Assembly: GCA_028534125.1 (NCBI GenBank)
Contig: CM052825.1
Span: forward strand, 25,978,001-26,042,000
Reading direction: 5' to 3'
From: Lama glama
Lineage: Eukaryota
Length of the DNA stretch: 64,000 nucleotides
The notes beneath the pieces are model-generated. The model ran no database searches. It was not told the DNA's origin and saw only the letters and a list, made by a program, of their open reading frames with translations. The position numbers were made by a program, and so were the translations under genes. Shown here piece after piece: positions 1 to 64,000 of this stretch. The first letter of the stretch is position 1. Each line of letters starts with the position of its first letter.

Positions 1-2638
1 TGGTCAAGGTCTGGGACATGACTACACACCGAGCTAAGGAGGTGCATTGTGTGCAAACCATTGCATCGGTGGCCAGAGTCAAGTGGCGACCTGAGTGCCG
101 CCACCACCTAGCCACATGCTCCATGATGGTGGACCACAACATCTACGTGTGGGATGTGCGCCGACCCTTTGTGCCAGCCGCCATGTTTGAGGAACACCGC
201 GACGTCACAACAGGCATCGCCTGGCGCCACCCACATGACCCCTCCTTCCTGCTCTCCGGCTCTAAGGACAGTACCCTGTGCCAGCACCTGTTCCGTGATG
301 CCAGTCAGCCCGTTGAGCGTGCCAACCCTGAGGGTCTCTGCTACGGTCTCTTTGGGGATCTGGCCTTTGCAGCCAAGGAGAGCCTAGTGGCCACTGAATC
401 GGGGCGCAAACCCTACACCGGGGATCGGCGCCACCCAATCTTTTTCAAGCGCAAGCTGGATCCCGCTGAGCCCTTTGCAGGCCTTGCCTCCAGTGCCCTC
501 AGTGTCTTTGAAATGGAGCCTGGCAGTGGTAGCATGAGCTGGTTTGTGGACACGGCTGAACGTTATGCCCTGGCTGGCCGGCCACTGGCTGAACTCTGCG
601 ACCACAATGCAAAAGTGGCTCGAGAGCTTGGCCGCAACCAGGTAGGTGAGGCTGGGCTGAGGGGGCCATGACCCTGGGACAGCATCAGGGGGCTTCTCTG
701 ACTTTGCTAAGCCCAGACCCTGTCTTGAGTTTGGTGCTTGGCTCTGGTCAAGGCTACCACTGGCTTTTGCCCCCGTAACTGAGGGTGTCCAGAACCCCAA
801 GAGTGGGCCAGACACCAGTGCCATTCTTGGGGTGCCAGTCTGGGGTATTGTGGGGCTGGAGCCCCCTTTTCTGGCTTTTCTTGCTTTTGGATTTCCCAAG
901 GTGTCTGGCCCTGCAGAAGTCCACAGTGCTTCTCTCATCACCTCCGTGGGATCCCAGGCTCGTTTCCACATTTCCTTCTGTGCCTCTGCTGGATGGAGGC
1001 TAGGATTTTTGTCTTTCCCAAGAGAGCCTCAGCTCCCCTGTCTGGGGTGGGCCAGGACATTGGGTCCCTGGGGCAGCTGAAAGCTGAGGGTTTGTGGTTC
1101 CATTGGGGGGGGTACCTGCAGAGGCTGCCAGGGACCTAGGACCCTGTGAGTGACCAGTGCCCACCTCTAGGTGGCGCAGACGTGGACCATGCTACGAATC
1201 ATCTACTGTAGCCCTGGCCTAGTGCCTGCCACCAACCTCAACCACAGTGTGGGCAAGGGCAGCTCCTGCGGCCTGCCACTCATGAACAGGTAGACACCTG
1301 GGGGTGGCACTCCCTAGGGGGTAGGATTGCTGGAGTCCACCCACCTATTGACCCTCCCTCCCCCCAGTTTCAACTTGAAGGATATGGCCCCAGGGCTGGG
1401 CAGTGAGACGCGGCTGGACCGCAGCAAGGGTGACACACGGAGTGACACAGTGCTGCTGGACTCCTCAGCCACGCTCATCACCAATGAAGGTAGGCTAGAG
1501 GGCAGGCACAGAGCGTTCATGGGAGTGGGACTGGGGCGTGCCAGAGCAAGCCGGCCCTGGAATGCCCTCTCTCCCTCGGGCAGATAACGAGGAGACCGAG
1601 GGCAGCGATGTGCCTGCGGATTATCTGCTGGGCGATGTGGAGGGTGAGGAGGATGAGCTGTACCTCCTGGACCCAGAGCACGCACACTGTAAGTGAGGCT
1701 TGGGGAGGGGGAGGGGATGGGAGGCGGGGCCAGATACTCAGACCCTGTCTACCCCGCCCTGCACCACAGCCGAGGAGCCAGAGTACGTGCTGCCCCAGGA
1801 AGCCTTCCCGCTGCGCCACGAGATTGTGGACACCCCGCCCGGGCCTGAGCACCTGCAGGACAAGGCTGACTCGCCCCACGTGAGCGGCAGTGAGGCAGAC
1901 GCAGCCTCCCTGGTGCCTATGGACTCCTCCTTTTCACTCATCTCTGTCTCGCACGCACTGTACGACAGCCGCCTACCGCCTGACTTCTTCAGCGCCCTGG
2001 TGTGCGACATGCTGCGCTTCTATGCCGAGCAGGGTGACGTGCAGATGGCCGTATCCGTGCTCATCGTGCTGGGTGAACGTGTGCGCAAGGACATCGACGA
2101 GCAGACCCAGGTGGGTGACAGGGTCTAGGGGGCTTTCCTGGAGCAGCTGCTACCCCCAGGACTGCCCCTGTACGGTCCCCCTGCACCCATACCCGTGTCT
2201 GTGCCCAGCACAGTCTGGTGAGGCCCCTCAGTGCGCTTGCGACCCTGGCTTCCTACCTCCCTCCTCCCCTCCCCACACCACCAGGAGCACTGGTACACGT
2301 CCTACATCGACCTGCTGCAGCGCTTCTGCCTCTGGAACGTGTCCAACCAGGTGGTCAAGCTCAGCACCAGCCGCGCCATCAGCTGCCTCAACCAGGCCTC
2401 CACCACCCTGCACGTCAACTGCAGTCACTGCAAGCGGCCCATGAGCAGCCGGGGCTGGGTCTGCGACAGGTGCCACCGCTGCGCCAGCATGTGCGCCGTC
2501 TGCCACCACGTGGTCAAGGGTCTCTTCGTGTGGTGCCAGGGCTGCAGTCACGGCGGCCACCTGCAGCACATCATGAAGTGGCTGGAGGGCAGCTCCCACT
2601 GCCCTGCCGGCTGTGGCCACCTGTGCGAGTACTCCTGA
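1..2638 (+). CDS. WDR24: GATOR2 complex protein WDR24, 3' portion (exons <1-641, 1171-1289, 1368-1489, 1584-1688, 1770-2110, 2285-2638)
   Basis: WD40 peptide ([33 protein letters not shown]) and C-terminal Zn-finger/RING ([30 protein letters not shown]...[12 protein letters not shown]); GT-AG junctions keep frame; AATAAA at 2681-2686. Confidence 0.97.
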
Positions 2639-2719
2639 CCAGCCTGCCGGACCCGGAGGGGGGGTGGGGCTTATGAACCAAATAAAGGAAGCAGGAGCCG
2701 CAGTCTGGGGCTACCTGTC

Positions 2720-3360
2720 ATCTGGTCGCGTCGCTTAAGGTCGGATCCCCGCGGGGGGTCTTGTCACCAAGTGAGCTGTCAGTAGCCAGTAGCTGCTTCT
2801 GGTGTGGCCTTCGTCCCGCCTTTCGGAAGTACCCCCTCCTTCCGGGGCGGGCCAAAGGAGGCCGCTTCCGGGAGCCGCGCCGTTGCCACGACGACGAAGT
2901 TCCCGGCATGCCTCGCGGCGGCGGGCTCATGGCACCTGGGTTGCGACCACTTCTGCTGCTCGCGTTCTGGATGCTGGCGTCTTCCGCCCGTAGTCCCGCG
3001 GAGGCGAACGACGGAGGATGGTGAGCGGCGCTGGGCGGCCGGATAGAGCGGGGCGCGAGGCGGGACGGCCCGGGGCATTCACCGGTTGTGTCCGCAGGCC
3101 GCGGTATGGGCCGGGGGCACCGGTGGCCGTGGCGGAGGAGGAACGCTGCACGGTGGAGCGCCGAGTGGACCTCAGCTACGCCGAGTTCATGCAGCAGTAT
3201 GTGCATCCTCCTGTGTGGCCACACCCACGCCCGAAAACCATCCTTGGGGTTCCGTCACCCTACACCGCTGAGGCCGTGCACTGGTCTGCTGGCCCGTAAC
3301 CCCGGAACTCCCTAGGCTGCCTCTCCCAGAACTCATGCGAGCGCGCGTGGGCGGGACGGT
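2720..3360. promoter_or_regulatory. CpG island / JMJD8 promoter with ETS (CGGAAGT, CTTCCGG) motifs
   Basis: High CpG density around JMJD8 exons 1-2; CGGAAGT at ~2824. Confidence 0.75.
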
Positions 3361-4525
3361 GGTAGGCGTGGACTAGCCCTGGCGGTGACCCTGCCCTTCT
3401 TTCTAGCTACGCCTTCTCCAGACCTGTCATTCTGCAAGGGCTCACAGACAACTCGGTGAGTGCTCACGCCTCTCTCGGCCACCTTTCGCCCTTGCTAGAC
3501 CTGACCCCTAAGTCCTCTCCCTACTCCTGCAGAGGTTCCGGGTCCTGTGCTCCCGTGAAAGGCTACTGGCCTCTTTTGGGGACAGCGTGGTCCGGTTGAG
3601 TACTGCCAACACCTACTCCTACCGGAAAGGTGAGCTGCCCTACCCTGCAACCCAGCATCGTGCTACCAGCACAAACCAGTCATGACCATCCCTTTTCACA
3701 CTGCAGTGGATCTGCCCTTTCAGGAGTATGTGGAGCAGATGCTGCACCCTCAGGATCCCCTCTCCATGGGCAATGGTGAGCCAGATTAGGGTAGCATGGG
3801 ATGATTTAGGATTGCCTAGGTGCCGAGATCCCTGCATTCTCCCATGTTCTCTCTGACAGACACCCTGTACTTTTTCGGGGACAACAACTTCACTGAATGG
3901 GCATCACTCTTTCGGCACTACTCTCCACCTCCATTTGGTCTGCTAGGTACCACTCCTGCTTATAGCTTTGGAATTGCAGGTGAGTGTGCCTTTCAGGACC
4001 AGGAGACTTGGGGACTGGGCAGCCAGAGAGAAGGGGGAGAGGATTAAGCTTGGTAACCAATTGTTCATAAATAACCCACAGGAGCCGGCTCTGGGGTGCC
4101 CTTCCACTGGCATGGTCCCGGGTTCTCGGAGGTGATCTACGGCCGCAAGGTCAGCACAGGGTGGTGGCTGAGACTTTGGATTCACTGACCACAACACACA
4201 GAATAACCTTGCTGCTCCCATTCTCAGCGCTGGTTCCTGTACCCCCCTGAGAAGACACCAGAGTTCCACCCCAACAAGACCACGCTGGCCTGGCTCCAGG
4301 ACACATACCCGGCCTTGGCACCATCTGCACGGCCCCTGGAATGCACCATCCAGGCTGGTGAGGTCAGTGGCTGGCAGGCTGGAGCCAGGGTGGGCGCAAC
4401 CAAGGGCCCCCAGCCAATCCCTGTGCCCTCCCATCCTCCACCAGGTGCTGTACTTCCCTGACCGGTGGTGGCATGCCACACTCAACCTCGACACCAGTGT
4501 CTTCATCTCTACCTTCCTCAGTTAG
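2929..4525 (+). CDS. JMJD8: JmjC domain-containing protein 8 (exons 2929-3020, 3098-3196, 3407-3455, 3533-3629, 3707-3775, 3860-3979, 4082-4149, 4228-4362, 4445-4525)
   Basis: Signal peptide MAPGLRPLLLLAFW; DTLYFFGDNNFTEWASLFRHY; JmjC motifs GVPFHWHGPG and YFPDRWWHATLNLD; canonical splice sites; in-frame upstream ATG at 2908. Confidence 0.96.
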
Positions 4526-4828
4526 CCAAAGGAAGGGGGTAGCTGGCGAACCTGTTGCACACCAGCACACGCCCCTATAGTGCTCACAGATTTTATTACA
4601 GGGACAGTGGTGGCAGCAGCAGCCTCAGCCCCTCACCCACTATTTCTGGTCTATAAGAGGGATGAGTGGAGACTCATGGCCCAGAACTGATGGGGGTGGG
4701 ATGGGGACACCAGCGCAGAGATCCAGGGACATAAACTATGTACAGAGGCTAAAGGCTACTGCCCTAAGGCCCTACTGTGCCAGGGTACCAGGCAAGGCAG
4801 GGTGAGTGACCCATGCATTTGCCCTGCC

Positions 4829-6764
<1,936 letters not shown>

Positions 6765-6920
6765 NNNNNNNNNNNNNNNNNNNNNNNNNNNNNNNNNNNN
6801 NNNNNNNNNNNNNNNNNNNNNNNNNNNNNNNNNNNNNNNNNNNNNNNNNNNNNNNNNNNNNNNNNNNNNNNNNNNNNNNNNNNNNNNNNNNNNNNNNNNN
6901 NNNNNNNNNNNNNNNNNNNN
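6765..6920. other. Assembly gap (N run) covering the STUB1 start codon
   Basis: N run in sequence. Confidence 1.
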
Positions 6921-7199
6921 GGCCCGCCCTGCGCCCGCAGCCCGAGCCCGCGATCCGCTCGGGCCCGGCCCAGCACTCAGCCACCGGAACTTCCGGTCGC
7001 GCGGGTGGGCGGGGACAGAGGGGTGGGCGGGGCCGCGCGTGCACCCGAAGCACGTCGGAGGCGGGGCAGGCAGGGAGTACGCACTCAAAACAACACCACG
7101 CGCGGCATCTAAATCTGAGAAGCCCGGAGTTGGTCCTGACTGAATCCCGCCCGGGCGCTCCAACGCCGCACCTCCGAGGCCCCGCCTCGGCGCGTAGAC

Positions 7200-8476
7200 A
7201 TGGCGGAGTCCTGTGGGCTTTGGGACTGTGAGGACCCGAGCCGCTGGGCCGCTGTCCTGAAGCGCCACCCGGAGGTGCTGCGGACGCGCGCGGGCCCTCG
7301 GGGACGGTTGGAAGCCCTGGACAGATGGTAGGGCTGTGGAAGGATCGGGCGGGCGGGCGACTTTCTTTGTCCGGACTCCCCGTCACCGCCCTTCCCCAGG
7401 TATCGAGAGGAGTTGCCTGCGGCCATCAAGGGCCGAGTAGAGAAGCACGTGACACGAGATGACCTGGAGCAGTTGCTGGCGTGGAAACTGGCAGTGAGGC
7501 GCTTCCCACGTGGGGGGTGGAGTCTCCTCCAGGGGCGGGGCACAGCCTCGTGGGCGTGACTTCCTTCTGGGCGGGCCCTCCTCCTTGAGGTGGACCCTCG
7601 CGGCGTGGGCGTGGCTTCCTCCTGGGAGCCGAGACCCCGACGAGGTCTACCAACCCTGAACCCTGACACGACCTGGCCACAGAGGGGCCTTTTCCGGCCG
7701 CGCCTGCAGCAACTCGTGACCGTCAACTCCCCGGAGCTGGTGGTGCAGCGTTCGGCCGCCGCTTTCCGCCTCCTGCCAGACATGCATGCAGCGGTCATGG
7801 AATTGTGCGCTCTCCAGGGTGTGGGCCCCACTACTGCCTCGGGTTAGTCGGGAGACCTGGGCACGCCGGCGGGGTTTAGGGCGGGACCTGGCCTATTAGC
7901 GTCCTTATCTGTGAAGTTGCCTAACGGCTACGCACATGACACCACACCGAGATCATTGGTAAGGGTGGCCCCAGGCTGAGTCTGTCCTGGGACTGATGGG
8001 GCCTGAATGCTGGCCCTTCACTGCCCGCAGCGATCCTGGCTGCTGGAGCTCCCGAGGTGGCCGCTTTCATGTCTGAGGAGGCAGTGGCCGCAGTGCCTGG
8101 CTTGCCAGCCCTGCAGTACACTCTCAAGCACTATCTGCTGTACTTGGGCAGGGTGCAAGAGCGTGCCACAGCCCTGAGCCGAGGTGAGGAGACTGACGAT
8201 GGTGGCCAGGGAGGGCATCCAGGACCCTGGTCAGGGTAGAGTGTGCACAGCTATCCAGCAGGGTAGGGTGGCCAGGGCCCCAGAGACCCAGACTCCCTCC
8301 GCTCCTCCCTAGGCAGGGCCTCAGGGCTGTGGACCCCTCACCACGTGGAGACAGCACTGTGGACATAGGCTATGGGGCAGAAGCTGTGCCCTGATCTACT
8401 GCCTGATCTCAGTCCCAGCCCAGCCACCCCCGACAACACCAGGCCAGCCAAGAAGCGCAGGACCCAGGCGGACTAA
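7200..8476 (+). CDS. Amun/zgc:112496-like HhH DNA-glycosylase-fold protein; exons 7200-7327, 7400-7493, 7683-7842, 8031-8183, 8313-8476; in-frame TAG at 8366-8368 (196 aa truncated; 232 aa if that codon is read as Trp)
   Basis: Strong Kozak (gacATGG); four GT-AG introns with matching phases (2,0,1,1); HhH motif LCALQGVGPTTASAIL; WKLARGLFRPRL; C-terminal PAKKRR; AATAAA at 8581-8586. Confidence 0.85.
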
Positions 8477-9109
8477 CTTGGCTGTGGCCCAGAACCTGCT
8501 CACCTGCCATATGACCTTAGGCTGCAAGTGTCTCTGGACAGCAGGCTGGCAGAGCAGGAGGCTGGCTGCTGCAGAAGCTCAATAAATGCTTATTGTACTC
8601 ACATGTGATCCTGAGGCCCACAACTCTCCCCAGGGGCTCCCACCTCCCACACAGAGGTACCTCCTGCCAGATGCAGAGGATCAAGGTGGGGGAGCCCATG
8701 CTGCCCACATGGAGGGAAGGGCCCTCACAATTTGTTTAGCCAGTGGGGAGAGCCCAGATCAGCCCCCAAAGTACCAGTACAGGTCCCTGATGCTGTGTAA
8801 AATATTTATTCATTCTCCAAAAAGGCTCAGACTGCAACTCTTGGAGGAGAGGCTGGGCACAGTCTCCTCTGGGGCCACCCTTGGGGACCCCCAACACACA
8901 GCCCAGTCCAGCAGTCCTTCCCCCCAGGCCTGGGAGGGGGCAGCCAGGGCTGATGTAAGGCTTGGCCTGGACTTGGCCACTGGGGCCACCTGACCCCGCG
9001 GGGAAGAAGTAGCCTCCAGACGTACATTCACAGAGGGTGGACATGCAGACCTGCCTGGTGGCTGGCCCACAGATGCTGCACCCTGGCTATTGTGGCCCTG
9101 GGGATCCTG

Positions 9110-11341
9110 TCAGGGTGGCGGGGGGACATGGGCACCCAGCAGGTCATAGGCGAAGACGTTCCAGAAGATGGCGAAGAGCAGGAACGTGCCATAGGCAAGC
9201 AGCACCACCCACCAGCCACACTGGTCCCGCAGGCGCTCCTCGTAGCTGCGCAGGATGGTCAGGCCCATGCTGACACCCACCACTGCACCCGCTAGGTGTG
9301 CCATGAAGCTCGGTTGCGGGCCAGAGGCAGGCAGTGGCGGGGAGAAGCGCAGCCACACAGCCCGGCCCACCTCGGAGCTCACTGCAGAGGGAGGCAGCAG
9401 GTGAGAGATGCCCTAGCAGTAGGCTGAGGCCCACCCCCCGGGCCCTCTACTTACTGCACACCAGGGCCAGCACCATCCTTAGCAGCTTGTAGGGACACCT
9501 CATCCCAGCCCAGTTCTGAGAGAGCGTGAATAAGAAAAGCTGCGAGGCAGGCCTTGTGGACCCCTCCCCGCCCGCCGCTGGGGCTGCCCCATTACCATGA
9601 CGACATTGGCCAGGTGTGCGGAGCACAGGGCGTAGACCCCGCCGGAGCCCCCCACCACAGGGGCCCGCATGTCAGTAATGGAGACGGTCAAGGAACCTGT
9701 ATGAGCAAGGGGAGAGCTGTGAGGTGAGGCCTGCCAGTGAGGTGCCCAGGGTGCATGTGCCTGCCTCACCTGCCAGCACACCCGCCAGGTAGAGAAGGCT
9801 GATACGGAGCAGGCCGTGTACCATCTCCAGGGGCACCCCGATCATCAGCTGCAGGAGCGCATTGAACCCCAGCTGCTCTAGCCTGGTTGTGTGGGGGCAA
9901 ACAGGTACGAAGGGTGAAGTCCCCCTGCCCCCACCTCAAGGGGCCAAGCCCTCCTGATTCAATCTGAGGGGTGCCGGGGTGGGAAGCCCACTCACCCAAC
10001 ATGCATGAACATGTAGGTGACGAAGCGCCAGGCTCGAGCACGGTGGCCGGGGTGGTACACAAGGGGGCTCTTCATGTACTCGGGGTGGTAGGTCTGCAGC
10101 ACCCACTTGTTGAAACGGGCCCCGTAGCACAGGAACACAATGATCTGGAGGGCGACAAGCATTAAGGCCAGGCAGGGCCAGGGATGCTGGATGGAGGCTC
10201 CCCAGGGCAGGGTGGGGGCGGTGGGCAAGCAGGCCCACCTGAGCTAGGGTGACCGAGGCCATAAACACTGGGGGTGGGCAGCTGCGGTGCCGGTAGAAGT
10301 ACCAGTGGCGGTCCACCTCTCGGGGCAGGATCTCGTAGGCCACGTAGCGGACAAACCGCTTGTAGACACCCAGGCCCGGCTCGTCCAGCAGCCCATCCCG
10401 GGGCAGTGCCCGCTGTCCGTTGGCGATGGCCCGCTTGAAGCTGCTTGAGCGCTTGCTGCTGATCTGGGGGGGTGGGGCCTAGGCATATAGGCCACCATAT
10501 TCCCCCCATGGCTGCCCTGCCTAAGTGGTCCACCCCTTTCCTCACAGGGTCTGAGGCCCTGCCCCACGTCTACAGCCCTCCCAAGTGGGAAGGGCAGGGA
10601 GGAGGGGCCGCCTGCCCATCCCACTCCAGCCAGGGCACTGTGCCTGCTAAGGCCTGGGCCCCCAACCCAGCTGCCCAGCCCCCGTGCACTGACCAGGTCC
10701 ACCAGCTCCTGGTAGCAGACCTGGCCCCGCTCGTTGCTCTGGGCCAGAGCCACCAGCATGTCCAGCTTGGCAGGGTCCAGGGGCAGCTCATGGCTATGCA
10801 CCAGGCCAGTGAAGGTGTCCGCACCGATGAAGCCTGTATTTTCAGGGTCCAGCTGCTGGGGTTGGGGCAGGGTGGGGGCAGTGGCCAAGGCCTGAGGGTG
10901 GGCCCAGCCCCTAGACCACAGGGCTGGACCAGGTCAGCTGGGAGAGGCAGGTTCCAAGCACCTTCAGTCCAAGCCCCTGTGCCCACATGGTCACAGAAGC
11001 TCTGGACACTGGTGCCTGGGACCCAGGCCTCCAGCTTCTCCAGCTGTCTCCCCACCTCATTTCTGCCCTGCCCATCTTGGAAGGGTAGGGCCAAGGTCTG
11101 AGGACAACCACCCTCCCTCCCGCCCTTCACCCATCGCCGTGGTCTGGCTCGCCCTTTTCTGGGGTCTCAGGCAAGGGACCAAGGTCGTGCAGGGAGAAGA
11201 CTGAGCTGAGGGTCTCTGGGAGTTCCGTACCCCACAGCCCCCCCAAGGGCGGAAGGCCAAGTCGGGGGCGGTGCCGGCGCCCCACCCCCACCCCCCACGC
11301 ACCTGTTCCTGGATAAGCTGCAGCAGCGAGCTCCTATCCAT
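9110..11341 (-). CDS. RHBDL1: Rhomboid-related protein 1 (intramembrane serine protease)
   Basis: [13 protein letters not shown] / [15 protein letters not shown]; [12 protein letters not shown]; catalytic GGSGG and AHLAG; ends [10 protein letters not shown]; minus-strand AATAAA at 8805-8810. Confidence 0.96.
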
Positions 11342-11710
11342 AGAGCCAGGCCGGGCCGGGGACCGGGGACCGGGGGCCGGGGTCGGCGGCCGCGGCCGGG
11401 AGGGGCTGCTCTGCGGACGACTCCGCTCCGCCCCGGCCCTCCGGCTCCGCCCGCTCCGCTCAGCGCCGCGTCACGGAGCCGCCCGCCCCCGCCGCACACG
11501 GCGCTGCCGCCGGCCCAGCCACACGCGCACCCCCCCACTCGGACGTGCCCCCAAAAGAAGGGCGCGGGTCGCCGAGTTCCCACCCTGATCAGCGAGCGCT
11601 GCGTGCAGGCACCCCTAGGCCGCAGCGGGGAAACTGAGTCATGAGCGGCTCGCAGGCCCCTACCGCGCACACCCCTTGGTCTCGAGCTGGGGCCGCGGCG
11701 CCGACACCAT
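11270..11710. promoter_or_regulatory. CpG island / RHBDL1 promoter
   Basis: CpG-rich with GC boxes around exon 1. Confidence 0.7.
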
Positions 11711-12929
11711 CCCCACCGGGAAGTTTTCAGGGAACAGCCCACAGCTGGGACTCCCCAGGCAGGGGCTCCTTGAAGGCGCCTCTCTGCAAGACAGGCTCGC
11801 CTGTCCTGCTAGTAAGACGGCAACACGGCCCTAGCCCTCCCCAGGGTGCGCTGAAGCCAACAGGGCTACTAGCAGGGAAGGGGGAAGGTCCTTGCAGCTG
11901 CCTCTGCTCAACGGGTGGACACCAACCCATAGCACACACTTCAGGCTAGAGGTTCCTGATCGCTCCTGTGGCCACAATACTGAAGAGCCCCCAACGGACA
12001 AGACTGCAGCCGGGATGAGAAGCCCTACTTCTTGGGGAGGGCAGGAAAGTGACCGACTCTGGGAACGTGCAACCATAGCAACCCCTACCAGGGCCACTCA
12101 TAACCGTGATGCAGCTGGGCCTCAGGATAGTCGCAGCAGCTAGAAATAGCATCCTGCCCTGTCCTGAACGGAGGATCTCTGGCCATTGGAATTGGGAAGC
12201 TGGTTGGATGGTTGAGGTAACTTCAGGGCCTGACCCCAGCTCCTACTGGGTCAGGCACGAGCATCCCTACCAGGTGGGCTGTTCCTCAACCTCTATAAAC
12301 GGCATACATATCAAGCTGGGGGAGGAGCCCTGGACTGCAAGCCTGCCTTGCACAGGAAGCACAGTATGTGGAGGGGCAGTTGTGGAGCCAAGGTCTTCCA
12401 CCTGGACACACCATGGGCTGACTCTGCTCACCAGAGAGAACACCTGAACAGCAAGTGCCAAAGACTAACCCTAAGATGAGCCCCCTCCTCAGGCCAGGAA
12501 AGTTCTGTCCCTTCTCCTCACGCTGGAGCTCTTTGGCTGTCTTCTGCCCAATGGGAGAGGCAGAGACCTCTGGGTGGGGAATGAGGAATGGGGCAGCTCC
12601 CCCAGGTCAGGGCCACCTTACACATCTCAGAACCCCAAATCCTCAACACAATTCAAACTGACAGGATGCTGAGATTTGGGGAGTGGGCACACCTGGGGAG
12701 GATTCACATCAGAACGACCTCAGGTATCAGGCCCCCTCCAGCCTCTTATCCTCAGGCCAGCATGGACCTCACTGAATGTAAAGGCTCTGAGGCTGCAGCT
12801 GGGCCATAATTGACCCTTACCCTGGCCTGAGGCCTCAGGATGGTAACCCAAAACCAGAAGGGAGGGGTGTGGCCAGGAGTAACATTTCCAGCCCACATCC
12901 AGACCAAGGACATGTTTTAGTTGATTTAA

Positions 12930-13218
12930 NNNNNNNNNNNNNNNNNNNNNNNNNNNNNNNNNNNNNNNNNNNNNNNNNNNNNNNNNNNNNNNNNNNNNNN
13001 NNNNNNNNNNNNNNNNNNNNNNNNNNNNNNNNNNNNNNNNNNNNNNNNNNNNNNNNNNNNNNNNNNNNNNNNNNNNNNNNNNNNNNNNNNNNNNNNNNNN
13101 NNNNNNNNNNNNNNNNNNNNNNNNNNNNNNNNNNNNNNNNNNNNNNNNNNNNNNNNNNNNNNNNNNNNNNNNNNNNNNNNNNNNNNNNNNNNNNNNNNNN
13201 NNNNNNNNNNNNNNNNNN
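12930..13218. other. Assembly gap (N run) adjoining an L1 fragment
   Basis: N run in sequence. Confidence 1.
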
Positions 13219-13610
13219 CCGGAGGAAAATATAATTCAAAGACACATGCACCCCAATATTCACAGAAGCACTATTTACAAGAGTCAAGACATGGAAACCA
13301 CCCAAATGTCCACTGACAGCTGACTGGATGGATATGGTATACATATACTATGGAATACTATTCAGCCATAAAAAGAATAAAATAATGCATTTGCAGTAAC
13401 ATAGATGGACCTGGAGACCGTCATTCTAAGTGAAGTAAACCAGAAAGAAAAAGAAAAATACCATATGATATCGCTTATATGTGAAATCTAAAAAAGACAC
13501 AAATGAATTTATCTGCAAAACAGAAACAAATTCACAGACATAGAACAAATTTATGGTTACCAGGGGGTAAAGGGGGTGGGAAGGGATAAATTGGGAATTC
13601 GAAATTTGCA
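13219..13610 (+). mobile_element. LINE-1 fragment (ORF2 C-terminal end and start of 3' UTR)
   Basis: gacacatgcacccca...gcactatttaca...aaatgtccactgac...ggaatactattcagccataaaaaagaat...gacctggag...ctaagtgaagta, typical of an L1 ORF2 3' end. Confidence 0.9.
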
Positions 13611-13770
13611 CCTTCGGGGAGTGATGGAAATGTGAGCTATATTGATTGTGGTGGTGGTTTCACTGGTATACGTGCATCTATCAAAATTCATCTATCGTAC
13701 ATCTGAAATATGTGTACTTTACTGTATAGGAATCATACTATAATAAAGGTGTTAAAAAGAAGAAAAAATC
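13611..13770 (+). mobile_element. Older L1M-type 3' end with AATAAA and A-rich tail
   Basis: ggggagtgatggaaatg...attgattgtggtggtggtttcactggt...aataaagg...aaaaagaagaaaaaa. Confidence 0.7.
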
Positions 13771-14299
13771 ATCTTCAGAAAGTAGGACCCAAGATGGAAA
13801 AGACACAAGTGAAGTTTAATCAGGAAACCCAATCTCTTTTGTCTTCTGTAAGGGGCACAGCCCTGGACCTGTCTTCAGATGGGGGGAAGGGGAAGGGCAC
13901 AATGGTCCAGCCACTTCTTGTCCCCACCCCCTGCCTTTGGCCCAAAGCTCTGCCTTCTTACCCCCTTCACATATACTGGCCACCTGGGACCAGGAAGGAG
14001 GAGTAGAGCCCTGAGAATTCTGCTCTGGGGTCACTGGCTTTTTCACCCATGCCCCACAGTCCCTCTAATACAAGAAGCCCACAAAGGAGGGCAATGCCCG
14101 GCATCTGCAGTGGGACAGGACACAGGGTTCTGGGTCCCGAGGACCCAGTCTTGCTGCTCCGGCAGAGGCATGGCAGGGAGAAGACTGTCCTCAGAAGGAA
14201 AGCTGAGACAGAAAGAAGCCACCCACTCCCCACCCCAAGCAGGTGGCCCCACACCAGCACCCTGTGGGCCCTGATATCAGACCAGGGGGTCCTGGGGAC

Positions 14300-19700
<5,401 letters not shown>

Positions 19701-20113
19701 GGCCTTCAGCCCTCGCACTGCTGCCGCCAGGTCAGGGTCTGTGGCCTGGCCGGGAGCGGGAGGTATGGGGGTTGGGCAGAAGCTGAGCTCAGGCAACGCA
19801 GGAGGGCCAAGCCCAGGCAAGAGTCCAGACTGACCAGCAGACAGTGTCACATTGCAACACCCACATTTATTTGAACTGTACAAGGTAAAACACAAAAAAC
19901 CCTCAGGAAAAGAAGCAACAAACACATCACCTATGTTCAAGGTCTTGACTCACATAGTCCTGGGCCAGTCTAGGGTGGAGGGGTGCAGCCCCCCAGCCAC
20001 CCTGACCCAGCATGGGGCCCGTGGCCAACCCAGCTGCCTGGCTGAGCCTTTGCCTGGGCCAGGCGCCTAGCTGCCCCACAGGGCACGCCTGACCCTGCGG
20101 TCCCTACCGCAGC

Positions 20114-23100
20114 TCAGTGGCTCATGACCTCCCACACCAATATCTCATTGTGGGCGACGGTGAAGAGCAGCCGGCTGGATGGCGCAAACCTGCAGAGCTT
20201 CACCGAGTCGTCATGGCCAGCAAAGTCCTGCACGGCCCCAGACACACAGTCCACCAGTGTCAGCACACGCTCTGTAGGCAGACAGCCCAGGGTGAGGTGG
20301 GGCAGTGCAGGTAGGGTGCCATTGGCCCTGTGTCTGTGTGGCTTCAGGACCCAGAGGTCCTCCAGCCCACCCTGGCTCTGTCTCCAGCTGGGTGCCATGC
20401 CTCATGGGGGAACCCAGCACCCCACCCACCTCATCTCCTGACCCTATGACCCCCCAGAGCAGGTGTCCTCATTGCACTTCAGGGAGGAGAAACCCAGGGC
20501 CCAATGGTGAGAGGCATGACTCAGTGTGGAGACATGGGTGTACCCACTCAGCCCTACTCAAGACAGGCTAGAGTCCACACCCATCAGCACTCACCAGCAA
20601 AGCCAATGGCCACAAGGCGGGCCCTGGGGGACAGGCTCACAGACATAGCAAAGAAAGGCAGTGGGATCTTCTTCACCACCTGCAGGCAGCAAGCACAAGG
20701 CACTGGGGGGTTTCCCACAGCCCCACCCCTCCCCAGCCCTAGGTCCCTCGGGCTCCCAGCACCACATGGAGGGGTGCACCTGCCTGCTTCTGGTAGAGGC
20801 TGTAGAAGACCACCTCAGGGTGCACGCCAAGGCCCACACACACCAGCAGTGCCTCATCCCAGGGGCAGAAGGCAGCAAGGGTGGGTGGCAGGTAGCCAGA
20901 AGCCTGCAGAGGACACAACACATTCATGTTGTAGCACGGTGGGCAGCATCCTGCCACAGGGCCACCAGGGCTCTTACCTCTGTGACGACGGGTGCAGGGA
21001 AGCTAAGCCAGTCCACGAGCTCACAGTGATTCCGCAGCCAGTCAGAGGCCCAGACGCTCACCCGCTGGTCTCCACTGGCGGCCAGCCACAGGTCCATGCC
21101 CTCTGCCCTGAAGTCTCCGTACTGGGGAGGTAAGGGTTGGTGGGTACCTCCCACTCCACTCTGCCTATCTCCTTCCCTGCCTGCATCCCCAGGACGGGCC
21201 CTGCCGGCTCATGAGGCCACTTCACCTCTTTTCTCGTGCTCTGGATGGTGCAGATCCCAGCGCCTCGGTGGTCACTCAGTACACGGAAGGTCATCCCCGT
21301 GCGAGGACGGCTCACAGCCACGAGCCCGTCCTTGTCTCCAGAAAGGATGGTCTGCCCTGGGCCAGGCAGGAGCCGTGCTGTTATTTGTGAGCCCCTGACC
21401 CTCAGCCCAAAGGTGTGATCTGGGCCGGGCAAAAGCCACGCTGTCACTGCATGAGCCCCGCCCCTCACCATCAGCAGAGAAGGCAATGGCTGTCAGTGCA
21501 GCCTGGTGGGGGTGCATCTTGAGCTCCATCGCCGTTCGGGAAACGCTGAAGACCCGTAGGGTGCCATCACTGTAGCCCGCCACCACCTGCTGCTGCTCTG
21601 GGCGTCTGCAGGACGGGGGGCTCCAAGCCAGGCAGAGGCAGCTCTGGGGACCCATGGTGGGAAGATATCAGCACTCCCCTGGGAAGGGGAGATGGGGGCC
21701 TAAGCCCAAGGCTGCAGACAGACAGCAAGGCTGGAGGAGGAACAGGCAGGGCCAGGACCTGGTCTGGGCTCCACCCTGAGCACGCACTCCCAGGCCCAGG
21801 TACCCCTGCCCTCTATACCTGGCTTAACACCTGGAACTGGATCAGCAGCTCCATGCTGGCCAAGGACCACACCCTCACGCTCCCGTCATCACTGCACGTG
21901 GCGCAATGGGACTCGCTGGGGCTGAAGACCACCTCGTTCACCTGCAGGAAGCCAGTGTTTTGTTTGAGGCCACACAGCCATCAGGCAGAGAGGGGACACA
22001 GTGTGGCCAGGTTGTTCACCAGGGCATTGATCTCCCCCTCAAGTCTGCCTGGCCCCAACCCCTCCATGTGACATGAAGAAACTGTCCCAAGTGTCCCCAG
22101 ATTAGACCAGAAGGGAGTCCAAATTACAAGAAGCCCACTGGTCATTGAACATGACTGTCTACTTGCTAGGACACAGAAGGAACTGTCCTGACAGAATCTA
22201 AAACACAGTGATCCCAGAGGGCTACAGACTGAAGCAAAGGAGAGGGGCTCATCACAGCGGGAGGGGGTGGGGGGAAGGGGGCTGAGACTGTCTCGTGCGT
22301 GCACATGTGCACGGATATACGCACTGTGTCTATCAAAGGAAAATCAGGATCTTCAGTGTAAGAAAAAGAATACAGACACCAGGCACCATGGGACGAAATA
22401 AAACAGCCTAATGCTGAATTTGAATTTCAAGTGTAAGTATGAACTTATGCATTTCATCCTAAAGAATAATGATTTAGCTCTGTTTGGCTGAGAAGAGATG
22501 GGACCCTCTGGGCCTCAGACTGTGACCTCTAAGTTCAATTCCCATTGGCAAGGCCATGGGCTCTGGGACAGCCAAGTCTGGTCCTGGGTGGAGCTGCAGG
22601 GGGACAGCCTGGAGCACCTGTGGTCCACAGGAGAGGGAGGTCACCAGTGACCATCAGCTCAGGTCAAGGACTAACTAACCCCTGAGCTCACCCTGGTGGG
22701 TAGATAAACACATGTCCTATCTGTACCGCAGAAGCGTATTTAGCAATAAAAAGGAGTAAAGCAGTGACACTACAACTCGGGTGGACCTTGAAAACATGAT
22801 GCCCCAGTGAGAAAAGCCAGACAGGAGTGTGTGTTTCTGTCCACATGAGCCATCAGAATAGGCAAACCCACAGACACAGGGTCAGCTAGTGCCTGCCAGG
22901 GGCTGGGGTGCTAAATGGGGGTGAGTATTTAATGGGTATGGTATTTCCTTCTGGAATGGAAGTGACTGGGACAAGGGTTGTATGGTTCTGTGAACGTTTC
23001 AAAAACCACTAACTTTAAACAGGTGAGTGTGTGGCACATAAATTATACTTCAATATAAAGCTGTTACCAAAAAAAGGGAAAAGCACATAATTGTCACCAC

Positions 23101-26100
23101 TTCAGGTGGGAGTTCCTTTGATGGTTACTTTTATGTCCAAACAAACACAGACTCTTGGGAAAGAAGTCTCTGGGGCCAACTTGAAGAACCCGCCACTGGC
23201 CGAGGTCAGGACTCCACGAGCACTAAGAGAAGTAACAGCAGGGAAGCCGGACCCACGTTCCCACCCACCAGCCCCTAAAGACACTTGGAGAGTAATGGCT
23301 GCTGTTGGCAGATGCTGGGGACCTGGTCCACAAGGACAGACTTGTCCACCTGTGCCCCTTCCAAGCCTCAGGAAACCCATGAGCTCGCGAGGCCGCATCC
23401 CTCCTGAAGGAACGACAGCTCTGACTACTGCCCCCTAAAACCCCCGCCCTCAGACAAGGGCATCACCAAGAGGCACGAGCCCTCCGTGCTTCCTCGTGGG
23501 ATGCACAGTGTTCCCAGGAGGAGGTGATGTTGGGACTGACCAGTGTTAACCAGACCCTGGCCTGGCCTCCAGACCTCTTGGACGCCAGAGAAGCAGGTCC
23601 AACAATGGTCATGGAGACTCCAGGGCAGATGACCTGATTTTTTTCCACAATTACAAAGGAAAAGAAGTGGCAGAAAAGAGGGAAGACTGAGAAGACCACA
23701 AGGCTCAGGGCTGTGAGTGGACACAGCATGGACCCCGTGCCCACAGGTGTGTGCAGTCCTCATCCAGGAACTCCTGGGACTTCCCAACTGGGCGTGGGCA
23801 CGGAGTACCTGGGGGGGGAATAGAGGGCTGGCTGCCTTGCCTGCACCAGGGGGAAGCCCCTTGGAGGCTTCTGCAACCTTACCTGGCTCCTGTGGCCACT
23901 GATGAGGCGGGTGCTGGTGCCCTCGGCCCAGCTGACGTACCAGAGAGTGCCAGCCGTGGTGCCCACCACACCCATATCCATGCTGTCGTGGAAGACCGCG
24001 CTCACGACAGCCCCATCAAGGGTCAGCTCATGCTCCATGAACACAGAGTGAGACCTAGTGGGGCAGTGGGTCAAAGGGGTGGCAGTAGTGAGAGCTCAGG
24101 GAGCCAAATGGTTTGGCCCCTGGGCCCTGGCCTTGCCTGAGCATGTCCCACTGGGGACAGGCCCAGCTGGTGGCAAGGAGCTGGCTCACCTGGCACCGGA
24201 GCCCTTGCACCTCAGCTCTGGCACAGCCCCCACGGCCCACAGGCGCAGACGCCTGGTGTTGCTGCCGCTGACCAGCCGCGTACCTGAGCACAGCAGCACT
24301 CCTAGGGGCAGGAGGTGGTATGAGCCCTGTCTCCAGGTACCTAGAACCCAACATGGGGTCCCAGGGAGAGCAGAACCCCGAGCTATCAAGGGCCACAGGG
24401 GTTCCATGAGATACCCACCAATCTCACCGTCGTCGGCCTCCCAGACCAGGAAGCAGCGGCCAGCACGTGTGTCCCAAACGCACACCTGCCCAGCATTGGA
24501 GCCGCAGTACAGCAGGGGCGCAGGCCCGAAGCAGAGCGAGGTCAGCTCGCACGCCCCCACCTCCTCCGGGATGGGCTCCTGGTGGATCTGGAGGGACATG
24601 AGGGCAGCGTGGGTCAACGATGCCCTAGGGCCCAGCCTGAGCCCATCTTCCAAAACCTCCTCTGAACCTAGGCACCTGGAGGCTGACGTCAGCCCCAAGC
24701 TGCAGCAGGAGCCACAAGGTGACAGCACCCCGGCCCACACAGGCGAGCACACCACCATCCCAGGGGTCGAAGGCCACGCCATGGACTGGCTCCGGGAGGC
24801 ACACAGAGGTCATGAGCTCACAGGTGGCTGTGCTCCACAGGGCCAGGGTGCGGTCACCATAGTCCCCTGGGGGAGATGCACAGAGTCAGCTACCCAGAGG
24901 TCCCAGTATAGGCAGGGGAGTCCGGAGGCCAGTGCCCCCCACCAACCTCCCTGCTGACCCAGTGTGACAAGAAACCCGTCATCTGGCGAGAAAGCCAGGG
25001 CTTGGACAGCAGTGCTGTGGTGAGAGATGAGCTGCCGGCAGGAGCCCCCTTGTACGTCCCAGAGGCGGATCTGGCAGTGCAAGGCAGTACTGCTCTGGAC
25101 GGAGGCAGAGGCCAGGATCTGGAAGACAAAACAGCAGGTGGTGAGCAGAGAGGGGGCGAGCCACGGGCCCACCCTTGCTCTGGGTTAAGGGTGCCCCTCA
25201 CAGCGCTCCAAAGGCGAGAACCAGAGGTGGTTCAAGGACCCAGCCTCTAAGGCGCACCTTGGCCCGGGGCGTTCAGGGTGGGGAGCGGGGTGGGCACCTG
25301 AGCATAGTGGCTGAGGGCCAGTGTGGAGATCTCCTCGGGGTGGCCGACCCAGTGCCGCTGGGCACCAGAGTGCAGGTCCTCCACCACCACCAGGCTGCCG
25401 CACGTGTAGGCGAAGAAGCCTGAGAGCAGGTAGGCAGTGCCATCAGCTGTGGCTGCAGTGCACCCCCCTGCCCCCACCCCAGACTCCTGATCAGGGGAGG
25501 CAAGTGTGTGAGAGCTGAAGCACCCAGTGCCACCAGGAGAACATGCCCACTCTGGGACCTGGCCTATAGGTGGTCGGAGCTGAGCCCCACCTTGCAGCTT
25601 CTGTGCTGCGGCCCCCACCTGTGTCTGGCCTCCAGACCATATTGGCCCGCCCGTTCCCATTGTAGCCCACGACAGCCTTCAGGTGCAGCCGCTCATCGCC
25701 AGTGGGGGATAAGGAGAGACCCTGTGAGGAAGTGGACCCAGGACACTGGTACCCCAGCACAGCCTGGCCACCCAACCCCTACCATCTCAGGCTCTGCCTG
25801 TCAGGCCGGGGCCTGGGATGGAGCCTTGGGAGGTATGTGCTCCCAGGAGGAGGCAAACAGAGGATTTTGGGCACCAAAGACAGTATAAGGTGGCCAGCCG
25901 GGGATGGGAGCTGGGTATGCAGACACAGAAGCAGATGGAGATGTGGGAGGCACCCGGGGCAGGGGGAGGCTGGGCAGGGACTGCAGGACCCAGGGGCTCT
26001 TAGGGAGTGACCTGGGCTGGGCAGGGCACAGGGGAGGATGCAGAAGAGGAGGTAGGAGGGAGTCAGGATGGTGGGTTGGAGAGGGTGGGCTCAGCTAGGA

Positions 26101-29100
26101 CATTGCCTGGATCTAGACGGCAAGACAGCAAGAGCCTTAACTAGCCTAGCAAGAGCACAGGGCTCAGGGCAGAGAGGTGACCCGTGTTGTGACTTGGAGC
26201 AACCCCAGCGAAACCCCATGGCATCTGTTTTTACTGGGGAGAAAGAGAATCCCCAGAAACTACAGGGCTGTGCTGCCCTGACCCCTGGGCCTCTGGGGGC
26301 TGTGAGGACCCCTCCAGCTGTGGCCAACCTTGGCCAGCGGGGAGGCCTTGTAGCGCGCCATGAAGTGCTTGTAGGAGTCTGGGCGGGTGGTGGACTGGAC
26401 CCTGGCTCTCCTGGTGCTGCAGGTAGCTGTTAGGGAGGGAGAGAGGCCACAAAATGTTATCAAACCACCTGTAACCAAACAGTGACTTGTCCCTGCAATC
26501 ACTTTACCCTGGCTGGCGAGATGCCTGGGGTCAGAGGGCACAGTGATCCATGTCCCACCGTCCACCTAGCCCAATAGGGCTGCAGGCTCTACATCTGCCC
26601 TGTAGGTGAGCATGCCTTATCTCATAGAGCAAACCCCAGGCTGTCAGGGGCACTGCCCATTCTGAAACCATCTGAAGTCCACGGGGCACATGCACCTGGC
26701 CCCTGATCCAGTTATAAATGAACTTGCCCCACCCTGCTGCACCTCCCCTGCTTACTGGGCCACCCATGGGAGTGGAAAGGCCTGCTGAGGTCCCAGGGGC
26801 CCCCTGTAAACCCTCAAGCCCCATCACCGGCCCTGCCAGCCTCCTTCTGCATAAGCACAGGTAGGCCTGAGGCCTGGCGGAGCTGCTCCAGGCCATGGCT
26901 CTTATCTGACATGGAGAAAGTGCCTGGGGAGGTAGGGGAGACAATGAGATGAGAGAACAGAGCCCCTCCCACCCCTCCCCTAGGTCTGAAGCAGCAAGGC
27001 GGTCAGGATGGGAGCTGGATGCCCATGCCCCCCAAAGCCCTCTCAGAATCCCTGCCCTCACCATCAAGGCCCTTGGAGGGCCTGGCACAGATGCCCAGCT
27101 GGGGTGGGGATGCCAAGGATGGCACAGGCACCTGCTGCCGGGGGAGCCCACTGGCCCCAGATACCACGTCCTCCAGCTGTCTTGCCCCGAGGCCTGAGGA
27201 TGGAAGGAACCAAGCTGTGCTTAGGGCCTAAAGAGATCATAGCATGTGGCAGGAGGCATGCCTGGCCCCTCACCCCCACCAGCCCCAGGAAAAGAACAGT
27301 GCTCGGCCACCCACAGCAGCTACAGTGCTAGCACTAGATGTCACCACAGAGTCTGCCAGTGTGGTGGGACCACTCACTAGCCTTGCACGTTGGAGGGGCC
27401 TTGAGCGAGCCTTGAACGCTGCAGAGGCAACAAGAGAGGGTGTCAGGAGAGGAGGGCACAGCAGGAGGCCTGGTAGATGCAGGTCAAGGGCAGGTACTTG
27501 CCTTCCTAGGGGGGACCTCTCAGTGGGGGCCAAAATGTCCCAGAGAAAGATGGCGTCTCCCACACTGAGGAGCTCCTGCTGGTCAGGGGTGAAGGCCATG
27601 GCCTGCACAGGCTCTGAGTGGCCGATGTATACCTGGGGGCAGCAGTATCACATACAGAGAGACCCCTGAGGCACAGCTGGGGACCCCACCGTCCTCCCAG
27701 CACCCAGGCCTGACAGAGAGTCTGGGGACCAACCAAGAGGCCCTCATGCAATGTCAGGCCCCAGCAGGCACAGGGGGAACCTGGGGGACTATCCTCCACC
27801 CTCCTTCCCACCCCCACCTTGCCATGCATCCGCCCAGGGCACACACCTGGCAGCTAGGGCTGGCCTGTGCCAAGTAGTCCCACACCTTGATGGCCCGGTC
27901 AGCAGCTGTTAGCAGGAAGCGGCCATCCCCACTGAGAGCTAGGGAGGAGCAGGCCACAGGGTGGACACAGCACAGCTGGGGGAGAAGATTAGAGCATATA
28001 GGACCACTAGACGGAGAAACCACTCTTCTCAGAGAATGCCACCTCTCAGGAGCAGCAGGTGGCCCAGGGCCCCCCTCCTCCAGGCACTGCAGGCACCAAG
28101 GCTGGACCCAGGAAGGATGGGGAGGCTAGGCTGCCAGCCACGGTCCTGGGCTCACCTCCCGGACCACACGGCCCGACGAGGCGTCTAGCACTGCGACCAT
28201 GTTTGATGACGTGGACACCAGCAGGTGGCCAGGGGGTGTGGGGCCGAAGCAGACAACCATGGCTGAGTTCAGGCGGCTGCCAGCCAGGTCCAGGGCGCTG
28301 ACATCAATCTTCAGCAGCTGAGGGAGAGCAGCGAGTGTCTCTGCCATGACCTCTGGGGAGAGCTTGAGCCCCCAGAGCCAAGGCCTGGGCTGTGGGCAGC
28401 CTTGGTCACCCATCCGGCACCCCACCCTGCCTGGCCCACCCATAGCTCATGCATCCTTTGTGCCCATGACGGGGGCAGGGCCAAGGTCCTCTTTGAAGTA
28501 AGCGTGGCCTCCCACTTTTGCCCTCACCATCCACCCTGGTGGATCCCAGGGGAGCCATGCAGCAACCAGTCTCAGGGGTACCCACTGGGTCTGTGGGCCA
28601 GGCTGGTGTGGCCCCATCCACACTGGACACACCTCATCCAGTGAAGCTGTGCCCATGACAGTCACCATGTACTTGGAGGGACCCACGAAGGCCAGCAGGC
28701 GGCTGTCCCCACTGACCGCCAGGGCACTGGGGCTCGGGCAGGCGTCCAGGCACACCACATTAGCTGCTGGCAGCACAAGGGGAGGCAGTCAGCTGGGCAG
28801 GCAGTGGGCACCACTGGCCAGGGACCTGCGACCTGCCCCCTCCCTCAACTACAGGTACCACCAGCCTGGGCTGGACAGATCCCGCAGCAGCCAGTGCATG
28901 GGGCCTGGATGTGAAGGCACCAAGACTTCAGTGGGCACTGCATACTGCCAGGATAGCTAGTAGTTCTCCTGGAGTGACCACCAAGTGACAGCCTGGCTAG
29001 CTAGAGTTACAGTGGCCATGGGAAAAAGCAGATGTCCTCAGGTGGGCCAACCCCTACTGCTGCTTATCTCCTCCTGGGGCAGGGTGGGCACAAACCCTCA

Positions 29101-32100
29101 CTGACTTAATTTTGGGGGATTGGTGAGTCCTTAAACCATCTGCCCCAGCAGTCTGGATAGTGAGGCTATGGAATGCAGTTTACCACTGTCAGCGGGTGCC
29201 AGACGAGCCCCACCCCTATGGGGACCTGACCAGGGGATGGCTGGGAGACCAGGGTGGGACAGGGTGTGGAGGCCTGACCTGCCATACGCAGGATTCGGCA
29301 CCAGGGGCCACCGATGTGGTACTGTGCCAGCGTGCCCTGAGAGCAGGAGCTGAACAGGAAGCTGCCGTCAGGGCTGGTGACCAGGCCGGTGATGGCTCCT
29401 TGGTGACATCTGTACCACACACAATGCCCACCACTGTGGCCCTGAGCTGTATCATCTCAGACCTCCCACAGTTCGTCTGGCTGAGTCCCCAAGGAGCAGC
29501 AGAAGGCAGGGCTTCCTGGAGAAGGACAGTCCTCCCCAGCCCTACCTGGATGCCCACACACCCCAGGGAAACCCACACACCACCCCAGCTTCCACCATGG
29601 GTATCTGTGGGGCCAGGGACCAGCCAGGCACTCACCTATGCTCCACCAGGACCTCAGCAGCCTCCAGGCTGAAGGAGCGGACAGCCCCACTACTGAAGCC
29701 ACAGAATAAGGTCGGCTGTGTGGGGTGGAAGGCGATGGCACACGGGGCCTCCTCCCGTGACGTGAAGTCGTACAACTAGAGGGTGGGGCCACGTGAGGAC
29801 AGATAGGGTAGGAAGACCAGCTAGCCACAAGGCCTGAGAGTTAGTCTTTCTCCCAGTAGCCTGAACCTTCACTCCCCAACACAGGCAGGACCCTGGGCCC
29901 CACCCACCAGGCCTCAGCTTAGTCTCACGTGGACTGTGGCCCTCTAGTCCCTCCCTCCTGGCCAACTCCCCTCCCATCACACCCTACCTGCTGCAGGGTC
30001 GCCAGATCCCAGATGCGGACAGTGTGGTCCTGGGACACAGTGGCCAGCTGTCCCCGGCTGCAGTCAGTGGCCAGGGCCACCACCAGGGCAGCATGGGACC
30101 GTACCAGCACACTGTACTCCTGGGAATGGACATCTAGGAAGCCCAGGTGGCCCAAGGAAGTGGCGGACAGCACACGCAGGCCATTAGGGCTGACGAGGAC
30201 GGAGCTGATGGGGCCCTCATGCTCTGTGGGCAGGATGGGCCAGTGACCACCCAGGCCTGAAGTGGGGTGGGCTTGGCACCGGGGCCAACTTGGGCAGGCT
30301 AACCACATCCAGGCTGCACCCCCTCCCAGGACACAGACGAACCTGTTTTCCTGCTGTCTGGAGCCCTGTCTCCCTGTGGGTTGGGACAGGCAGCTCCCCC
30401 ATGACCACCCACTCCTAGGCTCAGCAACAGTGGACCCCAGGCTCAGGATGTGGCCCCTTTGAGCCCCACATATTGCCATCCAGCCCAGAGACACTGCCCT
30501 CCTATGGCAACCCAGGTGGCAATGTGTTACCACAGCCCCACCTGCCTCCAAGAGCACAGAAGAGAAGTCCAGGGGCCAGAGGCGCAGGTAGCCATCCTCG
30601 GAGCCCACGGCACACATGGCCTGGGAGACACTGAGGCTGGTAATGGCGATGCCAGGGCCTGGGGTGTGGGGATGCAGGGTCAGCCCAAAGCATCAGGGCT
30701 GTTCCCCCAAACACAGTGGGGCCCACCTACCTGAACTGAAGGTTTGCTTCTGTGGAAGGGGGCCACCAGGGGTCTGCATGGGCAGGAGGCGGTGAGCATG
30801 CCGCACGGCCATGTGCTGGTGGTCAATCTCTAGGATGTGGCCACTGCGGCTACACACATAGCTGTTTGGAGAGGTAACAGGTGAGAGCTAACAAGGCAGG
30901 AAGGAGCAGGACCCCACCTGGCTGGTTAGGGGAGGGAGGGCAGTGCTCACAGTGTGTGGCCGTCCTGGGCCTGCTTAAAGGCCAGGTCAGTGAACTCCAG
31001 TGCGTGGTGCTCCCCCAGGTCCACAGGGCAGGAACGCAGCTCCCCGCCTCGCAGCCGCCACAGCCGCACACTGCCCCGGCCGCACGATGCCATCCTGCAA
31101 GGGGTGAGAGGGTGAGTCAGGTAGAAGGGGAGGGCTCATGACTTGGCCCATCCCAGCACCAAGGGTAGGCAGGTGGGCAGCTGGTCACCTGGTTTCATCA
31201 AAAAAGGCAACCTCAAATGCCTGGATGTCAACATCGGTGTGTGCCTTCGCGAGAATGACAGCCTCTCCACCTCGCCCCACCTGGTCTGTGGCCCACGCCA
31301 CCACCATCTGCAACAGGCCCACGTTGAGCACCCACTCACTTGTCCGCCTCCCTGTCTGGCCTCTCCCTACAAAGCTGGCCTGAGCCTTCAAGGAGCAGGG
31401 TGTAAGGAAGTCAGCCCCCACAGCCTGGAGGAACTTTACATGTGCCCACCCCAGGCTCCCACAGACACATCTGCAGAAACGAGAAGAAGATGCCAACCAC
31501 AAGTAGAAGAGAAGCCCTGGGTGAGACACCCAACTTCAGAGAAGCTGACACATATAACATGGCTGTCTCAGGCCTGCAGAACCAGCCACCAAAGAGGGTG
31601 AGGTGAGTCATTAAAAGGTTCGCTCCGTCCAGGAGGGAATAAAAACCGAGAAACTCCAAAGGATGTGTGGGGCAGGGGTGCCCAGTGGGGCTGGGGGAGG
31701 TCAGCGGGGGATGCTTGTTCCCTAAGCAGTTTGGACTCAGCTTGTACCCTGGAACAGGCGGCTCCACCTCCCTGGCCCAGCCCCAGTACCGTCCGCCCAT
31801 GGCGGTCCTTGCCGATGCCACAGAGCTGCGCCCCGCTGTCCGAGAAGCTGCAGACACAGAGGAGGTGGTCAGTGTTGTTGGGGCCGGCCCCCACCCGCCT
31901 TGGAGGCCCTGCACCCACCTGAGGGAGGAGATGGTGAGGACTGGGCTCTGGAACAGGGACAGGCACTCCCCAGTCTGGAAGTCCCAAAGGCGCAGCATGC
32001 TGGCGGGCCGCGCCTGGGCTGAGGCCAGCAGTAAGCCGCTCCCATCCAGGGCCAGGGCAGAGACCTGGCGAGGCAGCAGGTTTGGGGAGGGCACATGCCT

Positions 32101-35100
32101 GCAGATGCTAGCCACCCTTGGGCTGGGGCGGGTGGGAGGTGTGCCCACCTTGTCTGTGTGGCCAAGGAAGAGACGCTGCTCCCGGGTGTTGACATGCAGG
32201 ATGACAATGACCGCATGGCAAGGGTACACGACAGCAGCCCCATCCCGGGTCCACAGGGCCTGCATACATAGGCCAGAGGCTGAGGTCACAGGCTGGCTGG
32301 CCTCATCCCCCTACCTCTGCATTCCTCCAAGTCATACACACAGGAGTCAACGGGATGCACACGTGTGTGCACGTTTAGAGCTTCCTCTTAGCCCTGTTTG
32401 CAACATGAGAAATTTTGGGGTGCAGGTAACAAAAGGCCAGAGAGCCTACAAAGACTGAAAGCCCACATCCAGGAGGGCCTGCTGCCCCCGCAGGGACCTG
32501 CAAGTCTCACCCACACCTGAGCCCACATGGCTGGTCTGGATCCTGGCTGGATAACACGCACCAAAGCTTGAAAGGACGTACGAGAGCTCTCAGGTCTCTG
32601 GAAGCTCAAGCATTTGGACCAGCACTGACTCAGTGTTTACAACACAAGGGAACAGATGCCTGCAACTGGAAGTCATCACACTGAGGAAGCACTGAGCATG
32701 TACAGATCTGGGCAGGGATGGGCGTCCACAGCAATGAAGGGAGCCAACACCTGGGGGAACTCAGACGTCCAGTGGGGGTCTTCCCACTGCCCCTCTGCAT
32801 GTCTGACACTTGTAGGACCCAACAGGAGCACGGGACCCCTCACCCATTTGGTGCTGTAACCTCCAAAGCCGATGACCCCCTTGAGCCTCAGAACTGGATC
32901 TGGCAGGAAGCTCTGAAAGAGGTAAACTCACAGTTAGACCCCATGTAGCAAGACCCCTGTCTCACCAAGGCTGCTCCACCCAGAGCTGCTTCCTCCCTCC
33001 CAAGAAAGCCACTAGGTCCTGGTGGCATCTGCCAGCTGCTCTGTGGCAGGAAGCCAAGATGCCAGCCACAGTGCCAGACCCTCTAGTACCCAGGGTCCTG
33101 CCCCAGCCTAGAGCCTGAGATGCCCCCCACAGACCACCTCCTTACTCTTTGTTGAAAGCGATTCTTGCCCACAGCCACCTCTTGTTGGTTCTGCTTTCTG
33201 CCAAGAAACTGAATGAGAAGCAACTGTCACAAGGAACTATCTGGCCCACACATATTCTGGGTACGCTAGGGCCCAGCAGCTCACTATCCATACATCATCA
33301 AATCCCCACCCCCTTGAAGGCACAGCCCAGCCCCCACCTTCCTTAGGACAGGCACCTCACCTCTTGTGAGGTTGTATGTTCTGGGGCTGCAGGCTCCACA
33401 GCAGGCTTATGAGCAGATATGTGAACACTGTCGCCAGCTGCATGTTTGTCAACCCAGGGGAAGGGCTCTTGGCAATGGCCACTAGGGCCACCCACACTGG
33501 AGACCACTGAGCACTCACAGGACAGGGTGACTTCTGGAAGGGGTCTGGGTGCCGAAGGGGCCCAGCGGGACTGCAGAGAGAAAGGTGCCTGTCAGCACCC
33601 TGGGGGCATCACCCCTTGCCACATCTCCCAAGGCAAAGGGTACTCACGGCTGTAGGGCCAAGCTTCTGGACCTTGAAGGACACACTGTCCTGTACTTGCT
33701 TGCTGAAGGCCACCGGATGAGGAAGAAGCTGCGGCACATGCCCCGGTAAGACTACAATGCAGAAGGGACCGCAAAGCTCACTGAGGAGAGTGCAGACAGG
33801 CCTGCGAGAATGGGGCCACAAGGCACTGGGAAGGAAGGCAGCAGTGGGCCCCAGCCTTGCCCACTTGCAAGAGGAAAGCCACATCAACTGCTGTAGCCCA
33901 CCACCCTACCCTGGGCCCCAGCACCCCTTCCCAGATGGAAAGTTTGAGGCCACTAGGTGCCCTAATCAGACCCTCCCACACTGCTCTGGGACTTTGGGAC
34001 AGCCTCCCTTGCAAGCACCACTCTGCTGAGTTCACCTCCCCAGATGCAGCATCAGGCCTCCCTCTCCCACTGAGCTCCATGGGCCCTGCAGGCCTGAACC
34101 TAGGTCCCCAGTGGCCCCACAGGCCCACCTGCCTCAGGAAGGGAACAGCTCTTCTGAACTGGTTCGGAGAATGGTTCTGAGCTGTCACTTGGAAACCTTG
34201 GCAGGGTGGAGGGAGAGTCAGTTCCCAGGGACCACCCTGCCCTCCCTGCACCCAGCCTCCCTCAGAACAAGCAGAGCCGCTCACCGGATGTGAATGTAGT
34301 GGTCATGCCACCTCTCCCCTTTTGGCACTGGGAATGCCATTTCTCGAGGTACAGGGGTGACAGGCAGCTTTGCCCTCCGGGCTTCAGCAATGGTGACAGC
34401 TACGAAAAGTGGAGTTTTTCCAGGTCCAGGGAAGCCCACCCAGCTCACTTTCCCAGCCCAGGCAAGACTCGACACCGGGTGCTGGCAGGGTATTGCTCAG
34501 CCACCGGCCCAGCCACCACCTTCCTCAATGGGTGCCTTGGGAGCTAGGAGGCTCCAAGGTGGTATTTCATCAAGTATCAGGGATGTGGACCCCTTCTGGG
34601 CTGAGAACCTGGGGGGAAGGAGGGTGGGGAGGCCAACATACAGAGAGTCACTGGAGCAGGCGGGTGGCAGGCTAAACACAGGGCGTGGAGGGTAGCCCGT
34701 ACCTGGGTCAAAGCACAGGTCACTGGTGTAGAGGTTCCTAACTAGCAGGTTGGCACACAGCCTGATGCTCTTGAGGTGACTGTAGCACCGGTTCAGGTAG
34801 ACCAGGAGGATGTCATGCAGGTCGAGCTGCAGGCAGGTCCAGCGGGTACCGGCAGGGATCATACCTGCCAGGTCTACAGGACACAAACCGAGGTCAGCGT
34901 CTACTCTTTCACCAGCCAGCCCACAGCACTCTCTGTCCTTGGCCTGGCCCTACGTCTATGGACACAGCCACCTGCCCCCCAACCCAGGCTGCCCCTGGCC
35001 ATTCAAGAGGGAGCCTGCCCCACCGCCCCCTGGGCTTTCTAGCTGCCTGTCTCAGACCGTCTGTGTCCCATTCATGCCCTATCGGTGTATTACCTTTCCT

Positions 35101-35908
35101 GGACCTCCCAGCCTCAAAGATAAAAGGGAACTGAAGCCACGTGGCTGTTGATTTGAATTCTTTGAAGAGATTGGAGAAGGACACTCGGATGACCTGACTG
35201 TCCTGTGGGGACACAATACAGCCGTGAAAAGTTTAGGCAACAGTAGTGCAGGGTCCCCAGAGGCAGCCCCTGCTCCCCAGCTTAGCACCTCAGTGGACAC
35301 ATCCAGGTGAATGATGAAGTGCTTGGTGGGCAAGGGCCGAAAGAGCACGTACAGGTATCGTCCTGTCAGCCCCAGTGACTGAGTGCTGGTTTTGGGGAGC
35401 TGGATGTAATTGCCAGCAGAAACAGAGCCCCGAACTCGATACACGGTGCACTTCAGGGTCTTGTCCTGGAGAGAGACATGAGAGGCGCGGTGTCCCGAAG
35501 AGACCTAGGGAGCGCCAGGGGAGATGCAGCAAAGCGTCCCAGGAGAGGAGGCCTCCGGCTCCCGCTGCCAGGTGTCCTGGCCCACATACCGTCACGGGCG
35601 CCACGTCGCCCTCCTTAGTGGACCGCTTCCACTCATCCACCTTGAAGTGTCTGAAGACGTTGAGGAACGGGTGCTGCCACGCTGGGGGATACGGAGACAT
35701 GACGACCTGCTCCCAGGTGCCAGACCCATCAAGGGACCAGGGAGGGGCTGGGGCAGGGTCTGCGCGCTCCCCAGCGATGACAGCAAGCACAGCGCGCGTA
35801 CTGGGCTCCGCACAAGTCTCTGCACCAGCCTGTCCGCGGCAGCGCCGGACCTCGGACCCTAGACCCCGGCCCCCAGCCCGCCAGCCGCGCGCCGTTACCT
35901 CGCGCCAT
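20114..35908 (-). CDS. WDR90: WD repeat-containing protein 90 (POC16; N-terminal DUF667/CFAP20-like domain plus many WD40 repeats), ~40 exons
   Basis: MAR/AWQHPFLNVFRHFKVDEWKRS; GNYIQLPKTSTQSLGLTGRYLYVLFRP; LKAVVGYNGNGRANMVWRPDTG; ends LLFTVAHNEILVWEVMSH*; minus-strand AATAAA at 19866-19871. Confidence 0.95.
22695..23076 (+). mobile_element. Degenerate L1M(B)-type 3' fragment in a WDR90 intron
   Basis: tagcaataaaaaggag...gaccttgaaaacatgatg...agtgagaaaagccagac...tgccagggg...aattatacttcaatataaagctgtt plus A-rich tail. Confidence 0.75.
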
Positions 35909-36260
35909 GGCGCCGCCGCTCGCGCTTCCCGCCTCTGACGCCGCGCTCCCGACGCAAAGCACGCAGCGTGCGCCTAGCAACGGCCGCCTAGCAACGGCGC
36001 CACTTCTGCCGTCACGGCGCAGGGCACGTGACCGCGCCTCAGGGGCGGGGCCTGGCGCGTGACCCGACAGGACAGGGTGACACGTGACCGCGCGGCGGCG
36101 AAGGGGGGGGTTGGCTTGGCACGTGACCGCAGCGGGGCTGGACCGGACACGTGACTACGCAGCGGGCGGAACATCCTCCTCACCTGCAGCGTCCCGGGAC
36201 GCCCCAGGACCTTGGCAGGCCACTACCTCTCCGCTACCGGAAGGTGCCTCTGCCGCCTGG
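35740..36260. promoter_or_regulatory. CpG island / WDR90 promoter with tandem RFX-type motifs and four CACGTGAC E-boxes
   Basis: CGCCTAGCAACGGC x2 at 35971-35998; CACGTGAC at 36025, 36081, 36120, 36148. Confidence 0.8.
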
Positions 36261-37284
36261 CCTCTGCAGCCAGTCCCAAGCCGGGACCCCGTGGGGAGGC
36301 TCCTGCACGACCCGCTGTGGGACCCAGAGACGTTCCTAACTCTCTGTGGGGCCCATCTTTATATTGGGAATGAGACGCACTCCAAAAACTGTGGGCTGCG
36401 CTTGGCAGGGGTCGTTCCACACCTACCCTGTTTCCTAGCTCTCTATAGGCAGCGTCCACAATAGGGGTACTAACACTTCATCCTGTGTCAACCGCACCCA
36501 AAGGTCACCTTGCCCCCCAGGCAAAGCAGTATCCCACAGGACCCCAAGGGCTCCCTCCCAACCTGCGGGACAGCTTCACCCACTGTCCCACAGCCAGACC
36601 TGGGGGATTCAGAGTCAGCACCAGGCATTTCTGAGACCTGGCCCCCATCCTGGGTAACTAGGACCCCATCCCAGGACCAGTTATGTAACATCTCTCCCAT
36701 CTTGAGGCCAGGTTCAGACACTTGCCAATGCCAACAAGAGGAGGAAGGGGAAGTGGGTGTCAGGTGGGGCAGGGTGGTGTCCACAGGCTTCCATACAAAA
36801 TGACCTGGTCCAGAACACAGGAGGTCTGGGTAAGAGGCCAAAGGCCAGAGTTGGACAAAACTTAAGCCTTGGGGAGATGAGGCCTCAAGGGAAGTTTGGG
36901 CTGGACCTGGTACTGGGACACAATGGGCCTCCCATCCCCCCTACCAAGTAAAGGTTTCTCCCTAAGGGCAGTTTCTTAACTTTATTAGCCTGGAGCTCCT
37001 CCCCACCAGCCCCACGGGCTGGTCCCCGGGCACAGTGAGCAGGACTGAGGTCAGTCAGGTTCAGCCCCTGGTCCCTGGCAGCCTGGAACAGCTGGGCCAA
37101 GGGGTCAGCAAGTGCAAAAGTCCAAATGCTGGCACTTCAGGTGTGGCTGGCGCCTGGCCAGGCCCAGAGTGAAGCACGGCCTGCCGCCGTGGGTAGACAG
37201 GGCACCGTGGTCCTCTCCTGGCAGAGGGTCCAGCGTGGGGCAGGGCCAGGCCCTGCACAGGCAGCATTCCTTCTGAGGCTGCGA

Positions 37285-40200
37285 CTAGGAACAGTTGGTG
37301 ATTCTGGCCAGGAACTGCTGTGCCCACCACTCATCCAGGTCAATGGGCACGAAGTCTGTGGGAGAGTAAAAGGCTGGGTGGTGATGCACCTCCCAGACTA
37401 CCAGCATCCCTCCAGCCCCACCCTCTTGAGCTGACCACAGGTACATCCCCCAGACCACAAATGTAGCAGACACTGGGAAGAATCAGGTCAGGCTCTAGTC
37501 CTCTTCCCGATCCCCTGGGATTAAAGCCTGGCTGAGCCCAGGTCAGGGTTGGAGGAGGTGGAGGGGACTCCCTGAGGACGGGGGAGGGCTCACTCTGCAG
37601 TCGGGGGTTGGGAGTCTTCTCCACATACTGCACAGGCCTCGGCCCACTCTCACCGGCTGGGCCACCACCCAGCTGCTGCTCCACTTGCTGCCAGGCTGTG
37701 GGGAGAAGATGGTCAGGCTGAGCCAGGCCCCTGGCACCCTGTCTCCCGCCCCAGGGCCTGGTGGCCACCCTGGACCCCAGCCCAGAACTGGGAGTGGGCA
37801 GCCTGCTGGGTAGATAAACAGGCCAACAGCCTAGGAACAGCCCAGCTCTCTGGCCACTTCGAGTCAGGTTACAGTGGGAAGAGGACGAGTAGTCCAGGCC
37901 ACAGCCTCGGACCTCAACACTACCTTCGGACACAAACCGGACGTTCTCCTCGTGGGCCAGTGTGTAGGTCTCCTGGGTACCCTCGAGGGATGGGGATGTG
38001 GCAGGGGGCCGCCGGCCATTCACCCGATTGAACACAAGCCTCGGCCCTGGACTGCAGAAAGGGGGAGGAGACGGTCAGCAACTGTTCCAAGCCAGGTGCT
38101 ACCTGGCAGAGCTCCGGGAGAAGCCTCAGGCCACACCCACCACCCCTTGGCCAAGCTCAACCTGGGCACTTCCCTGAACCCCAGGGAAGCTACATGCACA
38201 GACAGTAGCCCAGGCCTTTCCCCTGCAAGCCTGTGCCCCCAGCAGCTCGGCTCATACCTGCAGCCCCCAGCCCTGAGGCAGGCCCAAGACTGCAGGTGAG
38301 GGTGCGGGGAGCTCTGTGTCCCAGATCCCTAGCAGAGTTCTGGACTCAAGGCACATAGGCTGCCTCCCAAGGGTCTCTCAGGGACCCCCATGGCCACTTG
38401 CCTCCCACCTCCCCTGGACCAGCCAGGCCCCCAGCAGCCCAGGTTCTGCCCTGAGTCACCTGGCCCCACCCCAACCACCAAGCACAGTTCTTGGTCCTTT
38501 CTCCCCAACAGAAGCCTCTCCATCTCACGATACCCCCAATGTGGGAGGAAGCTCCCAAGCAAAAGCTGGTGGCCTTTGCCATTCCCTCTCCTGGCTGCCC
38601 CAGGCCCCGCAGGGAAGAGCCCCAAGGGACAGCTCTGGTCTGGCCCAACAGCATCAAGTGCAAAGTGGGCCATCCTGAATGGGGAGGGTGTGACTGCAAC
38701 CCTGGCCCATCCCTGCAGGCCCCAGACAAGGGGCTATTCTCTTGCTCACAGGGGCAGGAATGCTGAGTGAGGAGATGGTCCTGGGTGCTGGAGCTAAGCC
38801 TGGTGGGCATTCAATGTCTAGGTGGCCACTGGGCCCATCCCAGCCAGCCAGGCCCAGGGCATTGATGGGCTGCCCTGGCTGGTGGCACCTGGCCCAGCCC
38901 TATACACATGAAGCTCGGGATAGGGCCATGGAGGGAACAGGGCCCACACCTACAGCAGGAGGTGGGAGCCGGGAGTCCTGGGCTGCACGTGCCACTCCGC
39001 CAGGCACTCGCGGTCCCGCCGGCCTGCTCGCCATCCTGGGCTCAGGTGCCCCACCGCCGCTCGGGGTTCCTCCTCAGTTGAGAGGGGCACTAAAATAAAG
39101 AGGAGCATCTTGAGGGGCACCGGTCCCACCAGCTCCAGGCTGACAGGGTCGTGGCCATAGAGAATGTAGAGGGGCAGGGCTCCTCTCAGGCCTGAGTTGC
39201 CCTCAACTGGGACGGCCCCTCACCTGCTCCCTCAATCCCTGCAAGGCCGTGAACTCTAGGAAAATTTGGAGACCAGAGATCATAAAAGGGAAAAAAGGAA
39301 GACTTAGGGCCAAGAGCTATGAATCACAAGGACCTAGATGGTGTCCTGGAGGGGGCTGAGAAGGGGCCCCAGCAGGCAGGCACATGCCCAACGCCGGCTG
39401 GTAGTTACATAAGGCTACTCTGCGAGCCCTCTAGGGGAAAGGGCACGGCTCTTATGTGCACCTTCAGAGGAACACCACCTCCCACCCTGTTCTGCGCCAG
39501 CTCCCAGGGACACTATTAGCCCCATCCCACAGCACCCCAGTCCCTGCTCAGTGCCAAGAGGGGCATTCTCTGACTTAATTTGCTTCACTACCCACCAAGG
39601 TAGACCACTGGGCTCCCAGGAACTGGGCTCAACAGGAAAGTGACCTCTCCAAGGTCACCTGTGGTGACTGGATGGCAGTATCAGAACTTAACTGTATGCT
39701 TATCTGACCCCAAAGCCTACAACCCAGTAGAGCTTCCAAGCCCCCTTCCCTACCAGCCCATGTGCCCATCTTTCCCCACACCATCAGGTGGTCACATGGC
39801 CCCAGGTATCTTCTCCCAGAGAGTTTATATCGACTCTGTTCATCTTTCTCTCGCTGGGAGCGAGAGCTCATCAGAGGTACAGATTCGTGTGGCCTGTTGA
39901 GTGGCACCCAGACCTGTACCCAACCAGAACCTGAGCGTTGGTGGTGCACCAAGCACTCCCTTCTTCGCGGGCAAGTCTGGGTGAAGTGATTTTAGAGGGT
40001 GGTCCCCTGAGAAGGTTCAGGAGTTGGGGTGGGGGCTCCCCCTTGTGGAGGACCTGCTGGGGGCAGCTTAGGGAAGGGGGTGTGACCTCAGCAGGAAGAG
40101 GGGACCTGTCTCGTAGCTCCTCTGCAGCTAGCAGGACACAGCACCACACAGGACTGTGGCAGGCTGTGGGGCCAAGCACCAGCACCCCAATCCCTGGGAC

Positions 40201-41910
40201 CTGGCTGGCTGCAGCAACTTAAGGGCTCTGCACAACTTTTCCCACCTCTCTCCCCAGCACCCTGACCCTGCCACAGATGCACCCTGCCTTCCCCATTCCC
40301 CAGCAAAGGAGCTGTGGAGAAGAAGGCAATGGGTTTCTCCAGGTAAAAGAGTGGGAGGCTCCCTGACTGGGTGACCAGGGTGGCTACACGCCTATGCCTT
40401 GTTCCCTCCCCTGGGAGGTAGGGTGTCTGTGAGGACCAAGTCTGATGTCACAGGGCAGTGTCACAGCACAGCCCCGGTCCTGGGTAGTATTTCCCAAAGT
40501 CCCACTCACCTCCCTTCCCAGGAGGCACCTGTGGCTGGCCTAGAAACTTTTCTTCCCTAGGACCAGCCTCAAAGTGTCAACATGCTCCCTGCAGGAGGCC
40601 CCTGGGAAGGGCCTCAGCCTGGAAGGGTCCCAACACACCTGTAGCATCTTGAGCGGGGCATAAATAATGAGGGGGAAGGGAACAGCACACTGCCCCTAAC
40701 CTCCTGGCCAGCCTTGGAAGCTGTCTGTCCTCGACTTGGGAAGTTGTACCAAGGCTGCCTCAGCGCTGCCTCACGGGCCCTAAGTCTGCTGCCTCCAACC
40801 ACCCACAGGCAGGAGGCAGGAGTCCTCAGGCCTGGGTGGGCTTGGTCCAAAGCCCTGGGCCCAGGACTTGCACAGAATAAGTGAAACCAGAGGCCAGGGC
40901 CTGAGCCAAAAAGTTAAAGGTTAAGCCTAGGAGGATGAGGGATCTGACCTCCAGGTCACAGTCACTTGGAGGCGTAAGTGGTTGGACTGAGATTCCTACA
41001 GCAAAATTGGTCAGAAAAGGTAGAAAACCCACAACTCCAGCAACCCCTGAGCATCTGCGGGGGGTCTCTGCACCCAGCCAGGGTGTTTGGGGTGAAGGGC
41101 AGGAGAGCAGTGGCCTGGCAGGGCCAGAGGGAACCACGTGCAGTTCTCCCCCAGCTGCTCTGCAAGCGCAGGGTTGGCAGCCTCCCGCTGCGGGCAGAGG
41201 TAGGCTTCCTGTGGGCCAGGGCCAGAGCCAGTTCCTGGGCCACCTTGCTACCGCCCTCCAGGGCGAATCCCCGGCAGCTCATCTCAAACCTTGGCCCTCG
41301 CAGCCCAAGGTCGGCCAGGGCACCTGACTCAGCCGCCTGGAGCCCCTCCGAGCCAGTCGGCTTTCTCTCGTCTTAGGGTCCGCGGGGGTACCACAGGGCT
41401 CGGAGGGGTATCCGGCCCAGGCCCCTCCGACCTAGCAAGGCGCCAGGTGAGGCGGAAACGCGAAGGTGGGGAGGCTAAGCTGCACACGCGTGCGGGGTCG
41501 GCGCGCCCCGCCCCCTCCGTGCCTGCCCGAAGCATGTGGCTAACCTTTCCTCAAGGTCACCCTCCAGGCCCCACGGCGGCCGGAGAGGGAAGAGAGGGGA
41601 GGGGAGGGCCAGTCTCCAGCCGGGGTCAGGCGTCTCACCTCGACAGGGGCCAGGGTCCCGGCGGCTGCGCCCGTGGGGGCTGCGGGGTCGACGGCGCGGG
41701 ATGCCGGCATTTCAGGAGCTCTCCGAGTCTGCTCTCCACCTGCTGCTGCGTGGGACCTGCGGGCACCGGGAGGGCGCTTCAGCCGCCGCCGCGCCGGGGG
41801 AGGGGACCGCGTGCGGACCCCGGCAGGCCCTCCCTGCCCTGCCGGCCCCTCTGCGCACCTGTGCGGCGCTGCGCGACCAGCTTGCTGGGTCCCTTGGTGA
41901 TGGTGTACAT
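37285..41910 (-). CDS. MCRIP2: MAPK-regulated corepressor-interacting protein 2 (FAM195A)
   Basis: MYTITKGPSKLVAQRRTG / PTQQQVESRLGELLKCR / VFNRVNGRR...HEENVRFVSE / AWQQV...PVQYVEKTPNPRLQ / FVPIDLDEWWAQQFLARITNCS*. Confidence 0.96.
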
Positions 41911-42330
41911 GGTGTGGAGGGGCCGTAGCGCGCCCTCGCCCTCACCCTCCCCGCCCGCCGGCCCGCGGCCAGATTCCGCGCCCTCCGCCCGGCTGGCACT
42001 TGGCGGGCGCCGAGGGCGCGGCCCCTTTAACGGGCGGCCGGAGTCTCGGGGAGGGGGCGGGCCCGTCACACACCCCCGGACCTTAAAGGGCCCGCGCCGA
42101 GGCACGCAGCAAGAGTGGCGCTTGGGCCTTTGGGAAGGTGGCTGGACCTGCGGCGCGGCCCGAGGCTGGGGCGGGGCGGCAGCAAACGGCGCCCGCCCCT
42201 CGGGCTCAAGGCCAAGGCCAAGGCAGTTCCCTAAGGCCCTAGCCGCCTGTCGGCCACCGGAGGCTAGGCGAGCCAGGGGAACCCAGACGTGGCGAGGCTC
42301 CTCCAGCCCAGGCCGTCCTGGAGTCGGCAG
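41400..42330. promoter_or_regulatory. CpG island / MCRIP2 promoter
   Basis: CpG-rich region over exons 1-2. Confidence 0.75.
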
Positions 42331-44849
42331 TGATGTCAAAGGAGCCAAGGCGTTGACAGAAGCTGGGGGTGCTCTTTGCGGACCCTAGAAGCAAGGGTGT
42401 TTCCACGCACCTCTGAAATCCTCCGCCAAGATGCCTGGGCCAGTGTGAGGGTTCACTCTTATGGGACTTAGGGAGTCAGAGATGAGAAAAAGGCAGTTTA
42501 GCTCCCTGGGTTTGGACAGAGATGTGAGACCCTGGGAATCTCCTTGTCACCCTGTGGGACAGGAGCAGTTACTGCATTCTGCTGCATTTCAGCGTCCCAT
42601 GCTGATGTGCTCCCCCAACCCCAGGGAGGCAGGGGGCCCCTTACCAGTCCAGGCGCAGCACAGGGACTGGATCCTGTGGTTGGAGAAGGTGGATGAGAAG
42701 ACCCAGCTTGCTTATGTCATCCCAAAGGGGAGAAAGAGCACTTATTCCTCCCAACCCCCAGGCCATAGGATGAGTCACCTACTGCAGTGACAGTGCCTCA
42801 AGACCATTGTCTGTGATGCCCATCGACCATGACCCCCAGGGAGCTGGGTGACCATGACCCCAGGGAACTGGGAGGCCCAGGGAGGAGGGGCGGCTGGGCC
42901 ATTGAGCCCTAATCAGCCAGGTAGCCCCTTCAGGCAGGCTCTACCCACAGGGTTCCTTCTTGAGAATTAGATGGAGGTATGCCCCTTCTTCCCAGCTCCC
43001 TGGCTGCCCCAAGCTGGAGTGGAGGGGGAGTCACAGCAGCCTGGGTTTGGAGGAGGGGGAGCCACAGCACACTTGGATTTGTGAGCCTGAGGGCCTTGTG
43101 GGTTTTGCGGGAGGCACCCATCCTCCCTGTAGTTGAGTTAAGTCCCTAAGGCCAAAAAGAAAAAAACTCTGCCCAGAGTTATCCAGGGGTTGTGGCATCT
43201 GCCTCGAGGCTAGTGGAGACAACTTTGTGCCCTGGGCTCCTGCGCTGCTCCCACAGGTATCGGAGGAGACTGTTGGACCAGCACCAGAGTCTGGGCTCTG
43301 TCTCCACCTGGGAGCCACAGCCCAGTGAGGCTTGGAGCAAACTAGCCCAGCTTCCCCAACACCGTATCTTCAGAGCAGGCCTTGCTTGTGTAGTGTCCAA
43401 ACAAGCACAGTACATGGAGAGGAGCGAGGGGTGGCTCCTGGCAGGGTAGGGGGTGGGGGAAACCAGCAGGAGGAACCCCTCACCCTACCTGCTCTGTGCT
43501 GTGTTCCTACCAGGCTACGCCATGCACCTGTGTGGGTGGCAGGGGTGACTGAGCCTGCTTGGGCACCTTCAGGGAAGCCTGCATTCCAGGGGTGGCTTAG
43601 CTGTCCTTCCTCTCATCTGCACCCCCCTCCTCATAGCCCCTTGGCTCTAAGTACTGTCCTACTCAAGGCCGAAGAATAAGGCCCCCCTCTTCCCCAGCTG
43701 CTCCCTCTGCGGGGCCAGGCTGGGCTAGGCCTGTGACCCTGAGAGGGGAGAGCATGTTCAGGAAGTCCAGGCCTGAGCAGCCCCCCAACAAGCTAGCCCC
43801 TCCCTGACCTGCCTTTCCACCCGAGGTGCCCATCCCTCTCCCTCTCCCCAGCCATGTCGAGGCCAGCACAGTCCTCTATCAATCTGTACTGGCTGCCCTG
43901 GCCCCCTGGTGGCCTCAAGCATAATGCTAACTCAGTATTGCTGAGGAGACCCCACAGGGTGAGGGGTCTGGTGTGGGGGGCCTGTGTCCTGAGAGCACGT
44001 GTTCCTGGCAGGCCCTGGGGTGGGGGAGTACCACTCCCCCAAGCTGATAGGAGCTGAGAGCTCCTCCTCTCCCAGGCACCGTTCTCAGGCCAGCATGGAG
44101 AAGGCGAAGGACAGGGCCTGTTGGTGGGCGGACAGGCCTGGCCTTTGCTTAAGTCTTCTGGTGGCTAAGGCTGCAAGGCCCTAATATCCCAGCCCTGCCA
44201 GTGGGCCTTGTCTAAGGTCAAATGTTGGGTCCAGAGCCTTTGGAAGGACTCCCAGGAAAGAGCAGCCAAACATGAGTGGTCCTGATAGGCATGAGGGGAG
44301 GAGGTACAGGACAGGTTGGGGACAGTTGGGGTTGGGGGGTGAGAGAACCCAGTGGTCCCTAAGAGACACTGAGCCAGTGCAAGGGTTATCCATAGTGAAG
44401 GAAACCCAGGTTGTGGGGGACAGACAGCAAAGCCCTGGCACTTGGAGGGGAGGAGAGGGGTGGGGCTGATCTCCCTGTGAGGGGCCTTCCCAGCCTCACT
44501 GCTCCCAGGACCCAACTGAGCACCAGACCTGCCTTGGCCTGGGGAGAGCGCCCCCAAGGGGTCAGGGTCCGAATGGGCCAGCTGCCATGAGTTCAGCTGG
44601 GATCTCCTGGTAGGGTCGGAATCTTGGTCAGCCTGGCTTTACCTGGACTACACTGTCCATCATGGCAGTCAGCGTGCAAAGTCCTAGTAGAGACAGCATT
44701 TTGCAGCCAGCAACGTTCCCTGTTGTCAGAGAGGCTGGGAACCCATCCAAGAGTTAGAGTCAGGGGCAGTTGGACAGGAGGGAAGGGCCCTCCCCCAGCA
44801 GAAATAATGGTTGTCATGGTAAGGGAAGGCCTTTACCTCACAGACCCCA

Positions 44850-45250
44850 GTTATCATAATAACCTCAGCATGTGACCTTCTTTAGAGTAATGATCTTTGC
44901 AGATATAATTAAAATACAGATTTTGAAATAGGCTCATCCTAGATTAGGATAGGCCCTAAATCCAGTGATGATCATCCTTGTAAGAGAAAGGAGGGCTGTT
45001 TGGACACAGAGAGACACAGAGAAGACCAGGTGAAGACAGGCAGAAACTGCAGTGAGGTGGCCACAAGCCCAGAAACTCCTGGAGCCCCCAGAAGCTGGCA
45101 GTGGTAGGAAGGATCTCCCTGTAGGGCCACTGGAGGGAGCTGACATCTTTATTTTGGACTTCTGGCCTCCAGAACAGTAAGAAAATAAATTTTTGTTTTA
45201 AGCCACCAAGCATGAGGGTAATTTGTTACAGTAGCTCTAGGAAATTAACA
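44850..45250 (+). mobile_element. MaLR solo LTR (MLT1-type)
   Basis: atgtgacctt...tttgcagatataattaa...ggccctaaatcca...cccagaagctgg...ggacttctggcctccagaac...aataaatttttgttttaagccacc...tttgttacagtagc...aaattaaca. Confidence 0.85.
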
Positions 45251-45889
45251 TAGGGAGGGAAGTGGAGGGAACAGGAGGTGACTCGCCCAGGATCTAGCAC
45301 TGGAGGGCTTGGGAAGAAGCTCAGACTCACATGGGGTGGGGAGGGGGTTCAGTGGGCACACAGGCCTGGACCTCAAGAGGGAAGCTGGACCCTGCCGTTG
45401 GCTCTGGACATCATGGGGCAGCACCCAGGGGCTCACTCCACAGCCCTTTGTCAATGAGCAGGACTAGGAGAAGGTATTTCCGGCTCTATCAATAATCCCC
45501 AGAAGACACAACCCCAGGGGGTATCATACAGCACAGGCCAGGGTGTGGATGCTTCCAGGGATCCAATATTTAGCATCCCCTGGGGGTCTTGGATCCTCCC
45601 AGAGTCTGACATACATCCTTGCATCCTTGGCTTTCCTGAAAGTGTGTGCTGACACATATTCACAACAAAGGCCACTGCCCAGTTGTGTCCTGTTCCTTTG
45701 GTCCCAGGCTCGGAGCTTGGTGAGTGCTGAAGGCAGGTGTCAGTTCACACAGCAACCAATCCAGAGTAATGAATGGCAGCATATATCAACCTGAAGTCAA
45801 AGGCTGTTAAACAGAAGATGTTGCTGGTCATTTGGGCAATTCTGAAAGCAGCACCATCCAACGTGGGGAAGCTGGGAAATGGATCTGTC

Positions 45890-46710
45890 TCAGTCTCCTT
45901 TCCTCTTATAGAACACAGGTGTACTCACAACACTTCAGATACCAAATGTGTGGGGTTTTCTCAGTAAGCAATTCTCCAGATCCCTTTGCACACCAACTGG
46001 GTGTCTTATGATTTAACTCAATTCGGACACAGACTGCCCAGCATCAGTGCAGACGCTACAGTTTAAGGGCTCTGTCTCACAAGACAGGCCTTACTTCAGA
46101 TGCCAGCAACAAGTCCAGACTGTTACCTGTGTTTCTGGCCCACCAGCTGTAAAATGAGTTTTGTAATCCTCCTCGGGTTGCCAAAACAGCTCACAGAACT
46201 CAGGGAAACACTTTGCTTCTGTTTACTGGTTTATCATAAAGGACATGACTCAGGAAGAACTAGATGGAACAGATGCCCAGGGAAGGGGTGGGAAGGGGTG
46301 CAGATCCTCCATGCCCTCCTGGGGAGCCACCCTCTCTGCACCACCATGAGTTTACAGATGGAAGCTCCCTGAACCCTTTCATTTCGGGTTTGTATGGAGT
46401 CTCCAGGACACAGGCATGACTGATTAAATCATCGACCACTGGTGATTCGTTCATTCTCCAGCCCCACCCCCTCTTAGGAGTCAGAAGTCTGGAGTGGGGC
46501 AGAAAGTTCTAACCCTCTAATCACAGGGTTCCCTAGCAACCAGCTCCCATTTCCCGAAAGTCACCTCATTGATATATACCCAAGTAAGGTTGAAAGGGGC
46601 TTGTTACGAATAAAAGATGCTCCTCTCACCCCTGGAAATCTCCAGGGTTTTAGAAGCTCTGTGCCAGGAGCCAGGATGAAGACCAAATATATATTTCTTA
46701 TTACATGACA
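45890..46710. mobile_element. ERV-derived LTR (MER21-like)
   Basis: cacaacacttcagataccaaatgtgtgggg...caactgggtgtc...cagaactcagggaaaca...ggaagctccctgaaccc...ggcatgactgattaaatcat...ggaaatctccagggttttagaagctctgtgccagga...gaccaaatatatattt. Confidence 0.7.
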
Positions 46711-47953
46711 AGAGCACAGAGTGGCCTGTGCCCAGGAATGCCATGTGAAGCCACCAGGAAGCCTGGTGCCTCTTGAGTGGGCAAGGTGGGCCAAGGGGCC
46801 TGGGTGGTGAGGACTCAGGTAACCACTGATCTTCACAGATGGGGGCAGGGGCAGGGATTTGCATTGAGGAACACTTCTCCACCTGGAGACACAGAAATGG
46901 CTCAGCCAACAAACTAGGAGGAGGTGAGGCAAAACATTAGTCAGGTAATGAAAGCTCAGGGCCGTGAAATGAGAAAGTCTACTGAAGAAAACAGGGTGGT
47001 TGTAGAGCAGAGTGCCGCCGGGGCGGGATGGAGGTGGGCAAGCTGGCCCACTGAGTGGAAACTTCCCAGGGGGTGTGTCCAGACCAGCCAACCCTATACC
47101 ATATCCTGTCCAGAAGCTGCAAAGTTGTCCTCTGTCTGACCACAGTCAGACTCTGGCCCCTTGTCCCCTCGGCAGCAACCCCCAGCTAAAGTTCCAGTCA
47201 GTGCCATCCTCAGAGCCCTTGCCAGAGCGAAGTCGAGTATGGGGGTCTCAAGCGAGAAAAGTTGTCCAGCTAAGGAGATAAGCTAGTGTTGACAGCGGAG
47301 CAACGCCTTTAGCCTGCTAACAGGGCCCCTTCTGAGACATGGACCCCAAGAAGACAACCAGAGAAGTACCCTGGATACAACAGATCGGCCTCCGACTTGA
47401 TTCCTGGGTTCACCGACCTCTCACAACACCCATGAACCCTGGGCTAGCGCTGGTTATCTCGGTGCACAGAGAAACTCTGAGCAGCACAGGTCCAGTTCCT
47501 GCACGCTGGGCCCGCCCCACCCACCACACAGCTCTACCCCGACGGGAGCCCCACCCACGACAAGGAGCCTTACCAAGCACAATCCCGCCCACCGGAAGCC
47601 CCACCCACAACACAACCCCGCCCACCTACGAAGGTCCTCCCCCGAAGAGCTCTGCTTCGGCCCTACCCCATCACTTTCGGAATGCGGCTGTTGCCACAGT
47701 TTTCAAGGTGCAACCCGAATCCAGGTTGCCCACAAGCCCGCGTCCCTCATTCCCGCTCCTCCCTCTCGAGAGCAGGGCGCCCAACGCACCGCGAGACCCC
47801 CACTGTCGCGTCCTTCTCCAAGCGCGGCGCTCCTATCCCTGTTGTTGGCGCGGCGGCGGCGCACGCGTTCTGGTCTTTCTGTGTAGTGTGAGAGTGGTGT
47901 GGGGAACTTGCGTCACGAACTCCTAAGTCTCGCGGGCCAGCACTTACTAAGTA

Positions 47954-48024
47954 GCGCCGCTGGTGTAGTGGTATCATGCAAGATTCCCATTCTTGCGACC
48001 CGGGTTCGATTCCCGGGCGGCGCA
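47954..48024 (+). tRNA. tRNA-Gly (anticodon CCC)
   Basis: GCGCCGC-TGGTGTAGTGGTATCAT-GCAAGATTCCCATTCTTGC-GACCCGGGTTCGATTCCCGG-GCGGCGCA; intact cloverleaf with A and B boxes; T-run terminator from 48031. Confidence 0.97.
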
Positions 48025-48042
48025 GTAGGCTTTTGGCTTTTT

Positions 48043-48263
48043 TATATCAGTCTAATTTTTTTCAAACATGCCTTTATTGAGTTATAGTCATTTTACAATG
48101 TCGTGTTAAATTCCAGTGTATAGTCATTTTACAATGTTGTGTTAAATTCCAGTGAAAATAACAATTTTTCAGTTATACATGAACATACATATATTCATTG
48201 TCACATATTTTTTCGCTGTGAGCTACCACAAGATCTTGTATATATTTCTCTGTGCTATACAGT
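48043..48263 (-). mobile_element. 5'-truncated young L1 3' end with an internal 36-bp tandem duplication and flanking TSD-like repeats
   Basis: Reverse complement reads actgtatagcacagagaaatata...gtagctcacagcgaaaaaatatgtgacaatgaatat...aaaatgactataactcaataaa; TAGGCTTTTG at 48026-48035 and 48264-48273. Confidence 0.85.
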
Positions 48264-48564
48264 TAGGCTTTTGAGTTTTTGAGGTTCTTTTTACCACCAT
48301 TTCAAAAAACTCTGACCTAAGAGATTTCATCAACGAAAAAAAGCCAGACAAGCGGGAAGCATCTATTCAGGTGATATGCGAACGACACAATTTTGGAGTA
48401 ACAAGCGCGATGAAAAAGCTAGGACAGCCATGGACACCGGGTGCTGAGCCGATAGGCTCCTGTAAGCCGGTGACCCAGCTCGTCGCCCGATCCGCCGCCG
48501 GAGACAGCCGCTCGCTGAGCGCCTCCAGCGGCTGCGGACCCTTTAACGCATGGCGCGCGTCCTC

Positions 48565-48580
48565 CTGGGAATTGTAGTCC
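48565..48580 (-). promoter_or_regulatory. ZNF143/THAP11 (ACTACAATTCCCAG) motif in the METTL26 CpG-island promoter
   Basis: Plus strand CTGGGAATTGTAGTCC, ~75 bp upstream of the ATG. Confidence 0.8.
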
Positions 48581-48587
48581 GTGGTGA

Positions 48588-50176
<1,589 letters not shown>

Positions 50177-50749
50177 TAAACCCAGACTACCAGCACCTGC
50201 TTCCCTGGGCCACACTATGGGGACTGGCTCTGCCCAGGCTAGGAGTTCTTGACCAGTGGCCACAAGGCTGCTGACAGCCTGGAAATAAAGTGTTTCCTGC
50301 TGCCCCACTGCTGGTATGGAGGATGATGGGTGGGCAGGCTGTCTCTCCGAGGGTTCCATACTGTGGGCAGGAGGGCTTTGGCCTGTAGGTCAGGGCTTGG
50401 GGGCATCCTGGACTCTGTTGCTCCACTCTGACAGTGAGGGGAGGGAGAGAGGGAGGGAGGACCCAGGGATCGCTGAGACAACACTGAACTGGATGTCTGG
50501 CCTTCTACCATGGGAGGTGGCACCACCTCAGTGGCTGGTCCTCACTTGTGCTTCCGCAGGGACACAGGAGGCTCCCTAGAAGGGGGGTGGTGCTCCTTGG
50601 TGACCTCAGACTGGAGCCAAAGCCCCATGTGGTGGGAGGATCCCTGCTGAAGCAGGCCAGGTGGGGAAGGGTCAGGCCTTGCGGTCCAGGACTTTTATTC
50701 AGCTGCCAGAGGTGGGGTGGGTGGGTGTGGGGTTGGGTGGGTGGATTGG

Positions 50750-53014
50750 CTAGTCCTGGAAGCGGTTGAGCAGCTCACAGGCCTTCCTCTCTAGCAGCTC
50801 CGAGATCTTCTTGACTCGCTTTTCACTGGCAGCACGGACGTAGCTGCCTGCGTCCAGCATGGCCACGCCGTCTCGTACCTCGCCCATGATGACCAGTGGG
50901 CTATCGCCCACTGTCACGTTGGGGCAGGGGCAGGCCCGGTCCATGCCACTCAGCGTCACCTCTAGGTACTTGGTGCCCAAGAACCTGAGGCCCATCTTGT
51001 CATCCTTAAGCACATCGTCCAGGGCCACACGAGCGATGCCGCCACTGCCTGCCTCGGGCTCCTCCAGCACCTCGATCAGCCGGCCCACGATGGCGAAGTC
51101 GCTGCGGCACAGGCTGAGTGCCAGCTTGCTCCGGAGCCGGCAGGCCCGGCAGGGCATTGTTCGCGGCACAGGGCAGGCATCCTCACAGCTCTCACGGCTC
51201 TCAAAGTTGTTGCCGTTGCCCTCGCAGCCGCTGTACACGAAGGGGTGGCACTGCTGCAGCAGCGGACTGTAGGCCCAGCGTGGCTCCCAGCCCTGGCAGG
51301 GGCCCTGCACGGCAGGCAGCACGCAGGCATCCCTGGGGCCGTGAGCACAGGCCTGCTGGCACGCCTCATAGGTCTCAAAGCCCTGGGCACTCCCTACACA
51401 GCTGCCAACCAGAAAGGTCATGCAGCCACCCCGCTGTGGGTCAAAGTGCCAAAGGACTAGGCCAGAGTCAGGGCCAACACAGGTCTGCGTGCTGGGAAGG
51501 CACTCAGCCGGGGCGTCAGGGGCCCCGTCCCTGGCCAGCTCTCGCTGGACCACGGAGAGCGGGAAGTCAGCCCGCAGCAGGCCAGCAGCATTTCGTGCGG
51601 TGCACGTGTAGAGGCCGGCATCCTCAAGCCGGGCGTTGTAAAGCACCAGCTGCCCGATGCTGGTGACCACCACATTGCCATACATCTGGTCTGGCCGCAT
51701 GATCAGGTTCTCCCGCTGGTCACTCTGCTTCTCCCAGGTCACGGCAGGTGGCGGGTGGCCACTGACATCACAGTGGAGGCTGGCTGTGCCCCCCACATAC
51801 ACTGCCTGTGGGGAGGGGCTGCTGTAGAGGGCAGGCGGCACCAGGGCATCCCCAGGCGTCGGGCGGGCAGTGGTCTCAGGGGGCCCTGGGCTGCTGGGTG
51901 GCCAGCTGAGGACATGCTTGCAGGGCACGACATGCAGGCGGAGGCCTCGCAGGCAGGCCTCAGCGTCCATGTAACAGCGGTTGTAGTAGGTGAGGCCGTC
52001 CGAGGCGCAGGTGAAGCTGGGCTCCTTCTCACAGCGGTCACGGCAGCGGCACACGGGCTGTCCATCCCAGATGTCACAGTCGGAGCCCTGCTGCGGGCAC
52101 ACAAAGCCTTCGCAGGAGGCCGCCTGCACGGGTGCCACCTCCAGGCCGCTGTTGGGGAAGCGGGCCGCCACACAGCTCCGCAGCCCACACACATTGGTGC
52201 AGCACTTCTCGGTGGCTGAACAGTCCTAGAGGGTGGGGGACAGCTCAGTGGACACCCTAATACCCCCCAGCACGGTCAGGGGTGCATCTCCTGCTGCCTC
52301 TCCCTGAATCTGTTTCCCCTCTGGGAGCTGAGCAGGTTTGCAGAAGTTTGCATGCCATGTTGTACAGTGAACTACAGCTCCCTGGTATGCCCATCACCCA
52401 TGTCATCTCATTGAACCTCATTGAATCCTTTGGTCCCCAAAGCAGATTTTTTTATTATTCCTGTCATACAGATGTGGACACTGAGGCTGGAGAGGACATA
52501 AAATGTGTTTAAGGCCACTTCAGTGGTGCATGGTGGGGGTGTGCGGGTCTGGGGAGTAAGAAGGGGGCCCCCCAATCTTCAAACACACGAAGGCAAAGAC
52601 TAGGGGTGTCTTTCCCCTGGGACCCTCATACAGAGCATAGTGTGAAACTAGCAGAACAGTGGGGAGCCCAAGGAGGGAGTGAACTCCCAGGGCTGAGGGC
52701 TGCCAGGGTCCCCTCTGCAGGCAAGGCCTAGGGCAGGGGTGAGGTCTGGGCTTCCCCCAGGCTGGCCAGAACCTCCAGACACTCTGGGCCCCTACAGTCT
52801 GCCCACCCCCCAACCGGGCCAGCAGGGATGTGCCCACGCTCACCTGATCCCCGATGCACTCACGCTCACAGGTGCTCTGGGCGTCCACCCAGAGGTTGGG
52901 GCTGAGCTGGTTGGGGCACACACCCGGATGGCTCCCGGGTCCTGGCGGCAGGTTGGCCCCTGAAGTCAGCCCAACCAGGAGGAGCAGCGGCAGGAGTGGC
53001 CTCGAGGCCGGCAT
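50750..53014 (-). CDS. WFIKKN1: WAP/follistatin/Ig/Kunitz/NTR domain protein 1 (GASP-2); exons 52844-53014 and 50750-52225, 548 aa
   Basis: Signal peptide; GVCPNQLSPNLWVDAQSTCEREC; CEKEPSFTCASDGLTYYNRCYMDAEAC; two Kunitz domains; NTR ending CELLNRFQD*; minus-strand AATAAA at 50694-50699. Confidence 0.97.
52398..52520. mobile_element. MIR SINE fragment in the WFIKKN1 intron
   Basis: atctcattgaacctca...attattcctgtcatacagatgtggacactgaggct, resembling the MIR core. Confidence 0.6.
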
Positions 53015-56000
53015 GGGGACTGTGGGACCAGGGGTGGGGCTGTGTGGCCACTAGCCCCTCCTCAGGCCCTGCCGAGCCCCACTCCCTACAGGCATCCACC
53101 CTTCCACACCTGTGGTCGGTACCCCTGCCCTCTGACCCTGGGCTCCCCTCTCTCCAGCAAGGTCGGAGCTCACGGTAGACGCTGTCCCAGGGGCTGGGTG
53201 GGTCCGGGTCTCTCCGAGCCGAGTCTGTGCATGTGGCACTGGCCCCTCCCCCGCCTGGCCCCTCTGGTCAGCTCAGGGCAGGGGGCGGGGAAAGGCGAGG
53301 AAGGCTGGGGAGGGGCCAGCACCCAGAAGCACAGAGACACTGGCCACAAGGGTCACCAAGGGGCGGAGAAGGGCTGGCTCTGGCTGGAGAGGGAGGGGGA
53401 ACCCTGTAACCGGAGCCCCTCCTTCCTCCAGGCCCTGGGCTCAGGGATGGAAAGGCCCAGGGATCAAAGCTGCCCTGCAGGAGGGGGCAGGGCTGGACAA
53501 CTCCTCGGGCTCCCCTACCCATCCCCGGGCCAGGATCTTTCCCAAAGCAGGCCCAGGCTGGCCCGCCACCTGGAAGTCACTGTCCAGGCAGAGGTGCAGG
53601 GGCTCTGCATCCCACCTAGCAACAATGGGGTTTTGTTCCCTTCCCAGGAGAGATTCCACAACCTCCTCCATGCCGCTTCTGAAGGTCATACCCTGCCAAC
53701 AAGTTCTGGAATCAAATCTAAGCCCTTTCTGCCGGGGGGTTAACCCTCTGCAGCACAAAGATGCCTGATGGGTGTAGCCGGGCCTTTCTCTGACCAGTGA
53801 CTGACGGGGTTGGGAGAGGCTGATGCATGGCAGGACTTTGCATTTAGTGAGCACCCCTCCCCAGTCCCCTGCTGAAACCCAGGTGCCCAACTTCTGGTCT
53901 AGGCCCTTCCTCAACTGATTAATAGGTGCCAAAAAGTGAGGTCCCAGAGAAGTGGGCAGGGAGGAAATGGCCTGTATATGCTGACCAGTCACACAGCTGT
54001 GAACACTGGAAATGTGGCCGAGGGTATCTACTTGGTCTGACTTGTGATTCTCAGTGTCCATGGCCCTGTGGCTGAGTCCTGACAGCAAACATGGGCATCT
54101 AAAAGCACCCTGAAAACAGCATGTCACAGGAGAGCTTAAGGAACTACAGGACCCAAAGGTCTTCCCCTGCCCACTTCAGGCCCCTGCACCATGGAGCCCC
54201 TCCCAGGGATGGGGGTAGGTGGGGACATCAAATGCAGCCACGGCCATAATGTGCCCTATCCAGGGGGCTGGGGCCCCAGGAAGTGTCTGCTCTGAGACTG
54301 GATGGAAAAATGTCCTGTGACCCTGTCTGGTCCCAATGAGACCAAGAGATGCCCCAGCTGTAGAGGACACCATCAGTCCCCTGCCCTATGTGGGGTCCCC
54401 AGGCATAGGGGCTTGAGGCCCAGGACACCCCTGTGGAGCCACAGCCAGAGGCAGTGTTTCCCGAGGGTGGGGGCCACTTTTAGAGGAATTGCCCCAACCG
54501 CAGCCCTGCTGGTCTCTAGGGCATCTGTCATGTCCCTGAGCTAAGCCCTGCACACCCTGTAAGCAGATGGCTCTCCCACTGAGGATGCCAACTCCAAGAC
54601 CCAGGTTCTTGCAGCTCTGGTGAGTCTTGGGGTATGGTCCTTCCAGCCCACCACCCTCGCAGGGAGCAGTGTGAACTTGGCAATCAGGCCCTGCCCAGGC
54701 CACGAAAGAGAGCTCAATGTCCCAAGTTCTGGCCCCAGGGACAACAAGCAACAGGTGGTCCCAGTGGCTGAGGGTTGCAGTACTGCACAGGCAGGGACAG
54801 GCTGAGGAGAGCTGCTTCCTGGCCCTCCAGGAACACAGGCAGCCCTGAAAGAAACCCGGCAGCCCTCAGGCCAGGACATGGAAGCTAAGCAGGGCAGTCA
54901 TGGAGGACAGAGAATCTGCAGTGAAACCCTAAAACCTACATGCAGCCATTCACTCAAAACACAGCCTGCAGTCCAGAGCTAAATTATGTTTACTGTACAA
55001 AGAAACTAAAACCATCCAAAACAAGCCCAGGAACGGTGCAAGTGTGGACAGCAGCAAAGGGTAGTGTTGATATGGTGAATGCAGGATCATCTATTTCCTC
55101 AAAACAAAGTTCAGAGAAGGGGCTCCTGCTGACAGGACAGGACAGGTGGGGCCTCCTCCGCCTGACCCCTGCTGGCAGCCAGGCCTCAGCCAGGCTCCCA
55201 GCTCACACGTGCTGCAGGCCCTCCCTGCCTCGCCTCCCAGAACAGCAGCACCCAGGACAGTCCCCGAGCAGGGGGTTGGGGTGGGGTATCACAGGCCAGG
55301 GAAGGGCCCATGGGCAGGAGGTAGAGTTGAGCACCAGTGTGACCAGTGGCCACGTCACCAGCCAGGTGGACGGAAGGAGGCCTGGCCTCCAGCTCAGGCT
55401 GGCTGGTGGGTCCTCGAGGAGGGGCTCAGCATCCACCACTAAGAAAAGGGTGAGAAAGGTTTGGTGACAGGTGACCTCACAGAGGGATGACACCAGGTAA
55501 GGAGCAGCTATGGGATCACACCCAAGGTCAGGAGACAGAAGCTGGCCAGAGCAGGGTCTAGACACCCCAGAAGGCAAATGGGGTGGGCTCAGTCCAGATC
55601 TGCCCAGGGCCCGGTGGCCCCAGGGAGTACTTATCATCTATAAGTAGCTCTGTGCCTTCAACTCAGAGACGCCGAGCCAATTTCATGTAGCAACAGATGT
55701 AAACAGAACCAGAGGTGCAGAATCAGGGAAGGAAGGTTGTTGGCCCCCATGTAGGGGAGGGGGAGCTGGGGAAGGAGTTAGGGGGCGCACCCCACGTCCC
55801 CTTTTCCAAGAAACATGGAAATTCCACTCGGTAACCTGTGAGTTGCCCTGGCTCTGAGCCCAGAGCTCCATGACACACTGGAACACGTCCAGAAGGCTGG
55901 CGGGAGCCTGAAGCTGCAGACCCACTGTGCAGACTGCTGGGGCCCGCACGCTCACCGCTGCCCAGAGCTACGTGGTGGGCATGCTGCTCACCATGCTCAG

Positions 56001-56589
56001 AGAAGCCAACGAGTGTAGCTGGGGAGTTCAAGGTTCCTGCCCAAAGCTTCCACATGTCCCCACTGGCCCCTACACAGCCCACACCCCCATGTGAAGTATT
56101 AGGTGAATTCAGATTCAAGCTGTGATGGTGGATTCCTTCCCATCTTTGCCTCAAATACACCCCCTCTCCCAATGTCCCAAAGCTCATCCCCATAGTCGTC
56201 ACCGTGTCATTGCATCAAGGCTTCCCTGCTGCTCCTTTAAAAATGTACAAAAGGGGTGAACCATCTTTTACATAAATAAGAAAGGGAATCTGGCCTCTCA
56301 GTCACCAGGGACAGCCCCTTCAAGGCTGGGGCCAGGCCAAGCTGCCTCCTGGGCTCTTCTCAGCCGCCCCTTGGAGGCCTGGGCATTTCTGCCACAATCC
56401 CGGCAGCCTGGCCCTCCCCATCCTGTGGAACTGGTTTGGCTGGGACCCCAGCCTACTAGGTGCATCCCCACGCTTCCCAGGAGGGGCTGTGTGGCCAAAG
56501 TTTTCCCTGTATACTGTGTTCGGCCCAGGCCCAGCCAGGAACTCTCCAAAGGCGTCAGCCCTCCCAGGGCACATCAGGACAGCAGGTGA

Positions 56590-59500
56590 CTACGAGATCT
56601 TGCAGTTGCTCCGTGAGCAGTTCTGGGGTGGGCTCTGGGGGGGGCGTATGGACTTGGACCGCTTGAGGCTGTTGCCCTTGCTGCTGCCACCCCCAGCGCC
56701 ACTGGCCAGCGAGTAGGAGCGCCCATGCATCATGACGGCGTTCATGCCATTGGCCATTGAGAAGGACTTGAGATGGCTCTTGATAGTGACAGGCAGCGGG
56801 AGCTTGTCGATGAGGTGCACGGGGGTACAGGAAACGATGGCCCGGCAGCAAAGGTCCTGCAGACTGAACACTGCAGATGGGGGTCAGATGATGGGGTGGT
56901 CAGACTGTGAGGAATGGGGTCAGACTGTAGAGGGGTGGGGCAGTGAAATACGGGGAGACATTGAGGGGCAAGCGGCCGTTTCACCTGCAGATGAGCACAG
57001 GTGACGCCTGGTAGAGGCTGTGGATCGGGGAGGTCTACCAAGCTCCCAGAATTCCCTAACCTGGGTGCCCCCTGACCCTGCACCAGGCACCCTTCTCCCG
57101 TTTCCTCCCTGGAGTCACACACTGAGAGGTGCCCTGGGGAGCCAGGCAGGGACTGAGCTTCCCTTGCCATCTTGGCAGCTCCGCTCTGGTGGTACTGCTG
57201 AGCCTAAGGGACTGGGCACCAAGTGAGTGGAGGACTGGGAGGTGGGGTGGGGGCGGGGGCGGTGGTGAGCTTGGAACCTGCTCCCCTGCGGGTAGTGCTG
57301 GTAGATGGGGTGGAATCTTGGGCTGGAGGGCAGGCCTGCAATGCCCTATGGCCCTCCAAGATCCCACCCACTGCAGCATGGCCCTGCCCCTCTGTAGTCC
57401 CACCCCATGGTCCTCCGGGGCCCCGCCCCCTGAACCTGGCCCCACCTCACCTCGGTTGGGCCTCCAGATCTTCTCCATGCCATGCCGCATGAGCACGATG
57501 CGGGACAGCTCGGTGAAGGACTCGATGACATTGAAATTGCACAACGGGCTGACCTCAAAGAAGGTCATGCAGTTCTTCTCCGCGTAGGCGCGTGCCTGCT
57601 CTGTCGGGACTTGCCGCTTGAAGGCCAGGTGCAGCCGGTTCCCAACCAGGATCCGGGGGACCCCGGGCGCATGCTTGGGAGGTACAGGACTCATCAGGTG
57701 CACAAACGCGGGGTGCCCACTCTCTGCGCTGTACCCCCCAAGCAGGAGGGGCCCTCTGTTGATTCTGTGACAGGTTGAGTCTCCTTGGGACACAGGACCC
57801 CACCCTAGAGTGCCACAGCAATCAGTGCACCAGAGGATGCACAGAGCCAGGGCATGGGAGGGGCAGCAAATGGGGGCCACAGAGACTCCCCACCAGGATA
57901 CGAGTACACATGCCCCAGGAAGGGGGTGACCTTGGAAGGGGGTGTCCACAGAAGCACACCTACCTCATCGATCTCCTTGATCCATCGGTCAATGCCGTCG
58001 AAAGACCAGCGGTTGGTGATGTCATACACCAGGAGGATCCCCTGCAAGGGAAACTCAGGTGTTGCGAGGCCCAGGGGCCACCTGGATGGAAGGGGTCTTG
58101 TTGGGGCTCTGCCCCACTTCACTCCCACCCAACACAAGAAGGACTAGGGACACTCGGGCACCAGCCAGATAGGTGTCAGGTAGACCATACAATTTACCTA
58201 ACATGGGGCAATGTGGAAAATGTGCTTTGAGCCTTCCTCTTGCATTTAAGAGGGGCTCTGTGCACAGGGCTCAGCTACCCCTGTCTCTGTCTCCTCACTG
58301 TGGCCCTCGACACCTGCCATGTGGGGTGGTGGTCTGACTGTCAGGGATCTCCTGGGCTCAAGGCTGCCTCCTCTCTCCCCTTGGGGATTAAGAAGGGGGC
58401 AGACCTGGCATTTTTTTCAACACCTTTTCCTCCAAGCACACTGTGTTACCCTGTGATCATTTAAAATTCACTTGAGCTAAGAAAGGGGCACATGGAACTA
58501 TAGTGAAGGGCAGGCCTTGAGGACAATTTTGGCAGGCAGGTGTGGGGCCGTGTCCCGGGCACTGTCCAACAGTGCATTCTTCCTGGGGGATGCCAGGGGT
58601 GCTGAGCAGAGGTGTTTCTGTGGTTTCCAACCCACACTTACAGAGGACTTCAGTCACTCCAGCAGCTGCATGCGCTTTCCCATCGCATCCCTCAGAGACC
58701 ACTTACTCCACCCACCTAGCTCCCCTTGTTGTCCCTACTCTAAACATCTCAGCGGCGACCAGTCAAGAGCCTCGGGAAGGTGACTCCAGCAAGCTAGCGC
58801 AACCCCTTGGCCCACTGCCTGTCTCTCACTCTACATTCCACTCTGTAGCAGGCTCAGGTACCAAAACCCATCTGCAAGCAGGATTCACACTCCTCCCTGT
58901 CTCAGGAAGGCTTCATTCATTCAGCCCACGTTTCTATCACACACAGGGGAGGAGAAAAGTGCAGCTGAGTTAGAAGGAACAGGGCATATTCCATCTCAAA
59001 ATAAGGAATTTTAAATCCCTTCCTCTTAAAAATGTCCTTCAAATTCTGGAAGAGTAGGCCCTGTTAAGATGAAGATCAAGATTACTTTAAACTCCACATG
59101 TAGCTCCAGGAAGGCCCCTGGCTTGCTGGGGAGGAAGAGCTAGGCCTGGAGGGAAATCGTCCACTATGGTGGGCAACAGAATATGACTGAAAAGAAATTC
59201 ATCCTGTTGTCAGGGGCACAGGGACCAAAGCCCTCTCCCTGGATGCTGGGGTGGGGGTAGGGCTACTAGCCCTCCAACTCAGAAACCCTCTTCTGAGAGA
59301 TAATTGAAGATATGTCCAAAAACCAGCCTTCACAGATGCTCATCAAAGCACTGCCCATAAAACAAAACAAAAAAAAAATGAGAAACAAACTAAATATGCA
59401 GCCCCCAGTGCTGCTGAACAGCTGGAGCAAGGTGCAGACTCCCCAGGCGGGCAATGTAAGTAACAGTACTTGAGAAGTACACATGCTTATCACTAGAGTG

Positions 59501-62500
59501 TGAGGTAACAAATGCAGATCCCAAAGTTACACAGAGGGCAGTATTCTAAAAATACAAATATAAATACACCGCTCAAAAAAGGTTTCCATGGATGTGACCA
59601 CACATTGAAGGGCTGCATGGGGAATCATTTCTTTCTTATGCTTCCTATGTAATGTTTAAAACCTCAAGCAAATGAGGAGAAGCCTATCTCTTGGGTTCAG
59701 GCTCCAACCACATCCCAAGTCTGCTGGGGAGCCCCTGGTTGCCCCTCCTGTCTAGCAACAGTCTCTGTCCAGCACCACCACCCAAGTCTGACAGGTTAGG
59801 GTGACAAAGGAGTCACCAGGGGAAGGACACACACAGAGCTGATCACACTGCTGGCAGGGACCAAAATGTTCATGGACTTGGCAGGGGAAAATAGCTGTGG
59901 CAGACCACAAGCAGGATGGCTGAGAAACCAAAATGAGGCTCCTGATTAGCAGGATCACCCCTTCAGGACTCCAGAGTCAGCTGTGTGTCTCAAAGAGGCA
60001 GAAGGAGGGGCAGATAGATTGTCACTATATATATACAGACACACACATATGTATATATATATTTTTTTCCTTTTTTTGGCTCAGGTTTTTAAAAGTTAGT
60101 AAGACTCTAGGGCACTTACTAACTTTTACAATAGAATAAATAGAAGCTACTCCCCCAACCACCTACCCTGTAGCTCTCCAGGAATCACCTGCTACTCACT
60201 TTCGAGTGTTTCCCAGGCATTTCCTAACACAGACAGGGTCATGGTGCAAACTACCCAACACCCCCAGGACTCTTTCCTAACAGTGGCCTGCACCTTGACC
60301 CAGGCTAATTAGATGGTACAGCTGCTGGCTCTCTGGTAATGGACCCAGTATTATTACCGCTGAGCATATACAACTCAAGCTGTAAGAGAAATTCCTCAGA
60401 CATAGAATTTGGGCCTAGAAGTAGGTGCCCTTATTGTTGCCAAGGCGATTGATGAGCTACAGTTTATATACCAGAAAATGCAGACTTTAGGTTCGATGAA
60501 TTTGGGCAAATGTCCTGGAACTATCATCCCAATCAAGGCACAGAGGTGTCATTTTTTATTAAATTTACTTTGGAATGTGTCATGCACTTATGTAGTCAAG
60601 CTTCCAAGGAACAAGAGGCTGTGGCTGGAAGCATCTGCCCCATAAGCACCAGGCCCTGCCCAGAAGCACACACACTGGAAAGGGGAGTGCACGCCCCATA
60701 CCTGGCGGGGACAAGTGGCTACTGGTACCCTGGTCAGCACCCACCTGATGCTCAGCACGCACCAGACCATTCTCATGTGAACCTAAAACCCATTTTCAGA
60801 AAACTGATCCATCCTGCTCCCTCCAAGAAAGAGACAAGTGCCTGGCCAAACTCTTCCTGGTACTGGTCCGGCTGACCCCAAACCCCCAACTAAACAGAAT
60901 GTTGCCCACCCCTGGCTCCCTCCACACACCCAGCCTGGGGGAACCGCACAGGGGCTGGCTCTCCCGCAGCAGTAGTAAAAGCCACAAGACAGTCCTGTGT
61001 AGCACAGGCGACAGCAGCCAGGAGTTGGCTGGTGGCTTTTGTGACCTGGATCCTGAGGGACTGACTGCAAGGCCTCTCTGGTCTTCACTGAGGGTGGGAG
61101 GGTGACAGGAAATACAAAACCTGACTTGGAAAGAAGGTTTTGCTAGTCTGTATGGTCAGGGGCTTTGCAAAGCCCCTTGCTGAAAGATCTGGGAAACACC
61201 TTCACCTCCACTGCCACCTGCCAAGCAGGATGGAAACGGATGGCCAAGCACTGATAATGCAGTAGAGGACCCAAGGAAACCCAGCCCCACCCCCAACCCC
61301 AGGCCTGAGATGTGCACTCGGGCTCCTCCAGCAAATGTCCTGAGGAACTACCATTCCAATCAAGGCACAGAGGTGTCTTGTCGCTTTTGGGCTCCTCCAG
61401 CCCAGAAGCGACAAGAACCTCCAGAATGAGCACAGAATTCGGCATAAGCAAGGATGCAAGGATGCATACACACCAACTGTCCTGGCTGCTTTGGACAGAA
61501 TGTGGACGTGGTAACAGTATCCCTTCCCCAAAGTGTGTGCTCTGGCCATTGCCCAGGCTGTCAGATGTGTCCTCTGTCAGTCCCCGGTCCACTCTGCATT
61601 TACACTCAAAGCAAGCGGACAGCTGAGCCCACTTAGGTTTAATCTCCCAGGGCCTTTCTCAATATTTCCTAATCACCCTCTGTTATCATAACCCAAGGTA
61701 ACTACTCCCCTTATCTCTTCATTTTTCATTATAAAAGTTAACAGGTGTATCGCAGAAAAACTGAGAAATATTCAAAATCAAAGGGAAGACAACAGAACTT
61801 ATCAGTGGTCCAGAGATAATGGATACCACCCCTCAGAATTTAGCTTTCTCACCTCCTTGTATGTATAAATTCATGCACGCAGTCCCTCCTTTACAAAAAG
61901 AGGGCCCGTGGGACACACACCTTGGCACATGAGCTCTCCCATGTGTCTTCTGAGGACACTGGGCTGTGAGGAAGTTCTCCTTACTCAATCTCACATCTGG
62001 TGCAATCTGCACCCTGAGCACTTCTGTCTTTCTGATCATTTAAGATCAGCTGTTCCAGGTGGAAGTGCCAGGTTAAGCACCAGCTCCAAAGGCTCCTGAT
62101 ACTGGGCACACACTGAGGGATGGAGCTGGTGGACAGGCAGCACCATCGTCCACACCTCTGCAGGAGCTCCCAGGATGGAGCCGCCAAGCCTAGTACAAGT
62201 CTCCCCGGCCTCTCGCCACATCTGAGAGGCTCTGGCTCAGGAAGGCCCTGGGGAAAGGCTGGTAACATCAACACCTAAGCATACTGAGTCCAAGCCCTAC
62301 TGCAGACTTTTGCCTGGTTCCTGCCCAGGTTCCATGGAGCAGAAAGAACAGCAAGATGGAGAGGTGCCTGGGCATCTGCAGATGTCATCGATTCCTGCTC
62401 ACAAAGCCCTAACCAGGCTGCCCCCGTTCCTGCTGAGTGCATCCCTACACAGCCCCATAGGCCCAAATGCCTCCTCCTCACACAAGTGTGATCCTGGCAG

Positions 62501-63980
62501 ATCATCCCACCTAGGGGGCAGGGCTGGGCAGGGCTGACTGCGGGGGTCTCCACAGCAATTCCAGAAGCTGTAGGCCCACCCTGTGTCACAGGCAGGACTG
62601 GTCCCCAGACCCTGCATGTTGGAGCAGTGAGTCTACAGCGGGTCTGTTCACACAATTGCTTCATGCCCTCCCTCCAGGGACGAATCACCCACAGATTCGG
62701 TCAGCACACAAGTATGCCGTGGGGGGCCCAGGAGACACAAAGAGGGACGAGCAAATCCCCACACGCCCCTCAGTCCTCACATACCCAAGCAAGTCCCCAC
62801 ACCCCAAGCAAACCCCCACATTCCTCAGTGAGCCCCCTGGGACAGCCTCCATCTCTGGCTCCCTGCCGACAACCTGCCCGCCTAGGACCTGCAGTAATCC
62901 CTCCCAGCCCTTCCCACTGCGAGTGGCTTGGACTCAAAGTCCCCGCAGCCTGATTAGTGATCCAGCCCAGCTGGCCCTGGGAGCCCTTGCCCTGAGACCA
63001 ACCTGGCTTCCCCAGCAGCCTCCTCACTCACTCAGCAAGTGGAGAAGTCACCTCGACTGAACCAGGTGATGGGGGACATCTCTACAGTATGGGGTCCCAG
63101 CACACCTCCTGCAGCAGCTCTGGGCAGTGGGGGCCACAGGAGCCCGTGAAGACACAGAGCTGGCTGTGGGGCCCTGGCACCCTCTGACAGCTGAGGCCCC
63201 TCCATTAGAGGGCAAACTTGTTTGGGCTCTTGGATGGAAGCCTAATGTTCAAATATCAAAACTTCTTGGGAAAGAATCCTGCAAGTGGGGTATCAGGTGG
63301 CCAACATGCATAAGGAGAGTGGCCCTACTGGAGAACAGCCCTGGCAGCACCCCTGGTCTTACCTGTGCGCCCCTGGAGTAGGACCTGAAGATGGTGCAGA
63401 ACCTGCCCTGGCCCGACGTGTCCCTGAAACAAAGGAGGATTGGGGATACAGCCCGAGGGACCCCAGCATGCACCGTGTGATCCCTGCAAGGCACTCGCCA
63501 CCCATTCCTGTCCCACTCTGTGGGCCTGGGCACTCTGGAAGACTGCCCTGCGGGACTGGAGAACCTTAAACCTGTGCAAATTTACATCTTGACTTTGAGG
63601 CTCTGGAAATGCCCTTAACGTGGAGCTTAGCAAAGGCTGTGGAGATAGGGCCAGGGCCCCTGTGGAAATGAGTCTTTAAGGGCAAAAGGGAGCTAAGCTC
63701 TGTCAAGACAAGCAGCCCCAGACTGTCTGGGTCCTGCACCGCACTCCACTTCACATTCGCACAGGGGCGGTGTTAACAGCTACTCTAAGGGACACGTAAA
63801 TGGGGTCCTTTCTGCTTCTTTAAGGATTCCCAACTTACTTTGCCAGCCATCCTGGCCCCACACAACAACTGAAGTGCAGTAGCCCCGCCCCGGGCACCTA
63901 GGTTGCACCACAGACTCACCAGAGCTCCAGCTTGACCCGCCGGCCGTCCAGAAGGATGGTGGTGGTCTTGTAGTCGATCC
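56590..63980 (-). CDS. RAB40C: Ras-related protein Rab-40C, 3' portion (exons 63920-63980, 63363-63423, 57964-58041, 57451-57673, 56590-56870); exon 1 outside the window
   Basis: [21 protein letters not shown] / [20 protein letters not shown] / [18 protein letters not shown]; SOCS box [12 protein letters not shown]; C-terminal CAAX CKIS*. Confidence 0.97.
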
Positions 63981-64000
63981 CTGCAAGGAAGCAGAGGGCA

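Follow-up and report, generated by a model that had tools for sequence, protein, structure and literature searches.

Lineage-specific unitary gene loss by nonsense mutation is a known general class of event. The gene considered here, found in a 64,000-nucleotide stretch of the Lama glama genome (hereafter, the window), belongs to the zgc:112496/CG2446-like protein family, for which we know of no established activity. Source names for family members include zgc:112496, 'CG2446-like' (cow LOC516108), 'CG2446-PC' (snake), and 'STUB1-DT' (hedgehog, at NCBI). CG2446 is given as Drosophila Amun in PMC3944433, a later text portrays Amun as a nuclear regulator that has a glycosylase domain (10.1101/2025.04.04.647281), and the cow gene is reported to be expressed in adult tissues by qPCR (PMC9682410); the orthology with Amun is taken from source names rather than from a comparison with the Drosophila sequence. 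A profile search returned 3063 relatives at E ≤ 0.001, and the Atlas search returned only the same uncharacterised family. The listed matches include orthologues of ~225–240 residues from ruminants, pig, hippo, equids, some bats, beaver, sirenians, and shrews, and equally from marsupials, monotremes, reptiles, amphibians, and fish. No report of the stop described below, or of loss of this gene, was found in the literature that was searched, which is largely open-access; gene-loss tables in supplements might already list it.

The window copy lies on the forward strand, as do all features given below, and its five exons, with GT-AG splice sites throughout, encode 196 amino acids up to an in-frame TAG, or 232 if the TAG is read through. 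Coding exon 1 of this zgc:112496/LOC516108/STUB1-DT orthologue (7200..7327, ATG at 7200) has the same limits as in the RefSeq alpaca model P0039. Exon 2 (7400..7493) was delimited by its splice sites and its match to the hippo orthologue, exon 3 (7683..7842) holds most of a putative helix-hairpin-helix (HhH) motif (~codons 112–127, 7794–7842; PF00633 E-value 0.0045, below the cut-off), and exon 4 (8031..8183) contains codon 143. The last coding exon of the ancestral frame (8313..8476) shares 88% identity with hippo residues 177–232, with one TAG inside. Overall, these limits reproduce P0039 at 195 of 196 residues. Exon 4 matches members of the zgc:112496/CG2446-like family (E-values down to 1.6e-21) and is 100% identical to the alpaca RefSeq model and 98% identical to dromedary, which places the window among South American camelids; all five exons match the hippo orthologue, and the 196-aa alpaca model is 86% identical to hippo and ~50% identical to fish and reptiles.

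The gene is positioned head to head with a TPR + U-box gene, which we take to be STUB1, and tail to tail with a rhomboid gene, presumably RHBDL1. A short, GC-rich divergent promoter region (6765–7200, with 6765–6920 masked) is common to the gene and its TPR + U-box neighbour. Such a divergent promoter may keep the gene transcribed after its function is lost. All three camel models lack exon 1 (7200–7327), each with a different N-terminus, and cetacean models start with an unrelated N-terminus; these odd N-termini represent either annotation trouble in the GC-rich region or further lesions.

The TAG forms codon 197 (8366..8368) in the context TGG ACA TAG GCT (8360–8371), exactly as a preliminary description of this DNA had reported, and the 35 sense codons said to follow it (8369..8473), ending in PAKKRRTQAD before a TAA (8474..8476), were confirmed. 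The 36 codons from the TAG onwards can be paired 1:1 with the C-terminal residues of the camel, hippo, cow, pig, horse, and bat orthologues, showing that the open tail is ancestral coding sequence rather than a chance frame, and the same alignment identifies the TAA as the ancestral stop. Exon-by-exon translation also bore out that the rest of the window copy has no further stop or frameshift. The suggestion that the TAG derives from TGG (Trp) agrees with the orthologue comparison, in which the orthologues do not all terminate at this codon: Trp is found at 197 in 54 of 55 placental models, a hand-picked set with the last exon in frame, leaving out exon-skipping isoforms and short fragments. 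The only exception is alpaca P0039, which ends at T196 and has the 196-aa length that had been predicted from the frame. Dromedary, Bactrian, and wild camel models read WTWAMG, with Trp at 197; for the camels this is seen at the protein level only, and TGG is the sole codon for Trp. Given Trp197 in three camel species and a stop in the alpaca model, the stop most likely arose on the South American branch.

Whether the TAG could be a base-call error, as the preliminary description allowed, was addressed with independent sequences. P0039 and the window disagree at residue 120, but P0039 too stops after T196, and the presence of the same stop on another haplotype makes an assembly error or a private variant unlikely. 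A contig of DNA run X1 (7323–8650; one contig, four runs examined) differs from the window at 7760, 7762, 7763, and 7849 and agrees with the TAG at 8367. We found no support for a base-call or assembly error in these data, and with the stop present in both the alpaca model and the X1 contig this explanation can practically be set aside. Codon 197 has undergone a genuine germline nonsense change.

In the X1 contig, a net deletion of 2 nt in exon 3 (7760..7763, codons 100–101, where the window is intact) shifts the frame into a predicted stop at codon 142, which lies 107 nt upstream of the last junction. The boundary for nonsense-mediated decay (NMD) usually lies 50–55 nt upstream of the last junction, and from its sequence this allele is predicted to be an NMD-type null; the frameshift comes from one contig (word depth 7.19) obtained from one of the four runs. 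The other three runs, X5, X9, and X14, yielded no contig here, which does not prove absence. At least three distinct haplotypes (the window, the RefSeq alpaca model, and run X1) end at codon 197, with the proviso that X1 may represent the source animal's second haplotype. More broadly, of 24 listed runs, 14 DNA runs contain all 54 sampled words of 8031–8600; these 14 come from 12 samples, five studies, and four organism labels, which are coded. Under random sampling, position 8367 would escape every sampled word with a probability of 3.5%. Since runs with the most complete content are preferentially listed and each of the 14 is flagged as a possible source, these counts show spread and not fixation.

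That same listing would hide carriers of TGG, which leaves room for a different reading, namely that the TAG is the loss-of-function allele of a polymorphism that segregates in a gene which still functions, with TGG alleles common and the TAG spread between domestic and wild camelids through hybridisation or incomplete sorting. The lack of a second lesion in the window would fit such a polymorphism, as would the state of its conserved positions: of the 67 sites kept by at least 95% of 71 non-placental vertebrates, seven are altered in the window copy and six each in cow and hippo, which amounts to no clear excess of decay. However, the window, the RefSeq alpaca model, and the X1 contig all carry the TAG on three different haplotypes, four organism labels contain all sampled words, and no South American camelid model with Trp197 is among the matches listed. 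We consider a segregating polymorphism of this kind unlikely for these reasons.

Our preferred reading, to which we assign a probability of about 0.72, is that the TAG is a loss-of-function allele in South American camelids that likely inactivates a single-copy glycosylase-fold gene apparently dispensable in placentals, with pseudogenisation under way. No paralogue was found in the animal's own genome, which is possibly incomplete: all 13 candidates were scored, and the five matches were all exons of this locus. The proposed course begins with a G-to-A transition in codon 197 after the split from Old World camels. With its stop in the last exon, the mRNA would escape NMD and give a 196-aa product whose terminal helix is two turns short and which lacks both the ordered segment to ~210 and the basic tail. 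This product would probably be unstable or inactive and would not be actively imported, and under relaxed selection further lesions would be starting to accumulate. All of this appears to be ordinary lineage-specific gene loss, although RefSeq still annotates the alpaca gene as protein-coding and gives it four isoforms.

A single lesion does not require the very recent inactivation that had been proposed. Assuming neutral rates of 1–3e-9 per site per year, together with assumed weights for indels and transitions, a 588-nt frame has a 33–69% chance of staying free of a second lesion for 5 My, and the mean wait for such a lesion is 4.6–13.7 My. The run X1 haplotype, moreover, is already frameshifted. 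In our best reading, pseudogenisation is not necessarily recent, and relaxation of selection may predate the stop, judging from residue comparisons. Two residues common to the window and camels, L77 (7689–7691) and Q119 (7815–7817), replace basic residues kept in 79 of 81 and 81 of 81 vertebrate orthologues, respectively. In the South American copy, T124 (7830–7832) replaces an Ala that is invariant in 81 of 81; camels instead have S127L.

The preliminary description had the stop remove a predicted nuclear localisation signal (NLS). The NLS-like tail is indeed conserved: 79 of 81 vertebrate orthologues have a basic cluster within their final 30 residues, and 108 of 128 distant homologues have one beyond position 195. 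PAKKRR (8444..8461) is a predicted monopartite NLS, and the camelid 232-aa frame contains no K[KR]x[KR] cluster other than its KKRR at 225. The basic tail is lost as claimed, but the account was incomplete since the last helix is also cut. In the AlphaFold model of the hippo orthologue (pLDDT 89.3), the last helix spans residues 187–203, and the chain is ordered to ~210 (pLDDT 97 for residues 191–200 and 93 for 201–210) and disordered after ~211. The TAG falls within this helix, two residues past W195, and the 35 formerly coding codons comprise the helix end, the short ordered segment to ~residue 210, and the disordered tail. Moreover, the 196-aa product is 21.7 kDa, and a protein of this size is small enough for passive diffusion into the nucleus. 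Because the last helix is cut and the product could diffuse, loss of the NLS is probably not the main effect of the stop.

The truncated product keeps the putative HhH motif and the E191-x-x-L194-W195 segment of the last helix (8348..8362; placed by the vertebrate orthologue comparison and the hippo model), in which E191 and W195 are invariant (81/81 vertebrate orthologues). It was modelled with the same helices (pLDDT 90.1, pTM 0.88), which speaks against a folding defect, though structure models of this kind are insensitive to truncation. Together with the small size of the product and a shrew orthologue that has no basic tail, these features would be expected of a tolerated or functional short form, with a folded core that is nuclear by diffusion or cytoplasmic, from a gene still under selection. 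Comparison with distant homologues argues against such a form: W or F is present at position 195 in 128 of 145, and all 128 carry at least seven further residues, with none ending sooner. A predicted frameshift null is also present on the TAG background, and A124T affects a site that is Ala in every one of the 81 vertebrate orthologues. A functional short form is accordingly quite improbable.

Recovery of the tail by readthrough or splicing around the TAG, yielding a full-length or compensating protein, was also considered. The tail frame remains open, and the RefSeq alpaca isoforms X1, X2, and X4 bypass the TAG through an acceptor at 8413, using an alternative last exon (8413..8585). With regard to readthrough, the earlier judgement that TAG-GCT is not a readthrough context stands: it is UAG-G, which differs from the leaky context UGA-CUAG described in 10.1101/2021.04.18.440353. 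No stable structure was found 3' of the stop, where the predicted RNA fold is weaker than that of 198 of 200 shuffles (z +2.07), and our rate estimate implies that a 35-codon tail would be expected to stay open over a few My without selection. With regard to splicing, the 8413 form is in another frame and lacks the entire last helix as well as the basic tail. A similar alternative form is seen in pig and warthog, both with Trp197, and it is consequently not a compensation. Rescue of the protein by either route is very improbable. In six RNA runs, 0.26–0.48 of the sampled words were present, where the canonical form would give an expected share of 0.71 and the 8413 form one of 0.52; isoform use and related-species origin give the same signal, and these shares carry no weight in the argument. 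As a side observation, the TAA of the alternative-frame isoforms (8583–8585) lies inside an AATAAA poly(A) signal (8581..8586), which is unusual for a functional mRNA, and an in-frame acceptor at 8424, used by no model, would keep the basic tail and delete the last helix.

To place the family by structure, the model was compared with known folds. The matches ranked 1–16 are all HhH-GPD glycosylases, the best being OGG2 (Tm1821, 3n0u) with Z 10.4, rmsd 4.1, and 166 aligned residues; this Z score is below the tool's caution level for helical proteins (~13) and is read at the fold level only. Foldseek returned no match at E ≤ 0.001, with OGG2 enzymes ranked first. Sequence searches gave one PDB match (E-value 0.89) and, in NCBIfam, only weak HhH-type matches. 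PF00633 scored 20.3 bits in hippo and 13.9 bits in the alpaca model (cut-off 24), and the motif is visible as LxGVGPxTA. At the fold level, the models point to a two-lobed helical HhH-GPD product with OGG2 as its nearest relative. Model residue 201 aligns with hOGG1 residue 325, which suggests that E191 and W195 would correspond to Gln315 and Phe319 of hOGG1 if the register, derived from the ends of the aligned range, runs free of gaps. Gln315 and Phe319 are described as a base-contacting pair of hOGG1 (PMC3397491).

Position 143 (8075–8077) is the putative catalytic aspartate site, 19 residues after position 124, as Asp268 follows Lys249 in hOGG1. Asp occupies it in 135 of 145 distant homologues and, among placentals outside the cetartiodactyls, in 16 of 18 models; the models of white rhino and elephant have His. 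Glu is found in the window and throughout the cetartiodactyl models (37 of 37), a clade-wide change at the most telling site of the protein.

Decay at the 67 conserved sites is uneven among placental mammals. Elephant, douc langur, and black rhino models deviate at 16–18 sites and three cetaceans at 10–13; bats and equids deviate at 3–5, and the range over bats, equids, manatee, cow, hippo, and pig is 3–7. The decayed-looking models in elephant, rhinos, langur, and whales suggest that the gene is dispensable in placentals; poor predicted gene models could explain part of the decay in these other mammals. No named mouse, rat, carnivore, or ape protein is among the matches listed (best 120 of 597; 73; up to 15 members per cluster), an absence that suggests, but does not prove, further losses. 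We tentatively raise the possibility that a eukaryote-wide OGG2-like nuclear protein was lost in parallel, with Asp-to-Glu in the cetartiodactyl ancestor and then separate decay in whales, rhinos, elephants, primates, and South American camelids. If so, the camel/alpaca pair would be a dated natural knockout for finding the substrate and the reason for dispensability. Three metagenome matches to the codon context were dismissed as chance, with no similarity beyond 24 bases. For annotation, the four RefSeq alpaca isoforms, all without the ancestral C-terminus, probably do not represent functional proteins. On its own, the stop is a modest finding; the function of the family and the pattern of loss pose the more interesting question, to which this locus adds one more case of what looks like recurrent loss of a glycosylase-fold gene.

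Compared to known systems, the gene resembles the zgc:112496/CG2446-like family over its full length, but the end of the last helix and the C-terminal basic cluster are encoded downstream of the TAG and would be missing from the product, and it differs at L77, Q119, T124, and Glu143 (the last as in all 37 cetartiodactyl models). With the STUB1-DT locus, whose name the hedgehog orthologue bears, it shares the divergent position beside a TPR + U-box gene; human STUB1-DT is annotated as non-coding. Unlike OGG2 and the wider HhH-GPD superfamily, it has Ala or Thr at the putative catalytic-lysine position, and the conserved catalytic Asp of the superfamily is replaced by Glu in cetartiodactyls; the family has a long basic tail, whereas OGG2 has a terminal lysine. 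With unitary gene loss by nonsense mutation, the locus shares a single-copy gene, a clade-shared stop, a second lesion on one haplotype, and a sister clade intact at codon 197. It differs from that class in having its stop in the last exon, with a transcript that should persist according to prediction and an annotation that is still coding.

What the first reader, a model, noticed from the sequence alone, without database searches (positions are those of the whole stretch)
7200..8586. Hidden 5-exon gene for an HhH DNA-glycosylase-fold (Amun-like) protein, head-to-head with STUB1
Seen: the ORF track shows only fragments, but splicing 7200-7327, 7400-7493, 7683-7842, 8031-8183 and 8313-8476 at GT-AG sites gives one continuous frame: MAESCGLWDCEDPSRWAAVLKRHPEVLRTRAGPRGRLEALDRWYREELPAAIKGRVEKHVTRDDLEQLLAWKLARGLFRPRLQQLVTVNSPELVVQRSAAAFRLLPDMHAAVMELCALQGVGPTTASAILAAGAPEVAAFMSEEAVAAVPGLPALQYTLKHYLLYLGRVQERATALSRGRASGLWTPHHVETALWT*AMGQKLCPDLLPDLSPSPATPDNTRPAKKRRTQAD*. 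It has a strong Kozak context and its own AATAAA. Knowledge: LxxLxGVGxxTA is the helix-hairpin-helix motif of the EndoIII/MutY/OGG1/MBD4 superfamily. The LDxWY, WKLxRGxFRP and FMS(D/E)E motifs match my recollection of Drosophila Amun and zebrafish zgc:112496, and the human syntenic interval is annotated as a non-coding STUB1 divergent transcript. Inference: this is an uncharacterised mammalian nuclear DNA-binding or repair-like gene, co-promoted with the CHIP ligase and patchily lost in mammals.
Basis: partly seen in the sequence, partly recalled or inferred. Interest (0 to 1): 0.92.

Follow-up and report, generated by a model that had tools for sequence, protein, structure and literature searches.

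The report
Truncated camelid copy of Amun gene
This is a real five-exon gene, the mammalian counterpart of the fly nuclear protein Amun with a DNA-glycosylase-like fold, but in this camelid a stop codon in the last exon cuts off its conserved tail, so this copy looks newly crippled.

Summary
Five GT-AG exons (7200-7327, 7400-7493, 7683-7842, 8031-8183, 8313-8476, + strand) give one 232-codon frame. It runs collinear, without gaps, with 232-aa orthologues of cow, hippo, horse and bats.

The gene sits head-to-head with STUB1 (TPR and U-box exons on the minus strand) in a CpG island, and it ends at AATAAA 8581-8586.

The family is the vertebrate zgc:112496 / "STUB1-DT" protein. It is clearly homologous to insect Amun (38-42% identity, E 1e-39 to 2e-42). 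A confident AlphaFold model of the hippo orthologue is closest to OGG2-type 8-oxoguanine glycosylases (Z about 10), followed only by other HhH-GPD enzymes. The Schiff-base lysine is absent. The catalytic-position carboxylate is kept, as Glu here.

It is not "hidden": alpaca RefSeq and many other mammals already carry models, all uncharacterised.

This copy has TAG at codon 197 where dromedary and other mammals have Trp. That removes the end of the last helix and the nuclear localisation signal. It also has Thr at an otherwise invariant Ala in the hairpin. I read this as early gene loss, parallel to the decayed copies in cetaceans, elephants, rhinos and a colobine monkey.

Splice junctions and the TAG could not be checked in reads.

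The parts
6977..7199 (+). CpG-island promoter and 5' leader shared with divergent STUB1; the transcription start is not mapped. Places 6933-6976 were left out on purpose.
   Evidence: GC 0.70 and CpG o/e 0.94 over 6977-7400. STUB1 exon 1 lies just upstream on the minus strand, partly masked by N at 6765-6920.
7200..7327 (+). Exon 1 coding part: codons 1-42 plus 2 nt of W43. The start context is gacATGG and the donor is GT.
7400..7493 (+). Exon 2: completes codon 43 and covers codons 44-74. Contains the LD-x-WY / ELP motif and W71-K72.
7683..7842 (+). Exon 3: codons 75-127 plus 1 nt of codon 128. Contains RG-x-FRPRL and the first helix and hairpin of the HhH.
7708..7709 (+). Internal alternative acceptor AG. 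An exon 3 starting at 7710 skips the 9 codons RGLFRPRLQ. Used in alpaca model X2.
7803..7842 (+). Helix-hairpin-helix motif, codons 115-127 plus the first base of codon 128 (L-x-x-L-x-G-V-G-P-T-T-A-S).
   Evidence: Pfam HHH E 0.0045 on exon 3, below the cut-off. 31 of 53 family members match HHH.
7830..7832 (+). Codon 124 is ACT (Thr), where all 53 aligned relatives have Ala. By my motif alignment this is the position of the Schiff-base Lys of bifunctional HhH-GPD enzymes.
8031..8183 (+). Exon 4: completes codon 128, covers codons 129-178 and gives 1 nt of codon 179. Contains the second HhH helix, the Gly/Pro loop and the FMSEE motif.
8075..8077 (+). Codon 143 is GAG (Glu) at the canonical catalytic-Asp position. 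It is Asp in 46 of 53 relatives and Glu in 6, among them the cetartiodactyls.
8313..8586 (+). Exon 5: the reading frame ends at the TAG at 8366-8368. The ancestral frame continues to TAA at 8474-8476, followed by the 3' UTR.
8366..8368 (+). In-frame TAG at codon 197. The orthologues have TGG/Trp here, including dromedary.
8369..8476 (+). Ancestral codons 198-232 plus the ancestral stop codon (TAA 8474-8476), no longer translated. They cover the end of the last helix and the disordered tail.
   Evidence: 32 of 35 residues identical to dromedary and 31 of 35 to hippo. The model is ordered to about residue 210.
8441..8461 (+). Codons 222-228, RPAKKRR. This is the conserved C-terminal basic nuclear localisation motif, now downstream of the stop.
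   Evidence: Alignment A1: R-P-x-K-K-x-K/R conserved from oyster to mammals.
8413..8585 (+). Alternative exon 5, using the acceptor AG at 8411-8412. It skips the TAG and reads another frame to TAA at 8583-8585. It encodes, letter for letter, the tail of alpaca RefSeq isoforms X2 and X4; pig isoform X2 carries a homologous alternative-frame tail.
8581..8586 (+). AATAAA polyadenylation signal.
4832..6764 (-). Neighbouring STUB1/CHIP coding exons (TPR and U-box), divergent from this gene.

Best explanation
The interval holds the camelid orthologue of a deeply conserved animal gene. That gene is called Amun in insects, zgc:112496 in fish, and 'STUB1-DT' protein in opossum and hedgehog. It has five exons and is transcribed divergently from STUB1 out of a shared CpG island.

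The ancestral product is a 232-aa, all-helical, two-lobed HhH-GPD-superfamily protein, most like the minimal OGG2-type 8-oxoguanine glycosylases. It carries a C-terminal basic nuclear localisation signal.

Inferred mechanism: it binds DNA through the helix-hairpin-helix and flips a base or lesion into a pocket. It has no Schiff-base lysine (invariant Ala at that position) but keeps the carboxylate at the canonical Asp position. If it is catalytic, it would therefore be a monofunctional N-glycosylase without lyase activity. I put catalysis at about 0.5. The remainder goes mostly to a non-catalytic DNA or chromatin reader, as the fly Notch and Rad50 data would allow.

In this genome the copy has a nonsense codon (W197 to TAG) in the last exon. 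By the general rule for last-exon stops the mRNA should escape nonsense-mediated decay. It would then yield a 196-aa protein lacking the end of the last conserved helix and the NLS. Together with A124T in the invariant hairpin, this most likely marks a recent loss or weakening of function in New World camelids. It would be one more of several independent losses in mammals.

Shown here: exon structure, homology, fold, the lesions, and the neighbourhood. Inferred: promoter sharing, DNA binding, chemistry, and loss of function.
For: Exon structure:
- Exons and frame.
- Collinear full-length tblastn matches to cow, hippo, dromedary and opossum proteins.
- 148 hits to exon 3 alone in 1.84 billion proteins.
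- 487 hits to a full-length orthologue, with source names zgc:112496, STUB1-DT and 'HhH-GPD domain-containing protein'.

Amun link:
- The fly hit belongs to a cluster named Amun.
- Hippo orthologue against D. simulans and Megachile Amun gives 42% and 38% identity, E 1e-39 and 2e-42.

Fold:
- AlphaFold model of the hippo orthologue has pLDDT 91.1 and pTM 0.85.
- VIA-align neighbours: Tm1821 OGG Z 10.3 (167 aa, rmsd 4.1) and MjOgg Z 10.0. Ranks 2-17 and 19 of the wide search are HhH-GPD DNA glycosylases at Z 5.1-7.2; ranks 18, 20 and 21 are queuine-salvage DUF2419 proteins and a phage 5-PmdU glycinyltransferase, and Fic-domain proteins follow from rank 22 (Z 4.5).
- The Foldseek top list is the same superfamily.

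Conserved sites and lesions:
- Invariant G122-P123-A124-x-A126-S127, and a carboxylate at 143 in 52 of 53.
- Dromedary keeps Trp197 and the full tail.
- The model's last helix spans 187-203 and is ordered to about 210.
- Alpaca RefSeq gives only models that bypass the TAG.
- Decayed orthologue models occur in cetaceans, elephants, rhinos and Pygathrix, against 0-1 deviations at the 53 near-invariant columns in horse, bats, cow and hippo.

Context:
- CpG island.
- STUB1 and rhomboid neighbours.
- RNA-labelled runs hold 0.29-0.40 of the interval's 31-mers, against 0.95-0.98 in DNA-like runs. That is close to the roughly 0.44 I estimate (hand count, assuming a start near 7150) for exons only.
- Fly Amun is described as a nuclear Notch-pathway regulator with a glycosylase domain and as a Rad50 interactor.
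Against:
- The TAG could be an assembly error or a polymorphism.
- Apart from the TAG the frame is intact, and the post-stop codons are as conserved as the rest. Any loss must therefore be very recent, or the 196-aa product may still work. At about 22 kDa it could enter nuclei without an NLS.
- Pfam HhH-GPD (PF00730) does not match. Sequence matches to glycosylase families are sub-threshold only: PF21790 OGG-like, best E 3.8e-4, in 9 of 53 members.
- Z about 10 is middling for helical models.
- The fold was computed on the hippo orthologue, not on this protein.
- No biochemical data exist for any family member in the papers I could reach.
Confidence: 0.8

Rival explanations
1. The gene is fully functional in this species. 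Either the TAG is a sequencing or assembly error or a rare allele, or the 196-aa truncated protein, or the alternative exon-5 isoform, still does the job.
For: There is only one lesion and no frameshift. The codons after the stop are 32/35 identical to dromedary. The stop is in the last exon, so the mRNA should be stable. RNA runs hold an exon-sized share of the locus. The alternative exon-5 acceptor also appears in a pig isoform, so it is a pre-existing splice form.
Against: Alpaca RefSeq offers only TAG-avoiding models, which suggests an independent assembly also carries the stop. The lost segment 197-210 is modelled as ordered and is conserved down to insects. The NLS motif is conserved from molluscs to mammals. 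The alternative isoform drops the invariant W195 and the near-invariant W185, T186 and E191. A124T hits a 53/53 invariant site.
Confidence: 0.25
2. In camelids the locus is already only a non-coding divergent transcript of the STUB1 promoter, like the human lncRNA annotation, and the open frame is a relic without selection.
For: Both camelid lineages carry a substitution at an otherwise invariant HhH site: A124T here and S127L in dromedary. They also share E64D. The gene has decayed repeatedly in other mammals.
Against: Dromedary keeps the part of the frame present in its model (exons 2-5, 192 aa; exon 1 is not in that model), including Trp197. Window and dromedary differ at only 7 of 188 comparable residues, and neither has an indel or frameshift. 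With neutral drift since the Old World / New World camelid split I would expect more damage.
Confidence: 0.12
3. The family is not a DNA glycosylase-type protein at all. Either the HhH-GPD-like fold serves a free nucleotide or nucleoside hydrolase, as in the DUF2419/QNG1 queuine-salvage enzymes, or it is a purely protein-binding scaffold.
For: DUF2419 structures and a phage 5-PmdU glycinyltransferase also appear among the neighbours at Z 4.8-5.2. Pfam PF00730 gives no hit.
Against: DNA glycosylases score higher (Z 6-10) and cover the whole model. A canonical HhH DNA-backbone-binding hairpin is invariant. There is a conserved NLS, and fly Amun is nuclear and co-purifies with Rad50.
Confidence: 0.12

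Closest known systems
Drosophila Amun (CG2446), the insect 'protein amun'
   Same: The N-terminal domain of about 210 aa is homologous over its full length: 38-42% identity, E 1e-39 to 2e-42 between the hippo orthologue and insect Amun. They share the LD-x-WY, WK-x-x-RGKF-x-P, G-V-G-x-x-x-A-S-A-L-L-A and P-F-M-A-D-E motifs. Fly Amun is nuclear.
   Different: Fly Amun is 450-590 aa, with a long low-complexity C-terminal extension. The vertebrate protein is only the domain plus a short NLS tail. Insects have G-V-G-T-T-M-A where vertebrates have G-V-G-P-A-T-A. This window's copy is truncated at codon 197. Whether the Notch-related role carries over is unknown.
OGG2-type 8-oxoguanine DNA glycosylases (Thermotoga Tm1821 3n0u, M. 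jannaschii MjOgg 3knt/3fhf, S. solfataricus SsOgg 3fhg)
   Same: These are the best structural neighbours. They are of similar size (about 207 aa) and align end to end: Z 9.3-10.3, rmsd 3.8-4.2 A, 158-169 residues. Both have a two-lobed HhH-GPD architecture with the hairpin, a Gly/Pro loop and a carboxylate.
   Different: Sequence identity is only 10-16%. The family has an invariant Ala (Thr here) where, from my own knowledge of these enzymes, OGG2 and EndoIII carry the catalytic Lys, so no glycosylase/lyase chemistry is expected. The Pfam OGG-like model PF21790 matches only below threshold. The substrate is unknown.
STUB1-DT / LINC02867, a divergent transcript of STUB1 annotated as non-coding in human (known here only through the names carried by orthologues)
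   Same: Same genomic position, head-to-head with STUB1. Opossum and hedgehog proteins of this family carry the gene symbol STUB1-DT, and the opossum one is also called 'long intergenic non-protein coding RNA 2867'.
   Different: In many non-primate mammals the locus encodes an intact 232-aa protein. No human sequence was examined here, by instruction. A colobine monkey model is heavily disrupted.
S. pombe Mag2 / monofunctional HhH-GPD members (MutY, AlkA, MagIII)
   Same: HhH-GPD proteins without the Schiff-base lysine. They appear among the structural neighbours at Z 6-7. They are precedents both for monofunctional catalysis and for non-catalytic abasic-site binding.
   Different: No detectable sequence relationship. 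There is no iron-sulphur cluster motif, and the N-terminal lobe differs.

Membership tests
Amun / zgc:112496 family (no Pfam model) | Significant full-length sequence similarity to named Amun and zgc:112496 proteins | tested here: met
   Exon 3 alone finds the family, including a Drosophila Amun-group protein (P0124, E 3.3e-4 against 1.84 billion proteins). All five exons align collinearly to orthologues. Orthologue against Amun gives E 1e-39 and 2e-42.
Amun / zgc:112496 family (no Pfam model) | Family-invariant residues (L48 R55 W71 K72 G76 R79 N89 L118 G122 P123 A124 A126 S127 W195) | tested here: inconclusive
   13 of 14 are present in the window's exons. A124 is Thr.
Amun / zgc:112496 family (no Pfam model) | C-terminal conserved helix end and basic NLS (R-P-x-K-K-x-K/R) within the translated protein | tested here: not met
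   Both are encoded at 8369-8476 but lie downstream of the in-frame TAG at 8366-8368.
Amun / zgc:112496 family (no Pfam model) | Position next to STUB1 with conserved exon boundaries | tested here: inconclusive
   STUB1 is adjacent here, and orthologues are named STUB1-DT. Alternative or partial models of deer, yak, musk deer, dugong, pig and dromedary break exactly at the boundaries after codons 43, 74 and 178.
HhH-GPD superfamily (EndoIII/MutY/OGG/AlkA) | Match to Pfam HhH-GPD (PF00730) | tested here: not met
   PF00730 does not appear at E<=1 for 8 orthologues, or at E<=0.01 for 53 members.
HhH-GPD superfamily (EndoIII/MutY/OGG/AlkA) | Helix-hairpin-helix motif | tested here: met
   PF00633 HHH gives E 0.0045 on exon 3, below the gathering score. 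It matches 31 of 53 members with a best E of 6.4e-7, and precomputed PF00633 hits appear on many orthologues. The G-V-G-P-x-T-A-S core is invariant.
HhH-GPD superfamily (EndoIII/MutY/OGG/AlkA) | Two-lobed all-helical HhH-GPD fold | tested here: met
   Tested on the hippo orthologue as a proxy, with a model of pLDDT 91. The top neighbours are Z 10.3 and 10.0, and ranks 2-17 and 19 of the wide search are HhH-GPD DNA glycosylases. The Foldseek list agrees, at weak E of 0.1-1.
HhH-GPD superfamily (EndoIII/MutY/OGG/AlkA) | Gly/Pro-rich loop followed by a catalytic Asp about 19 residues after the hairpin Lys position | tested here: inconclusive
   The loop G-A-P-E is present. Position 143 is Asp in 46 of 53 members but Glu in the window and other cetartiodactyls. 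The mapping to the catalytic Asp rests on my motif alignment from knowledge of EndoIII (K120/D138) and hOGG1 (K249/D268), not on a residue-level structural alignment.
Bifunctional glycosylase/lyases (OGG1, OGG2, EndoIII/NTH) | Schiff-base Lys in the HhH hairpin (G-V/I-G-x-K) | tested here: not met
   Ala in 53 of 53 family members and Thr in the window.
Any active DNA glycosylase | Base-excision activity on DNA | not testable with these tools
   This needs recombinant protein and lesion-containing oligonucleotides.

The most novel reading that the evidence does not exclude
Amun/zgc:112496 proteins are an overlooked family of nuclear, OGG2-like, monofunctional DNA glycosylases (or lesion readers), present from sponges to mammals. 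Their base-flipping activity would feed into transcriptional control (Notch targets in flies) and the MRN/Rad50 axis. The family has escaped study because it was lost in human and mouse. It has been inactivated independently in several mammalian lineages: cetaceans, elephants, rhinos, catarrhine primates and, caught here at the first step, New World camelids.
Probability: 0.25. Interest if true: 0.75.

Novelty: new member of a known kind. Interest (0 to 1): 0.5.

Why it matters
**For the field.** The fold, an invariant DNA-binding hairpin and a conserved nuclear signal place this animal-wide protein family among the base-excision enzymes. Yet I found no study of any vertebrate member. The fly member is known only genetically, as a Notch modifier, and as a Rad50 interactor.

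Intact orthologues in horse, cattle, bats, marsupials and zebrafish make the biochemistry directly testable. The repeated losses in mammals give a natural experiment on when the function is dispensable.

**For annotation.** A locus that orthologue names link to a lncRNA (STUB1-DT) is a protein-coding gene in many mammals. The alpaca RefSeq isoforms of this gene are probably workarounds of a nonsense codon.

**For this window itself.** The result is modest: a known, annotated, uncharacterised gene that carries one fresh lesion.

Tried and rejected
**Searches that gave nothing useful**
- Pfam on the single exons gave only a sub-threshold HHH hit on exon 3.
- PDB sequence searches found no glycosylase. 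This covers exons 3 and 4, the 53-sequence profile (only uS13/ComEA HhH noise) and the distant member P0282.
- NCBIfam gave only HhH noise.

**Papers**
- 'zgc 112496' and 'LINC02867' returned 0 papers. 'STUB1-DT' returned one unrelated expression list.
- The original Amun paper (Shalaby 2009, PMC2728848) is not held. Statements about fly Amun therefore come from citing papers.

I had no orthologous DNA, so no dN/dS and no DNA-level intron-phase comparison.
No junction reads, no read-level check of the TAG and no transcription start were obtained. Those places were sent to no tool afterwards; the later composition statistics start at 6977.

- The joined five-exon protein was never sent to any search or fold tool. 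Exons were searched one by one by reference. The fold was computed on the 232-aa hippo orthologue P0171, which is 87% identical before the stop.
- No human sequence was fetched or compared.

**Readings rejected**
- Chance ORF, because of the homology.
- Selenocysteine or programmed readthrough: the codon is TAG, orthologues encode Trp there, and nothing supports readthrough.
Full report
**1. The observation**

- Exon coordinates are 7200-7327, 7400-7493, 7683-7842, 8031-8183 and 8313-8476 on the + strand.
- Each intron begins GT and ends AG.
- The three split codons read TGG, GCG and GGC.
- The start codon sits in gacATGG.
- AATAAA is at 8581-8586.
- The frame is 232 codons long, with one internal TAG at 8366-8368 (codon 197).

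**2. It is a real gene**

Exon 3 alone (53 aa), scored against 1.84 billion representative proteins, gave 148 hits at E<=1e-3. The best was 98% identical.

Source names for these proteins:
- 'uncharacterized protein' isoforms of Vicugna pacos;
- 'unnamed protein product' or 'uncharacterized protein LOC...' in reindeer, cattle, hippo, horses, bats, manatee, beaver, shrew, pig, marsupials, monotremes, reptiles and amphibians;
- 'zgc:112496' in many fishes;
- 'uncharacterized protein STUB1-DT' in opossum and hedgehog, and 'Long intergenic non-protein coding RNA 2867' in opossum;
- once 'HhH-GPD domain-containing protein' in a horse.

A local tblastn of the cow, hippo, dromedary and opossum proteins against 6921-9000 hits the five exons in order and in frame. 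There is no gap relative to the 232-aa orthologues.

Partial or alternative models of other species break exactly at the same boundaries:
- before Y44 in dromedary and white-tailed deer;
- before R75 in yak and in an RNA-assembly protein that reads in from the intron;
- after codon 178 in pig, musk deer and dugong.

This is indirect evidence that intron positions are conserved in mammals.

**3. Neighbourhood**

- Upstream on the minus strand lie ORFs with TPR and U-box domains. This is the STUB1/CHIP architecture.
- STUB1's first exon is partly masked by the N run 6765-6920.
- Downstream on the minus strand is a weak (sub-threshold) rhomboid-domain ORF, convergent with this gene.
- 6977-7900 is a CpG island (GC 0.66-0.70, CpG o/e 0.71-0.94). 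The signal collapses after exon 3.

A shared bidirectional promoter is therefore plausible but inferred; no transcription start was mapped.

**4. Expression**

The look-up of sequencing runs listed six runs on record as RNA, from two studies, plus further probable RNA runs. They hold 0.29-0.40 of the sampled 31-mers of 7000-8700. DNA-like runs hold 0.95-0.98. By my hand count (no tool run; assuming a transcription start near 7150), words lying wholly inside the five exons would make up about 0.44 of the stretch. The RNA share is therefore what a spliced mRNA would give.

This supports transcription but does not show the junctions. 

**5. What the protein is**

*Sequence matches*
- Pfam finds only sub-threshold HHH/HHH_5 matches.
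- For 9 of 53 members it also finds a sub-threshold match to PF21790, 'putative 8-oxoguanine DNA glycosylase OGG-like'.
- PF00730 (HhH-GPD) does not match.
- Sequence and profile searches of the PDB find nothing beyond generic HhH proteins.

*The Amun link*
- The 558-aa Drosophila hit belongs to a cluster whose members are named Amun in D. takahashii, D. pseudoobscura, D. busckii, D. virilis, tephritids, Glossina, Megachile and others.
- BLASTP of the hippo orthologue against D. simulans and Megachile Amun gives 42% and 38% identity over 177-210 residues, E 1e-39 and 2e-42.

*Alignment*

A 53-sequence alignment from sponge and oyster to mammals (A1) has 14 invariant and 39 nearly invariant columns. 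They include W71-K72, G76, R79, N89, the hairpin G122-P123-A124-x-A126-S127 and W195. It also has a conserved C-terminal R-P-x-K-K-x-K/R motif.

*Fold*

The joined window protein was not to be submitted, so I modelled the 232-aa hippo orthologue with A1.
- The model has mean pLDDT 91.1 and pTM 0.85. It has twelve helices and is ordered to about residue 210.
- Foldseek against the PDB gives only weak E-values (0.1-1), but the list is almost entirely HhH-GPD DNA glycosylases.
- VIA-align against 48,161 representative chains puts Thermotoga Tm1821 OGG first (Z 10.3, rmsd 4.1 A, 167 residues).
- Ranks 2-17 and 19 are EndoIII, OGG, Mag1, MutY, NTHL1, AGOG, AlkA, MagIII and MIG at Z 5.1-7.2; ranks 18, 20 and 21 are DUF2419 queuine-salvage proteins and a phage 5-PmdU glycinyltransferase. 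Unrelated Fic proteins appear from rank 22 (Z 4.5).
- The second look gives MjOgg Z 10.0 and 9.3 and SsOgg Z 9.3, aligned end to end.

Z about 10 is middling for helical models. The uniform superfamily of the neighbours, the full-length coverage and the invariant hairpin together make the HhH-GPD assignment well supported.

*Catalytic positions*

By motif alignment, from my own knowledge of E. coli EndoIII K120/D138 and human OGG1 K249/D268:
- Invariant A124 occupies the Schiff-base lysine position.
- Residue 143 (F-M-S/A-D-E), which starts the helix after a G-A-P loop, occupies the catalytic Asp position.
- Residue 143 is Asp in 46 of 53 members and Glu in 6, among them the cetartiodactyls.

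If catalytic, the family would thus be monofunctional. This mapping is not a residue-level structural alignment and should be checked.

**6. State of this copy**

- Dromedary has Trp at codon 197 and a full tail. The window has TAG.
- The lost part contains the last two turns of helix 187-203, the conserved x-V-A-x-K-L-x-P-x-L-L segment (recognisable even in insect Amun) and the NLS codons 8441-8461.
- The stop lies in the last exon, so nonsense-mediated decay is not expected (general rule, inference). A 196-aa product is likely.
- The window also has Thr at the 53/53-invariant A124. It shares E64D with dromedary, which in turn has Leu at the invariant S127.
- Most mammals with intact genes show 0-1 deviations at the 53 near-invariant columns.
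- Identity to orthologues is not lower after the stop than before it: hippo 0.89 against 0.87, dromedary 32/35 against 149/153. The lesion is therefore young.

The alpaca RefSeq isoforms X2 and X4 do not contain the canonical exon-5 frame. They splice from exon 4 (X2) or exon 3 (X4) to an internal acceptor (AG 8411-8412) and read another frame to TAA 8583-8585. The window encodes that tail letter for letter. A pig isoform carries a homologous alternative-frame tail, so it is a pre-existing minor form. It lacks W185-W195 and is unlikely to fold like the canonical protein.

The window differs from the alpaca RefSeq protein at one residue of exon 3 (Gly against Ser at 120). It therefore comes from another individual, assembly or closely related species. 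That is an inference.

**7. Patchy loss**

Added to A1, the available gene models show the following at the 53 near-invariant columns:
- dolphins and beluga: 5-8 substitutions;
- sperm whale: 29 deviations;
- elephants: 6 substitutions, plus loss of the RG-x-FRPRL segment and His at position 143;
- rhinos: a scrambled hairpin;
- Pygathrix: a scrambled hairpin.

No carnivore, murid, lagomorph or ape protein appears among the 120 best hits of a search in which every intact mammalian orthologue scores E<1e-90. This is absence from annotated proteomes, not proof of gene loss.

**8. Known biology of the family**

Citing papers describe fly Amun in three ways:
- as a nuclear regulator with a glycosylase domain that modifies Notch signalling in sensory-organ development (citing Shalaby et al. 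2009);
- as a genetic repressor of Notch signalling involved in gut stem-cell maintenance;
- as a new Rad50 co-immunoprecipitation partner.

I found no paper on the vertebrate gene. The original Amun paper was not available.

**9. Verdict**

The gene is, however, already modelled in public annotations, and this copy is damaged.

Most likely this is the New World camelid orthologue of Amun/zgc:112496. The ancestral protein is an OGG2-like HhH-GPD-fold nuclear DNA-binding protein that lacks the lyase lysine. Here it appears to be caught at an early step of lineage-specific inactivation.

I class it as a new member of a known kind, with interest 0.5. The family-level question is the valuable part: is this an unstudied animal DNA glycosylase, repeatedly lost in mammals?

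Noticed in passing
window 8411-8585 and 7708-7710: There are two internal alternative acceptors. An exon 5 starting at 8413 skips the TAG and shifts the frame. An exon 3 starting at 7710 skips the invariant RGLFRPRLQ. Alpaca RefSeq isoforms X2 and X4 use the first; pig isoform X2 has a homologous tail. Alpaca X2 uses the second; elephant models also lack the RG-x-FRPRL segment.
   Followed up: partly
window 8075-8077 (codon 143): The putative catalytic Asp is Glu in all cetartiodactyl orthologues seen (camelids, pig, ruminants, hippo, cetaceans). It is Asp in horse, bats, marsupials, reptiles, fish and insects. The cow and hippo genes are otherwise perfectly conserved.
   Followed up: partly
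proteins P0181, P0186, P0207, P0274, P0203, P0037, P0204, P0250, P0213 (no window coordinates): Orthologue models of cetaceans, elephants, rhinoceroses and a colobine monkey carry many changes at near-invariant sites or scrambled segments. This suggests independent decay of the gene in these lineages.
   Followed up: partly
window 6765-6920 and 12930-13218: There are two runs of N. The first covers most of STUB1 exon 1, including its start codon. They were left as they are, by instruction.
   Followed up: no
proteins P0278, P0281, P0282 and Atlas rank 4: Proteins of about 200 aa from JGI metagenomes align over the whole domain but lack the NLS tail. One of them matches Pfam DUF6308. The Atlas also lists a 193-aa plant (Streptophyta) cluster as a look-alike. 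The family may extend beyond animals.
   Followed up: no
window 9113-9382 (-): This is a C-terminal rhomboid-domain ORF (the RHBDL1 position), convergent with the Amun-like gene. Only about 530 bp separate the AATAAA from this ORF.
   Followed up: partly
one search hit list: There are no bird or crocodilian proteins among the 120 best hits, although turtles, lizards and snakes are present. This could be loss or an assembly gap in archosaurs.
   Followed up: no
window 48654-50144: An earlier first-reader note (s1-863724) reports three lesions in METTL26 in the same window. I did not examine it.
   Followed up: no
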